A DNA stretch of 61,150 nucleotides, the filler included, from Basidioascus undulatus (lineage: Eukaryota): assembly GCA_000826855.1 (NCBI GenBank). It is 9 parts of 9 records of this genome, joined end to end, with 100 filler letters (N's around TTAATTAATTAA, not from the genome) between each part and the next. Parts side by side here need not be neighbours in the genome. Positions count along the whole stretch, not along the records: positions 1 to 24,812 come from JTLS01000230.1; 8 more parts are not named here. One strand, 5' to 3'. The position numbers were made by a program, and so were the translations under genes. This document shows positions 1 to 61,150 of this stretch, one piece after another. Numbering within the stretch: position 1 is the stretch's first letter; every line of letters starts with the position of its first letter. The notes beneath the pieces were generated by a model. It did not search any database and was not told the DNA's origin. It was given only the letters and a program-made list of their open reading frames with translations.

Positions 1-78
1 GGAGCATTACTACACCGTCAATCACTTCCCCTCGTACCTCTTCCAGAAAGCAAACTGACCCCCATGTGCCCCCCTCAG

Positions 79-643
79 CGGCGTCGGCCCCATGCAAGGC
101 CAATCCAACCACTTCTTCCGCTACGCGCCCGAAAAGATCCCCTACGGCATCAACCGGTACCAATCCGAGACGCGCCGACTGTACTCCGTCCTCGAGGCGC
201 GCCTGGCCGAGCCGGGGAGGGAGTGGCTTGCGGGCGATCGGTACAGCATCGCGGACATCAAGACGTTCCCGTGGGTGCAGAGCGGGCCGTGGGCGGGCGT
301 GGAACTGGGAGAGTACCCGAAGATCCAGGTGCGTCTTCCTTCTCCCTTTCCCCCTTCTCCCTTGCCGTCTCCCTTCTCCTTTTACCCCCTTTTCCTTTTT
401 CCCTTCCCTTCCACCCACCCCGACCTCAACACCGCACCCGAGCCCGAAACTGACACGAGAGAAAACGGCCCTACCCAGGCCTGGCTCCACCGAATCACTT
501 CACGCCCCGCGACACACGCCGGGCTGGGCGTCCCCACGCGGACGGACCACGCCGCGCGCCTGCGCGACGCGGACCGCATCGCGGAGGAGGCAAGGCAGGT
601 GTTCTTTAGTGGCGTGGGGAAGGACGGGAAGTCGAAGGTCTGA
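79..643 (+). CDS. Glutathione S-transferase (YfcG/Ure2-like), 3' part; 5' end lies outside the window
   Basis: Exons 79-328 and 479-643 (GT at 329, AG at 477-478) give [27 protein letters not shown]...[18 protein letters not shown]...[11 protein letters not shown], a GST C-terminal domain signature. Confidence 0.9.
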
Positions 644-1619
644 GGTTTAGAGGGGCAGTAGAAGGCGCTGAATTTTTGAGTTGAGATGTAAAGATGGATG
701 CGCACTGTGCATGCCCTGGATGAAAGGAAACAGGCGCGGTCTGGCGGGGGTTCACCTGCGCGCAGTGCGTGCGTATATTCCCGAAGTGGCTGTTGCTTCC
801 GTTTGTAAATTATGGACAGTCTCGCAAGTCAGTCGTCAATATACCGTGCAGGACAATTTCTTGCGAAACGCGCGTGGGTTGCGTTGAACCCTTGCGCACG
901 AAGGATGGGTAACGGTTCCCAACCGCTCTCACTGACCCGCAGCGTGCACGAGAAAAGGAAAACCCGGACGTCCGCTCTGGGCTAGGTAAGACAACCCTGA
1001 AACTGGCGCTGCTCGAAGGCGCACCCGTTGCGAAGCTGCATCGCGCTGTCTCTTTGGGCCAGCAGCTACGGTGAAGTCGCAAAGCAAAATACTTGTGGGG
1101 AGTATTAGAGGCAGACTTTACAGAGCACGCTGATCGATATCAAACGCCGGTACAGACGGCGCTGCGCTCACAGGTCGCAGTTTGATTGACTATAACAACT
1201 AAGGTGGTGGACTGCTTCGGGGCGTGGGTGCCGCTTCTTTCCACCTATAATCCGAGCACATAGTCAGCAGCGGTCGAGTGTGCACGACGCAAAGGTCGGG
1301 CGCTGTTCGAGCGAGACGTATAAGCGGTGAGTAGTTGAGGTCAGAAACTTGAAGTAAGAGCGAGCAGTGAAAGAATAACCTCGCGACTATAACAAGATTT
1401 TGATGGTATTATTTTCTGTTGAGTAAGGATCTCTTCGATCGATGCCCAAACGCCATCTGCTGGGTCTGCGTGCTCGAGATACGACTGCGAGGAGGGTGAG
1501 GTCTGCGTGAACCCGTGGGCCGCGCGATCAAAGGAGGACGCTTCTGTGCTGCTCTGGAGATTGGGGGAAGTGAAACACTGGGAACTAAACCACCGGAGCA
1601 GAAATGTTGAAAGGAACGG

Positions 1620-1920
1620 GTGGACTAAGCCACGAGAAAGGGTGGACACAGCCATAACAAAGGCGTGGGCGGGGCCACAGTGAAGGAAACAAACGGCGCC
1701 GAGTAGGGAAAGGGAACCGAGAGGACGAAAACAAGAAGAAATAAGTAGAAGGAACCATAATGATATGGGCATTATCACTGAGAAAGTGTGGACACAGCCA
1801 CTGAAACGGGTGGACGGAGCCACGAAGAAGGTCTCTAGGCGTCAAGGCTACGGGGGAAAGGGAAGCGTGCCACCAACGAAGATGTGGGCAGAGCCATGAA
1901 GAAGATGTGGGCGAAGCCAC
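1620..1920. repeat. Array of about 10 degenerate GTGG-N6-CCAC/T dyad units at mostly 22-23 bp spacing
   Basis: Units start at 1620, 1642, 1665, 1745, 1765, 1788, 1810, 1860, 1884 and 1907, e.g. gtggactaagccac, gtggacacagccac, gtggacggagccac, gtgggcgaagccac. Confidence 0.7.
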
Positions 1921-3007
1921 GACGAAGCAAGAGATGGAGAGGTACAGGAAACGGCGGCGAGTGGCGAGTTTGTCTTGACGGCTTTATGGCTTGGTGGCTT
2001 GAGCGTCCGCCTCTTGGGAAGGTGGAGGAGGAAAGATAATCAGTGATAGTTGGAGTAGGAGATGGTGCTGACGAAAGGAAGAGGGCGAGCGAGGCGTGGC
2101 GTTGGGCGAGCGAGTGCGGAAGCGGATGAGGAGGCGGGGAATAGCACGCACTACGGAGACTGGAAGCCTTCACCGGCGAGGAAGTGTCCATTTGTGATAT
2201 TTCAGAAAGCTTATAGTTTTCAAAGAAAGTTCAGGAAAAGTGGGAAGGCGGTGTCCGGGGCTGGCATGAAGACGAAAGGCCGCCGCGTCTTCTCCAAGGG
2301 GTTTTCTGTGTCAGGACCAGCCCATAGGGAGTAGCAGTGTTAGTTGGGCCGCGCAATCCGGCTTGATTAAAGGAAATAGTGTAGCTGGTGCAACTGCGTC
2401 GGTGAGGAGGCCTGAAACTGGACTGTGCACGACTACCTTGATTGTTTACCAGAGAGCCATCCCTGTCTGAAAGCCCATGCGGACGCTCGTTATACAGAGT
2501 AACAACAGCGACATATCCCATCCAACTCTTTATGTCTCAGAACTTGTAAAACGATGTGGACAGCCTCACTGTGATAAGATAAGATCAATCTCAATGCCTA
2601 ATTGTCGCTGAGCGCCAACCCCTTCTCCTCAGGCAGCAGTTGCTTTTGGCCTCACCGTCAAGTGATGTCCGAAACCGAGTTATTAAACAGCTCTATAGAA
2701 GCCATGCAGCTTTTCCTTTTTCCCCCCGTCGAGATTGCGTGAAGTTTCCAGAGCACGCAAGAGTTGACTGTTGTGGACCTCCACCTTCGCTTTCCTCCAC
2801 CTCGTTTTGCATCCAGCCGCTTCTGGATCGCATCGGGGAGAGCTTGAGATAATTTCGTCATTTAGTAGCTACCGCTCAGCTCAGCAAGCTGCCAACACTT
2901 GGCTCGACCGTCCGACTGTATCCCAGCCGATCTTCGTCTTATCTCCTCTTCTTTACCACTCACCACTTCCTTCCCAACTGCAACCCCTTCACCACACGTA
3001 ACCAACC

Positions 3008-4804
3008 ATGTCCGCTCAGATCCCCGCCAAGCACCGCGAGTACCGCCTCCCGACCCGCAACGGGTTCGACAGCCTCGCTCTGCAGGAGGCTGCCACGCCC
3101 AAGCCGGGCAAGGGCGAGGTCCTCGTCCGCATCCGCGCTGTTTCGCTGAACTTCCGTGACCTGTACGTCAATGTTAAGTGATTGTGTTGGTTGGAAGGAC
3201 GGACACTCATGAGTTTTGGGCCGGAATGAAGTATCATCTCCAAGGGCTCATACCCGGTGCGTCTCTCTCATCAATATTGGCTTTCCCGCCCTGGACAGAC
3301 CAGAAGCTGACAGTGCTTTTCCGTTCTCGCTGGGCTACAGCTCCCCATGCGGGACAACGTGGTGCCCGGTTCGGACGGTGCGTCTCCCTCCCACCGCGCA
3401 GTCTGTTAGGCCTCGCTCACTCGCTGATCACGTTTCTACGTCCCGCAGGCGCCGGTGAGGTCGTCGCTGTCGGCGAGGGCGTCGATGACTGGAAGGTCGG
3501 CGACCGCGTCGCGGGCAACTTCACGCAGCTCCAGATCGACGGCGATGTGCGCGATGAAAAGACGCTGAAGTCTGCGCTCGGCGGTGGCTGGGACGGTGTT
3601 CTGACTGAGTGAGGAACTTCGCGTTCCCTGAGTAACAACGACGGCTGACAAGGGGCGTATCCTCGCAGGTACAAGGTCTTCCCCGACTTTGGCATCGTCC
3701 GCATCCCGGACCACCTCTCCTTCGAGGAGGCCTCCACGCTCCCTTGCGCCGCGCTGAGTGCGTTGTGTCCAGTCTGTTCCTAACCATCGAGCCAGACGCT
3801 CACAGAACGAGTTCTTTAACAGCCGCTTACAACACTCTGTACGGCTCGGCCTCGCACAAGCTGCATCCGGGCCAGTGGGTCCTGGCGCACGGCACGGGAG
3901 GTGTGTCCGTCTTCGCGCTCCAGCTCGCCATCTCGGGCGGCGCCAACGTCGTGATCACGTCATCAAGCGACGAGAAGCTGGCAAGTTCTCTCCCTTTTCC
4001 ACATCTGTGCTTTTTCCATGGGAGCTCAGTATACGGCACTTTCTTTAGGCCCGCGTCAAGGCGCTCGCTGGCCCGCTGGCGGACCGCGTCCACACTGTCA
4101 ACTACAAGAAGACGCCTGAGATCGAGAAGGAGGTTCTCAAGCTCACGAACGGCCTCGGTGTAGATTTCGTGCGTTCATTTCAACATTGGAATCATACCGG
4201 TTAGGGTTCTGACTTTGGGAGCGCTCAGGTTGTCGAGGTCGGCGGTGCCGCGACGCTGGCCGCATCCTTCGGCAGTGCGTCTTCTCTAGCACCGCAACCT
4301 GCCTTCTGTCATCTTACACCAGCTCTTACCCTCGCAGGCCTCCGTCTCGGCGGTATGATTGGCGCTATCGGCTTTGTGGGCGGCGCGCCTGATAAGCCTG
4401 TGCCTGATGTGAACGGGTGCGTTTTTCGAGCGCGCAGAGTCCACGCGGAGGGCTTACGCTGCCACCCATCACACAGTCTCGCCTTGACCAAGGCAGCCAC
4501 CCTTCGCGGTATTCTCATTGGTTCACGCCGTCAGTTCGAGGAGATGGTCCAGCATGTCCAAACCACCGGTTTCAGTGCGTACTGTCACTTGTTCAAAAGC
4601 GCAGTCAGTTGACGAAGCTGATCCCTGCACTGCAGAGCCGCTCGTCGACAAGGTCTTCTCATTCGAGCAGCTGAAGGAGGCGTACGAGTACCAGTGGAGC
4701 CAAAAGGTGAGGCGCACATACAAATGTTCTGATTATCAAGTATGCTGATACTTGGGGTATATCTGAATCAGCACGTCGGCAAGGTCGTCGTGAAGGTCGC
4801 CTGA
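3008..4804 (+). CDS. Zinc-type/MDR NAD(P)-dependent alcohol dehydrogenase-like protein, multi-exon
   Basis: Spliced product reads [14 protein letters not shown]...[16 protein letters not shown]...[18 protein letters not shown]...[15 protein letters not shown]...[15 protein letters not shown]...[12 protein letters not shown]. Includes one GC-AG intron (3981-4048). Confidence 0.92.
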
Positions 4805-5182
4805 AGGGCTGAGGAGGAAAAAGGAACAACGAGCATCTATACCTGGACGCACTGATTGAATTGCATGAACATACGGCGATTGCGATTGGCCTGCTGATGA
4901 GGCGAATCTCAGATTGCTTGAGCGAAACAGAAACAACCTCAGGCTGGAGGGGCGCGGGGCAGATAGAATACATTCTGTGCTCATTTCCGGAATGGCACAA
5001 CACTCTGCTTCTCCTTTGGGACGGAGACGGCCGGGCAGTAGGTGCTCTTCCCGCGCAACGGCTGTTGCGACTCAACCTGCAAGTTATGTTCCTTGACTTT
5101 CATCCGCAGAAACTATCCTGACGCGCCCGGCTTGGTAATGTAAGCGCTCCGATATACTATCCTCGCCGGCGTTCACTGAACA

Positions 5183-6735
5183 GTTTGATTTTCGGTAGCG
5201 CATGCCGCCCATGTACGCTTAGCTCGAATGCCCAGCTTCTTTTCAGCATGCTGACCTTTTGGACGCTTTGCCATTTATCACCAAGGCAAGCCATTCTCGT
5301 AAGAGAACACGACCGTGGGCTGAAAAGCAGGTGATTACTGCATGAGAGTACTTGCTTATTCTGTATCGGTCAGGGCGGGACAAACGACGAAGAGAAGAAG
5401 TGTGTGCGTCTTCTTGAAGCCAAAGTTGACGGCTGACGGTCTAGGACGACACGGGTACCTTCGCAGAGCGCAACTGTCTCTGGTTGACCGTGCTCTGGCT
5501 GCCCGGAAACCGGCTTACCTCCTCTTCGAGAACGTCGTCCGTGATACCTTCTTCTTTTCTCGCTTTTCTCTGGGCTCACTCTTTCATTCCCTAGTCCAAT
5601 CTCCTGAGTCCTGAGCACATACTCCACTTGCGAGTATCGGAGGCTCCATACCTTCCCACGGCGGCAATGCTGTTGCTGAAATGCACTACAGCCAAGACCT
5701 GCTGTGGCAATTACGCTTCCTCGGCTACAGTTGCACGTTCCAGTGCGCATGGTGTCATGGCTAATACTCTTACATAACTTGAAAAACTCAACATGGTCTA
5801 TGCAGATACACAACGCCAACGACTGTGGCGTCCCTCAATCAAGAGAACGCCTGATTTATACGCTGCTCGGCCGGGCTACCCGCTCCCCGAGTTCCCGGAC
5901 CCCACCCATGGACCCGGACTTAACCCTACGTCACTGTGAAAGAGGCGGTCAATTACTTGGTGCGTTACAGTCTTCGAGACGTACTCAAAAACCTATCCGC
6001 TAACAGATGCGCGTCGTTAGAACTTCCCTCATCCCGATGCCATCGGACCGGACGCTGCGAAAGCTGCGAAGCCCTCCGAGCTCTCTGGCGTTTGCCCTCG
6101 GCCGGCGGGAAAATGCCCAAAAGTCTTTCTGTACGCCGAGGCTCTCCTCATCCTCGGTTCCCGGACGAGGTGAGTAACCTCGCGACGGGCGGGACGAGGG
6201 ACACCAAGGTGTTGGAGAGGGGAAAGCCAAGCAACTGCATACTCAGCGCGATCACGAACCGTACGTTTTCTGCCCTTCGGTTCCTCCTTCCATCTCTTCT
6301 CTTCCCTCCCCCTTCCCCCTTCATCAGGTACGATCAGACTTACGCTCCCGTTTACTCCTTAGGTCGATACGCTGCGCACCCTAGTCAGCTTTCAGCTCTT
6401 TCTTGTATACCGTGGCAAGCACCGCTCACTCAAATGCATGGCGGCCCCTCAATCCCTACAGAGCGCGGAGACAGCTTGACTATCCGCGAGAACGGCAGGA
6501 TCCAGTCGCTTCCCGGTGAGTGAGCTAAACGCTTCCGGTTTACACCGCGTTTCCAGGCTCACTTTTCACCTCCTGTCTCCATGTGCCTAATAGACAAGTT
6601 CCGCTTTGCGGGAAGCCTCGGCGCTCGCCAGAAGGTTGACCATCTTTGCATGCACTGTCTCAACAAGCACACGCTTGCCACAAACTCCCCATTCCCCGTT
6701 TGTGCTGGACAAGGGCCACTGCAATGCAGTGCAGG
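5183..6735 (+). pseudogene. Frameshifted C5 cytosine DNA methyltransferase (DNMT1/DIM-2/RID-Masc1 superfamily catalytic domain)
   Basis: Motifs occur in order: P-C-KPFS (IV, split by an intron), LLFENV (VI), NANDCGVPQSRERL (VIII), PLPEFPDPTHGPGL..PYVTVKEA, HPS, LTIRENGRIQSLP+DKFRFAGS (IX), and degenerate CNAV (X). Frameshifts near 5860 and 5925. Confidence 0.8.
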
Positions 6736-7324
6736 GTTGCCGCTGCGCGACGGCGAGTCGCTTGGTCAACATGTGGACCATGCCACTCCTGCACAAGTTG
6801 AAAGTTTGAAGCAGGAACTCCAGTCTCTTTCAAATCCACTTTTCTTCACTGAAGAGCGGTGCTGTTGCCCACGCATGTTGCTGCATCACTTCCCGTTACC
6901 TGTTCTGACATGCGACACGTTGCACCGTGATCGGACTGGCGCCCCTTTCAGCGGACATACAACCGGGTCCCCACTCCTGTTTCGTCCACAAACCAGTTAA
7001 AATAATTTGCCCTGAACAGGATATTTTTCTGCGGGAAGGGTGATTAGATGTCCCGCTCGACCTCCTCTCCTCGCCCGGTGGAGTCGGCATGGCAGGAGCG
7101 TCTTCTCCGTCTGCCCACCTTCTACCCGCCACAATATTCACGCGACCCGAGCTCACTCAAAGACCCGAGCACATCTACACAGTTATCCAGGAAGAATGGT
7201 AAAGGACTGGAACAGGTGCGCAGTTTGAGCACCACCTGGTAGTTCGGGGACTCACGCTTCATTTGTACAGTGTGACAGAGCTTGTCAAGGACTACGGTAG
7301 GTCGTGCTGAATGTTCTTGGAGCC

Positions 7325-9005
7325 ATGACGGCTACTGAATCCAAAGGCAGAAGTACTGAAGGCCCTGATAATATGCTTCTTTGCGTGCGCCACTGCTTGT
7401 CGAGCGTCCCGTCCTCCAGTCGCTCACCATCGCCTCGACTTGCTACAGGTTCTTCCCATGGGAGAGTCTGATCACAATGCCATACTTCTTACCGGCCCTG
7501 CGATCCCTGGTAAGTAGAAGCCCAGCACTTCCGGTCTCATCCGGCTTGAGAGGTCAAGTTCTGTTGACTGAAGCAAGTTCCGATGCCAACGCAGCAAGCC
7601 TTGTTCTGCCTGGCGCGAGTATCTACGATGGCATTAGCAAGCTGGCATCCCACCGCATTCAAGTCCGCGAAACCTGACGCAGAGGTTGGGCGGCTCTCCA
7701 TGGGAATAGTCGTACTGTGGAGCTCGAAGCAAGTACAATGCGGAGCAATCTTCAAGGCAATAATTGGTGAGCCCGATCTATCGAGACGAAGATTCGTTAT
7801 GCATATTGAGCTCCGTACAGGCCATGGCTGGCATCTCAGCTTTCTCCTGCACTGGAATATTTGTGAGCCAGGCATTCTTTTTCACCCTGACCAGGCTACC
7901 CTGACCGTACGAAAAAAGGCGATGCGAGCAAGAGCGGTTTGGGACGACAACCGCATTCTGCGGGCATGCCTATGCTTTCTGTCCATCGCACATATAGGTT
8001 TGTACGTCTCCCTTTTGAGCCCGCAATACGCGTCTGAGAGAACTCATCTGTCCCGGTTTAAGATGGATCAAGCCAATCGTCACCGACTCGTCGCGCTGGA
8101 ACGCTCTGGCTGGCCGCTTCCTGCCTGCTCTCAGCAACCCGGACTGGCCGACCATGCTCTATTGCTACTGCATGCGCTCACACAAATTTCTGCAGCTCAG
8201 GTCAGCTGATGAGCATGCACTGCAGCGACCGTATACGACGCGATCTGTCTGGGACTCTGCGTAGCTAAGCTGCGTCCCCTTACCAAGTTCTCCAACACCG
8301 GCACTCGGTACGTCCTCGTTGCCGAAGGATGCGCCTTCTTCGCTTGTGCATTGCTTTCAAACCTCCTGGCTGTGGTAAATGCTCTGCCGCGGCTAACATC
8401 GGCGGCCAATACTAACAGGCAGGGCGCGAGAAGGTGTTCATGGCGCTCAACTTGAATGCAATACTTCATTGTCGATCCACTGGCGATCACAATCAACTAG
8501 GTTCGATAGGACACACTATTTTCCCAAATTTTCTGAACTGAAGCCCGATACGTAGCTCTATCGCGACTGGGCGGGCTTGCATTCACCCAAGAAACGGTAC
8601 GCAGCGGCGCTTCCCAAATGTCGTAAGCCCTCATCGTTGTCCCCATGCATGAGATCAAAGTCAAGAGATCCGTCCCTTGACAAGGCTCCCTCCGCCTAAA
8701 CAGGCGGCCCAGCTTCGACAACACTCCTCTCTCGACGTCCGCCCCGTACTACATCTCCTTCGGGCGTGTCATCGACATCACCATTGCAGAGTGCGTTGCC
8801 CCCTCTTCTAACCCATCACAGCCACTGAACGCGTCTACCACCCAGCATTGAGGCCCTGACTCAGGAAGACAGCCCGCGGGATTCGAACGCCTCCGCAGGG
8901 ACCCTTGGCACGAGCTACACCCGCTCGCCAGCAGACCCTCCTCGGCCACCACATCGAATCTCCTCCGTCGCAGCCAGCACATGGAAGGGTACCTCGCGCC
9001 GCCTT
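7325..9005 (+). pseudogene. Probable multi-pass membrane protein (DUF6533-like), apparently degenerate; boundaries approximate
   Basis: Hydrophobic spliced segments FFPWESLITMP, LFCLARVS, RARAVWDDNRILRACLCFLSIAHIG, ATVYDAICLGLCVAKL and LVAEGCAFFAC. A clean full-length frame could not be assembled. Confidence 0.4.
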
Positions 9006-9216
9006 AGATTTCTTGTAATTAACAGCAACCATATACCCATAATCATATACTGTAATCATACAGCGGTGAGAGGCTGTCGAAGCCCGCCAGATTGCGCTGA
9101 CTGCGCTTGTAACCAGCTCAATGCGCTGATCGACACAATCGAGTGTGTAAACTAGCACTGCAAGAAAGGTCAAAGAATTTTTATCCATTTCAATCTACAT
9201 TAGCTGCCCGCCCCGC

Positions 9217-10182
9217 TCAAGCCTCGATGTCCTTGCTCTCCACCACAGACGCGATCGCGTCCGCGAGCTCGTGCAGGACGACCTCGGTCGTGAACTCGCC
9301 CTTGACGGTGGACTTGCCGTCATAAGACGGGATGTCGCGGTCGCCGATGCCGTCCTTGACGACCACGACGTCGTACCCGAGCTGCCATCGCCCGAGCAGA
9401 ACGCTGTGAGTGGCGCTGCTGCAGAGCGGAGTGAACTGGGGAAGCGTAAGCGCACCTCGAACCCGCTCCGGGCGGTGCCGGTGATGCAGACGTGCGCCAT
9501 GTAGCCTACCAGGACTATGGAGGAAACCAGGTCAACACGGGAGGCGTCCCCAAGCGCGAGTTGCGCAAAGGGAGAAGACGCACCGATCTGCTTCTTCCCC
9601 TTCTGCTGCAGGTACTCGTGCAGGTCCGTGCCCGTAAAGCTCGAGGGAGCGTGCTTAATGATGGACTTCTCGTTCTCTGCTCTCCCCGAAACAAAGCTCT
9701 CAGCTCAACCCGAGCTTGAGGCCTTGCCTGGCCACCCGCACACAACGCACCCTTGAGCGTGATCCCGTCGAACTCCTGGAACTTGTCGCCGGTGGGGTCA
9801 AACACGGGCGCGCCTGGGGCGGTAGAATGTTGGATCTGCTCATTTCCACCCCGTCAAGCGATGCACACACTAAGGGAGGGAGAGAGGAACGGAAGGGACG
9901 AACGTGGATGACCTCCCCACCCGCACTCCTGAACTTCTCGATCACGTCGATGATGACCTTCCTGCTCGAGTCGTAGTTCGAGACCGCCAGCCCGCCCCCA
10001 GGCGCGTACTCTTTCTGTTCCCCCAAGACAACCATCAACCAAGCATGAGCTGCCTTGTTTCGTGCAGCACCTCAAGCGATAACCCGCACCTGCGCATCAA
10101 CGACCAGCAGCGCGGCGTTGAACACGTTCACCTGCGAAGGCTGGAGGCCGATCGTCTGGCGGAAGGACTTGGGGAGGGACAT
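9217..10182 (-). CDS. Isochorismatase/cysteine hydrolase family protein
   Basis: Spliced [16 protein letters not shown]...[16 protein letters not shown]...VIHIQH...[14 protein letters not shown]...[35 protein letters not shown]. The D, K and C catalytic residues are present. Confidence 0.92.
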
Positions 10183-10778
10183 CCTGTGGCGATGTGTTGC
10201 TGGTAAGGTGTGGTGTGAGTGTCGGTCGAAAGTGAGCGAGAGCAGCAACTATAAGGCAGCAGCAGGACGCTGTGGAGGCATGTCGTGCTCAAATACCCCG
10301 TCGTGGCGTTAGCCGGTCCCAGCCCGTGGGATGCCAAAGACAATCTAAATTACAGAGCTGGAATGCACACGTGAGCAAGTACTTTCGAGCGTTTTCTGCG
10401 ATGGCGAAACGCGTAGAGAGGTCAAGAACAAGAATGAAGGAGCACAAGCCGCAAGAGCGCACGCCTTGTTATCGTCAAGCGAAGAAAGCAATCGCAGGCG
10501 CGGTAGTCTCTTCCACATTTCAGTAGCATACATATCTCTGTGGATCAACGAAGTACAAGCAAGGTGTGGCCTCAGACAAAAGCATAAGAAAGCACAAGGA
10601 ACGTAGACAGACAGTGACGTGGGTAGGCGAGAGTGGTGGAGGGGATGGGAGAGCGGAGACATGGTCGGCCGGGAATGGGTAATGGAACGATGCGGATAAT
10701 GCGTAGACAGACAGGAATTAGGGAAACGATGCAAAGAACGACAACAGAAGAAGCGCAAGACGGCTCGAGATGGCGCGC

Positions 10779-11165
10779 CTACCGTCTCGGTTGGCCGGCG
10801 GTGTCGCTCTCGCCGAGCATGCGCATGATCTCGGCGGGGTCGACGTCGCCGAGGGGGACACCGTGCGGGTAGCGCTGGGGGTCGACGGGCGCGTACCCAG
10901 GCGGGGGGAGGGTCTGGTCGAGCGCGCGCTGGGTGGCGATCGTCTGCGCGAGGGAGGAGGACGAGGAGAGGTTGCGGAGCGAGATGTCGAGGAGATTGGG
11001 CGTTGGCGGGTTCGGCGCCTGGCGGGGGGAGGAGGCGAGCGAGTCGGAGGGCGCGGGCGAGGAGGCGCCGCGGCGACGCGCGCGGGAGGGACGCGCGGGC
11101 GAGGACGACGCCTCGGGCTCGTCGGGCTCGGATCCGGAGGGCTCGTACGATCCGGGCGAGGACAT
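10779..11165 (-). CDS. Hypothetical protein (~128 aa) with an S/P-rich N-terminus
   Basis: ORF MSSPGSYEPSGSEPDE...TIATQRALDQTLPPPGYAPVDPQRYPHGVPLGDVDPAEIMRMLG with GC3-rich codons; divergent from TRM44. Confidence 0.5.
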   Translation of the reverse strand: MSSPGSYEPSGSEPDEPEASSSPARPSRARRRGASSPAPSDSLASSPRQAPNPPTPNLLDISLRNLSSSSSLAQTIATQRALDQTLPPPGYAPVDPQRYPHGVPLGDVDPAEIMRMLGESDTAGQPRR

Positions 11166-11397
11166 GCTGGGGTTGTGTGGTGTGTGGGCAAGTGAATGGG
11201 AAATGAAGCGGAAAGGTATGCAAGAAGGGCCGGGGAGGCAGGGCTGATGACAGTCCGGTGTCAACGAGCGCCGCTAGCCAACGCCGGAACGCGTCTTGGA
11301 ATTGCGCCTCGCCTCGTCTTCTCGCTTCGCCTGCTTGCCGTTTTCCTCTCGCATCTCACCTTTCTCCTCCTCAACACACTGATAAATTTCGCATAAA

Positions 11398-13028
11398 ATG
11401 TCGGAATCACCTCATCAAAACCCCCCTTCGAATTCAGAGGCTTCCTCAAATCCTCCTTCAGCGGCCTCAACAGCCGCATCGGAGCGTTTCAACCCGACCT
11501 GTCTCCTCCGTCCCTCGACCAAATCTTCCTCGTCCTCAAACACCACCGCGCTCGTCCCACTCATATCGCACCCCACGCCCTTCGGACTCCCCACGTTTGT
11601 CGAGATCCTCGACTCCCTGGTGCTCCACCCCGAGCGGACATCCTCCCTCATCCTCCGCGCCGACATCCTCCCCACTCCTCCCTCTTCCCCCTCACCCACG
11701 TCCACTTCCTCCCTATCCTCCTCCAAAATCCCCACACCATACCGCACCGTCCACCGCCGCCTCCTCCCGCGCCAGCCGCACCGCGATGCGGCCCTCCTCC
11801 AGCGCTGCACGTTCCACCGCTCCCCCTCTTCCTCCCCGCCGTCCGAGCGTGTCGTCCTCACGCCCCTGCTCGAGCCCGGGCAGACCGAAGTCCCGCACTA
11901 CCACCCCGCTGTGAATACACTGCACTTCACATGGACGCCCGAGGAAATTGGGATCGCGATCGAGCCGCTCGAGGGCGAGGAGGAGATTGCGGAACAGTCC
12001 AGAGTGTATCGGACGGCGCTGGTGCTGTTGCAGACTGTGTGGAAGCATGGGCTGGGGCTCGAGAAGGGGTACAAGAAGAGGGTGAACCATGATGTGCGTT
12101 GTCGGGGACCATATTTCTTGCCTAGTTTCTTGGCCCCGCTTTGTTGATTCTTCGGGAAACAGATCCTCGTCCCCCGCGACGACTTCCAAGACCTATACCT
12201 AACGCTCAAAGAGCGGTACCGACACCTCATCCCGCTCTGGGTAGAGTCCACCAACCCATCCAAGCACGGTGTGCCCCTCCCCACCCCGCTCCTTCCTCGC
12301 CTCCCTTCTCTCACCTCCGCCCGCACACAGTCTGGGAAGATGTCTCCATCGCCTCCTATCTAATCCTGCTCTGGCGCTCAACCTACCCACCGTCCACCGC
12401 CCCCCCACCCGCCGTTCAAGACTCCGCGCGGCCGTGGACTTCCTACCCGCGCGCCCCCGGGGGGTTCGTGGACCTCGGGTGCGGGAACGGGCTGCTCACG
12501 CACATCCTGCATTCCGAAGGATACGCGGGGTACGGGTTCGACCTCCGCGCGCGGAAATCGTGGAGCGCGCTGTTTCCGTCCACGCCGCTCAAGGCGGAGG
12601 CGTTCGACCCCGCGCACCTCCTGCGCGAGGAGGCCTGGCTCCTGCGCGACTGCTTCGTGATCGCCAACCACGCCGACGAGCTCACGCCCTGGGCGCCGCT
12701 CCTCTGCGCGCTCACCCCCGGCGCAGCGTACCTCTCCATCCCGTGCTGCCTGCACACGCTCACGGGCCGGTTCACGGCCTCCAGCCCGCCGGGCGGCGGG
12801 GGGAGGTACGCGGCGTACTTAGACTGGCTGGCGCGTCTGAGCGGGGACGTGGGGATCGAGGCGGAGCGCGAGGCGCTTAGGATTCCGAGTACGAGGAATT
12901 GGGCGCTTGTGGGACGCAGGAGAGCGGAGGGAGCGGAGGGACAGAGGAGGGCGAGGGAGATGGTGAGGGAGGTGCTGGATGGGGGCGCATGGAAGGCCAG
13001 GAAAGAGGGAGTGGGGAGGGACCATTGA
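11398..13028 (+). CDS. TRM44: tRNA (uracil-O(2)-)-methyltransferase
   Basis: Motifs GYKKRVNHD, KHVWEDVSIASYL, FVDLGCGNGLLTHILHSEGYAGYGFDLRARKSW, ANHADELTPW, SIPCC and EALRIPSTRNWALVGR; two introns. Confidence 0.92.
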
Positions 13029-13155
13029 TCGGTCTGCTGCATAAGTCTCTGGAGTGGGGTGCGGGAAGCGCTCGGACGCAAGACTCATTGAAATTGAACC
13101 GAAGCCCATGGCTCGTACACCTACACCACCCAATCCCTCCAACTTTGTATCCACA

Positions 13156-14636
13156 TCACTCCGGAAACTCAACCACCAGCTCCCCCAGCTCCCTCTTCTC
13201 CCCCTTACTCTCCAACCCCGCCTGCAAAAACGCCAAGTCCCTGAGCGCCTCCCTCGGGTCGCCCACATCCTCCCTCTCGCTCACGCCCTGTCCCTGTCCC
13301 TGTCCCTTCCCCGCCCGTGCGCGCTGCACACGCTCCACGAACAGGCGCAGCTCCTCGCGCACGCCGTCGCCATTCTCGTGCGTCTCTTCGGTTGTCGTTT
13401 TGCCGTCGGCGGAGGTGAGGCGGAGGGTTGTCTGACTGCGCGAGCGGGAGAGACGCAGCTGGCCGGAAGAGCCGGTTAGGAGGAGGGTTTGCGGGTCGGG
13501 GGACGGGGCGGAGAAGGAGAGCTGGAATGTCTGTTGGGGGGGTGGGTCAGCACGTCAGTCGCCGAGGGACAGGGAAGAGTGGAGAGGGGAGTGAGGAGAG
13601 GAGGGTGAGAAGGCAGGAAACGCACCCCCGACACGCCATCCTCGCACTGGACCGACGCGTGCAGCGTGTCGTGCGGGGCGAGGTGCGGCGCGTTCAGCGT
13701 CGCGTAGGCGGAGAGGCGCGCGGGCGAGGAGGGGAGTATGGTGCGCAGGAGGGAGGCATAGTGAACGCCGCCGTCGAGGAGGAAGCCGCTGATTGTCCAG
13801 AAAAAAGCCTATGAGTTATTTCAATCGAAGATGGTTAGGAAGTCGGAGCGTACCCTGTTCGAGGGGAGGAGCGTCAGTGAGGAAGAAAGGAGGAGGGGGG
13901 GGAGAGAGAAGGCGGACCTTGGTACTCAGGTTTCTTGCGCCATTCAGTCTTGTAGTACTTCCCATCTTCTCCCACATTCATGAGCGCCTGGAGCGCAAAC
14001 GTCCGGACGTCCCCGATCTTTCCCTGCTGCACCAGCTCCCTCGCCCTGCCCATCACACGCATGTCAGCTTCAGCATGTTGTCCTCACACTCTCCGAGAAA
14101 TTAAGACGCACCTAACGAACCCCCTCTCCGTCTCAAAGTTCTCCGCGACCCTCCACACCAGCCCGTGCCTCGCATAAACCGTCCGGTACTCCTTAATCAG
14201 TTCCGTCGCCGCCCCAACATCCTGCGCAACAGGCTTCTCGCTCAGCACGTGCTTCCCCGCGTTAAGCGCCTGGATGATCACCGCCGGCTGGGCGGGGATG
14301 GGCAGCGCGATGATGACGAGGTGGATGTCCTTGCGGCCGAGAAGATCGGCGAGGCCGGAGGGGCCCGAGTAAGGCTCGGGAAGGGGGAGCGTAGGGTGGG
14401 TGGAGGAGATGTAGGTGAGGAGGGAGGTGGTGCTGCTGGGGGTGCGGGAGTATATGGCCAGGAGGGAGAGGGTGGAGGAGAGGGTGGAGAGCGCGGGGAG
14501 ATGCGCTGAGGATGGAGGGTAAGCTCGTTAGGGAAGGGGAAGACGGAAGGGAGAAGGACCAGCCTTCTTTCACGAAGATGCCTGCGCCGATGAGGGCGAC
14601 TCCCAGCTTCTCGGTGTTTTGAGTGGTGGAAGCCAT
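13156..14636 (-). CDS. Gfo/Idh/MocA family NAD(P)-binding oxidoreductase; contains a 1-nt exon at 13854
   Basis: Spliced LGVALIGAGIFVKEAHLPA...ALNAGKHVLSEKPVA...WRVAENFE...KYYKTEWRKKPEYQGGFLLDGGVHY...PREALRDLAFLQAGLES. Confidence 0.9.
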
Positions 14637-15356
14637 AATATTTCTTGACATCAAGGCTTTTGAAAAGCTGAAAAGAGTAGGTAACGCAAGGGCAAGGAGA
14701 TTGCAAGGCAAAGCGACGTCATTTGGACATCCGTATCGGTTTTGCGTATTCACCTTGCTCCGAAAGGCTGGACAGCCTCCACCCCACGTGTTCCTTCGCG
14801 GTTCCTCGTGTTCCTGTATTCGATTTGAGCTTCAACAGACTTGTTTTCTCTTTGCTGAGGACGAGAACATGCCTCTGCGCCCTCTTTGTATTATCCAGGT
14901 GTTGTCTTCCCAATCAACTGCGCCGCATCCCTACGATTCGAGTGTAGTGATAGTGATCGTCGTCAGAGCCCAGACGGCGTCAACATTTGACGTCAAAGGC
15001 TGTCAGCTGCGCAATGCGGCCCGAAGTTCCTCTCTCTTCCCCTTCCCCTTCATTTCCTTCCTCCTTTCTTCCGCCAGCAACATCCCCAACGACAACACAC
15101 CGGTACGCGCCATCCGACTGACGACGCAGATGTGTACACAGTTCGCAGCTAGGGGGCCTGGAAGTCGCAAGCGCGCTGGGTGACTGACAGGGGTTGGTGC
15201 GGCAGCAAGTTCAGTGCACACACAAACGGAAGCCGCCGCACAGCCCCATTTTTTGGGACCGCGACGGCTCGCTCCACCGCTCTCGCTTGCACTTCGACTC
15301 TTCTTCCACCTTCAACACCGTTCTCCCCGTCGATCAATCCTTCCTCCTTAAACACA

Positions 15357-16771
15357 ATGGCGTACTCACATCCACGCCGACGGCCGCTCAAGTCGTAAGC
15401 ACCGCGCACCTCCCCTCCCAGGACCCGCGCCTGACCTGGACAGGTGACAGCAGCCTCTTCCCCCGCCAAGGCACCACCGGCGGCGACGACGAAATTTCCA
15501 CGACGCCGACCCCGACCTCCTCGACCCGGACATCCACCTCGCGCTCGACGTCCTTCCCCACGTCCACACCCACATCCAGTACCCCCATGTCCAAGCCCCC
15601 CTCGTCCTCCACCACCTCCAACGGCGGCGGCGGCGGCGGGAGCTCGACGACTGGGGGCAGCGGGTCGCCGACAACCGACGACGAAGAGGAGAGCTTGACG
15701 AGCTCCAAGACGAGCGAATCGAGGACGACGGACGTCATCACTACGACGGACTCGGAGGGGCGCGCCACGACCAGCGCGAGGACGAGGATCGCGACTGTGT
15801 CGATCATTACTATTACGCTGCCGGGCGGTACGTGGATCCCTTTGCTCGTACGGGGTGGTTGGGCGGGTGCTCATGCTGGGGACGGTCGGTGGCAGGCTCC
15901 GTCGTCACGTCCGAGACGGCCGTGGCGGTTGATGCTTCCGGTGGGGGAGGCGGATCCTCGATCAACGTCGGGGCAATAGTGGGCGGGGTGCGTGCTCTTC
16001 TTCCTAGCTCTCCCCTCCCCTTCTCGCCCTCGCGCTAACACTCGCTCCTTCGTCAAATAGACCGTCGGCGGCGTAATCGGTGCACTTTTCATCGTCGGCG
16101 CGATTTTCCTCCTCCTCCGCCGACGGGCCAAGCGCCGGGCGGATTTCGACCCAGACGACATCTTCAAGCCTGAGCGCTGTATGCTTCCCTCTCCTCCCCT
16201 CCACCTCCCCTCCCGTTTGCTCACCCCGCCCCTCTTGCCCCACACAGACCGCCCCGGCCGCGACTCCGTCGACCTGGACGTGGAGCCCACGCCCTTCCCG
16301 GCGCCCGCGCCGTCCTCGCACGGGCACTCGTCCATCGAGATGCGCGCGCGCCAACAGCAAGCGCCGTACGGGCCCGCAGGGCCCTGGACAGACCGGTCGC
16401 ACACGCCTCCCCCGCCGACGACGTCCGAAGCAGGATCGTGGGACCGCGCGCAGCGCGCCTCCTACTATCCCCCGACGTCGTCCTCGTCGCACTACCCGCC
16501 CACGGGCAGCACCGCCTCGCCCTTCGCCGCCGCCGGAGGGTCAGCCGGCTTCGCCAAGGCCCGTGAGGCCTACCCCGCCGGCGCGCCGTCCAACGCGAGC
16601 GGGAACGCCAGCGCTGTGAGGGTACATACCGACGGAGGGCGGTTCGTCCCACAGAACCCGGACGAGGAGGACGTCCCGCTGCAGAGCGAGCTGCCGCCCA
16701 CGTATGCGAGCTTGCCGAGGGAGGAGCAGGAGGCGCTGGACGGCGCCAACGCAGCGCAGAGGAGGGATTGA
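15357..16771 (+). CDS. Ser/Thr-rich single-pass membrane protein (Mid2/Wsc-like architecture)
   Basis: S/T-rich ectodomain, then TM segment INVGAIVGG/TVGGVIGALFIVGAIFLLL followed by RRRAKRR, then a cytoplasmic tail ending HTDGGR...ELPPTY. Confidence 0.7.
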
Positions 16772-17313
16772 GAGGTGTAGGGTAAAATGGATTGGACTGA
16801 AGAACTCTTCCCTCGATTTCGATTTGAACACTAGATTTATGTGGCAGGCTCATACAGCCGCCCTTCCGCTCCTTGTTGTCGCACTCGTTCTTTCCTTCGT
16901 TCTCCCAGCTCCATATCCCTGGTTCCTTTTCCCGTTTTGAAGACGGTCTAGTAGCTTTCCCTCGGCAGTCTGCCGCTACGTTAGGCTTTGTTGGTTCGCA
17001 GTAATAGCCTTCGCTCGGTCCTGCTCCTGCTCCTGCTTGTTGATTGATGAACGTTACGACTTTTTGCGCTTGTTCTGCTCTGTTCGTTTCCCATTGTCTG
17101 ATTATGACTATTCAAAGACTGTTCGGGTGCTGTTCCAAGCTGTTCAGCTTGTTGTCGGCGGATCACCCACGGCCCATGGCTCCTCTCGGCGCGCTGAGAC
17201 GCGCGCTGCCAGCGCGAGCGCGCGCGCAGCATCGAGGCGGACGCACGGTCTTCTCTCGTCTTACCCTTTCACCGTCAACGACTCGTTCCCCTCGCTCGAT
17301 TCGTTCGTTGTCG

Positions 17314-19904
17314 ATGATGGCCGACACGACAACCGTGCCCGCGCAGGGCGTCAAGACCTCCAAGTGCGTTTCGTTAGGAAGGGAGAAGGGGCATGGGGAA
17401 GGGGTGGTTGACGCTGGGTTGGGCGTCGCAGTGTCCCTGGGTTCGCGAACCCCCCGCTGCCGATGGATGGGAATGGGTACTTCTCCAACGTGTGTACTTA
17501 CTCCTCTTGCAGAAAAAGCGCATCGTACTGAGGAAGCATGGATGGGGAATCGCAGTACCAACTTGCTGCCCTCGTCCTCGGGATCCCGTACCTCGTGAAG
17601 CGCTCTATCCCGTACTTCTCCACGGGGCTCAAGACGTACATCTTCCTGGTCCTCGTTCTCGGCTTGCCGATCACGATCGCGTACTGGACGCTCATGTCCA
17701 CGTACGGCCCGCGCAAGAACGAGAAGGTCATCCCCCCCGGGCGGGATGTCTCGCACTACCTCGACATCAAGGACGTGGAACTCAAGCGCGAGCACGAGGG
17801 AAAGAACAAGATCAACATGCAGGTGTTCCATGATGCGTTCTTTGATGGGAAGATCGACGTTAAGGGTCCGTAGCGCGCTGGGTTTGGGAGACGCAGAGGT
17901 GGTAGTCAGAGGAGGCTGACTGTGCGGTGGGGGATGGACGGACAGGCGACATGCTCGACGTCCTGGAGTACCGCCACGACTGGGCCAAGTTCAACTTTAC
18001 GCCGGAGCTTTTCAAGTATGTCTTGACGCAAATGCTCCCCGAGGTCATCATGCACTCCAAGAGCCAGGACGAGGAGCAGGTCCGGGACCACTACGACCGT
18101 GCGCCTTCCGGTCCTTCCTTTGCTGGAGGAAGCACGGGCTGACATTTGGGAGGGCATCTGCTTGCCTCATTGTGTAGGGGGTGACGACTTTTACGAGTGG
18201 TGCGTTTTCAGCTCGCAGCCCTCGCAACCGAATGCGCGCTGATAGCAGTGTCTTCGCACAGGTTCCTCGGCCCTCGCATGATCTACACGTCCGGCGTCGT
18301 GCGCGACATCACGCGCGAGGAGACGCTCGAGGAGCTGCAGGACAACAAGCTCGCGCTCGTGTGCGAGAAGCTCGACCTCAAGCCCGGTGAGAAGCTGCTC
18401 GACATTGGGTGCGTTCTCCTTCTCCCATCTTCGCAACTGTGATCTAACGCATCAGAATCTGACATTGGGGGCTTGCGGGATGGGACAGCTGCGGCTGGGG
18501 CACCCTCGCGGCGTACGCGGCCAAGAACTTCGGCGTCGACGCGACGGGCATCACCCTCGGCAAGAACCAGACCAAGTTTGGCAACCAGCGCATCAAGGAC
18601 AACGGCGTCTCGCCTGAGCAGGCTCGCATTCTCTGTGCGTACACCCGTTTTCCTTCTTCCTGCCCCTACACCGGAGATGCCTGACGCTGAGATCTGAATT
18701 GATGCAGGCATGGACTACCGCGAGATCCCCCGCACCCCCGGCACGTACAACAAGATCGTTTCGCTCGAGATGGCTGAGGTGTGTTCACTGCACAGCCGTA
18801 CCCTCTCTTCCATTCGACTGCCGGGTACTGACCGAGATGGGCATCGCAGCACGTCGGCATCCGCCGCTACCAGTCCTTCCTCCGCCAGGTGTACGACCTC
18901 CTTGACGACGACGGCATCTTCGTCCTTCAGGTCGCCGGTATCCGCCCGCACTGGCAGTACGAGGACCTGATCTGGGGTCTCTTCGTGCGTCTCGTCTTCT
19001 TGCTCTTTCCCTCGACCCCTCGCACGCTGCGGTGGCTGATTCGGACATGCTACGCAGATGAACAAATACGTACGGACTTAGCTCATGCGTTGCAAGAACG
19101 CAAGAGCCGATGTGCTGATACGATTCGCTCGCAGGTCTTCCCTGGTGCCGACGCTTCCTGCGCGCTCAATTGGGTCATTGGCCAGGTGCGCGCAGCCCCC
19201 AATGTGACTCCGCCCACTGTGCATGCTGAGTACAATATTGCCTTCCAGGTTGAGGCTGCCGGCTTCGAAGTCAAGGAGATCGATGTTCTCGGTGCATTCG
19301 CCTACCCAGGTCGCTCCGGGCCAGCGTGCTGATGTTTCGCGCTTTTTGGCAGGCGTTCACTACTCGGCGACCATCTTCCGGTGGTACAAGAACTGGCTCT
19401 CCAACGTGCGTTGTAGGCCGCTCTTTGGGAGGTGGGCACAGCATTGACATGCGACGTGCGGGGCTTTTACAGAAGGAGAAGGTCATCGCCAAGTACGGCG
19501 AGCGATGGTACCGGATCTGGGAGTACTTGTAAGCCCTGTTTGCCCTGTTCGACCGCCCGATGTCTCAACTGAACTAATACATTTCTCTCCCTATAGCGTG
19601 CGTCAAAACCATACACTATGATGACAGTTGTATGGAATGTTCGAGCTGACACTGCGGCCCATGTATAGCTCGCGTCCTCGACCATCACCTCCCGCCAGGG
19701 CGGCGCGTCCGTCTTCCAGATCACGCTCCACAAGAACATCAACGGTTTCCACCGCATCAACGGCGTGCCCTCCCACCCAGGCATCGTCACCAAGAAGCCT
19801 GTGTCCGAGTACTCGTGCGTCAACTGCAACTCAGCTTCACCTCTCCCACTCCATCTCCTGCTTGAGTATCTAACGGGTATTGCCTCTACAGCTCGATCCT
19901 CTAG
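17314..19904 (+). CDS. Sphingolipid C9-methyltransferase (cyclopropane-fatty-acyl synthase family), many exons including a 12-nt exon and a 1-nt exon at 19597
   Basis: Spliced NPPLPMDGNGYFSN...HSKSQDEEQVRDHYDRGDDFYEWFLGPRMIYTSG...LLDIGCGWGTL...IVSLEMAEHVGIRRY...WGLFMNKYVFPGADAS...RIWEYFLASSTITSRQG...HRINGVPSH. Confidence 0.93.
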
Positions 19905-22900
19905 ACGGAGGGGCACCTTTGAAGATACGACTCGGGCAGACGGGAAAGGGGAACGACGGAGTGGCTTTCGGGCTTGGGCTGGGAAACAATTTGCATGGAG
20001 CGGAGGCGGCCAGGACGCTGTCGGCTGTGGCTTGGGATGTTTCGTCGCATTCGCTTTCAATTCGATTCGCATAGACTCTTTTCGACTTGTTGCGCTGCTT
20101 CAGGCGCTCGAGAAAAGCGGGGATTGATATGATACTGCGTCGACGGGTAATTCCCAGGCATTCATTCAGGTATCATCAGTGTGTCTTCCGCACAGTCGCT
20201 TCAAGTCGGTTGCTCTCGCGAGACTGCGCGGCACGAACGATAGCGCGTCGGCGCACAAGCGTCAGGTCTACCGTTCGCAATCCCCCCTTTTGCATCGTTG
20301 TGAGCGAGTATAATAGGACTTTATCTGCTCTCAAAGGGTGAGAACCGGGGTCCCGCTGGCACAGTACTGCGACTGGTGTAGGCGAGCTCGATCTTGACTT
20401 TTGTTGCCGACGCACAAGTCGGAGGGGCAAACTCGAACCCTCGCTCGAGGAGTCGCGCTATCCGACGCCTTCGAATAGCAGCCGTACCTTTACCTCGACT
20501 CGGAACCTGAAGAACAGTCCGGAACGGAGAACTCGGCCCCGTTGCTGGCCTTCCACCTGTGTTCCCGTCCCTCCGATTCTCTTGATCAGCCCAGTCCAGT
20601 GCTCAGGGTCCTTTGGGGTCCCCCGGAAGGGCAGAGAAGCTGTATTGAAGTCGGGCCGACAGGACCCGGGACAGGGAGTGAGCAGTTGATGTTATTCGCA
20701 AGCGCTGCTATGCTTTCCTAAGTAGGTAAATGTCAGCGATTACTGCAGGCAGAAGAAACGGGCGCTGTTCTTCCTGCGTGTTCGGCGCATCGAAACGTTA
20801 ATCGTTAGAATCTTGTTATTGTTTCTTTATCCCGTCAATATACAGTAAAGTGATTGTTTGCCCGCACGGAACGTCGCTTGTACCCTCGTCCCCTGTCCTG
20901 CCTGATGAACTCACTTGTAAACACGACTGGACCGACCCCTTGTCGCATACGGCAATCCCCTCATTCCCTGAACCACCTGGAAAATATTCACATGGAAAAT
21001 CTGATGCTACCAGCTCGGGCCCTCACTGAGAGAAGAAGATCGCGATGTCGTTTCAGCAACGCTGCGCCTTCCGATATCCCAAGCCTGTCCATCTACCGTC
21101 GACCCTTTACGCTGGTCATCATCCGACTCTTATTCCTTCTGATCATTCTTCGGACGAGATACCTCCATGTCTATAGGCAGGGTTTTCAGTTCAGTACAGT
21201 CACGAACTGTGGAATGTGACAGGGGGCGCGTGGCGAGGTAAGTCCATGTGGTTGAGATTTATCGGACCATGTAAAACGGTTGTTTTACTTATTTTTAACT
21301 TTGCCTAACCCATGTTGATCCGTTCTAGCATCCAGAGGTGGAATTCCCTTACGGAAGGCAGAATTTGGCATGCAGTGTGCAGCTTCCACCTCGCCAGAAC
21401 ATTGCCATGACTTTGAAGTGCAGTCGATGAGTATAATGATACTCATATAGGCCTTTGTTAGCGGCCGAATTTTAATGTTGTGGCCTTTCGTGCAGTCTCG
21501 AAAGCGCCGAGGATGCATAGTGCTGTTGCAAGCACGCAGCGTATGTCGGGGTGCTGGTCGTCGTATGCAGGGCTGGGGGCTAGAGGGACTGATGTCCTGG
21601 CATGTCGGCACGGGCTTGCATGATACCGGATATACCCATTTTTTGGCCTGAATTCTAAAAAAAAATACATGTGTCATTGCCCACTTTCGAGAGTGATCGA
21701 AGGTCTGCGCTTCCGCTATCGCTTGAGTCTTCCATACGCCCTAAACACCAAGTGCGTTGGGCGTGTTTGCCAAATAATTCTAGTTAACATGTGAAAATAG
21801 AGCTCTTGCAGCGGCTTTTTAACCTGACTCACATGCTTGAATGTCTCCCTCCGAGTTTCCGGTATTGCTGGGGTGGAAACACCGACCCAAACCATGACCT
21901 ACCTGCTGTAGATGCAGCATGAATACAGATATAAAGATGTGATACCCGGGCTAGAAGAAGATGCGAAAAAAATGCAGATGCGACCTTCGCGTGCTAATCA
22001 GAAAGGCCAGTAGTAGACTGTCGTGTTGTTGCAGAAGTCTTCACTTCCAACAGGCCACTCCACTGCCCCAAAGTGCTCGGAAATGGGAACTCACGGAGAC
22101 TTGGGCATGAAATATTGAATGAGAACACGTTGCAGCGTAACTGCTGATGGTAGAGCTGTGCATTGCCCATGCTTCAAAAAATTCACAGCCCGCCTGCCCC
22201 GGGGCCGAATTAGCCAATGCGACCGCACTATAATCATGGTTTTCCTCTAATAATTCTGAAATATGTTCTAGCCCTCGATCATGATGCTGATAAAGGGTTT
22301 GTATATCAGCTGGTTACCTAGGATTGCAGCAGCTGCAATTTTGGGGACCAATCCATCCCACTCTTCCTTTGCCAAAGGATGCAGACATTTTGCGTTCTCT
22401 GTACTTTAAAATCTCAACAATCTCCTAAATATATATTTGGTCCCATGCAATGGCCGCATGAAGTCCGACGGCAAATCAATGCATCGTACCGCGTGCTCCC
22501 ATTCCTCATTCCCATTTGACAGTCTCACAGCCCATTAGTACGGGAACCAAGAATATCTAGGGGAAATTTGGTGAGCTAAACTGCCAACTATTGCCCAAAC
22601 ATGAGGGCCGGCAAGCGTACCCGGGTTGGTAGATTGTCTCCTGCTGTGCCGGAGACATCACGGGGCTGGATGACGAGCCGTCCTTCAGAAAATAGCAGAG
22701 GTTTGAATCTGTACCAGACTCAACCAAACAAAACTACTCAGGGCCCGAGCAGTCTGATATACGCTAGCACAGAGAAACGCACAATGCTCTTAACTGCTCA
22801 CCTAAATCGAACAGCGTCACGCCCATTTCATTCTCCACCCTCCCTTGATGATTTCCCCCTTCGGCATTTTATGAGCGTGGACTCCATTACTCTTATGTTT

Positions 22901-23412
22901 AACCTTTAGGCCCATTCAAGTGCCACCCCACATCAAGAACGAAGCGTTTCGTTGGTGCTCTTCGTTCTTTCTGGATAGCACACGCGCGGCAGGCTGACGA
23001 CTCCCAGTGCGAGTGCTGCCTGCCTTATCCGGCGAATACTGCCGCTTCCCTCTTTCACTTGCCGGAGTGCAGCGGAGTACGCAGGGCGGCAGGGCTGCTT
23101 TCTCTGGTGGAGAGAGAGGGCTGTGGGGGCGCACAGCAGGACGGCAAGTGCGAGGTGTGCGAACGGTTCGGTGCGTCAAACCTCCTGTTTCCCCATTCAG
23201 CAACACTGCCTTAGCTCTTATTTAAAGACGAAACGTTTTGTAACGCACGCTTCTAGGTTATTCACCACAGCAGCCCGCAACCACCGTATTCACCCACATA
23301 CAACCCACCTCTGGATCTTCAGCCGGAGGCTTATTCCATATACACCGGTTAAATGGAGCGCTATGCATCCTGCCCCCACCCGCCGAGCACAAACCCCAGA
23401 CGGGGCCTTATC

Positions 23413-24148
23413 TCAAGATGCCCAGCCCCGATGCCAACGCGATTGCCCCCATCGACCCTCCAGCTCGAGCACATCCCATCTCACGCGCCTCTTCCGTGCC
23501 ATATTCCAGGAAGAATCTCCTAGTATTCTTCCGCAGCCTTCGACGTGGCACTTTTCACCCCAACACCCCCCTGCCACCGCGGTACACAAGGCAAAGGTGT
23601 ACACCCCCCTGCTGTCCCACCCCGCGCTGGCCCTCGGTCTATGGTGCGAACCGGCCGTGAATGTTTTCCAAGTGTCTATTTCGGAATACCCTGCCATTCA
23701 AGTTGCAATCCGAAAGTTAGCTGTCATACCCATGGGAAAGTTGCAATAGATCATAATGGCACAGTTCACGCAATTGAGAGCGATGTCTCCCAACGTCACT
23801 AGTTGCTCTATTATGTGGCACACCTTCCAACTCAACCTGCACAGCACCGCATGACTTCTGTCCATGAAAGCAGGCTGTCACTGAATTGCAAGAGCATGGC
23901 TGCAAACTCGGACCGGCTGAGCGGAGGATGATCCGAGCTCCCAGCTATCAAGTGTGACTGGGAACTCCGCACCCTGGGCGGCGAATCTCCACGAGCAAGA
24001 AGTCCTCATTGCAGCATGCTCTGAGAAAGGCGCATGTCTGGGAGAGCGCGACAGCGTCGGAGAGGCAGATAGTGTTGGGGATGCGGAAGAGCAGCTTGCA
24101 GGGAAGTGAGAGAATCAGTGCCGGCTGTACTGCCTCCGATGACATTGG
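23413..24148 (-). pseudogene. F-box-like protein remnant
   Basis: ILSLPCKLLFRIPNTICLSDAVALSQTCAFLR resembles an F-box motif. A stop follows after about 66 codons, and downstream frames are broken. Confidence 0.35.
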
Positions 24149-24812
24149 GAGATTCAATCAGAGGAAGGGAGACGGTGCGGCCAGTGAAAGAGAGATGAAG
24201 AGCGAAAGCGACGGGAGCGGGAGCGGGAGCAGTTGGCTGCGTAATGGATGCAGCCTGCCCTTGTGCTCATTGTGACACCGGTTCGAACAGTACACTCGAG
24301 CATCACCAACCGCTTGTCTTGGGGTCTTTGCAGGGATACATGTGGCGAGTCGTTGATGCATGTACCCAATACACACGCACGGTTCTTGAGGACATGGCTG
24401 ACTGGCAGGCAGAACCGCCCCGTTCAGGCAACCGATAGGGGGCAATGTGCACCCCATAGGTTTCTGTTCCTTGCAAGGTGAACAAAGAGGCAGCTTTCCA
24501 ATTTCAGGTGGTTGCCTGGTAGACATCGCGCCGCCTGGAGAGCTCAGCTCTGCGACTGAGGGAATGCAGCGGCGAAGGCACGCTCTCTGTCTCCCTATCA
24601 AGAGGCATACAGCGTGCCTCTCTGGATGGAGCGCTATTTATTACGGACCCGCGATTGCCATGGCAGTGAAAAAAAAAGGGAAACCAGGCTCATCGTTCTG
24701 AGCGGCCTGCTCGTTTCTCCGCCCGCCCGCCTGTTCAGTGCGCCTCCCACAGCATGACCTCCCTTCGTGCTCCTTTGCTTGTTCCTCATCCTCTCTGGCC
24801 TTTTGGCTTAGA

Positions 24813-24912
24813 NNNNNNNNNNNNNNNNNNNNNNNNNNNNNNNNNNNNNNNNNNNNTTAATTAATTAANNNNNNNNNNNNNNNNNNNNNNNNNNNNNNNN
24901 NNNNNNNNNNNN
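24813..24912. other. Artificial contig linker 44N-TTAATTAATTAA-44N (first of eight)
   Basis: Identical 100-bp spacers also at 28773-28872, 32723-32822, 36668-36767, 40552-40651, 46687-46786, 50625-50724 and 54560-54659. TTAATTAATTAA puts stops in all six frames. Confidence 0.98.
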
Positions 24913-24975
24913 GGCGACTGGTATGACCTCCTCCCCATTGCTGAGTTCGCATACAACAACTCCTTCCACTCCTCC
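24913..24975 (+). mobile_element. Ty3/Gypsy LTR-retrotransposon integrase fragment
   Basis: Translates GDWYDLLPIAEFAYNNSFHSS, matching the DW..LP.AEFAYNNS.H motif after the Ty3/Gypsy integrase core. Confidence 0.8.
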
Positions 24976-24991
24976 CCTCCCCAGCCCAGCG

Positions 24992-27334
24992 TCACCGATC
25001 CAGAAAGTGGTTTTGGGCGTGCTGCCAGACGCTCTTTAGCACGAACGCCTCGGACAGGAGGAGCTCGATCTCGTGGTCGCCCCAGTCCTGCGTCGGGAGG
25101 GACTGAAGGAACATGATGATGCCCTGCGTCGATGATGCAAGCCAGTCAGCTAGATGAGGAGGGAGGACGAGGGAGGCGGGACACGGACCTGGAAGTCCAT
25201 CCCTTGCAGCTGCTGCGACCACTTGACGAGGAAGGCTGAGCAGACCTGCCAGCCAGTCGCGTAAGCTCTCCCCGCGCACAGGTCCCGAGCCGAAGTTCAA
25301 CGACGCACGTAGAGATGAAAGTGCGAGAACGCATCCGTTCCCTCAGCCTGTTTTCGCGCAGCATCTCAGTCTGCTATGCCCCAATCCGGTCAAGGAAGGA
25401 GGGGCAAGACGGAGACTTCGACGCACCAAGTACGTATCCCACATCCGAATGACGTTCTTGACGCTCATTTCGCGCATAAGCAGGCAGTTGACCCAGCGAA
25501 ACGCGAACTGGATGAACTCGACTCCCTGCGCTTCCAGATGCGCTGCGAGAGGGGCTGTTCATTCCCCAAAACACCCCAGACCACCTCTCAGTCAGTCTTT
25601 CCATTTGAACTGACGCGGACAGCAGCCAGGGAGGCGATACGCACCATCGATCCTGCTCGTGAGCTCGCGCATGCGGCGCACCTGCCGCTGGATGCCCGGC
25701 TGCGAGTGGATGTAGTTATCCTGGATCCCGTCAAGCAGCTTAGACAGGCACCAGAACGTGTCTGCCTCGACGGCCTGGAGGACTTGCGGTGGGAGGTGGG
25801 AGGGGTCGAAGATTTCGGGGTCGCTGTCTGCGGGTGGGGGGCGCTGTCAGCGGAGGGCGTGGGGCAGAGAAAGGGAGAGGGAAAGTGAAGGAAAAGACGG
25901 ACCGATGTAGGCGGAGAGGAAGACCTCGAAGAATGGCGTGGCGAGGTCGTTGATACCCTGGACGTACCCGCTCGCAGGGTGTCGGATCGCCCAGACATAC
26001 AATATCCTTTCCAGCGCCTACCCCCGCACGCACCGCGACCCACCCCAACATCATCTCAGCGACCTTCTTTCCTTATCGCCTCCCGCCTCCGCCTCCTCTC
26101 CCCAGACTCACCCGCTGCGTGCTCTCAAACTGCCACAGCCGGTTGCCCGGGTTCGTGCGCGGGACGTCGATCGAGATCTGGTGCCATATGGGGCCGTCGC
26201 GCGCGCGTGTGGGGTCAAACGCGAGCGCGACGGCGGAGGCGTACTCGGCGCGCTTGCGCTGGAGGGTCGGGAGGCGGCGCGAACAGGTTGAAGGCGTGTA
26301 GGCGAGGAGGAGCTGCCAGACTATGGGGCGCAGCTCGGGGGGGATGCCGGACCAGGAGAGGCGGCGGAGCTCGGCTGCATCACCACACCAGCAGCACCCG
26401 GAGTCAGAACAGAGGACGCGCGGGAGATGGATAACGCACGTAGATGGGGGAACGGGGGAGGGAAGAAGACACGCACACATCTCTACGTCCCCATCTTCCC
26501 CTCCTGCAAGAATGTTCGCGAACCTCTCGCGCTTGCGCTCGGTGCGCACGCTGCCTGTCCGCCGGAGCAGCGAATCTGTTACCGGACCGATCGGCTTCTC
26601 GGGGCTGTCGCTGTCGCCTGGCGAAGACGCTGCGCGGGATGGGCGGGCGAGTTTGGGCGGAAGGAGGAGGTTCATGGAGGAGAGTGCTCGGAAGGGGTCT
26701 GGGTTGCACGCCTCTCCTCTTTCAGGCTCGAGTACACCAGTTCAGGGAAGATGACAGACGCACCCTCTACAAGTTCCAGCGCGTCTGGTCTAACGGCCTC
26801 TTTGCCCTCCTTCATCTTCGGCGCCGCAGTCTCCTCCGACTCGACCGTCTCCCCATCTTCCCGAACGATCTCCCAGGCGCCTCCGTCCTTGCTGGGGCTC
26901 TCCCGGTGCGCAGCAGCGCGCCCGCCATTGGACGCCGTGCCCGGCGACGCAGCTCTGTAGCTCTCGGGGCTGGGCGCCGTGACATGCGTGTAGCTGAACG
27001 CAGCGCTCTCGCTCTTGCCCGAGCCGACCTTCAGCGGCGGCCGGCGCGGCGCCGGGATGGGCATTGCGCCCCTGCTGGTGCTCGGCAAGACATCCTCCGT
27101 GTCGGAGTCGTCTGCTGCCCAGGGGTCGGCGTACGAGGACGCGGAGGAGGAGGACGAGTAGAAGATGTCTGAGGACGCGGGGGTCGGGAGCGAAGACGTC
27201 GAGCGTGTCGCGTGGGGCTTGGAGCTGCTGCTGCTGCTGCCGCTGGTGTTTGAAGTGTAGAGGATAGAGGACGAGGGCGTGGTGAACGAGTGCGAGTTGA
27301 CGCGGGCAAGGGGCGGCGCGTGTGAGTGCTGCAT
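24992..27334 (-). CDS. GYP1: TBC-domain Rab GTPase-activating protein (Gyp1/TBC1D22)
   Basis: Spliced ELRRLSWSGIPPELRPIVWQLLL, WHQISIDVPRTNP, LERILYVWAIRHPASGYVQGINDL, RMWDTYLAEG...FHLYVCSAFL, MDFQGIIMFLQSLPTQDW...ELLLSEAFVLKS. Confidence 0.95.
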
Positions 27335-27661
27335 TGGGTGCAACTGGGAGGGGGGCTAGGGGATCGGGGCGCGGGGGAAGAGCAGCAGGTGATGGCAGGG
27401 TATCAAGGGGAGAGGGAAAAGAGCGTAAAGACTGAGTGCTGGGCAAGGAAAGGCAGCTGGTGGGGCTCTGTGGGAAGCAGGAAGGCGCTCGCTGGCGATC
27501 AAGGACCGGTCCGTGTACGGTGTGTGGGGCGATCCTAACCTGACCTCGCTATCTGCACTATCGCAGTGGAGCAGCTGTATCCGCATTCCATTCCGCGCTC
27601 CACCATCTCACCCCACTCTACAACCCAGAGTCTTCACACATTTTAACACCCAGGACACAAC

Positions 27662-27865
27662 ATGGAGCTCAACGTCGAAACAGCCAAAGAGCTGCTCTCC
27701 AACCCACCGCCCGACATCAAGTCCATCCTCGACAACGCCCCGCCCGAGATCCGCGAGGTCATCGCCCAGGCCCAGAGCGAGCTCCGCGCAAAGGGCGCCG
27801 AGACGGGTGCGAGAGAGGGGCCGTCGAGCAAGGAGGCGGTCAAGAAGGGTACGACGGGGGCTTGA
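27662..27865 (+). CDS. Small hypothetical protein (67 aa)
   Basis: Single-exon ORF with good start context (caacATG), strongly GC3-biased codons and an internal 11-aa duplication. Confidence 0.55.
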   Translation: MELNVETAKELLSNPPPDIKSILDNAPPEIREVIAQAQSELRAKGAETGAREGPSSKEAVKKGTTGA

Positions 27866-28176
27866 GGCGTGATGATGGGGAGAGGTTGGAAGGCGAGAAG
27901 TGCAGGAGATGAAGCGCCGTGGGTGTGGACATTGCAGTGTAGGCGGTGAGAATTCTCGGATAGTTAACGAAACATGTTGTATTGCTGTCATGTCAAGTAA
28001 ATAACACACGCGGTGTGAATTGCGTGCTTGCCTGTGAGTGTCGCACCCACGCACAGCGCAGGCAGCCCAGTCGAGCTCAAGCAAGTACAGTTTCATCGTT
28101 CCTTCAAGTGTCGAGCGTGTTGAGTTCGTCATCACACGAAATACTGTCCAGCAGTCCAACTCCTGCTCATCAACCT

Positions 28177-28772
28177 CTACCAATCGCCGTCGTACCGCTT
28201 GTACATCGACGCGGCCCAGTAGCTCTCGCCGCGCCTGGGCCCGTGGTAGTAGCTCGACGTGTCGCGCGAGCGCTGCTGCCCCGACACGTGCGCGAGGTTC
28301 TGATACTCGCCTGCAAGATCAGATGCATGAGTACGCATCCGCAGAGTGATTTGAGTGCAACGACGCACCGTACGGCGTGCTCGACACCCCGACCGCCGCC
28401 GCGGGCGCTTTGCCCTTCCCGCTACCCGTCAACTCGTCCAGCGTCGCGCGGCAGTACACGCAGGTGACCTGACAGTGTGGTGAACGCATGACCTCGATAA
28501 GGGAGGAGTGCGCCGAAAGCGTACCTCGCCCTTGGAGCGTTTCGACATGACCCTGCGGAAGAGCGGAGGGACAGAGTGAGCAGTGCGTGCTGAGCTCAGT
28601 TCGCGCGAAGAAATGCGCATACCATTGCTGGTAGCAGTCCTTGTGGAGCGCGTTGCCGCACCCAGCGACAGAGAGATCGAACCAGAGCTTGTCCTCCTCC
28701 TTCGGGTCGAGGTCCTCAAAGCTTTCTTCCGTCGCCCGTTTCAGCACCACATCGAGCCTCGAGCCGTCCGTT
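28177..28772 (-). CDS. RING-type zinc-finger protein (SWIM/RING-like), 3' part, truncated by the linker
   Basis: CGNALHKDCYQQW...VTCVYCRA and C-terminal GEYQNLAHVSGQQRSRDTSSYYHGPRRG across three introns. Confidence 0.75.
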
Positions 28773-28872
28773 NNNNNNNNNNNNNNNNNNNNNNNNNNNN
28801 NNNNNNNNNNNNNNNNTTAATTAATTAANNNNNNNNNNNNNNNNNNNNNNNNNNNNNNNNNNNNNNNNNNNN

Positions 28873-29715
28873 CAGACTCCGCGGCGGGCTCAGCAGCGGC
28901 GGCAGGCGCAGCCTCGGCGGCGGCGGCGGCGGGCTCGTCCTCCTCGGTCTCCTCGGGCTCCTCGGAGAGGGAGGCGGGGGCAGGGGCAGAGGAAGGAGTG
29001 GACGAGGACTTGGCGGTAGCAGCACTCACCTGGAAGTGGAAAGGACGGGGGCGACGAGATAAGATTGTCGCGGGGAACAGGGGAGAAGACGGAAGAAACG
29101 CACATCTTGGGAAGTCATCTGCATGATGAGCTGGAAGACGTTTGGCGGGACGGTGCGCTCGTAGATCATGATGAGCTCGACGGGCGAGGGGTAGACCTTG
29201 AGCGCCTTGAAGAAGGACGACGCGGCGGCGACGGCGGAGCCGGGGCCTGCCAAACAAACATTGCACCCACGGGTAATCAGACCCCACACCGCCAACTGAA
29301 ACAAGGTACCGACGCAGAAGACTCACCCATGGCAGAGAGGACCTCCCCGTTCCCGACGCACTGCATGAAGTACGCCTCGCGCTCCTCGGCGCCCTTGGCG
29401 GAGCGCAGGAACGCCTCGACCTCGATGTTGGCCTCGAGGACGGCAGCCTTGAGCGCGGCGGACGTCGCCTTTGCGTCCTTCTCCGCGGCGGCCTTGGAGA
29501 TCTTGTGCTGCTTGACCGACGCCTTGCGAAGCGACTTGCGGAAGTTGGGGTCGTTCCGGCGCTTGTAGTCAAAGTAGACGGCGTAGGAGGCGCTGCATGG
29601 GGGTCGTGTCGAAAGTCGTTAGATGAGGGTGCCTGAGGGTTTGATAGGGAATATAGACGTACACGCCAGCCAGGGCGGTCGCTGCTGCGATGGAAACGAT
29701 GGTCGAAGTCCGCAT
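28873..29715 (-). CDS. TOM20: Mitochondrial import receptor Tom20; 3' end cut by the linker
   Basis: MRTSTIVSIAAATALAGVASYAVYFDYKRRNDPNFRKSLRK...EAYFMQCVGNGE...FFKALKVYPSPVELIMIYERTVP. Confidence 0.95.
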
Positions 29716-30850
29716 GGCGGGGGTGCGAGAAGACGGACGAGGCGGTGATGGTAGTGCGAAGGCAAGCCCAAGGGGAGAGCGATTTTCAAGTGCGTCACAG
29801 TTGCCCTCCGACTGTCCGACAGCGTCCGGCTCGCCATGACAGGCCCCCTGCCGCCCGCTTAGATATCCTGCACATTTCTTTCAGTTTTCGGTCGATTCGA
29901 GCATTCTTTGTGAAGTACGGTGTTCCGACCAGAACGCAGCACAGCCGGCCCGACTTCACGGAGTTGCGCCCGTTTCACAGCGTCCATGCGTCTCATCCTT
30001 TCGCTTCTGTTTTTATGTGCTTTTATCCTAGACTGGCCCCATATACCTAATTACGGTACGGCCGCAGATCCGCCCCAGTCTCCCGGCATGTCCAACCTGA
30101 ATTATGCCTCGATTTCCTCGTTTACCGGCCTCAAACATTTATGTACCCTTTCCCCAATAAGGGGTTCGCATGTTAAAGCTCAACACTCTGTCAGGCATGG
30201 TACAGCGGCCCGTCCGATGCAAACAACCCACATCGTGCCAGATGGTCCTTTGCAGGCACGCTGTCCGAAGATGAGAACATGGCGGTTGAACTGGTTCTGC
30301 TCCAACACTGAGAGCTTGCTATGGGAGGCTTCTGAGTTTCAGTGGGGCTGCTTTAGGTAACGTGCGGCCGGCAGAGGGGCTGGGACGGTGTTGATATGCT
30401 CGAGGGTGACTGCAGGAACACCGTGACCACCGATTGCGCAAGCTTCTTGCTGGGCTGGAGTAGACTGTGATTCTGGCAATAGTATCCTCGATTCTTCTGT
30501 AGCCGGAGGACATTCATAGCATCAGATCAGCGCGCGCCGATCGTGAAAACTGCCAGTACTGGGCGTCACTACTGCGTTGCTGAAGCATGTGCAGACTCCT
30601 CTTGTGTTGGGGCAGGGGCTCATATCACAAATGCTTGATTACATAGCACCTGCAATATCACCACTGATACAGCCAGATTGCAACTGAACAGTATAAGTGC
30701 AGCCATCTCCTCTTTGGCGCTCTCAGCCAATGAGTCCGACCAACCTGGACGCCCACCCCACGCGCGCGTCGCAACTTCACTGCGTGCTCACAGCTTACCG
30801 TTCATCTCAGTCTCAGTCCGCCACCATCCGCTCGCTCTCTCCAAACAACA

Positions 30851-32722
30851 ATGGCCAATCCAGCATCCACCTCCTCTTCCTCAGCGCGCAAGCGCAAGCG
30901 CAGCGGCGAGTCTACCCTCACTCACTCACACAGCGCGCACGTGCACGCGCACGCGCCACCTGTCGCGGCGCTCAAGACCAAGCCCAAGGGCGGGGAGCGG
31001 TCCCGCTATTTCGGGCATGAGGATGGCGATGAGGAGGGTGGAGAGGATGATGAGGAGACTCTGATGTGGAGTCCGACGGAGGCGGGTCACGCGAATGCGC
31101 GGGACAAGGGCAAGGGGCGCGCGGCGGGAGGTGGGGATGAGAAGGACGCGCTGGCCAGGGAGGTCGAGCGCATGAAGAAGGAGATCGCGTTCAAGGACGC
31201 GCTCATTACGCGGCAGACGGACAGTGAGTCGCGCCCTCTCTTGATGGCTGGCGTGGACGCGGACGCTGATGGGGGGGGGTTCCCGCGACCAGCTCTGAGC
31301 CAGATCGAGTGGGTAGAGCACCTCTTTCCTTGTGGTGTCGAACATGCTGACTCGCTGTTTCTAGCTCCGCACTGCACTGCTCAATCTGCCTAGAGTACAT
31401 GTCCGACCCCTTCTCGTACGTCCACCATCTCTTGTCCCCAACACCCTCACTCACCCACTACCTCCCCAGCCTCTCCTGCGGCCACGTCGCCTGCTACACT
31501 TGTCTGCGCTCTTGGCTTACGCGTCCCTCCGCGGAAGACCCTCCCGACGAGCAGCACCGTCCGCATGGGCACGCCCCGCGGCGCAACAAGGTATGCCCCT
31601 CGTGCCGGGCGCCCGTGCGCGCGCGCCCCGCCGAGCTCTTCCTCGTCAAGGACCTCGTGGGCCTATCTGCCGCGTTCCAGGGCGAGTCGGGGCTCGTCGA
31701 GGGCGCGGAGGTGCGCGAGCCGGGGAGGAACCCGTGGGAGGGCATCTTTGGGGAGGATCGCGCGGGGAGGGCGCTGTTTGATGAGGAGGACCGGATTAGG
31801 CGGTGCGTTTTGTGCACGCATGAGATCACCAATGGGGTCTGCACGAACTGGTGGGTCATTTTCCCGTCTCGTCTTTCTGCGGCGAGGCGCGGGATCTGAG
31901 CTGATGGGGTGGTGCGCGGTTCCGCAGCGGGGAGGAGTACTCGGACTCCGAAGACGGGGACGGGGACGGCTCCGAAATAGACGACATCCATTACCTGAAT
32001 AACCTCGTCCTGGGCGACCCCGCCGAAGACGAGATGGGGGCGCACGAGCTGCTCGGCTTCCTCGGCCCGCACCACGAGGGCGCGTACTACTCGGGCGAGG
32101 ACGAGGACTGGGGGGATGAAGAGCAGCCCAACTCGTCCGACGAGGACTTCATCGACGACGGTCCTGCTGAGCCGGAGCGTGAGCCCAGGGCACGCGAGCG
32201 CCGGGAGCGCGCGTTCCGCGCTGCGATGCGGCGGCGGCGTGCGGAGCCGGAGGAGGAGGAGGAGGAGGGCAGCGCGGAGGACGACGACTCGGAAGTGCAG
32301 GTTGTGGGCGGGCGCCATAGGCGGCTTAGGCATGGGGTTGTGGATGCTGAGGCTGAGGAGAGCGGGAGCCAGGACGGGGAGGGCAGCCGCGGGGGTGAGG
32401 AAGACATGTGCGTCTGCTCTCCCTCCTCCCTGTCATTCTCCCGACTAAAATGACTCCCACGCAGCTATGGCGAGGACGACTTCCTCCCCTCTCGTTCCTC
32501 CTCCCGCCACCGGCGGCGGCGCGCCGCCTCGCCGTCCTCCTCGCCCCCGCACTACCCCGTCCCCGGCGCGTACATGTCCGAGGACTCAGACTCCGAGCGC
32601 GCGGGCGGGTACGCGTACGCGGCCGAGCCCGCCTGGCGCGGGATGGACGACGCCGCGGAGTTTTCGTCTGAGGAGGAAGAGGAGCCGGAGGAGGACGAGG
32701 AGGTGGGCGTGCGGAGGGTGGG
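30851..32722 (+). CDS. RING-finger E3 ligase with a second C4 finger and acidic tail (Psh1-like); 3' end truncated
   Basis: LHCSICLEYMSDPFSLSCGHVACYTCLRSW...CPSCRAPV, then RRCVLCTHEITNGVCTNCG and a D/E-rich region; includes a 16-nt exon. Confidence 0.8.
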
Positions 32723-32822
32723 NNNNNNNNNNNNNNNNNNNNNNNNNNNNNNNNNNNNNNNNNNNNTTAATTAATTAANNNNNNNNNNNNNNNNNNNNNN
32801 NNNNNNNNNNNNNNNNNNNNNN

Positions 32823-33096
32823 CCTGGTTGCCGCCGCCCCGCCCCCCGCCGCTGCTGTGCCGACCAAGATCTCCATCACCCCCGCGGCCAACCCGCTCAA
32901 GAAGCCGGGCAACGTCTTCAAGGCCGCGGCTGCTGCGAAGCCGAAGCCTGCGGCAGCGGCGTCCGCGCCTGCACCTGCGAAGACGGGGAGCGCGCCCAAG
33001 AGCAACGTCGAGGCGCTCATGCTCCAGGATCAGGCGTGGAAGAAGAGGAAGGAGGAGGGCGCCGGGGGGGCGCCGGCGAAGAGATTGAAGCTCTAG
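32823..33096 (+). CDS. C-terminal fragment of a Lys/Ala-rich protein, possibly fungal Kin17-like
   Basis: TKISITPAANPLKKPGNVFKAAA...SNVEALMLQDQAWKKRK...AKRLKL*. The 5' part is lost at the linker, and the family guess comes from memory of the tail only. Confidence 0.5.
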
Positions 33097-33754
33097 GGCT
33101 GGACCGTGGCGTTTCTGGGCTCTAAGTTGATTTCTGTACTTCCGCATTGTACGAGTTCCCTGTATTGCTTTTAACCTTCGGATACCAGCTTGCTATGCGA
33201 CGCTGGGTTCTGTTGTGTATAGTGGTGTTTTGAGTAGAACTTTGGTGTAGGATATGGAGCGTAAGGGCTGGAAGATACCCTTCTGCAGCTTTTGCTCGAG
33301 CTCTGGTGGCGAGCGAGTTGGTTGCCGGAGTTGCAGTTGATCCACTCCCCACAGAGTGCTCGTAGTCGTACGGCTGTACCTCAGCCGACTGTTTAGCCCC
33401 ATTCGACAACATACGAAGTGACAATCCACATACAGCTTTTTTTGGCATCATAGATCTTGACTTTCTTACGCCGGGCATGGCTTTGCAGAGGAGTGGGCAG
33501 GAGGAAAGTTTTAGACAACACGCAGGGCATAAAGAGCAATCGCGTGAGCACGTATTTTCTCCACATACACGACACCCAGAAGCATAAAGAAGAGTGGTGA
33601 AGGTGGTTGCTGTCAAGTTGTTCTCGAACCTATGCTATGCAGCCTACCCCTCGTATCCCTTTTAACGAGCTTTCGGGGCCTGTGTAAAGATCCCAAATAT
33701 CTCCGCGCCCGAAACGGTGGCTTTAAGAATGGGCTTTAAGAAAGGGGAAAAAAC

Positions 33755-33832
33755 TGCTTGACCCGTGAATCGAACACGGGGCGGGTCGAAATCCTTTGGC
33801 AACGACCCAGGTTACCACTACCCCAGCCAAGC
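33755..33832 (-). tRNA. tRNA-Gly(GCC) with a 7-nt intron (33790-33796)
   Basis: Minus strand GCTTGGC-TG-GGGT-AGTGGTA-ACCT-G-GGTCG-TT-GCC-A[AAGGATT]T-CGACC...CCGTG-TTCGATT-CACGG-GTCAAGC-A, followed by a T6 Pol III terminator. Confidence 0.93.
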
Positions 33833-34332
33833 TACAGTATGTCATTTCACTTTAATTAAGGAAAATCTTGGGCAACATGGGAGCTTGACGCCTCAACCTG
33901 GGGACCACCGCTTTTCCACAAATATGAAAAGGGCAGGTGCTTGATGTACTTGTTTTTCCAGGGCATATCAGCTCGGAAGCACTTTATGTTGCTCGATTCT
34001 GCAATTCTTCTCCGCTGCATGCCTCCGTCTCGTTCAACAGCCTCCTTCGGAAAGCCCTGGAGATCACATACAGTTTTTTGTTGTCACATTAGCGAACCAC
34101 GGCTGTCAAGACAAGATACACGACATGCGCCGAGACAAGCAGTGAAAACAACCCGCAGCATCCCCTTCAGCACGTCGCTGTGGACGTTTACACCCGCTCA
34201 CTGACCACTCCCCACCGTCTCTTCTCCTTCTCCCTCCAACACACCCTCCCCGATCCCACTCGCACATGCTCCTCAACCGCTTTGTTTGCCTGCCTGCCTG
34301 TAGCACTCCGCTCGGCAGCCTGAAGCCTTGCC

Positions 34333-34935
34333 ATGAATCGCTCTAAGATGGACTATAACGGTGAACTTTACCACATCCCGCAACCTGGGCCTCACCAAGG
34401 CACAGCATCTGAACCCTGCCTTTTACATCTCCACAGTCGGTACCGACCTGCCCTCGTCCACACTGGAGTCTTTACCCGTCCCTAGCCCCCAGCCCCTTGG
34501 ACGTCTACAAGTGCCTCACCTCCCCCCTCTCCTCCCTCTCCGCCATCCCCCCCGGTAACTACATCATCAACCTCCTTCCCGGCTCCAGCGTGGAAGCGCA
34601 CGTCCAGCTCGCCAAAGACTGCGGCGCCGAGATCCTACGCGTACTACTCGGATCCGTTGCTGGGATACAGCGGCTATTTCCCGGGCGGTGTGCATCTGAG
34701 TAGGCAGCGGCGATTTCGCTTTCCGTGTGCACTCTGTTCCTCCTCGGGCGAACGTTCAAGGAGAACAGGCGCAATGTGAACCGCTGTGCACTTTGTTTTG
34801 GGGTAGCTGAGATCTGAGCGTCGTCTCTTGACCCCCTCCCCTGAGTTCTTCGCCGACCTCTACGAGCAGCACGAGCGTGCGAAGGAAGTCATATTGGTCT
34901 CGAAGAAGGCACGTTACAAGCCCTGCACGAAGTAG
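34333..34935 (+). CDS. Small protein with possible peptidase-inhibitor I9-like segment, paralog A; may be degenerate
   Basis: DVYKCLTSPLSSLSAIPPGNYIINLLPGSSVEAHVQLAKDCGAEILRV aligns by eye with the downstream copy; boundaries approximate. Confidence 0.4.
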
Positions 34936-35451
34936 TCTTGCCTTGAGTAGGAGGGTTGAGAAGGGACGGACCGGCGTGAAGCGGGCGGGGTACTGGAAAG
35001 ATCATGTCGGATGTCGTTCTCTTGGGTGTTCATGATTTCGCATCATTGGCATTCTTTTGCCCATATTTCCACTTCCCGCGTTCGAGAGTTCTGTAGTGCG
35101 ATGAGGGGGTGGCGACTCACTTGAAACAGCTGTCCCTAATCCTTTCCGTTCCGCGCCGGCATCCGACTCTGCTTTACTCAAAGCGCTCAATTTCGATCAT
35201 TCTCAGACTTTGACGAGAACATCATCAGCTTACACTGTGATGAGCGACGGGCTCGAGAGATAGCTTATACTTTAGAAGGTGCCAAGTCACGCAGTGAAAA
35301 CATCCTGCTGTGTTTGAATTTGCACCCGTCGTCTGCCTACTACTCACCACCGGTCCACCACCACCGCCTAGTCCTCCTACCGCTTCGAGCTGGATCTTCA
35401 ACGTCTCCCGCGTTCACCAAAGGTTTCCTTCCCACAGCTCCCTTGCGTAGC

Positions 35452-36051
35452 ATGTCATAGATACTTAGCCCCCAGCCTTCAGCGTGTGACTTTCGCGCTT
35501 CGCCAGCAATAGCCAGCACGCCGCTCCCTACGCCGACCTGCGCACCATTTCAGAATACATAGACCGTACCCGACCCTGGTTTCTCTCCACACTCGGCGCC
35601 GACTCTCCCAAACTACGTTGCATTACCTCTCGATCCCGAACCTCCCAGACGCCTACAACTGCACGCAGAACCTCCTCTCTCAGCTCTGCACCGTCCGCCC
35701 CGAGGAATACATCATCATCCTCACCGTCGACGCGGACGTCAAGGCACACCTCCAGCTCGCCCAAGCGCGCGGGTCCCAAGTTGCAGACATACACCACTTG
35801 GCGGGGCGGCCGTGGTACGTCGGGAAGTCCCGCAAGGAAGTGAGTGAGCGAATCGTTTTGACGTTGGTTCGGCCCGCGCTAAGATGGTGCGTGAGGGTGG
35901 TCAGTTCTTCCCACGGCTGGGTGAGCAGCCGGAGAGAGCGAAGGAAATCTTGTCGGTGACGAAGAATGCGCGCGTGGAGAGTGGACCGGCTCGAGGACGC
36001 TTTGCTAGGTGCTTGAATAGAGAGGGCTTTGAGGGAAAGAATATCCCGTAG
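35452..36051 (+). CDS. Small protein with possible peptidase-inhibitor I9-like segment, paralog B; may be degenerate
   Basis: DAYNCTQNLLSQLCTVRPEEYIIILTVDADVKAHLQLAQARGSQVADIHHLAGRPWYVG; boundaries approximate. Confidence 0.4.
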
Positions 36052-36239
36052 ATGATCTTGCTGAACGACGTGCGAAGAAGCGGAATGTGCTGTCGTGGGG
36101 CCTCAGCCTCAACCACAACCACGCCAAGCCAGACCGGCGAACGGAGCAACCCAAACCAAAGTGAACGTCGAAAGGCGCTGGGCGCGGGATCCATGGTGGT
36201 TGACAGGTGTACAGGACAGTGCGGGCGGTGCGGGGGAGA

Positions 36240-36667
36240 CTAGATCGGCTGTGGGGAAAGGAGAGAGAGGGAAGGGGGGTGAGTTCTTGTGGGGGCTCGA
36301 GCGGAGGAGGGGACGGTTGGTAGGTGGATTGGGGGAAGGAACGGACTTTATAGTAGATTGTGGAAACGAACTGTGTGTGTTTCTTTAAGTCCTCGCGCAA
36401 AAAGCGACAAACAGGCCAGGCGAAGAAAATAAGCCCACCTTCCGCTTGTACCTAGTAGTCGTCCCCACCGCCAGCACTCCCCCCCTAATAGCGCTCGCTG
36501 TCAAATGCTGCAGCGTAACGTGGTTGGGGACAGGCAGGACGGAGTTATCGTCCAGCGTCGCCCCCGGGGGCGCAGTGCTGGTGTGCGCCGGCTGAGAGTT
36601 GAGGACAACGCGCTCGAGCTGACGCGGGAGCATGGGCGGCTCGGGGAGCGGGGGAGGTGGGAGGGAG
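36240..36667 (-). CDS. SNF1/AMPK beta subunit (Gal83/Sip2 family), C-terminal ASC domain; 5' part lost
   Basis: LPRQLERVVLN...DDNSVLPVPNHVTLQHLTASAIRGGVLAVGTTTRYKRK|FVSTIYYK|PI*. Confidence 0.93.
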
Positions 36668-36767
36668 NNNNNNNNNNNNNNNNNNNNNNNNNNNNNNNNN
36701 NNNNNNNNNNNTTAATTAATTAANNNNNNNNNNNNNNNNNNNNNNNNNNNNNNNNNNNNNNNNNNNN

Positions 36768-36994
36768 GAACGACCGCGATGCGACGGCCGGTCACGGTTC
36801 TTCTCCCGCTCCCTGTGGCTTTCCCTGTCCCGATCGCGGCCCTTCTCCCGCTCCCGGCTGCGCTCGCGGTCCCGGTCGCGACGATCGTAGTCGCGCTCGC
36901 GGTCCCGGTGCCGCTCGCGCGAGTCGTCCCGCCTGCGCGAGGTGCGATCGCGGCTGTGGGAGCGGTGTCGGGAAGAGGATGGTGAGGCGGGCAT
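36768..36994 (-). CDS. N-terminus of an RS/RD-rich protein (probable splicing-related factor), truncated by the linker
   Basis: MPASPSSSRHRSHSRDRTSRRRDDSRERHRDRERDYDRRDRDRERSRERE. Confidence 0.7.
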
Positions 36995-37399
36995 GATGAG
37001 TGAGTTTGTTGGGAGGTTGTGGGTGGGGAGAAGAGGGAGGTGGGAGGCGAGGGCGGTGAGGTCAGGCTGCCGTTCAGGGCCGGGGGGTGGGTGGGTCGAG
37101 CGCCGAATAATGTAGTCGCTTTCCTTCCTGTTGTAGACCGTGATTTCACGATATTTTATTGTCAAATATAACAATATAAAATGTTTCGGTAAAATCAGAA
37201 AGTCGGAAGAGTATCCTGACCGACATCGGCTGGTACTGTGCTGGCTTGTGCAGGCTGCATGCACTTGCAGGCACAGGCGTCGACATGTGGCAACGCTGCG
37301 CACTCGGTTGCCTTTGAACTGCCATTTCCTTTCGCCGCCCATCTACACCCAAGGTGCGTTCGCCCTTCTTCCCCATCCCCATCCCACCCCCTTAAAACC

Positions 37400-38208
37400 A
37401 TGCCGCTCCCCTCCCTCCCGCTCGAAACCCAGCACTACATCATCGCCTGCGTTGCTGAAACCGCGCACCCGCTCTCGTACCTCCGCGACTGGCGCACGCT
37501 CTGCTCCCTCTCTCTCGTCTCGCGCGTTTTCCACCTCATCGCCCAGCGCGCCCTCTACTCCTCGATCGTCCTCATCTCCCACCCCCACCTAAGCGCGCTC
37601 TGCTCCGCCCTGCACGCGAATGCGGACCTCCCCCCGCTCGTCCACGAGTCCACCTACCCCTGGGCCGCGCGCGAGCTGAGCCTCGTCTGCTCGCTCTTGG
37701 GCCCGACACTCCGGCGCGTGGCGGTCGAGGGCCCGCTCCGGAAGGGCACGATCGAGGGCCTCTCGAACCTCGAAGAGTACGTCTTCGCTTCCGTGGGGCT
37801 CTCGCGCCTCAGCGCGTCCAGGCCCCCCCACCTCACCCGCCTCGCCTCCGCGCAATGCCTGACGCGCCATAAAGCGCCGCACGGCGCGGACCTCCTGCGT
37901 GTGGAGATGATAGTCCTCTCCGCCGCCCAGGCTCTCTTCCGGCGTCACGTGAACCCCGGCGCGGGGGATGCGGTCGAGCGGCTTGTGCGACCTTGTAGGG
38001 GGATGAGAAGGTGCGTGTTTGTGGGGACAGAGAGGGGAGGGTGGAGGCGCATGTGGAGGCTGCCAGGGGGAGGACGGGGTGGTGGAAGGGGAGGGAGAAG
38101 GAGGGGGAGGTGGTGCGGCTTGAGGAGGTGAGTGAGAAGAAGGCGGTGCTGGCTAGGGCTGTGAGGGGGACGCTGTGGGAGTTGAGGGGGGAGGGGCTGG
38201 GTTCGTGA
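37400..38208 (+). CDS. F-box-like protein; apparent 1-nt frameshift near 38024
   Basis: MPLPSLPLETQHYII...RTLCSLSLVSRVFHLIAQRALYSSIVL. The C-terminus reads better as RCVFVG+DREGRVEAH...LARAVRGTLWE in the shifted frame. Confidence 0.6.
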
Positions 38209-39107
38209 GGGATTGTGACGCTATGTCTTTGTGTGGAACTATTTGCCCTGCAGAGGAAGCGGCGTAGGATTCTGGAAGACAGCTAGCTTGCAGACCGAGG
38301 CATCGTCCCCACTGTCGTTGCGGAACGGGCTAGACGCCAGCGTTTCGCAAGCCAGATGCAGATCGCAGAAGTGCAGGTGTGTCGAAGACTGGCAGATATG
38401 AGCGGGGGAAAATTGCAGTGAGGATGAACACGCGATCGACAGCTATGTCAATCAATTGCGACCAGAAACTAGCAACGTTAGTCCGAATAAAGCTAAGGAC
38501 AAGAAGAGAACGCGAGCCAGCCGGGGTTGAGTGCTTCGGCATTGCCATGACTACAAAATCCGCAAATGCCGATACGATATTCGCGCAGTCCTTAAACCCT
38601 GCCAGTGCGACGTCGAGCTGCCTGACTCTCTTTGCCTCAGTCCAGTTTGAAGCACCTTACAATGCCTTCTTGCTATTAAGCTTGATAAAGCCCCAGAGCG
38701 GTAGGAAATGTAGACTGATCTCTATTACAATCGGCTTATGTGTGCCCGAGAAGCGGCGCAGCTGTATTTCACCCAGGGGGTTCCGGCTGCGGTGCGTCTG
38801 ACAATCTGAAAGCCTGCCCAGTTAGACCTCAAAGCTGCCTCCTCAACCTGCATACCAGTTAACTTCCAATCCTAATCTACCCTCCTCCTATGTAGTTTGT
38901 TCGGCAAACCATCCCAGCACACAAGAATCTCCCTCCAGACGGAGTCAGAGCTCGACAGACAATCCCAGTGCGTCGTCTCCGTCTCCGTCCGCCATAAAGA
39001 CCCCCACGCCAGACCAGCCTCTCTTTCTCTTACCTTCCTCCTCCTCTCTCTCCTCTCTTTCCTCTTGCTCCTCTTTCCGCTCTTCATACCTGCCCAGGAA
39101 CCCAATC

Positions 39108-40050
39108 ATGCTCCCCCGCCTGGCCCTCCTCGCCGCCGCTGGCTCTCAGCGCTCGCTGTCCACGCGCAGTCAGGCTCGAGCGACAGCAATATTGAAATTT
39201 ATGCGCCGAAGACGTGCGTTGCTGCGATTATGGGGGTAGTAGAGTGGCAGGGAGCTGAGATTGAGGGGAGGTAAAGGACTTCTGGTGGATTGCGGGGAAC
39301 CTGCAGGAGACGCGAGGATCTTCCGTTGTGGGAAGGGGGAGACTGTGGTGGCTGTGCTGCGGGAATAGCAAGTGGACTGGCGACTCCCCGGGTACGTTCG
39401 ACGTGACGGTTATCAACGAGGACAAGAACCTCCTCCTGCTGGGCACGCTTCCCCATTAGGCTGTGATATCACTGTGCATGGGCAGGGCTGATGAGAGCGA
39501 GGGGCAGGTTCCAGCCCAGTGCGACCGACATCGACGTGACGCGGCAAAGCCTGCTCGTGAACGGGGTGAACGTGCGCCTCCTCCTCGTCCCACTCCTCCC
39601 CATGCACGCAGGGCTAAGAAGAGACCACTTCAAGTCCCCGCGGGCAAGGGCTACCAGATCATCTTCCACTCTCCGGTGCATCCTTTCCTCCTTCCCCCCT
39701 CCCTCTTCCCCCACCTGTCCCTCACCCCTTTCACCCATATGGAAACCGTTTCGAAGTCTACGCCACCTGCCCCTCTTTCGCAGTCAAAGCCAGCGGCGGT
39801 CCGTCCCCCCCTCCAACTTCTCGTCCTTCCTCCCCACGAACTCTGACCCTCCCCCGTCACGGCAGCGTTCTACCCCTCCGGCACGGCCACCCCGCCCAGC
39901 TCGAGTTCCACGGGCGCGTGGAGAGGGACGGACACCGCGGACGGGGCGCAGGAGACGGGGAAGGAGGATAAGGCCAATGGGGCTGCGAGCACGGCAAGCG
40001 GTGCGGTGGCGGGGTTGGCGGTGGTGGCGGGGCTGGCGTGGTGCTGTGAG
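39108..40050 (+). CDS. Secreted, probably GPI-anchored protein (Kre9/Knh1-N-like); apparent frameshifts
   Basis: Signal-like MLPRLALLAAA/LSALAVHAQ, then IEIYAPK..DFWWIAG..KWTGDSPGTFDVTVINEDKNLL, GKGYQIIF, an S/T/G linker and hydrophobic tail GAVAGLAVVAGL. Confidence 0.55.
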
Positions 40051-40699
40051 ATGGGCTTGGTGGAGGGTAGGCGAGGGACAATGACATTTTCTGTTACTCA
40101 CGAAGTTGAGGTTACATTCGCTCTAATGTTCCACCCTCGCTTGGAGATACACTCGCTTTTGTGGATTCAGTGCCATGCTTGCACGAATTGCACGACCCCG
40201 GCCTGTTGCGGAGCGCTCCTTTTGATGCCAATACTTAATGATGTCTCGATATAAGAAAAGAATAGGTACTTTCCCTTCGAGGTGCACTCGTGCTGCGAGA
40301 ACGCGGCGGAAGCGCATCGATGCATGCACAGCAGGCAAGCGAACGGGCCCCTTGGTTGTTAACTCGTCCGTGTCGCACTGTGGCAGAGGAGTGCCCATGT
40401 CTGTGAGGAACTTACCCCTCCCTGCCTCAGACGACACCGCGGCGAAGGGGACGACATCGCTACGCGGGTGTTTGCAGGCTCTCCTGGAAGAGGAGGGGTT
40501 TCTGGGTAGTGGGGGTCTCATTTCATTGCGGTGAGGGTGAGCGCTCAACCTNNNNNNNNNNNNNNNNNNNNNNNNNNNNNNNNNNNNNNNNNNNNTTAAT
40601 TAATTAANNNNNNNNNNNNNNNNNNNNNNNNNNNNNNNNNNNNNNNNNNNNTGGAAGAGGGGGAGGGGAGAGGGAGGGAGAGGGGGAGGAGAGACGGAC

Positions 40700-41601
40700 C
40701 GTGTCTGCGGGGTGCGTGAGTGTGAGCACGGAGGGGAGGGAAGGAAGGGGATGAGAGAAGGGATACGCACCTGTGCAGCATGTGCACGCCCGTAATGGAG
40801 CAGGTATCGGGTGCGAGGGGTGTAGTGGGAAGATACGGGGGTGAAGAGAGGTACGGCGAGAGGGGGCCGAGATGCCTACCGCCCATATCAACCATCAGCG
40901 TTCCAACCCAAGCACCCAACCAGCGCTCCCTCAGCATCCACTTACCGAAAGACCTCAAACTCATCCGCATCCCTCGCATCCTTCGCCACGGGCCGCACGA
41001 GCCCAGGGACAGCAGTAACGAGCGGAAACGCCCCCGCAGTCTGTACGATCCCCGCCTCTGCGCCGGTGCGCATGGGACCCGCATGTCCCTCGCCGGTAGG
41101 GAAGAGTCCCTCGCGCCCGTCGGCGGTGGGCGCGTAGCGGAGACCGTCGGAGAGGGGCGCGCCCGCTTTGGGCAGCGCGAGAGTGAGGGTGAAGGAGGGT
41201 GTGGGGGCGTGGACGGTCTGCCCTCCTTCCAGTCAGCCATCCCGGAAGGGAGGACAAGCGAGGCATGGGGAGGGGGGAGAGGGCAAAAGCACCTGGTGGT
41301 CCCGCGCCGACAGGGTATTAAAATTAAACAGCGGGGAGAACAGACACAGGATCGGCAGCGCAAGGAGCACCCCCGCCGCCACGATGAGCTTCCTGTTCTG
41401 CGGCGCCGTCCACTTGGGGCGGCGCGTCCGAGGCCGCTGCTCCTCCTCCCCCTCGCCGCCCGCATCGTTCAGGTCGACATCATCGATATGCTCTGAGGGC
41501 GTCTTGGGCTCGTGCTCCCCCGTGGAGGAGTGCTGGGGCAGGAGAGGGTTCGCGTCTTCGTCGTCCCGTCCGCTGGAGGAGAGGGAGAAACGCGGAGACA
41601 T
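40700..41601 (-). CDS. Histidine acid phosphatase/phytase family, type II membrane-anchored; 5' part only
   Basis: N-terminal TM (LIVAAGVLLALPILCLF), then FRHLGPLSPY...CSITGVHMLHR|HG. The RHG catalytic motif is completed by a 5-nt exon (40700-40704). Confidence 0.8.
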
Positions 41602-44262
41602 CCCGCGCGTGGGAATAGGTGGGCAAGAGAGAGGGTATTGACAGGAGAGAGAGATGAAGTTGAAGTTGAAGTTGGAAGTTGGGAGAGCAGGGTTACGACT
41701 CGTGTGCGTGCGATGTGCTGCGCTGCCGCCGATACGCGACGCCACTTGGCGTCGTCGAAACCCTGTCTTCCTTCCCTACATCCTTCGTGTTTTGGTTGGC
41801 CCAGCAACGAGCACACCTGTGTATCTCCTATCGCTCTTTAGGAGTGTCATGTCGCTCACCCGAACTCGACATCGATGTAGGTCACTCGCAGTCATCCCGC
41901 GCCTACCCATCGACGCTCGTCACTCAGCTCATGTCGCTCGCTTCTCATACCACCTCGCATCAACTCTTTCTCTTCATCTTTCCAATCTCTTACCATAATC
42001 GCTTGTCCTTATAAACTGACCCACCTTCTTATACACCGCCTCTTCAGATCTCCAGCAAGCGCAACATCTCACCTCGCTTACTTGCGCCTGTCCAGTGCCC
42101 GCCCTCGCCCTCTCGCTTCCTTCGAGCCCTATCGATCTGGACCCCGCTCGCAGCCATGCTCTTCCAGCGAAGGGTTAAGCGGGGCCCCCGGGCCTTTCTT
42201 CCAGTTCAGAAGCCTCGGAGCGCATTCGGTCGAAGACTGCGGCTGCGGGCGGATGGGATGGCAGCGGCGTTCTTCTCGGCAAGGCTCGGGGTGCCGATGC
42301 CGGTGCCCATGGGCAGAAGAAGCAAGGCGGTTTGCGTCGGATAGCTCAGCACAGGCCGGGTTGTGGAAGGCGCGGGGACGCGTAGGGCAGTTGTTGGTGA
42401 CCATGAGGTGGGTGTGGCACGCAAATCCTCCCTTTCTTCCTTCGACCTTCCCCGGTGCACTGCCGCTTATTTCAGGGTGGTACCCAGACGCGTGAGTACC
42501 TAGGTGGACTCCTATCATTTCAGTGATGCGTTTGTTCCTTCCGAAGTCGCGCGCCTTTGCAGCAGGGAGCTGCTTCTGTCGCGGGCGAAGATTGGACAGC
42601 AGGTACCTTCTGTGAGTCACTTGTTTCATATACCCCCTGCACCCAGCTGAAAGAACCTTCCCTTTCCCTGTACTAAAGCAGCCCGTAAACCCTTGCCGCT
42701 CTGGCCAACCGCAGTACGACCGTTCCGAGTCTCTGAAGCGGCCTTCCTTCATATGCGCAGTGGCAGACTTCATTGATCCATCGTCGTTCTCATCGTGCGC
42801 ACTTGATCGGAGGGCTCCATCGTTCTCCGCTAACCCCCCCCCCCCCCNGGCTCACCGTCCGCTCTCGAGCGCGACGTCCACTTTCCCTCAGCATCTCATC
42901 TCGTCTCCCGCCTCTGGAAAGCTATCTAGCGACCCACGACCCAAAACTTTCGGTGTTTGTCTTTACATCTTGACATTGACCGCCCTGCTCTTGACCAAAG
43001 CTCAAACGCGTCACATTGCCTTTCCTTGCTCTCTCTCTCGCCGCTGGCAGCTTTATTCTCTCCGGTCTAGACTACCAATGTGAACTCGAGAAGTACACCA
43101 CGTCGCATACTGCATTCTATCCGCTGATATAGGCGCCTTTGCCACGCTCGTTTCTCTCCCCGCTTTTGAACCAGCTCAGGCCTGCCGTTTCTCTATTCTC
43201 TCGGCGCCTTACGGCCTGCGCGGTGTGTTTAAACATATAACGGTTCAAGAGGGGCTTCAGGGCAGAGGCGAGACAATAGTTGGGGAAATGCAGGGCGGTC
43301 GTTGGCGGGCGGAGAGCGGCGGGGCGTGGCAGGCGCTGGTGCTGTCGCAGGGAGGCTCGAAGCAGCGGAGGGCTGGACGTCCGTGGCGGCCGTATGTAGG
43401 CGGGGATGGGGTTCATCGGTCAAATCACGCTGCACTCTTTCCGTCAGTTGTTTGAGCGCAGTTTCAAGCGACACTGCAATGAACGCATCAACGCAGCCTG
43501 TCTGTTCCGCTCCTTCTGCTCGTACGTCTCGCTCGCCATACTGGGCATCATTCGAGGTAAAGTTGCGCTCTCACTCGAAAATGCAAGGGTAGCAGCCTCG
43601 GCGTTGGGCGGTTTGGTTCCTGAGAGGTCCGGGTTGCAGTCATCTTCCTCGTCCTTCCCAATCTGGCGCGCGATCTCGAGCGCCGGCTCGACCGTCCTCA
43701 ACAACCGAGGCATCTCCAATTGGTTCTTTTGCACTTTTCTCGCAACTATTTGTTCTCGGCGAGGAACTACTCGTGCGCGAGGTAGAGGTCTGCATAATGT
43801 CGTACGTCAAAAAGAGCTGCTCGTCGACGAGCAGCTCGCTTGCGCCGCCTTCTTGTCTCTTAACTGCAACTTCGAGAGGTCTCCACGCAGCGCCTGATGC
43901 TCTCCCAAGAGGCCCTAGTTCTCGTCCAAGCACCCTTCTGTTGGACAGCCCTCTCTCAGGCGTCAGTGCTGCCGACAGGTTCGAATCCTCGAGAGGTCAG
44001 ATCTTCCAGACTCACTGGCGTGCGCTCTCCGCCATCGATATCCATCTCGTTGCCTGGCGAGTACTACGCAGCTTCGTTTATTTGGCTGTAATGCCTGGTG
44101 TCTATCCCACAAAAGCCCTCTCAGACGAGCCTCAACAACACAGCTCCAGGCGACAGGCGGCAACAATCGTCAAATCGTCAAATCGTGTGCCAAGCGGAAC
44201 CGGCCTGCCGGCGTAAATAAAAATGAAAGAGTCGGGAAGCGTCCTTTGTGAGACCGTCTGCT

Positions 44263-45636
44263 CTACTTGGAGTCGCTCGAGGCCCTCCCTTTCGGAACCA
44301 TCCAGAGCCCAGCCTGAACGAGCTTCAACCCAGCAACCACCGCCATGCCCCCTCGTAGGCCCGCGGGCGAGAGGGGGAAAGATTTGCCGATCCCTCCGCC
44401 AATGCAGAGAACAACAATGGCCAGTATACGGCTGTGATACACGTAGAAAGATATTAGCGTCTTTTAAATACCATAGAATATGTGGACTGATGCACAGGTT
44501 GCCGCCATGAACGAACTTCGGGGGACGCAGAGCGAAGAGGTAAGGATCGGATGCGATCTCTTGTGTAGAGCACATAGGCTCACATACGGCTCAAGGTGAC
44601 GGTGAATAAAACAGTCTGAATGGGACGTGTCAGTGCGAGATCGGAAAGGGCTCGTGAGCGGTAGACAACGACGCACAGTAGCGAAAGCGGGACTCGCTAC
44701 TTTTTGTGCCGAGATGGTCTGCAGGCCCATGCAGAAGGCAGCCTGCTCCATTCTCGCCCATAAGACAGGCTCCAACGCTCAACCACCCAACAGAAAGACG
44801 TACGCAGAATACAATAGCAGGGTACCGCAAGAACGACGGCTGCTCGTCTTCCGGGCCCGCCAGCAGAAGGGCTGCAGCTATCCACAGCACAGCGCTCTGC
44901 GCGATGCTGGTCAGAATGAGCCACGCTCGCCGACGATCTTGAAGCATGCGCCCTCCCTGAGCTCCGAAGAAAGAACCCAATACGAACGCCACGACTGAGA
45001 GGATGTGCTCGAACATCACGAGCGGCTGTGGCTCAGCGCCGGGAAAGATGAATTGGGCGCTGGTGGAAAAGAAATTAGAGACAGGCAGGATATCGAAAAC
45101 GTGAGCCACTTGCAGGCTACCAGACAATTGAATCAGGTTCCTGGAAGTTCGAATCGTCAGTTGAGGATGGTTCAAAGCCGATAGTGGACAGGCTTGACGT
45201 ACCCAGTCTGGAATCCAACCCAGGTCTGTGTCTTGTGGTACATCAGTGCGTCGATTATGCCTGTAAAGGGAAAAAGTTGCCATATGAGATAGAGGAAGGT
45301 TGGTCAATCTCTCAATCCGCCTGAATAGTGTATTGCGCACCGGTCATGAAAACCTGCCATGCTAACGGCACGGTCGCGCCTGTGTGCTCAACGTGCTCAT
45401 CCAACCTATACCCGGATGGCCCAGCTGTTCAGCACATGGATAAGACCGCAATGCAGAGCCCTCAGTACTTACCGCTGCCATAACCAGCTCCCTCGCCTCA
45501 AAGGAACCTCGAACTCGCTCCCTGCATGTGTTCCCTTCTCCGCCGCGTCCACATCAGGGCCAACTTTGTCGGTGATGTCGGCCTCTTCAGGCCCAGCAAT
45601 CCTCAAGACGTTCTGTTGAAATGCGACCGAGCCCAT
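44263..45636 (-). CDS. DUF1275/YoaK family membrane protein
   Basis: Spliced VPLAWQVFMTGIIDALMYHKTQTWVGFQTGNLIQLS...SVVAFVLGSFFG...RRRAWLILTSIAQ...AAFCMGLQ...IASDPYLF...VVAGLKLVQAGLW. Confidence 0.88.
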
Positions 45637-46786
45637 GAAAGAGTAACGTTCGAAACGTCCTGCGTAGGGAAAGTAGAAGGAGAAGGATGATGGTGCTGAG
45701 CAACGGGGGAACACCGCCGTTCTGCGGATGGCAGCGTTCGCGATATGATGCCCCGATCACTGCGCCCACGGGAGTCCTAGGACTCCTCCGGAACTACTAC
45801 GACCCTCATATGCCAAGAAACACTTTGAGCCGAAGAAAGTCACACACGTGTCACTGCGGCTATCGTCTGCGAAGGCATACCATGAGCATTATCAGCGTGG
45901 AACTCCGTCTCTACGTGATTGCACTCCTTCTCGACGCTCCGTCGTCCACTGCTAAGTACGAGCGATGTCGCTCTAAGCAGGCTAGTTTGTAGGGCACGTT
46001 GAAGTACATTCAGTTCAATACCAGTTCTCCAACGTTCATCACCTGGAAAAAATGGGCTACTTGATAATGACCCTGCCAAGAATGCAGTGCTCCAAAGCCC
46101 AAGCAAGGCATCGCTTCGCATTCCGTGTTCACTTCCAGAAGGCACGACTAAGGGTGCTGCGAAGTGCTATAGTCAATCTTGCGCAGCAGATTTTCGTTCG
46201 ATCCGCCGATTCGAAGACGCTCGTCTGCTCTGCGAAGCTGGCGAGTCGATGGCTTCGTCCCGGTCACAGTCACGTCAACGTCGGCGCGAGTCGGAGCTCG
46301 CCCTGCTAAAAAGCACGTTCGAGTTCTTCGACCAGCCACGATCTATTCTGGCTTGCAGCGGGGTCTGTTATTCTCACGGAGGAACTATATGGGCTTAGAG
46401 ATTCATGAATGAATCAAAGTTGTATGTAAGTAGGTCAGGCACTCTTTTCAACAGCATGCCTCATGCCACATACCGAGGGCACGAGGCACGGGCGGGAAGG
46501 CGGGTTCCCTACCGACGGGCTTGTTGCAGTGACCCAGGACACGGGCATAACTGTGAAGGTGAAGGATGTCAAGTCCATTGAGCTCAAGGTCAACGACCGA
46601 CACGAGCTCGAGACTGAGGACGGACACGTTCTTGTGAGGGAGGTTAGTGAAGACCTTGCATTGTAGAGCTGCGCGTTAGAGTGGCGNNNNNNNNNNNNNN
46701 NNNNNNNNNNNNNNNNNNNNNNNNNNNNNNTTAATTAATTAANNNNNNNNNNNNNNNNNNNNNNNNNNNNNNNNNNNNNNNNNNNN

Positions 46787-46892
46787 CCGTTCGAGGGCAA
46801 GAAGATCAGCTTCGGTACGTCGTCCTCTTCCTTCCTGTGTCCCTCCTCCCTCTGACCCCTCGCTAACCTCACCTCCCCACTCCTCAGACTAA
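46787..46892 (+). CDS. Last codons of a probable nucleolin-like (Nsr1/Gar2) gene
   Basis: PFEGKKISF|D* across a GT-AG intron resembles the G-KK-x-FD tail of nucleolin-like proteins; only 10 codons are visible. Confidence 0.55.
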
Positions 46893-47780
46893 GCGCGATC
46901 TCCTTCCCCTTCCCTCATCCCTCGCCTTCGTCTCCCCTACTCCGTCCCACAAAAGAGCCTCACCCTCTCACCCCTTCCGCATCACTCACTCCTCACATCA
47001 CATCACACGTATCCACCATGTTTCATTAAGCCGAGCATCGTCGTTTCCTTGTGTTTTCCCTCGTTTCTTAGCCTTCATGTCCTGTGTTTCTCCCCGTTTA
47101 GTTTGATTGTTTGGTTGTCCAGTCTTGCTGGTGTGTATTTGGACGTATGCACAGTGCTTCTTTAGAGGACTTTTTGTGATTGTGCGTGTGTGATCCTGCG
47201 TATTTGTGAAGCGCCTGAACCGCCCGGCGTCGCACGGCAATTGGGGCTCCTGACACTTAAAAGTAAATTTGGAGTGATAGTCAGTCCGTGGACGATGTGA
47301 TAGTAAGTCATGTCCGTCTCTCGCGAGGTGGGAGTGTGTAAAGTCGGGAACATCCACAAAGGATCGGGTGAAGATCGCCCAGTGCAATTTCGCAGTGTGG
47401 TCCAGTGTGGTCAAACGTTGCAGGACTGCAGTCGTTGGCGTTCACATTGAGAGCACTAGTACTTGTTCTGTGCTCTGCGATGGGGAGAGAAGCCGAGCGA
47501 GTTTCTGGGATTTCTTTCCCTTGCGGAAAGGCCCAAGGCCTCGGATCATATTACGTCTCAGGACGAGGATAGGAGGTTTGCAAGGTCGTCGGATTAATGC
47601 GTTGGCACTTGCGGGGCTCTGGGGAGGAACAAGAACATGCAGTCCTGCGCTCCCATGGGACTCGTCGGCAAGTGGGTTTATTCATAGCAGCACTATGACG
47701 TGTAATCAAAATTGCAGACAGTTCCTGTCACGCATGGTATCAAATTTGTCGTCGTCGACTGTCGCGGCTGTGCACCAATT

Positions 47781-48779
47781 TCACGTTACCTGAAAGATTG
47801 CAGAGTTGTACATCTTCACTTCATGGAAAAATATTCCATCTGGTAGGTTTGTGCCAGTGCATCCCAGGTAGCGTTGTCGGGCCTGGTCTGGCACACACTG
47901 TATCCTGCTCAAACGGTAACTCCTACAACGGTCCGCGAGGCCTTGATGGTTGCCATGCAGGCCACATCCACAATAACCTGTTCGACGCTGTGTATTAAAT
48001 GTCATAACAGATAGTACAAGTGTGAGGAAAAAGGCCCAGGACAAAGAGCAGCGAACACAGCCAACATCGTCGAAAACAAAGCCCTAGTGCGTGTGTCCGT
48101 CGCAATCACGAACCCAGGAAAAACGTGACCTCCTAGCGGAGCACTGTACCAACCCCACGTCCCATTCCTGGACACCGAGGGCTGCAAGGATGACGTCGAA
48201 CCGCAATGCGCCTGCGGTGTGAATCCAAATGTGGTCTACTGCCTCTGGGCGCCAGTCGAGGTCGAGATGAGCTGAGGGTCCTTGCGAGAAGGATTTGTTG
48301 ACGAGCGCCGTAGCGTCGACGATCATATGGCGACTCTTGAGACCACTGAGACGAGGGAGAAGAGGTTCCGGAGAACCGATAAATATCGGTAAGAGCGGCT
48401 GCGGAAGGTGTGGGGGCAAAGCGGAGACTCCTGCGGGCGACGATCAGGTAGTCGGACTCAAAGCTATGGTGAAAATACCACTGGCAATGAGAAATTCTGG
48501 TACCTAACAAGCCCCAGGTTGACATTTCAACCGAGCTGGAAAGCGTGAGCGGCACGGGGATGTCGACTACGTCCTTCGCAAGAAGCGGCTGAGCTAGCTG
48601 AGCGATCGCCCGGAAGTCGCGGCTGACCAGGCAGAGATCGAGGAGGGTGTGGCGGATGTGGGCGAACGTGGGGAAGTTGTCCTTGAACTTGTCCTCGGCC
48701 GTGACTCGAACAGCTGTCCGCGCTCTTTATGCAGGTGCTCGACGACGAGACGGTAGATGTCGTTGTTGAGGCGAGTCAT
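47781..48779 (-). pseudogene. F-box-like protein, frameshifted/degenerate
   Basis: MTRLNNDIYRLVVEHL, then in another frame HTLLDLCLVSRDFRAIAQ..PLL; downstream frames are interrupted. Confidence 0.5.
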
Positions 48780-50724
48780 CGAGGCGCGGGTTTAAAGGGT
48801 GGGATGGGAGAAGATAGGTGAGCGAAGGGATCTGGAAGACTTTGATGGGATTTGATTCTAGGTGTGTATGCTTTGTTGTTCGGTTGTTCGTATCGTGCTA
48901 TGGCGAACTGTTTGGTAACATACCGCACAAAGCCCCTGCCACGCGTGCGTACCAAAACGTGTTTCCGAGATATGTGAGCTAACACTCTACATTAATAGAT
49001 ATTGCTTCCTCTCGTCCACCATACTCCTTTACAATTCTGCTCGACAATGGGCGCCCTCCCCACAACTTCACTGAGGGGCGACTCGGACGTTCGCCGATTC
49101 ATGTCCGGCGACCATCCCTGCTGGGCTTGGCCCTCGGTGCAAATGACCTTGCTTTAAGCTGAGAGTACAGTAATGGATTTGAAATTATGCCAGAACCGTC
49201 ACCCGTGCAATAAATCATCGTTGTAACCATAACGATCGCCGAGAGACGCTGCGATAATTCAGTGCCGTGGTCGTCGCACAGTTTTGTAACTTACTGGTTG
49301 GACACTTCAGGTCTCAACAGGGGTAGTTTTGAAGGATTTCGAACACTCGTGCATTGGATGGGAATGTCATTGAAATTTGATGTAGACAGTCATCTGACTC
49401 ATTTGAAATGCAGACCCCTGCGATAAACATTTAGCAGTTATAAAAGAAATACAGCGCCTGTACAGACAGTGAAAACTGGTGCCCTGAACAGCGAACATAC
49501 AGCACCTTACCAAATCAGTGCTTGGTGAGTGTACTTGCGGTGTGCCTTTCTGGGTGATCTTTAGTCATTAATAGCGAAAGATGCTTGTTGTGTCTGTCAC
49601 ACAGTGAACATTTGCTTCACATGTCGCTTACCGCCTGCTGCGCTGCAGACCCCTGACCGCCTCAGCTCTATGTCAGATTTGGGAACCGAGCGCGGAAGTT
49701 AAATCTAAACCCTTCTAGTAAGACAGACCGAGTATTGAGAGGCTGTGGCGTGTGCGGGCTAAGCCGTTCAAGCCCAAGTCCACTGCAGCTTGCGGTTCAC
49801 GTCCACGTTCATGCACAAACTTACTTCAAAGGATTCTCACCCTCTCTTTGTCCTGAATGTTGATAAATTATGTCCGTCATGCGGGATCGAGGCCTTATTG
49901 TCGAGCATATCCCGGCGTCGAGGCGGGTGCTGGCGCAAATGTGTCGGCCGTTGGCTTAGATAGAACGCGTAGAATGACGGACGTTCGCGGACCGCTCTGT
50001 TCCTCTGCGCTGGGATTCCACGCCCCGCTAAAACTTCTTTTACTAATACCACCACCGCCTGAGCACCCCCTTCAATTCACCTTCTCTCCTTGCCACTACA
50101 GGGCGTCCCCGCATTCAACCCTGCTTTCACACCCGCCCAACCGCAAGCATGTCCAACTGGCGTGGCCATCCAATCGCACCCTCCCTCGCATGTTGAGATT
50201 TGGATATGTATTCTATTCGGAGCACTTTCTGGGTTCTGCTCAACAGGTGAAGCTGGGTGCAGGGGAGAATCATCGCCATCCTGCCCCGCAGCGAGCAACT
50301 CAGCTGCGCACTCGTCAACAGGCGCTTCGGATCGGCAGTCCAGAGCCGCTGATGAGACGATGGGATGGCCTCCGGGTCGTTTGCCTGAAGATCTTAGAGA
50401 CGACGCCGGGACGGTTTGGTTCGAGAGTATGTCAAGCCGGACGAGGGACGACAACGTCGATCGAGGACGGCGGACTACGCGAGCTTGCAGTGAAAGACTG
50501 CACGATTGCATAGCGCCTTCTTGTTGCATCCATATACTTTAAGTTCGCGAAATGCCGCATTTCCATGTTTATAACGCATGTAACTCTTGGACACCCTCAC
50601 ACGCACTTGACGGGCGCATGAAATNNNNNNNNNNNNNNNNNNNNNNNNNNNNNNNNNNNNNNNNNNNNTTAATTAATTAANNNNNNNNNNNNNNNNNNNN
50701 NNNNNNNNNNNNNNNNNNNNNNNN

Positions 50725-51034
50725 ACCTGGCTGGGACACCCTCGCGCCGCTCCCCGGCCTCGGCGCGCTCGACCGCCCGCCGACGCGCCCCCCGCCGGGC
50801 CCGCGCAGCCCTTTCGACCCCTCCAGCCCCGTCCCGAGCTTCCTCCCGCATCATCTGCCGTCCGCCGCGTCCACGGCGAGCGCGAGCTCCGCCGGGTTCG
50901 AGAACCCCGCCCTCCTGCCGCTGCCCCCGCAGCCACAGGACCAGCCGCCCAGGTTCGAGCCGGGCCCTGGGGCATGGAGAGGCCCGAGACGCAGCGGGCC
51001 TCCTTTCCCGGGAGGTGGGCCGCGAATGCAGTAG
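50725..51034 (+). CDS. C-terminal fragment of a Pro-rich hypothetical protein
   Basis: GC-rich frame ending ...SAGFENPALLPLPPQPQDQPPRFEPGPGAWRGPRRSGPPFPGGGPRMQ*, followed by a T-rich 3' region. Confidence 0.4.
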
Positions 51035-52016
51035 TCGTTCTGGTTGGGTTCCTTTGGTTGTTTCCTTGTAACTTTGGCGTTATTTTCGTATGTACCGCAT
51101 TGTCTTCCGGCGATTATCTAAAACTTAGGGCTCGTGTCCATTTTGATGGTTCGTCTGCAAGCCAGCTCCGTTCTGCTTCTCGGGCCTGACTTCCGAGGAG
51201 CTTTGCACTGGGGACTTCGACCGGATCATAACTTGTACGCGGTGGAATGGTTCAGGCGAAGAAGACAGGTGCTATACTGTGGCCCACACATCGACACATG
51301 GCTCGACCCTCGGCTTTATCAGGTTTCTGACCACCCGAATAGATTATCATGATAGAAACAGGCACAGAACACTTGTCGCTTGCACAAACTGAAGATGGGC
51401 CATGTTGCAGCGGCAGCGGCCTGTTGACTAGCTCACTTTCTCGTTCGCAGCTTGCACCTGTTTTTCTCTGCCCCGCATTTCCCTGTATTTCCACCCGAAC
51501 TTCTCCTGCACAAAGTGTCGAGTCCTCGCTGCAACAGTCAAATTTGAAGGAATTGAAGAATCGCAGTTGCACACAGTAATTTGCTGCGTCGCTCGCCGGC
51601 TCACCGGCGCTCAGCTGCGATTGCTTTTCCCGCCCCCAGGAATAAAAGGAGGCGGAGGTCTTCTTGGGCGTCTACGCAAAGTTTACGCAAAGATTAGAAG
51701 ATAGGCATTTAAGCGTGTAGGCGGGGATGTGGGTCGTGGGAGGGGGAGGACGAGTGCGAGGACGAGCGTGGTTGGGTAAGGCAGTAGTAGCAAGCTGGGA
51801 GGGCCAATCAAACCAAATGTTAAGAAAGCGACTGCGGCTGCACTGTGGGAGATTTATTCGAACCGCGATCTTTCTGGAAACACACAAACGCCTCGAGCGG
51901 GGTTCGAAGTGGACGTCGCTCGCAGTCATCCCTCGCTGTTCTGCTCCTACTGCTTCTCTGATTTGTCTGATTACACGTCACCGAAGCGGAATGCATCTTA
52001 AAAGTCTGTAATGTAT

Positions 52017-52813
52017 TCAAACTTTCATAATGATAAATCCCAGAAGTGACATTGAAAGGACGCTCGTCTCATGCAAAAGAGCGTGAACCCCGCAGCCCGT
52101 ATTTGCCGCCTCTTCGCTTGACTTGGCCCCACATGTCTTCTCCAGCGCCCAGGTGACTGTTCCCGAAGGTTGAAACATTTAGAAACTCCAAATTACATTG
52201 AGCCAAACCCTGTGAGAGAAGAAGGACGCACGGGAAGGCTTGCAATCCACCCAGCACAAATCCATGAGCCCTGAAGGTTCTTGCACGCGCACTGCAGGCC
52301 TACCCTGCCCATGCGGCCGCAGCCCTTCTAAAAGTCATTATAATTACCTTCATTTCAGCCAGAAGTCTTCCATTTCCCCCCTCCCCCCCTTCCCGGCGGG
52401 TCCGAGACTTACCAGCGCGAGGTAGGAGAGCTTGAACGGCTCGCCGCACTGGGGGTGTACTTGCTGTCGCCGCACACGATGACGGTCCTCTGTTGAAACT
52501 CCTGCCTAAGCTTTGTCTGCTCGGCAGCCGTCGCCGGCGAGGGAGGTTCGTTTCTCCGTCTTTGGCGTCCCGGGCGTCTCGGGGGTGTCGGACTTGACCT
52601 TGAGGAGAAGGGGAAGGCGCGCACGCAGGTGGCCGACGCCTTGAGGATGTCGAGCGGGTATCAGGAGGTCTATTCTTAGCAAAGGGAGTTCGAACGCGGC
52701 ACACCTTGCGGGCTCCGTCCGACGACGGCTTCCTGTTGCTGTTCCAGCGCGAGCGCGTGGACGGAGAAGCTGAGGGCGAGGAGGAGGAGAACGACAGTGC
52801 GACTGGGCTGCAT
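52017..52813 (-). CDS. Small secreted Cys-containing protein, possibly GPI-anchored or degenerate
   Basis: Signal peptide MQPSRTVVLLLLALSFSVHALA, Cys-bearing exons (CKNLQGSWICAGW, EKTCG) and hydrophobic tail VLSMSLLGFIIMKV*. Internal exon phasing is unresolved. Confidence 0.4.
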
Positions 52814-54726
52814 ATTGCTATAATGCAAACATTGAACTGCTGGGGTGGTTGAGAGTATTGAGGTCGAGGACACACTGCCTTTGTACGGTCGAGCTGCACC
52901 GCGCTGAGATGCCCAGATCCTGGATCCACGCGCGTCAGCACAGCTTATAGAAATGAGTAAATAATTCAGGCCCAAAGAGTCTATACGAGAGCCTGGTCGC
53001 CTTCACACAAAAAGTCGAAGCGACTGAATTGGATTGATTTTGACAGCTGGAGGAGCAAAGGATGAAACGCCGCCGCACTGACACGGAAGTCGTGCCATTG
53101 GTTCTCAGTTTTACTGTCTTTTGCTCTCAAACTATTTTGTGCATGTTAGGGCATGCATGAATACTTTAGAGAAATCTGGTGCGCGGTAGCGAGGGCAGTG
53201 CTGGGTGAGGGGGAACGTTTCGACATTGTTGTGCTTCACTGGCGTACTGGCAGTCCTGGAGCTAGCGTTGGGCACGCCGACTTGGTAACTCATCCTGATG
53301 TCTGATAAGCAGGTCGATGAAGGACCCTCCTGATGTTTGGAGACTGTGGGTGCTTCCCTGTAAAAACGCCTGCAACGTCTGCAACGCCACCCCTTCCTTC
53401 CCTTTCGCGGTGCTGCTCGATGCCACTCCATTTGCCGCCTATTTTCCCCAATTGCGATCCAAAGTTTAAGCTAGCCAGTCCAGGGTTACAAACGCATCAG
53501 CAGGCTCACGTTCTCCGCCCCCACCGCTACTTGTGGAACACATCGAGAGCGAATTGAAAATCTGTTCCGTCTACGACACAGAGTGAAAGACAGCAAACGC
53601 TCAAAGAAAACTTTCTAATATATCTGAACCCCACAGGGTGGTCACCAACAGGCCCAACATTGGCGGTGGTACCGGCTGAACACCGAGCCATTCTATCTCC
53701 ATAAAGTAGCGGCTGGAGCCTACAACCCCCTTCCTTTTTCCCACTTTGTCAAATTCCCCATCGCCAAAGGATTGCCGGAGGAGTCAATGTTTTCGAAATA
53801 GTTTCCCACAAATTCATATTTGGATTGAGCTACACACTGGCAAGCTGGAGCGTTCGTTTCGCGCAGGCTTGTGCTCGCAGTCGATCTCGCTGAGTGACAC
53901 AGCCTGATGCCCGAGTCTAGGACATCGTGTTTCTACATACCGACACTCACCGAAAGGTTACTCATACCACAGTATTTGCCCGATCTTTGCTGTTCTCGCG
54001 GACTCCGTTGAATGCCTCCCCTGTCCGCGCAGCGTCGCAGCATTCTGCAAGGCCTCGAGGACAAAGAAGTGCGGACTTTGCTCAGAGTTATTTTGAGCGA
54101 TTCGACTCGGATTCCAAGGTGGCCGCAGAGGGCGCGGAAACGGGCAGTGAGGAGGCGAGGCGAGGCGGTGAATGCATGTTGGGCGGCATTAGGTCTCGTC
54201 TCACGGGCCGTCAGAGTTGCCTGAGGTGTGGGTCTGAAGTCGGCGGTGGCAGCCAGGCTCAGCTCTCGTGTGAGTGCTGAGTGCAGAGTGCAGTGAGTCG
54301 CGAGCTTGCCAAAGAAACGAGCGCGTGGTTCCATGCGCAGCGGCTTGTCACTGCGATCGCGCATTGTCTGTCGCGCTGCTCAGACGCCCTCATACGAAGA
54401 CGAGACTCCCAAGCTCGCAAGGAAAGCCGCGGCAAATAGATAGTCGTTGCACCAGTGTATCCCCAACACCACGCCCTGATCGACCTTCCCATTCCGTCCT
54501 TCATCTCCCCCTCGCCAGCGCCGAGAGCACCTCGCTCTGGGCCTATATGCACACTGTCTNNNNNNNNNNNNNNNNNNNNNNNNNNNNNNNNNNNNNNNNN
54601 NNNTTAATTAATTAANNNNNNNNNNNNNNNNNNNNNNNNNNNNNNNNNNNNNNNNNNNNGGGGGGGGGGGCATGCATGGAGTAAGCACACCGCCTTGATA
54701 AGAAGTGAAAGAGGAACGAGCTCACC

Positions 54727-55739
54727 TTGCCTCTCCCGTCGTCAAGCCCACCCTTCGTAAGCACGCTGAAAGGCGCCTCCAGGATCAGCCGAGCCTCCAG
54801 CGCGGTGTAAACCAGAAAGTGCGCGTCACCCTAACAACGTGCTCTTCCCCTGATTGACCATCGCAGCGTCAGAACAACGGCGTTTCTTGAGTGAAAGCAA
54901 GAATTCCTAGAGCACGCACCGCATCGACGTTGCCGCACACCGCCACCCGCACCTCCTGCACGAACTCTGCTCCCCACCCATCGCTCAGACCCCGTACCTC
55001 GCCGCAACGCGCCCCTTGCGGACGCACCAGGGCTCTCCGGTATTCGTCGTACGAGTACCCTCGTATACGCATGCCTCCCCTCGCCCGCAGTCCCCTCATA
55101 AAGCACATTGACCTTGCACGCCACCGTGTCCGCTAATGCGCGGAGGGCGTCCAGCGCGCGCGCGACCTGGTCGGGCGTCAGGACCGCCTTGGACGCGTCA
55201 CCGTCGCTCGAGGCGGGCGCCTCCGCCTCGTCCGGCGCCGCGAGAACGCGCGGCAGCGCGCCGAGCGAGACGAACACCTCCCCTCCGTGAAGGCGCACCT
55301 CCTGCTCGAGGAAGGAGCGCAGCGCCGCGTCGTCCGGCTCGGGACGTATCAAGTGATCCTGCGCGTTTCCTCCTCCTGCTTCAGACCCTACACCCTCTCA
55401 CATTTGATTCTGATCACTAAACCCAAACGCACCTGCAGCTCCTCAAGCGTGATCCGCTCGGCCTGCCCGCCCGCCACCGGCTCGCCCTCCTTCTCCGCCA
55501 GCGACAAGTCTGCGAGGGCAGCAGTGGGCGGCGCCTGCGCCTTATCCTTGGTCTTGTGCGCCTGCGCCGCCGCGGCCAGGTACGCCGCGTGGCCCTGCTC
55601 GCGCTGGGCCTTGAGCGCCTTCTCGTGCACGTCGGTGATTTCTGGGGTGCCACACGCCCACGCCAGCCTCAGCGTCTCCTCCCGGCGGTGCCAGGCTTGG
55701 GGGGGCAGTACCTTGTTGGAATGATCTTAACGTCGTCAT
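54727..55739 (-). CDS. GTPBP1: GTP-binding protein 1/2 (translational GTPase), 5' part
   Basis: Spliced EVRVAVCGNVDA|GKSTLLG|VLTKGGLDDGRGK, the GTPBP1-family P-loop; truncated at the linker. Confidence 0.88.
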
Positions 55740-56197
55740 GCTGTTGTGTGGGTGAAGATAGGATAACGCTGGAGGTCTGGAATGTGAGAAGAGGAAGGCC
55801 AAGCGGCAAGCAAGACGCGACCGGCGACGCTATCGGCATATGACGCAGGGTGACTCGCTCGTTATCGCCAAACTTCGTCGAGTCTTGTCGAGTCACTTTC
55901 AAGGCGTTTCCCCGTAACAGGCCTCGGAAAGATATTCCGCACCGCACAGCATCATAAACAGAAAGGGTGTTTATTTTAGAATCGTGAGGAGCTTCTGACC
56001 CGGACAGGGGCACCAGGCAGTCCCGTGCAAGTTGCAGTCTGTCCCGTGCGTGAAGCATGCCCCCCGGGCCTGCATGCAGTAACTCTCCATCCGAGCACCC
56101 ATGTACAAACCTTAGCCGCAAAGACCCACAGCAACAGCAAGCTCATCTTGCATTCCTTTCATTCTCGTCAAAGTCCCATCTCCTTCCGTCCCACCCT

Positions 56198-58073
56198 CTA
56201 CTCCTCGTCCCTAAACCGCAAAAGCGTCTTCTTCCCTCCTCCACTCGCGCCCCTCTCAATGACCTCGCGCACGCGCCGCCCGACCTCCTCGTCGCTCTCG
56301 CCCGCCCCGCCAAGCTCGACGATCTCGTGCGCCGGCTCGCGGAGCTGCCCCACCCAAGCCACGCACGTATCAGCATGAGGAGGAGAAGGGGGTTGGAAGG
56401 TGAGAAATGGAAGAGGAGAGGGAAGACGCACCTTCCCTTGGTTGACCAAGTCCACCAGCGTCCTTGCTAGCTCGACGCGCGCTGGGCCCCGGTTCTGCGC
56501 GTACCACCGCGTCATCCAGAAGCCATTGGACTTGAGGTCCTGGTTTTCGCCCATCCCAAACCCCACACATCAGCTTGACATGGACAGGGAGGAGGGGAGA
56601 GAAGGGGCAAGAGGGACAAACCTTGAAGATGTGCAGCCCCGGCGGGAGGCAGAGCGGCTGCTTGGACATCGCGCCGTAGGTGACGAGGTGGGCGCCTTGG
56701 CCGAGAAGCCTTTCCGCATTCATCCCACATCAACACTCCACACTCTGTGTTATATCGAGAAGAAGCCAGACGCACTTGGCCATCTCCGTCGTCTCCTTCC
56801 CGCCTACGCAGTTGAGCGCGAGCTTGATGTCCTAGTTCCGTACCACTCATGTTCAGCTTCGTGAGAGAAAGAGAAAGAGAAAGGAAGGAAGGAAGCCACA
56901 GAAACGCACCTTCCCCCCCGCCCACTCCTTGATCTTCTTCCGCGACGCCTTGTCCGCGAGCTCGCCGTAGCTCATCACGTGGTCCGCGCCCAGGTCCTGC
57001 AGCTCTTTCTTCAGGCCCTCCAGGTCATCGCTGCCCCAACCAACCCCATACCGTCAGATCACCCGCTGACAAGGCAAGGTAGGCGAAGAGACATACCGGT
57101 CCCGCACGAAGTTGATCGTCTTCAGGCCCTTGTGGCGGGCGATCTGGATCACTGCCTGCAGGGAGGAACCGAGTTTAGCAAGAAGGAAGGACGAGGAATG
57201 GGAGGGAGAAGGGACGTACTTGGCCCACGGCAGAGTTCGCCCCGTTCTGGATGACAACGTCGCCCGGCTGGAGGTCCCCAAAGTCGGAGAGCATCCGGAG
57301 GGCGGTGGGGGGGTTGACCTGCCTCGTGCGGCGGTGTCAGTTTAAGGGGGAAGGGGAGAAGGTGGATGGGGGGGAGGAGACGCACCGCCATAGTAGCCGC
57401 ATGCACCTCGGTGACCTTGCTGCCCTCCTCCCGCGGGACAGGGATGAGCGCGTCGGCCTTCAGGAGCGCATGGCTGCGCCACGTGCCCATTCTTCCGTCC
57501 CACCATCACACCACCCATCCCACATCAGTAAACCCAAATCGCAGCGAAAGAAGAAGAGGAGAGGGGTAGGGGAAGAGGGAAGACGCACTGCGGCCCACCC
57601 ATGAACACCCAGTCGCCCTTCTTCAAGCCCTGCACGCCCTCGCCCACCTCCTGCACCTCCGCGAGCCCCTCGTTCCCGCCGATAAAGACGGGCTTGGGTG
57701 TGTTCAGGTTGTCGTGTGGCTTGGGGAGGGAGGGGTACACGCCTTGGACGACGTTGATGTCTGCCCACCCACATCCCACATTCAGCGTCACCCGATCCTA
57801 GAAGCATTCTTTTACCCTAGATACTGGGTGAGCTGGAAGGGAAGGCGACGCACCAGCCGGGTTAACAGGGCTCAGCCGAAACCGGACCTTCACCTCGCCC
57901 TGGCCCGGGTTCCCGAGCGGTGGGAGCGTGAGCCCCCGGAGGACCTGCGTGGGCTCCCCGTTCTGCTCATAGACGATCGCGCGCGGTGCCAAGGCGCGCG
58001 CGGAGGACGCGAATGTGCGTGTTTGCCGTGCTGCGAGGGCGGGCAGGGCGCGGAGGCGGAGGGGGAGGATCAT
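56198..58073 (-). CDS. ETR1: Mitochondrial trans-2-enoyl-ACP/CoA reductase (MECR)
   Basis: Presequence-like N-terminus, then [78 protein letters not shown] and GFWMTRW. Confidence 0.95.
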
Positions 58074-58497
58074 GACGTCGTGAGCGGAGGGGGAGGGATG
58101 GTGATAGTCGGGAAGCAAGCCGGTGGAGGGGAGGGGTTGAACTTGGAGGTTGGGTGGTTGAAGCTAAGAGGTGGATATATTTGCTGATGTTCACATTGCG
58201 CTCAGGGTGTGCAAATAGGCCAAATGTTGTGTAGGAGCATCAATCCGCCCAACTCCGCCGCCGTACAGCGCCGGCGCCTCTTGAGTGCCTACCCCCGCCG
58301 TGCCCGGGTCCAAATCGCATGCCTCAATACTCGCCCCAGAGCTGGTCGGTCTATCATGCTGCACAAAGTTCACATGCCCGTCAGTACCTGCATTACTCAA
58401 GCACCAAGATCAACCAACAAACCCACAAGCTCGCAGCCCGCCCGGGCCTAATCGCAGGCGGCTCAGAGCGCACTCTCCCCCCCCCCCCCNCCGGGGT

Positions 58498-58794
58498 CTA
58501 CTTCCTCTCAAACTCCCTCCTGACGCGCTCCCACTCCTCCTCGCCCCTGCCCTCCCGCTCGCGCCGCTTGCCCTCGCGGAAGCGCGCCCACTTCCACGCG
58601 ACGAGCTCGTGCAGGCGGCGGCCCTCCTCGCGCGCCGTGCGCGGGTGCGTCTCGTTGAGGTAGAACGCGAGGACGCCGGTAAAGATACCCAGGAGGGGGT
58701 CGAAGGCGCTGTGCGTGGGGAGGCGTTCGTAATTCAGTTAGAATGAGCGGTTGTGTGCGGGCTGGTAGACGCACCGGGTCACCAAAGGCTGCAT
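58498..58794 (-). CDS. NCE101: Non-classical export protein 1
   Basis: Two exons give MQPLVTRAFDPLLGIFTGVLAFYLNETHPRTAREEGRRLHELVAWKW...FERK*. Confidence 0.8.
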
Positions 58795-58977
58795 CCTCGT
58801 CGTCGTCGTCGTCGAGCAAGAAGACGCGGTTCTCGACCCCGGCGACCTGCAGCGCCCGAAGCGGGCGGGCACGCCGCGGAAAGTTGCGGGCTTCCTCCTC
58901 ATCCTGCCCCTTCGCGTCCGCCTTCTCGCTCTCAACCGCATTAATACCCTCATCAATCCCCGTCTCACAATTAAACT

Positions 58978-60222
58978 ATGTCTACGATACTCCTTCCCAG
59001 ATTATGCGTCCAGCCCCTCCGCGCTCTCGCCGCGCGCAGAGCCCTCACCTCTCTCGCGCACCGCCCACAACCCACCCTCCTCCCGACGCGTGTGAATCAC
59101 GGAACACACGCGCTCCATCGCGCGTCGTTCTGGTCGTCCTCAATCCAACGGGAATATCAAAAGTCTCAGTCATCAGTGCAGGGAAAGGAGAAGGAGAAGG
59201 TGGAGGTTTCCGAGTCTTCCAAGGTGCGCCTCTCCATCCCACCCCCAAATCCCACGCTGCGAGCTTGAGTGCTGAAGAGGGAGGGTGCGAACAGGAACAG
59301 GAGAAGAGGATAGACCGGCACGAAAATATCTGGACCATCCCGAACGCGCTCACGCTCAGCCGCATCCTCGCGTGCCCCGTCCTCGGCTGGTCCATCGTCA
59401 AGGGCGACTTCCACACAGCCACCGCGCTGCTCGTTTATGCGGGGGTGTCTGATGGGGTGCGTCTCGTCTCTTCCTTCCCTTTCCCTGCTCTTCCTCTGTT
59501 CTTCCGAGTGAATCCACTGCTTGTGCGGAAAGCTGACGCGTTCGCGTTCACCCAGGTCGACGGCTGGCTCGCCCGCAGATTCAACATGCGCACCGTGCTC
59601 GGGTCCATCCTGGACCCTGCAGCCGACAAGCTTCTCATGAGTGCGCCAACCCCGCTCCTCCCCTGTCTCCTCCCTCATTCCCTCCCTCCCCGAGACCAAC
59701 TTTGCCCGTCCCAATCCTCCACAGCAACCCTTACCGTAACGCTGGCGATCAACGGCCTCCTCCCCGTCTGGCTCGCAACGTTCATCATCGGGCGTGACGT
59801 CGCGCTCTCCATCTCGGCGTTCTACTACCGCTACATCTCGCTGCCTCCGCCTGTGCGTCCCTTCTCCCCCTTTCCTCCTTCCATCCCCCCCCCCTCGTTC
59901 TCCCTGTTCTTCCCCTCTTCCTCCTGCGCCGCTTTTTTCTTTTGACTTACCGGTCATTCACCAACCAGAAAACCTTCAAGCGCTACTGGGACTTCTCCAT
60001 TCCCTCCGCCGAAGTGCGGCCGACGGAAATCTCCAAGGTGCCCCCGCCATCCCTCCCCCTCCCCGTCCCCCTCCCTCCCCCCTCTCCCCAACCCTCCCAT
60101 CGAAACTCAACCCACGCACGTGCTCGCAGTACAACACCTTCCTCCAGCTCCTCCTCATGGGAAGCACGACCGTCGCGCCCCTCCTGAGCATGGACGTGTC
60201 GACGGGGCTGCAGGCGCTGCAG
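58978..60222 (+). CDS. CRD1: Cardiolipin synthase (CDP-alcohol phosphatidyltransferase); final exon not found
   Basis: ENIWTIPNALTLSRILACP, SDGVDGWLARRFNMRTVLGSILDPAADKLLM, IIGRDVALSISAFYYRYISLPPPKTFKRYWDFSIPSAEVRPTEISKYNTFLQL. Confidence 0.95.
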
Positions 60223-61072
60223 TGCGTCGTTCCTCCTCTCTTGGCTCTTTCCCTGCCTGCCTGCCTCTCCCTTTTCCGGCCACTACCCCCCCCCCCATTC
60301 TTAAATTTTCACACTGCCAGGGCAAACACATCAAAATATTCAACAGCTGTGGAGCTTGCTTGTTAAATTGATGTTTACATAGGAATTCAAGTCATTGCCA
60401 GCCATGTTTACAGATCAGCATCAGTGGGAAGCAGGGTTTCTAAATATTTCCAGACTGCTCTGTATGCTCTAGATTTAGTCTTGCAGTGCGCAATACAGTC
60501 CTATGATGTCTTAGTGAACTTTCTTATATGCAGATTCCTTGGACTACCATTGTACTAAACATACATTTCATGTAAGTATACAATTGCAATGTTTAGCAGC
60601 TGTCAAAAGCAGTCAGACAGCAAAGTGTGACTGTGAGCTTTCATACCATGCCAAGTGCCAGTAGAGACATTCAAAGGTGGCTAAATTTTGAAAAATCACT
60701 GTCCTTGCTGCCTTCAAGTTGAAGCACTGCAAACACTGTTATTGCTCTGATTGCAGCAACTCTCAATTCACTTAGTGTCATCTGCAGTAAGTGTGCCATC
60801 AGGTGACTGAGAAGGTCTAACACTTTAACAGTGTTGCTTTGGGGTTTTTTTTTTTTTTTCCTTGCTTGTTGCAAGATGCAAGGATTATGGAAAGACACTT
60901 TGCAGAATCACTGTGCAACATGCCTAGCAGTGCATTGACAGTGTTTGGCAAGAATTATATATAATTCAAGCCAATCCAACTTGAAAATTTGGAATTTCCC
61001 CAGTAATCCTTTCACAAAAAGAGGCCTGGTAACCAAAGCTGGTTGAAGAAAGAAAAGAAAAGAGGTATCCAC

Positions 61073-61144
61073 TACCGAACGTGGGACTCGAACCCACAAC
61101 CTTGTCCTTAGGAAAGACACGCGCTACCATTGCGCCAGCACGGC
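61073..61144 (-). tRNA. tRNA-Arg(CCT), intronless
   Basis: Minus strand GCCGTGC-TG-GCGC-AATGGTA-GCGC-G-TGTCT-TT-CCT-AA-GGACA-AGGTT-GTGGG-TTCGAGT-CCCAC-GTTCGGT-A, with T-runs downstream and one T-T mismatch in the acceptor stem. Confidence 0.88.
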
Positions 61145-61150
61145 TTGCTT

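What the first reader, a model, noticed from the sequence alone, without database searches (positions are those of the whole stretch)
13789..13917. Second independent single-nucleotide exon (G, minus strand, position 13854) in the Gfo/Idh/MocA gene
Seen on the minus strand: TAC CAA G | GTCCGC...CTGAC...GAACAG | G | GTACGC...CTAAC...AATCAG | C GGC TTC CTC CTC GAC GGC GGC GTT CAC. The Gly codon G+G+C is assembled from three exons, restoring YQGGFLLDGGVH, the family's conserved segment. One long intron would frameshift it. The introns are 63 nt (13855-13917) and 65 nt (13789-13853). Inference: two such exons within 6 kb of one contig suggest 1-nt exons are a recurrent, under-annotated feature of this genome's splicing system. 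This is the best candidate for undescribed biology in the window.
Basis: partly seen in the sequence, partly recalled or inferred. Interest (0 to 1): 0.82.

Follow-up and report, generated by a model that had tools for sequence, protein, structure and literature searches.

The report
One-nucleotide exon in fungal oxidoreductase gene
A basidiomycete oxidoreductase gene very probably carries an exon only one base long between two ordinary short introns, a rare feature already reported in other fungi and one that breaks automatic gene prediction.

Summary
On the minus strand, the upstream exon ends at 13918. A 63-nt GT..AG intron (13917-13855), a lone G (13854) and a 65-nt GT..AG intron (13853-13789) follow, and the next exon starts at 13788.

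Including that G gives the motif PEYQGGFLLDGGVH. 101 of 120 homologues carry YQGGF[LIV]LDGGVH exactly. Of 136 canonical splice combinations tried, the 1-nt-exon model aligns best.

Both flanking introns fit the 58-95 nt range of 21 other introns in the window. A single span of 125-137 nt would not.

A second case is real too: C at 19597 (+ strand) in a sphingolipid C9-methyltransferase gene supplies a Phe found in 119 of 120 homologues. That gene also has 12-nt and 22-nt exons.

No transcript data could be obtained, so splicing is inferred, not shown. None of 22 related fungal loci shares the intron pair.

The "undescribed biology" reading fails. One-nucleotide exons are published for Arabidopsis APC11 (2015), Coprinopsis cinerea (13 exons in 13 genes, 2025) and Fusarium CYP621A (2026, also AG|G|GT in a Gly codon).

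Verdict: a probably real new member of a known kind, of moderate interest.

The parts
13155..14636 (-). Gfo/Idh/MocA oxidoreductase gene, start to stop: 7 exons and 6 introns in my model, 377 aa
   Evidence: Pfam PF01408, PF02894 and PF22725 on separate exons. Model built by coordinates. Alignment to 15 homologues.
13918..14045 (-). Upstream exon, ending ...PEYQ plus the first G of the split Gly codon
13855..13917 (-). Intron A: 63 nt, donor GTCCGC, branch-like CTGAC 19 nt from the 3' end, acceptor CAG
13854..13854 (-). One-nucleotide exon (G), the middle base of the Gly codon G+G+C
13789..13853 (-). Intron B: 65 nt, donor GTACGC, acceptor CAG. CTAAC lies 46 nt from the 3' end and ATAAC about 27 nt from it. 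An internal AG (CATAG) sits too close to ATAAC to be a likely acceptor.
   Evidence: The branch-site choice is my inference.
13626..13788 (-). Downstream exon, starting with C (third base of the Gly codon) followed by GFLLDGGVH...
14506..14563 (-). First intron of the same gene: 58 nt with a GC donor (GCTGGT), the only non-GT donor among 25 introns
   Evidence: The position matches an unspliced insertion in homologue P0001.
19597..19597 (+). Second one-nucleotide exon (C), completing TT+C = Phe in a sphingolipid C9-methyltransferase gene
   Evidence: Phe is present at this site in 119 of 120 homologues.
19529..19596 (+). Intron upstream of the second 1-nt exon: 68 nt, GTAAGC...CTAAT at 19 nt...TAG
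19598..19668 (+). Intron downstream of the second 1-nt exon: 71 nt, GTGCGT...CTGAC at 19 nt...TAG
18178..18199 (+). 22-nt exon of the C9-methyltransferase gene (encodes ..GDDFYE..)
19058..19069 (+). 12-nt exon of the C9-methyltransferase gene (MNKY)

Best explanation
G13854 is a genuine exon one nucleotide long. The Gfo/Idh/MocA pre-mRNA carries two complete, ordinary U2-type introns (63 and 65 nt) separated by that single G. Each intron has its own GT donor with G at +5, a branch-like motif and a YAG acceptor.

In fungi with short introns, the spliceosome recognises each intron as a unit, so exon length is not a formal limit (intron definition; established knowledge, recalled). The factors bound at the acceptor of intron A and at the donor of intron B would overlap on the RNA. 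I therefore infer that the two introns are removed one after the other, in either order. Once the first is gone, the G is simply the last or first base of a normal-sized exon. The base triplet before the intron B donor reads AGG whether or not intron A has gone.

The product reads ...PEYQ-G-GFLLDGGVH..., with the first Gly codon built from three exons. Skipping the G would shift the frame into early stops.

Shown: the sequence layout, the need for exactly one base, the fit to homologues and the typical size of both introns. Inferred: that splicing happens this way, and its order.
For: 1. Layout and coordinates.

2. Exactly one residue is missing between the two exons by Pfam profile positions.

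3. The motif is highly conserved. 101 of 120 homologues have YQGGF[LIV]LDGGVH, and 105 of the 111 that are at least 330 aa long have it or a close variant. The model aligns without a gap.

4. I enumerated 43 single-intron and 93 double-intron GT/GC..AG combinations. 28 were open and in frame. The 1-nt-exon model scores best at 282, against 271, 264, 264 and 255 for the next four.

5. 21 other introns in three genes of the window are 58-95 nt long (median 71). 24 of 25 introns have G at +5, 24 of 25 have a GT donor, and 25 of 25 have a YAG acceptor. The 63-nt and 65-nt introns fit this; spans of 125-137 nt do not.

6. Only 6 of 100,000 simulated 129-nt spans carry a fitting YAG-G-GTnnG site with branch motifs on both sides.

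7. There is an independent second case at 19597. Only the 1-nt exon gives Phe, which 119 of 120 homologues have. A junction shifted by one base would give Leu. With this exon, the gene model is 72-75% identical to Agaricomycete enzymes over about 460 aa.

8. The three gene models need no other frame repair across 25 introns.

9. There is precedent. Fusarium CYP621A has the same AG|G|GT arrangement in a Gly codon, supported by reads (PMC12940212, Results read). C. cinerea has 13 one-nt exons from long-read cDNA (PMC12230235, passage read).
Against: - There is no transcript evidence of any kind.
- At this site the mRNA would be identical to that from a single 128-nt non-canonical intron (GT..CA or TC..AG).
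- The intron pair is not conserved. All 22 related fungal metagenome loci encode YQGG on one uninterrupted piece, and no close relative was available.
- Intron B's best CTAAC lies 46 nt from the acceptor with an AG in between. A weaker ATAAC at about 27 nt has to be invoked.
- The pattern alone is not significant at window scale: simulated mean 0.62 sites, and 12 of 100 windows have two or more.
- The scan criteria were chosen after seeing these introns.
- The window contains N runs and two single N positions, so assembly quality is unknown.
Confidence: 0.87

Rival explanations
1. The assembly is missing one base at an exon edge, for example a GG that is really GGG at 13918/13919. The gene would then have a single canonical 129-nt intron, and the internal AG-G-GT would be a coincidence.
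For: It would give the same protein. The window holds N runs and two single N positions, so it may be a draft assembly. A short homopolymer lies at the exon edge.
Against: It needs three things at once: an error at exactly this base, an intron 1.36 times the longest of 21 others, and a coincidence seen in 6 of 100,000 simulations. The same triple coincidence would be needed again at 19597 (49 of 100,000). About 3.2 kb of coding sequence in three genes needs no other frame repair.
Confidence: 0.04
2. One non-canonical 128-nt intron (boundaries GT..CA or TC..AG) is removed in a single step, giving the same mRNA without any 1-nt exon.
For: The mRNA is identical, so a junction read could not exclude it (sequence logic).
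Against: All 25 introns modelled here end in YAG and 24 start with GT. The length is outside the 58-95 nt range. It leaves the complete internal acceptor, donor and branch set unexplained. At 19597 the equivalent shifted junction would give Leu where 119 of 120 homologues have Phe.
Confidence: 0.03
3. A single GC..AG intron of 125 nt (donor GCCTTC at 13913, acceptor at 13789) is used, giving YQGPGFLLD with one extra Pro.
For: It is in frame and stop-free, and is the second-best model at 271 against 282. The gene's first intron already uses a GC donor.
Against: The donor lacks G at +5, which 24 of 25 introns have. Its length exceeds the maximum of 95 nt. None of the 106 homologues with a recognisable motif has an inserted residue there.
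Confidence: 0.03
4. The upstream donor GTACCA at 13925 is joined to the acceptor at 13789 (137 nt), giving KKPDGFLLD and deleting Tyr-Gln-Gly. This could be the main form or a minor isoform.
For: It has canonical GT..AG boundaries and is in frame.
Against: It removes three residues of the most conserved motif. It scores 255 against 282 and loses about 11 bits against the best homologues. The donor has no G at +5, and 137 nt is far outside the length range.
Confidence: 0.02

Closest known systems
One-nucleotide exon of Fusarium CYP621A P450 genes (Nelson and Syed 2026, PMC12940212; abstract and Results read)
   Same: In both, a single G lies between AG and GT and forms the middle base of a conserved Gly codon. 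In both, the apparent intron is about twice the usual length (139 nt against a median of 56 there; 129 nt against a median of 71 here), and the base is needed to keep the frame.
   Different: The Fusarium exon is conserved in 20 orthologues and backed by SRA reads. Here there is no transcript evidence, and none of 22 related loci shares it. The gene family and phylum also differ (Ascomycota there, Basidiomycota here).
Coprinopsis cinerea long-read annotation: 13 one-nt exons in 13 genes, and 1,165 gene models with internal exons of 15 nt or less (PMC12230235; passages read)
   Same: Both are basidiomycetes with short introns in which ultra-short exons are a recurrent feature that breaks gene models. 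The window likewise shows 1-, 1-, 12- and 22-nt exons.
   Different: Those exons rest on full-length cDNA. The rate there is about 1 gene in 1,000, whereas this window holds two in 61 kb. I could not see which genes carry them there; the supplements were not consulted.
Arabidopsis APC11 single-nucleotide exon (Guo and Liu 2015, PMC4674806; abstract read)
   Same: A constitutive 1-nt exon between two canonical introns. It shows experimentally that a spliceosome can handle one.
   Different: It is in a plant, was tested with reporter constructs, and is in a different gene.
Fungal stwintrons (spliceosomal twin introns; PMC5639578 and PMC5587772, abstracts seen in the search listing)
   Same: Two U2-type introns in direct contact, removed by consecutive splicing reactions.
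   Different: In a stwintron the internal intron interrupts a donor, branch or acceptor signal of the external intron, and nothing stays in the mRNA. Here both introns have intact signals of their own and one base stays.
Recursive splicing at zero-length exons in Drosophila long introns (recalled, not looked up)
   Same: A 3' splice site is directly followed by a 5' splice site, and removal is stepwise.
   Different: No base is retained there and the introns are very long. A scan for AG directly followed by GT under the same criteria found 0 sites in the window.

Membership tests
One-nucleotide exon (as in APC11, CYP621A and the C. cinerea annotation) | A single base lies directly between the AG of one intron and the GT of the next | tested here: met
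   CAG|G|GTACGC at 13856-13848 on the minus strand
One-nucleotide exon (as in APC11, CYP621A and the C. cinerea annotation) | Each flanking intron is complete on its own: donor, branch-like motif, acceptor and a size typical for the genome | tested here: met
   63 and 65 nt against 58-95 nt for 21 others. G at +5 and YAG in both. Intron A has CTGAC at 19 nt. Intron B has only ATAAC at about 27 nt or CTAAC at 46 nt, which is weaker.
One-nucleotide exon (as in APC11, CYP621A and the C. cinerea annotation) | The base is required for the reading frame and for a conserved residue | tested here: met
   Best of 136 splice combinations.
One-nucleotide exon (as in APC11, CYP621A and the C. cinerea annotation) | Transcripts contain the base | not testable with these tools
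   No RNA run was listed for this stretch, and no genome is held.
One-nucleotide exon (as in APC11, CYP621A and the C. cinerea annotation) | Conserved in orthologues (as in 20 Fusarium species) | tested here: inconclusive
   0 of 22 fungal metagenome loci have an intron inside the Gly-Gly codons. However, all are only 42-52% identical on the query exon (L018: 59% on a partial match), and no close relative was found.
Stwintron | An internal intron interrupts the donor, branch or acceptor of an external intron, which becomes functional only after the first excision | tested here: not met
   Both introns have intact GT and YAG ends before any splicing. Removing intron A leaves G+G, not a G+T donor (reading).
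Recursive splice site (zero-length exon) | The acceptor AG abuts the donor GT, with no base kept in the mRNA | tested here: not met
   One base is kept. The k=0 scan found 0 sites in the window.
Gfo/Idh/MocA oxidoreductases | N-terminal NAD-binding Rossmann domain plus the C-terminal alpha/beta domain of the family | tested here: met
   PF01408 at E 6e-12 on exon 2. PF02894 and PF22725 on the two exons flanking the site, below or near the curated cut-offs when scored singly. Full-length alignment to 15 homologues.

The most novel reading that the evidence does not exclude
This unplaced basidiomycete lineage may carry one-nucleotide exons at a density far above anything reported. The window has two in 61 kb, both in conserved housekeeping-type enzymes, next to 12- and 22-nt exons. 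C. cinerea has about one such gene per thousand. If that density holds genome-wide (hundreds of cases), the lineage would have lost any lower limit on exon size, perhaps through frequent intron gain right beside existing introns. It would then be a natural system for asking how a spliceosome orders the removal of two abutting introns.
Probability: 0.22. Interest if true: 0.6.

Novelty: new member of a known kind. Interest (0 to 1): 0.4.

Why it matters
Standard gene finders and RNA-seq aligners cannot place a 1-nt exon. They either break the gene or report a non-canonical junction. In the homologue set used here, database proteins are already truncated or lack 5-11 residues at this same motif because of small exons.

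Each verified case adds to a very short list: one plant gene, one Fusarium P450 family and 13 C. cinerea genes. It also marks the extreme limit of exon size that intron-defined splicing tolerates.

Two cases in one 61-kb window suggest that homology-aware, micro-exon-aware annotation of this genome would recover more. It is not a new mechanism.

Tried and rejected
- Whole genome for a genome-wide scan: not held.
- RNA evidence: no RNA holder was listed for 13100-14700.
- Earlier findings of this scan: nothing for this genome, its look-alikes or these sequences. A word search gave only an unrelated organellar 8-nt exon.
- Close relatives: three protein searches and one metagenome scan found none. 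The best matches were 53% identity on Gfo exon 2 and 70% on a C9-methyltransferase exon. Conservation of the intron pair therefore could not be tested in near kin.
- Introner-like origin: blastn-short of all 20 introns against the window gave only self-hits and 13-17 nt chance matches.
- Window-level excess of AG-N-GT sites: not significant. The real window has 2 sites, the simulated mean is 0.62, 12 of 100 simulated windows have two or more, and the reversed sequence has 0. I replaced this with a conditional test; a first version of it timed out.
- A 2-nt exon candidate at 9775 (minus strand) from the scan: rejected on reading the isochorismatase gene, which needs only five ordinary introns.
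- Other scan candidates with exons of 5-29 nt: not followed up, apart from the 12- and 22-nt positive controls.
- Literature: a search for other wordings of '1-nt exon' found nothing relevant. The C. neoformans genome paper has no statement on minimal exon size in the passages searched.

Full report
**What is there**

The coordinates in the finding are right. On the minus strand an exon ends ...TACCAAG at 13918. Next comes a 63-nt stretch, GTCCGC...CTGAC...GAACAG (13917-13855), then a single G (13854). A 65-nt stretch follows, GTACGC...AATCAG (13853-13789), and the next exon begins CGGCTTC at 13788.

The gene is a Gfo/Idh/MocA oxidoreductase. Exon 2 matches PF01408 at E 6e-12. The two exons beside the site match the family's C-terminal domain models PF02894 and PF22725.

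Those Pfam matches also count the gap. The upstream exon reaches profile position 37 of PF02894 two residues before its end, and the downstream exon starts at position 41. Exactly one residue is unaccounted for: the codon split as G / ? / C.

**Gene model**

I joined exons by coordinates in a script. This gives a 1,134-nt open frame of 377 aa with six introns of 58, 66, 63, 65 and 95 nt plus the pair in question counted individually. The first intron has a GC donor.

With G13854 included, the protein reads PEYQGGFLLDGGVH. With one intron from 13917 to 13789 the frame shifts and meets stops.

Of 120 homologues (all fungal, mostly Agaricomycetes, 45-59% identical on exon 2):
- 101 carry YQGGF[LIV]LDGGVH exactly.
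- 106 carry it or a close variant.
- 105 of the 111 that are at least 330 aa long do so.

The model aligns to 15 of them with no gap at the site.

**All canonical alternatives**

I enumerated every GT/GC..AG combination in 13990-13740. This covered 43 single introns and 93 pairs enclosing an exon of 1-30 nt. I scored each open product against ten homologues. 28 were in frame and stop-free.

| Score | Model |
|---|---|
| 282 | 1-nt exon |
| 271 | Single GC..AG intron of 125 nt from 13913, adding a Pro inside the motif |
| 264 | Other constructs (two models) |
| 255 | Donor GTACCA at 13925 (137 nt), deleting Tyr-Gln-Gly |

Both are real alternatives but poorer. Neither donor has G at +5, both introns are far too long, and no homologue shows the resulting insertion or deletion.

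**Intron norms in this window**

I modelled two further genes:
- A sphingolipid C9-methyltransferase, guided by tblastn of homologues. The model is 72-75% identical to Agaricomycete enzymes over about 460 aa.
- An isochorismatase-family gene, read by eye and open in frame.

Leaving out the four introns in question, 21 introns measure 58-95 nt with a median of 71. Over all 25 introns:
- 24 start with GT.
- 24 have G at +5.
- 25 end in YAG.
- Most have a CTRAY-like motif 16-35 nt from the acceptor.

Introns A and B fit these norms. A span of 125-137 nt would be the longest intron seen.

Intron A is textbook, with CTGAC at 19 nt. Intron B is weaker. Its CTAAC lies 46 nt from the acceptor with an AG (CATAG) in between. 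I have to assume the ATAAC at about 27 nt is the branch site, which would put that AG too close to be used. This is inference.

**Chance**

The pattern alone proves little. A strict scan finds exactly two one-base sites in the window, the two discussed here. Markov-simulated windows give 0.62 on average, and 12 of 100 have two or more.

The relevant question is conditional. Given a 129-nt span where homology demands one extra G, how often does it hold a YAG-G-GTnnG that splits it into two 55-100 nt parts, each with a branch motif? The answer is 6 of 100,000 simulated spans, and 49 of 100,000 for the second site.

The criteria were fixed after I had seen the introns, and the branch pattern was widened to admit ATAAC. 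These numbers are therefore somewhat optimistic.

**The second case**

On the + strand, 5,743 nt away, the C9-methyltransferase exon ends ...TGGGAGTACTT at 19528. The next exon starts CTCGCG at 19669. Between them lie a 68-nt intron, a C at 19597 and a 71-nt intron. Both introns have textbook branch motifs at 19 nt.

TT+C gives Phe, and 119 of 120 homologues have Phe at that position. A junction shifted by one base would give Leu, so here the identity of the base matters.

Among 110 single-intron and 634 double-intron combinations, the six best models all use C19597. The best scores 262 against 237 for the next.

The same gene has a 22-nt exon (18178-18199) and a 12-nt exon (19058-19069). Each lies inside what first looked like an intron of 163 or 150 nt. 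In these genes every overlong apparent intron resolved into two normal introns around a tiny exon.

**Relatives**

No close relative was found. In 22 fungal metagenome loci, YQGG is encoded on one uninterrupted piece in every one, so none has the window's intron pair.
- Four loci are intronless across the motif and are probably transcript-derived.
- Eighteen have an intron right after Pro-Asp/Glu.
- In the loci I could read, this is followed by an 18-nt exon (YQGGFL) and a 15-nt exon (LDGGV) (the output was partly cut).

The motif is thus an old hot spot for tiny exons in Agaricomycetes, but the window's arrangement is its own.

Database proteins show the cost. Eight predictions read through into the intron after Pro-Asp, two skip 11 residues and two skip 5 residues at this spot.

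**How it most likely works**

Two complete introns are recognised independently, as expected where introns are short (intron definition; recalled). I infer sequential removal, because the complexes on the acceptor of A and the donor of B would overlap. Either order leaves workable signals. The three bases before the B donor read AGG before and after A is removed. Omitting the G would give a frameshifted message with early stops.

None of this could be tested. No RNA run was listed and no genome is held.

**Rivals**

- A one-base assembly error plus a true 129-nt intron needs an error at exactly this base, an outlier intron and the 6-in-100,000 coincidence. It needs the same again at 19597. Meanwhile about 3.2 kb of coding sequence in three genes needs no other repair.
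- A 128-nt non-canonical intron gives the same mRNA and can only be excluded by splicing intermediates or lariats.
- The GC-donor and GTACCA-donor models are discussed above.

Together I give the rivals about 0.12.

**Novelty**

This is a known kind.
- Arabidopsis APC11 has a tested 1-nt exon (PMC4674806, abstract).
- The C. cinerea long-read annotation lists 13 one-nt exons in 13 genes and 1,165 gene models with exons of 15 nt or less (PMC12230235, passages).
- Fusarium CYP621A has a G between AG and GT as the middle base of a Gly codon, inside a 139-nt apparent intron, with read support (PMC12940212, abstract and Results).

It is not a stwintron, because no splice signal is interrupted and a base is kept. 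It is not a zero-length recursive site either.

What remains notable is two such exons in one 61-kb window, against roughly one gene per thousand in C. cinerea. Whether this reflects the genome or luck cannot be told from one window.

Noticed in passing
window 19597 (+), with introns 19529-19596 and 19598-19668: A second one-nucleotide exon (C) in a sphingolipid C9-methyltransferase gene. It completes a Phe codon present in 119 of 120 homologues. Here the mRNA alone (TTC against TTG) would decide the case.
   Followed up: yes
window 18178-18199 and 19058-19069 (+): 22-nt and 12-nt exons in the same methyltransferase gene. Each is hidden inside an apparent intron of about 150-160 nt and is needed to encode GDDFYEW and MNKY.
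   Followed up: yes
window 14506-14563 (-): The first intron of the Gfo gene has a GC donor (GCTGGT) and is 58 nt long, the only non-GT donor among 25 introns. Its position coincides with an unspliced insertion in the database protein P0001.
   Followed up: partly
window 13795-13809 (-), inside intron B: The stretch just before the intron B acceptor matches the start of the next exon at 11 of 15 bases and would encode GFFLD against GFLLD. It could be a decayed tandem duplication linked to the origin of intron B, or chance in a pyrimidine-rich tract (my rough estimate is a few per cent).
   Followed up: partly
Proteins P0003, P0005, P0015, P0022, P0033, P0036, P0069, P0074, P0106, P0110, P0112, P0115; loci L001-L022: Public gene predictions of this oxidoreductase in Agaricomycetes are truncated or lack 5 or 11 residues exactly at the YQGGFLLDGGVH motif. 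The DNA of related loci shows 18-nt and 15-nt exons there.
   Followed up: partly
window 24813-54659: Paired runs of 44 N separated by 12 bases recur about every 3.9-4 kb (nine pairs), and there are single N positions at 42848 and 58490. These may be masking or assembly gaps. None lies near the finding.
   Followed up: no
window 9198-10130 (-): An isochorismatase-family gene with five ordinary introns of 68-75 nt. A 2-nt-exon candidate from the scan at 9775 is a false positive.
   Followed up: yes
window, several sites listed (for example 31293-31308 +, 45126-45140 -, 54836-54849 -): Further candidate exons of 5-29 nt that pass the same intron criteria. None was checked against homologues, and some are probably chance.
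   Followed up: no

Follow-up and report, generated by a model that had tools for sequence, protein, structure and literature searches.

Evidence for a single-nucleotide exon in a predicted sphingolipid C9-methyltransferase gene of Basidioascus undulatus

We found that C19597, one base lying between two short introns of a gene in the basidiomycete Basidioascus undulatus, is very probably a genuine single-nucleotide exon, and it is included in the only transcript form that was assembled. The initial annotation had proposed this exon from the genomic letters, reading TT plus C as Phe. That proposal is borne out by one extra C in a spliced contig, by two sets of DNA contigs that agree with the window and have no such base at the exon edges, and by the one canonical decomposition that yields the observed cDNA, and we therefore take the exon to be real.

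Results

A one-base exon between two complete introns

The gene lies in a stretch of 61,150 nt from assembly GCA_000826855.1, filler included, and the whole of this stretch is referred to here as the window. The coding part of the gene and the features around the one-base exon are listed below, with positions counted along the window.

17314..19904, plus strand: coding part of the predicted sphingolipid C9-methyltransferase gene; 17 exons, 16 introns, 488 aa; stop codon TAG at 19902-19904
19473..19528, plus strand: exon 14; 56 nt, ending ..GAG TAC TT, with TT as codon positions 1 and 2 of Phe436; contig joints 19405 to 19473 and 19528 to 19669
19529..19596, plus strand: intron 14; 68 nt, phase 2, donor GTAAGC, acceptor TATAG, GC 0.49; absent from the spliced contig
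19574..19578, plus strand: putative branch site of intron 14, CTAAT, with A19577 lying 19 nt from the 3' end
19597..19597, plus strand: single-nucleotide exon C; third base of codon TTC (Phe436), present as the letter C in the spliced contig
19598..19668, plus strand: intron 15; 71 nt, phase 0, donor GTGCGT, acceptor TATAG (..GTATAG), GC 0.46; absent from the spliced contig
19646..19650, plus strand: putative branch site of intron 15, CTGAC, with A19649 lying 19 nt from the 3' end
19669..19814, plus strand: exon 16; 146 nt, starting CTC GCG TCC (Leu-Ala-Ser); conserved C-terminal part of the CMAS-type domain

The sequence reads ..GAGTACTT and then GTAAGC from 19529; CCCTATAG ends at 19596, the C stands at 19597, and CTCGCGTCC comes after 19668. 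These letters, their coordinates, the intron lengths of 68 and 71 nt and the canonical ends are all as the initial annotation had described them. It had also given each intron a branch point of its own, and a putative one, identified as a motif match, is indeed present in each, its A being 19 nt from the 3' end in both cases. Removal of 19529-19668 as a single intron shifts the frame of the C-terminus, as had been predicted, and retention of C19597 restores it.

Introns 14 and 15 are each viable alone, with their own donor, branch-like motif and acceptor, and with lengths of 68 and 71 nt as compared with 61-80 nt in the other 14 introns (61-80 nt over all 16). The intron 15 donor, GTGCGT, is the modal donor of the gene, used by 8 of the 16 introns, and the GTAAGC of intron 14 is found in no other intron of the gene. 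A TAG acceptor occurs in introns 14 and 15 and in one other, CAG in 13 of the 16, and the GC contents of introns 14 and 15 (0.49 and 0.46) are the two lowest among the gene's introns. The two introns share a match of 7 nt at most, and no further copy of either was found within the window; on these grounds, a shared origin or an introner-like repeat was rejected as an explanation of the pair, within the scope of the window. We also looked for RNA structure that could bring the splice sites together and found none in the fold of 19509-19688 (z = +0.72; 151 of 200 shuffles fold at least as well).

The motif AG-N-GT occurs 205 times on the plus strand of the window, giving about 0.47 expected per 140 nt, and once within the 140 nt of 19529-19668, where 1 of the 38 C's, C19597, has AG before it and GT after it. 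The bare motif is thus within chance expectation, and its combination with the sole canonical route to the cDNA exceeds it.

A spliced contig carries the C and DNA contigs match the window

The locus was present in three sequencing runs, X1 (2014), X2 (2025) and X3, none of them recorded as RNA, which we compared over 17400-20100. The Logan DNA contigs of X1 and X2, runs that belong to two studies, show no difference from the window across these 2701 bases (0 other letters, 0 gaps), each of the two being flagged as a possible source of the window, such that at most one is independent. As neither differs from the window, a missing base in the assembly is unlikely.

X3 comes from the same sample as X2, and its kind stands on record as a guessed 'DNA?'. 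Its contig (1548 nt, depth 175.6) differs from the gene's exons by 0 letters and leaves out 13 stretches, each bounded by GT and AG; in two cases, letters stand between the sides of the joint. At the joint from 19528 to 19669, 140 bases are skipped and one letter, C, stands between the sides; the piece of the contig that follows, covering exon 16 (19669-19814), has 0 other letters. At the joint from 18984 to 19135, 150 bases are skipped and the letters between are those of a 12-nt microexon (19058-19069) that encodes Met-Asn-Lys-Tyr, which means that another microexon, independent of the first, is recovered by this read-out. Of the gene's words, X3 contains 41%, with every intron missing, and its depth equals the exon share only, both in the bin 17855-17945 (11/91 x 175.6 = 21.2) and in the bin 19584-19674 (6/91 x 175.6 = 11.6). 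Because these bin depths are accounted for by exon bases, X3 contains no intron-bearing copy of the gene and behaves as a transcript library, and from the absent introns we infer that it is one (cDNA). The transcript evidence thus consists of one assembled contig from one run and one sample. Contigs lose rare variants, and for this reason a minor isoform without the C may exist; among the contigs compared over 17400-20100, we found no partly spliced forms.

The same contig informs the rest of the gene model. GT..AG skips in it confirm 15 of the 16 introns, and for intron 1 (17364-17431) the whole of the support is a loose contig end at 17432, where the letters match the exon ending at 17363. 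The 5' end of the model was corrected from transcript evidence, with ATG 17314 as the predicted start; ATG 17538 was rejected as a start, as it sits within an intron (17490-17555) that is spliced out in the X3 contig. The gene has a further small exon of 22 nt (18178-18199) in addition to the 12-nt microexon.

Only one canonical decomposition yields the observed cDNA

To place the retained base, we exhaustively enumerated the intron combinations that yield the observed cDNA, finding 0 single-intron and 45 two-intron solutions. GT/GC..AG borders on both introns were present in 1 of these 45, namely 19529-19596 with 19598-19668. A single intron with either border shifted by one base would keep G19529 or G19668, never a C. 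We also rejected single-intron alternatives that use donors at 19523 or 19533 or an acceptor at 19698, which give the wrong frame or an in-frame TAA at 19530-19532. What the initial annotation had named as evidence against its reading, that is, a cDNA lacking the C, another splice site that restores the frame or a missing base in a flanking exon, was not seen in any of these respects.

The cDNA alone would look the same if the genome had an extra C at an exon edge (..TACTTC|GT.. or ..AG|CCTCGCG) that the assembly had lost, with 19529-19668 forming one 140-nt intron, and the 0.47 AG-N-GT motifs expected per 140 nt by chance could then account for the flanks of C19597. Against such an assembly indel, however, the X1 (2014) and X2 (2025) DNA contigs match the window across 17400-20100 with 0 gaps, and the exon edges without the extra C (..TACTTGTAAGC.. 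and ..TATAGCTCGCG..) are not long homopolymers. An intron of 140 nt would be nearly twice as long as the longest of the other 14 (61-80 nt), and chance would have to supply the modal GTGCGT donor and, in each half, a branch-like motif at 19 nt from an AG. We consider an indel of this kind highly improbable. The C could also have come from elsewhere, through another C of the apparent intron joined by non-canonical sites, through slippage of the polymerase or the assembler, or through editing of a leftover G. There are 38 C's in the 140 nt, and 44 of the 45 two-intron decompositions use positions other than 19597, but all 44 need non-GT/GC or non-AG borders, whereas the other skips of the contig are all GT..AG. 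An insertion made by the assembler is unlikely in a contig at a depth of 175.6, and G-to-C RNA editing is not known to occur. These origins for the C, too, retain very little probability.

A different kind of explanation would leave the letter C in place and question where the contig came from: its source could be an intron-less processed copy, or an allele almost identical to the locus, elsewhere in the genome, with the locus in the window being a frameshifted pseudogene that has a 140-nt intron. The 'DNA?' on record for X3 is compatible with this, and a second copy elsewhere in the genome is possible, the sequence examined being that of the window. But no letter of the contig differs from the exons, and an X3 with 41% of the gene's words and no introns is what a transcript library would give, unlike genomic DNA. 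If there were a processed copy, it would, moreover, itself record a spliced mRNA with the C, and the gene in the window is otherwise intact over 488 codons. We regard this explanation as very unlikely and proceed with C19597 as a single-nucleotide exon.

The C completes a conserved Phe codon

To assess the gene product, we ran a Pfam scan on the exons separately and found CMAS (PF02353) above the 27-bit cut-off in two of them, at 18263-18406 (33.4 bits, E 3.7e-08) and at 18490-18633 (38 bits, E 1.6e-09), with a weak match of 17.1 bits (cut-off 27) in a third, 18850-18984. A protein search with the exon 17556-17864 gave 45 matches among 350 candidates, the best at 70% identity; many of the 45 are named sphingolipid C9-methyltransferase by NCBI or UniRef, and those with a taxon are all from Basidiomycota. 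The spliced model is 63-75% identical to named C9-methyltransferases over about 450-480 residues (P0021, 75.4%; P0004, 72.8%), the full-length values for named basidiomycete enzymes being 70-75%, and neither of the two protein searches returned a homologue above about 75% full-length identity. Identity is similar for Polyporales, Tulasnella and Mixia, indicating that the protein database contains no close relative. The names given by these sources suggest that the product is a sphingolipid C9-methyltransferase, with a predicted activity of C9-methylation of the sphingoid base of glucosylceramide.

Among 51 homologues longer than 300 aa, 49 have the motif [RK]-x-W-x-x-F-L-[AG], and the remaining two (P0043 and P0044) end ahead of this region. 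Since Phe is found in 49 of 51, TT plus C reproduces an invariant residue; TT plus A or TT plus G would give Leu at the junction. The Tulasnella proteins, too, have W-E-Y-F-L-A-S-S, unbroken. The earlier description of the junction with the C as family-like is therefore sound, Phe occupying the position in 49/51 full-length homologues.

The flanking introns are absent from sampled relatives

To look for the intron pair in relatives, we scanned metagenomes by alignment of the C-terminal exon (19669-19814), keeping 80 of 157 confirmed loci; the closest relatives available are at about 75% protein identity. W-x-x-F-L-[AG] was found in one unbroken frame in 80/80 (one of them as W-V-F-F-A-Y), each with Phe at this position, and hence 0/80 have an intron at the position of intron 14 or intron 15. 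The initial annotation had suggested a check of orthologous genes for a conserved AG-N-GT; with no intron at the site in any of the 80 relatives' loci, no such conservation was found. Seventy of the 80 are genomic, having at least one intron elsewhere in the gene, and the other 10, in which no tested region has an intron, may be cDNA.

We mapped intron positions in the relatives by an anchor-based approach. Two groups of loci have a phase-0 intron near the site: in 4 (L007-L010), whose proteins resemble Rhodotorula-type sequences, it follows W-Y-R and is 14 nt upstream, and in 16 it separates S-R from Q-G and is 27 nt downstream. Intron 3 has an identical position and phase in 43/51 loci, intron 8 is common to 58/72 and intron 11 to 38/78, a distribution that marks these other introns of the gene as old. 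By contrast, in no sampled relative did we find an intron at the position of intron 10, 12, 13, 14 or 15. Near introns 9 and 10, relatives have one intron, which lies 10 nt upstream of intron 9 in 57 loci and at intron 9 in L015; two introns were found there in 0/77 loci (in this exon 9-10 region, we set aside 3 loci with 32 extra bases and 3 with only GC..AG solutions), so the 12-nt microexon is also private among the sampled loci.

It is possible, though we hold it only tentatively and think it rather unlikely, that the one-base exon is young and lineage-specific, a new intron having inserted at a distance of one base from another, within a lineage in which the 3' half of the gene has gained several private introns. 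Because the relatives sampled are not close, gain in this lineage and loss elsewhere give the same pattern. If a young origin is true, the pair would be a naturally occurring example of splice sites being chosen with practically no exon sequence around them, given that the retained base is C and not the consensus G and that the introns are the most AT-rich of the gene, and an obligatory order of removal would probably be needed.

Discussion

The pattern at 19529-19668 is most simply described as two complete, ordinary introns, probably of the U2 type (68 and 71 nt), that lie one base apart and are both removed, the single C being ligated to exon 14 (..TACTT) and to exon 16 (CTCGCG..). The C completes codon TTC, which encodes the conserved Phe of a W-x-[FY]-F-L-A motif close to the C-terminal end of the enzyme. 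Intron definition, with recognition of the intron as a unit, probably applies to each of the two, as would be expected from what is established for short introns in fungi. The donor of intron 15, with its U1 footprint, would overlap the acceptor of intron 14, making simultaneous occupancy by two spliceosomes presumably impossible, and because of this overlap the introns are probably removed one after the other. Either order would leave workable sites, TTC|GTGCGT if intron 14 goes first and TATAG|CCTC if intron 15 does. Sequential removal by intron definition, as the initial annotation had suggested, is thus plausible.

In recursive splicing at a zero-length exon, or AG|GT ratchet point, no base is retained and a long intron is removed stepwise; here, one base is retained and the introns are 68 and 71 nt long. 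In a stwintron, two U2-type introns in contact are removed by consecutive splicing reactions, the internal intron being located within a splice signal of the external intron, and no base between them is retained (PMC5639578, PMC5587772, PMC12403724). Both introns described here are, unlike those of a stwintron, complete, and one base is kept between them. The intron 14/15 pair works like consecutive splicing and is not a stwintron.

The closest parallels are the published single-nucleotide exons. The 1-nt exon of Arabidopsis APC11 was proven with substitution and deletion constructs (Guo & Liu 2015, PMC4674806). As reported for APC11, the extra cDNA base is non-contiguous with the exons in verified DNA, lies inside an apparent intron with AG/GT flanks and is required for the reading frame; annotation had missed the APC11 base (PMC4674806). 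The two differ in that the APC11 base is an A in an apparent intron of 422 nt, and here a C lies between introns of 68 and 71 nt, and in that the APC11 base was shown by mutation, whereas C19597 rests on a contig and the enumeration of splice borders (PMC4674806). A plant survey describes conserved 1-nt exons in APC11 and VPS55, the former conserved in most land plants, as against 0/80 relatives' loci here (PMC8831610).

Among fungi, a 1-nt exon (G) is reported in the Fusarium P450 gene CYP621A, in about 20 species and with SRA read support (Nelson & Syed 2026, PMC12940212). The report calls this the first case in a fungal gene, and its authors hold that G is favoured because of its fit to both splice-site consensuses (PMC12940212). 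The CYP621A exon resembles ours in that it is fungal, in an apparent intron of about twice the usual length (139 nt there, 140 here), with a base that completes a codon in a conserved motif and with public transcript data as support (PMC12940212). It differs in that its base is G (AG-G-GT), in an ascomycete, and is conserved in aligned orthologues (PMC12940212); here, the base is C, the host is a basidiomycete, and conservation was not found in 80 loci. A long-read annotation of Coprinopsis cinerea (2025) gives a tally of '1 nt, 13 exons in 13 genes' and puts the share of gene models that contain an internal microexon (at most 15 nt) at about 9% (PMC12230235). That annotation had thus already listed 1-nt exons before the 'first fungal' claim of PMC12940212. 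C. cinerea (Agaricomycetes) is likewise a basidiomycete, and the gene described here also has small exons, of 12 and 22 nt; the Coprinopsis figure, unlike our single-gene case, is a genome-wide tally (PMC12230235). Among the titles and abstracts listed for single-nucleotide exons, none dealt with the C9-methyltransferase family.

Set beside APC11 and CYP621A, the locus shows one retained base that is not adjacent to the exon ends, AG/GT flanks and viable flanking introns. The exon-edge DNA is verified as well, with X1 and X2 only partly independent of the window, and a conserved AG-N-GT in orthologues, which is not strictly part of the definition, was found in 0/80 loci. The initial annotation had held 1-nt exons to be very rare, with APC11 as a reported case. 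This view is out of date, plant VPS55, Fusarium CYP621A and 13 Coprinopsis cinerea genes having also been published. The type of exon is already known from plants and fungi, and what we describe is a further case of a rare kind and no new mechanism.

A 1-nt exon is beyond what standard gene finders and spliced aligners can model, and automatic annotation will therefore misread this C-terminus, giving a lipid-modifying enzyme of this genome a frameshifted or truncated end. The exon adds a transcript-supported basidiomycete example with C to a short list that comprises APC11, VPS55, CYP621A and the 13 in Coprinopsis, and C as the exon base weakens the idea that G is needed. With its short, well-defined introns, the locus offers a compact substrate for studying how two spliceosomes handle splice sites separated by a single base.

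Short exons of the methyltransferase gene

Beyond its single-nucleotide exon, the sphingolipid C9-methyltransferase gene contains other short exons, which are listed here with one intron, numbered 6, that bears on the comparison with relatives.

17314-17363 and 17432-17489, + strand: two further short 5' exons, within 17314-17555
18178-18199, + strand: 22-nt exon, between introns 18099-18177 and 18200-18261
18409-18488: intron 6, phase 2, at the L-D-I-G/C-G-W-G junction inside a SAM-binding-type motif
19058-19069, + strand: 12-nt microexon coding Met-Asn-Lys-Tyr, between introns 18985-19057 and 19070-19134

For the 22-nt exon, the spliced contig (the 1548-nt contig that we read as transcript) supplies two joints that confirm it, and the 12 letters of the microexon are present in the same contig, between both sides of a 150-base skip. 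At the 5' end, we rejected the ATG at 17538, which resembles a start codon but sits within intron 17490-17555. The string ATGGATGGG is present twice in this region: the exonic copy lies at 17463 and the intronic one at 17538.

Intron positions among relatives

Comparing the gene with metagenome loci from relatives, we found 95-111 extra bases at the region of the 22-nt exon in 22 of 57 loci, which would be compatible with a pair of introns there as well; at the region of the 12-nt microexon, two introns were found in none of 77 loci. In the 3' half of the gene, the span of introns 12-15 (19186-19668, + strand) holds several intron positions that were seen in none of the 80 sampled relatives. 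In some relatives an intron lies close by, at a distance of 9-14 nt: by introns 12 and 14 in loci L007-L010, and by intron 13 in L048 and L057-L059. The differences may reflect intron gain, loss or sliding.

One relative's locus, L065, codes W-V-F-F-A-Y at about 1218-1284; it lacks the Leu of F-L-A, a motif that is invariant elsewhere, and its motif distance is 3 nt shorter. Its neighbouring region carries a TGA in the expected frame, and the locus may therefore be a decaying copy or reflect a sequencing error.

Finally, judged by eye from the locus sequence, the single metagenome locus L072 appears to have the same phase-2 intron as intron 6 of the window gene, an intron that is otherwise rare.
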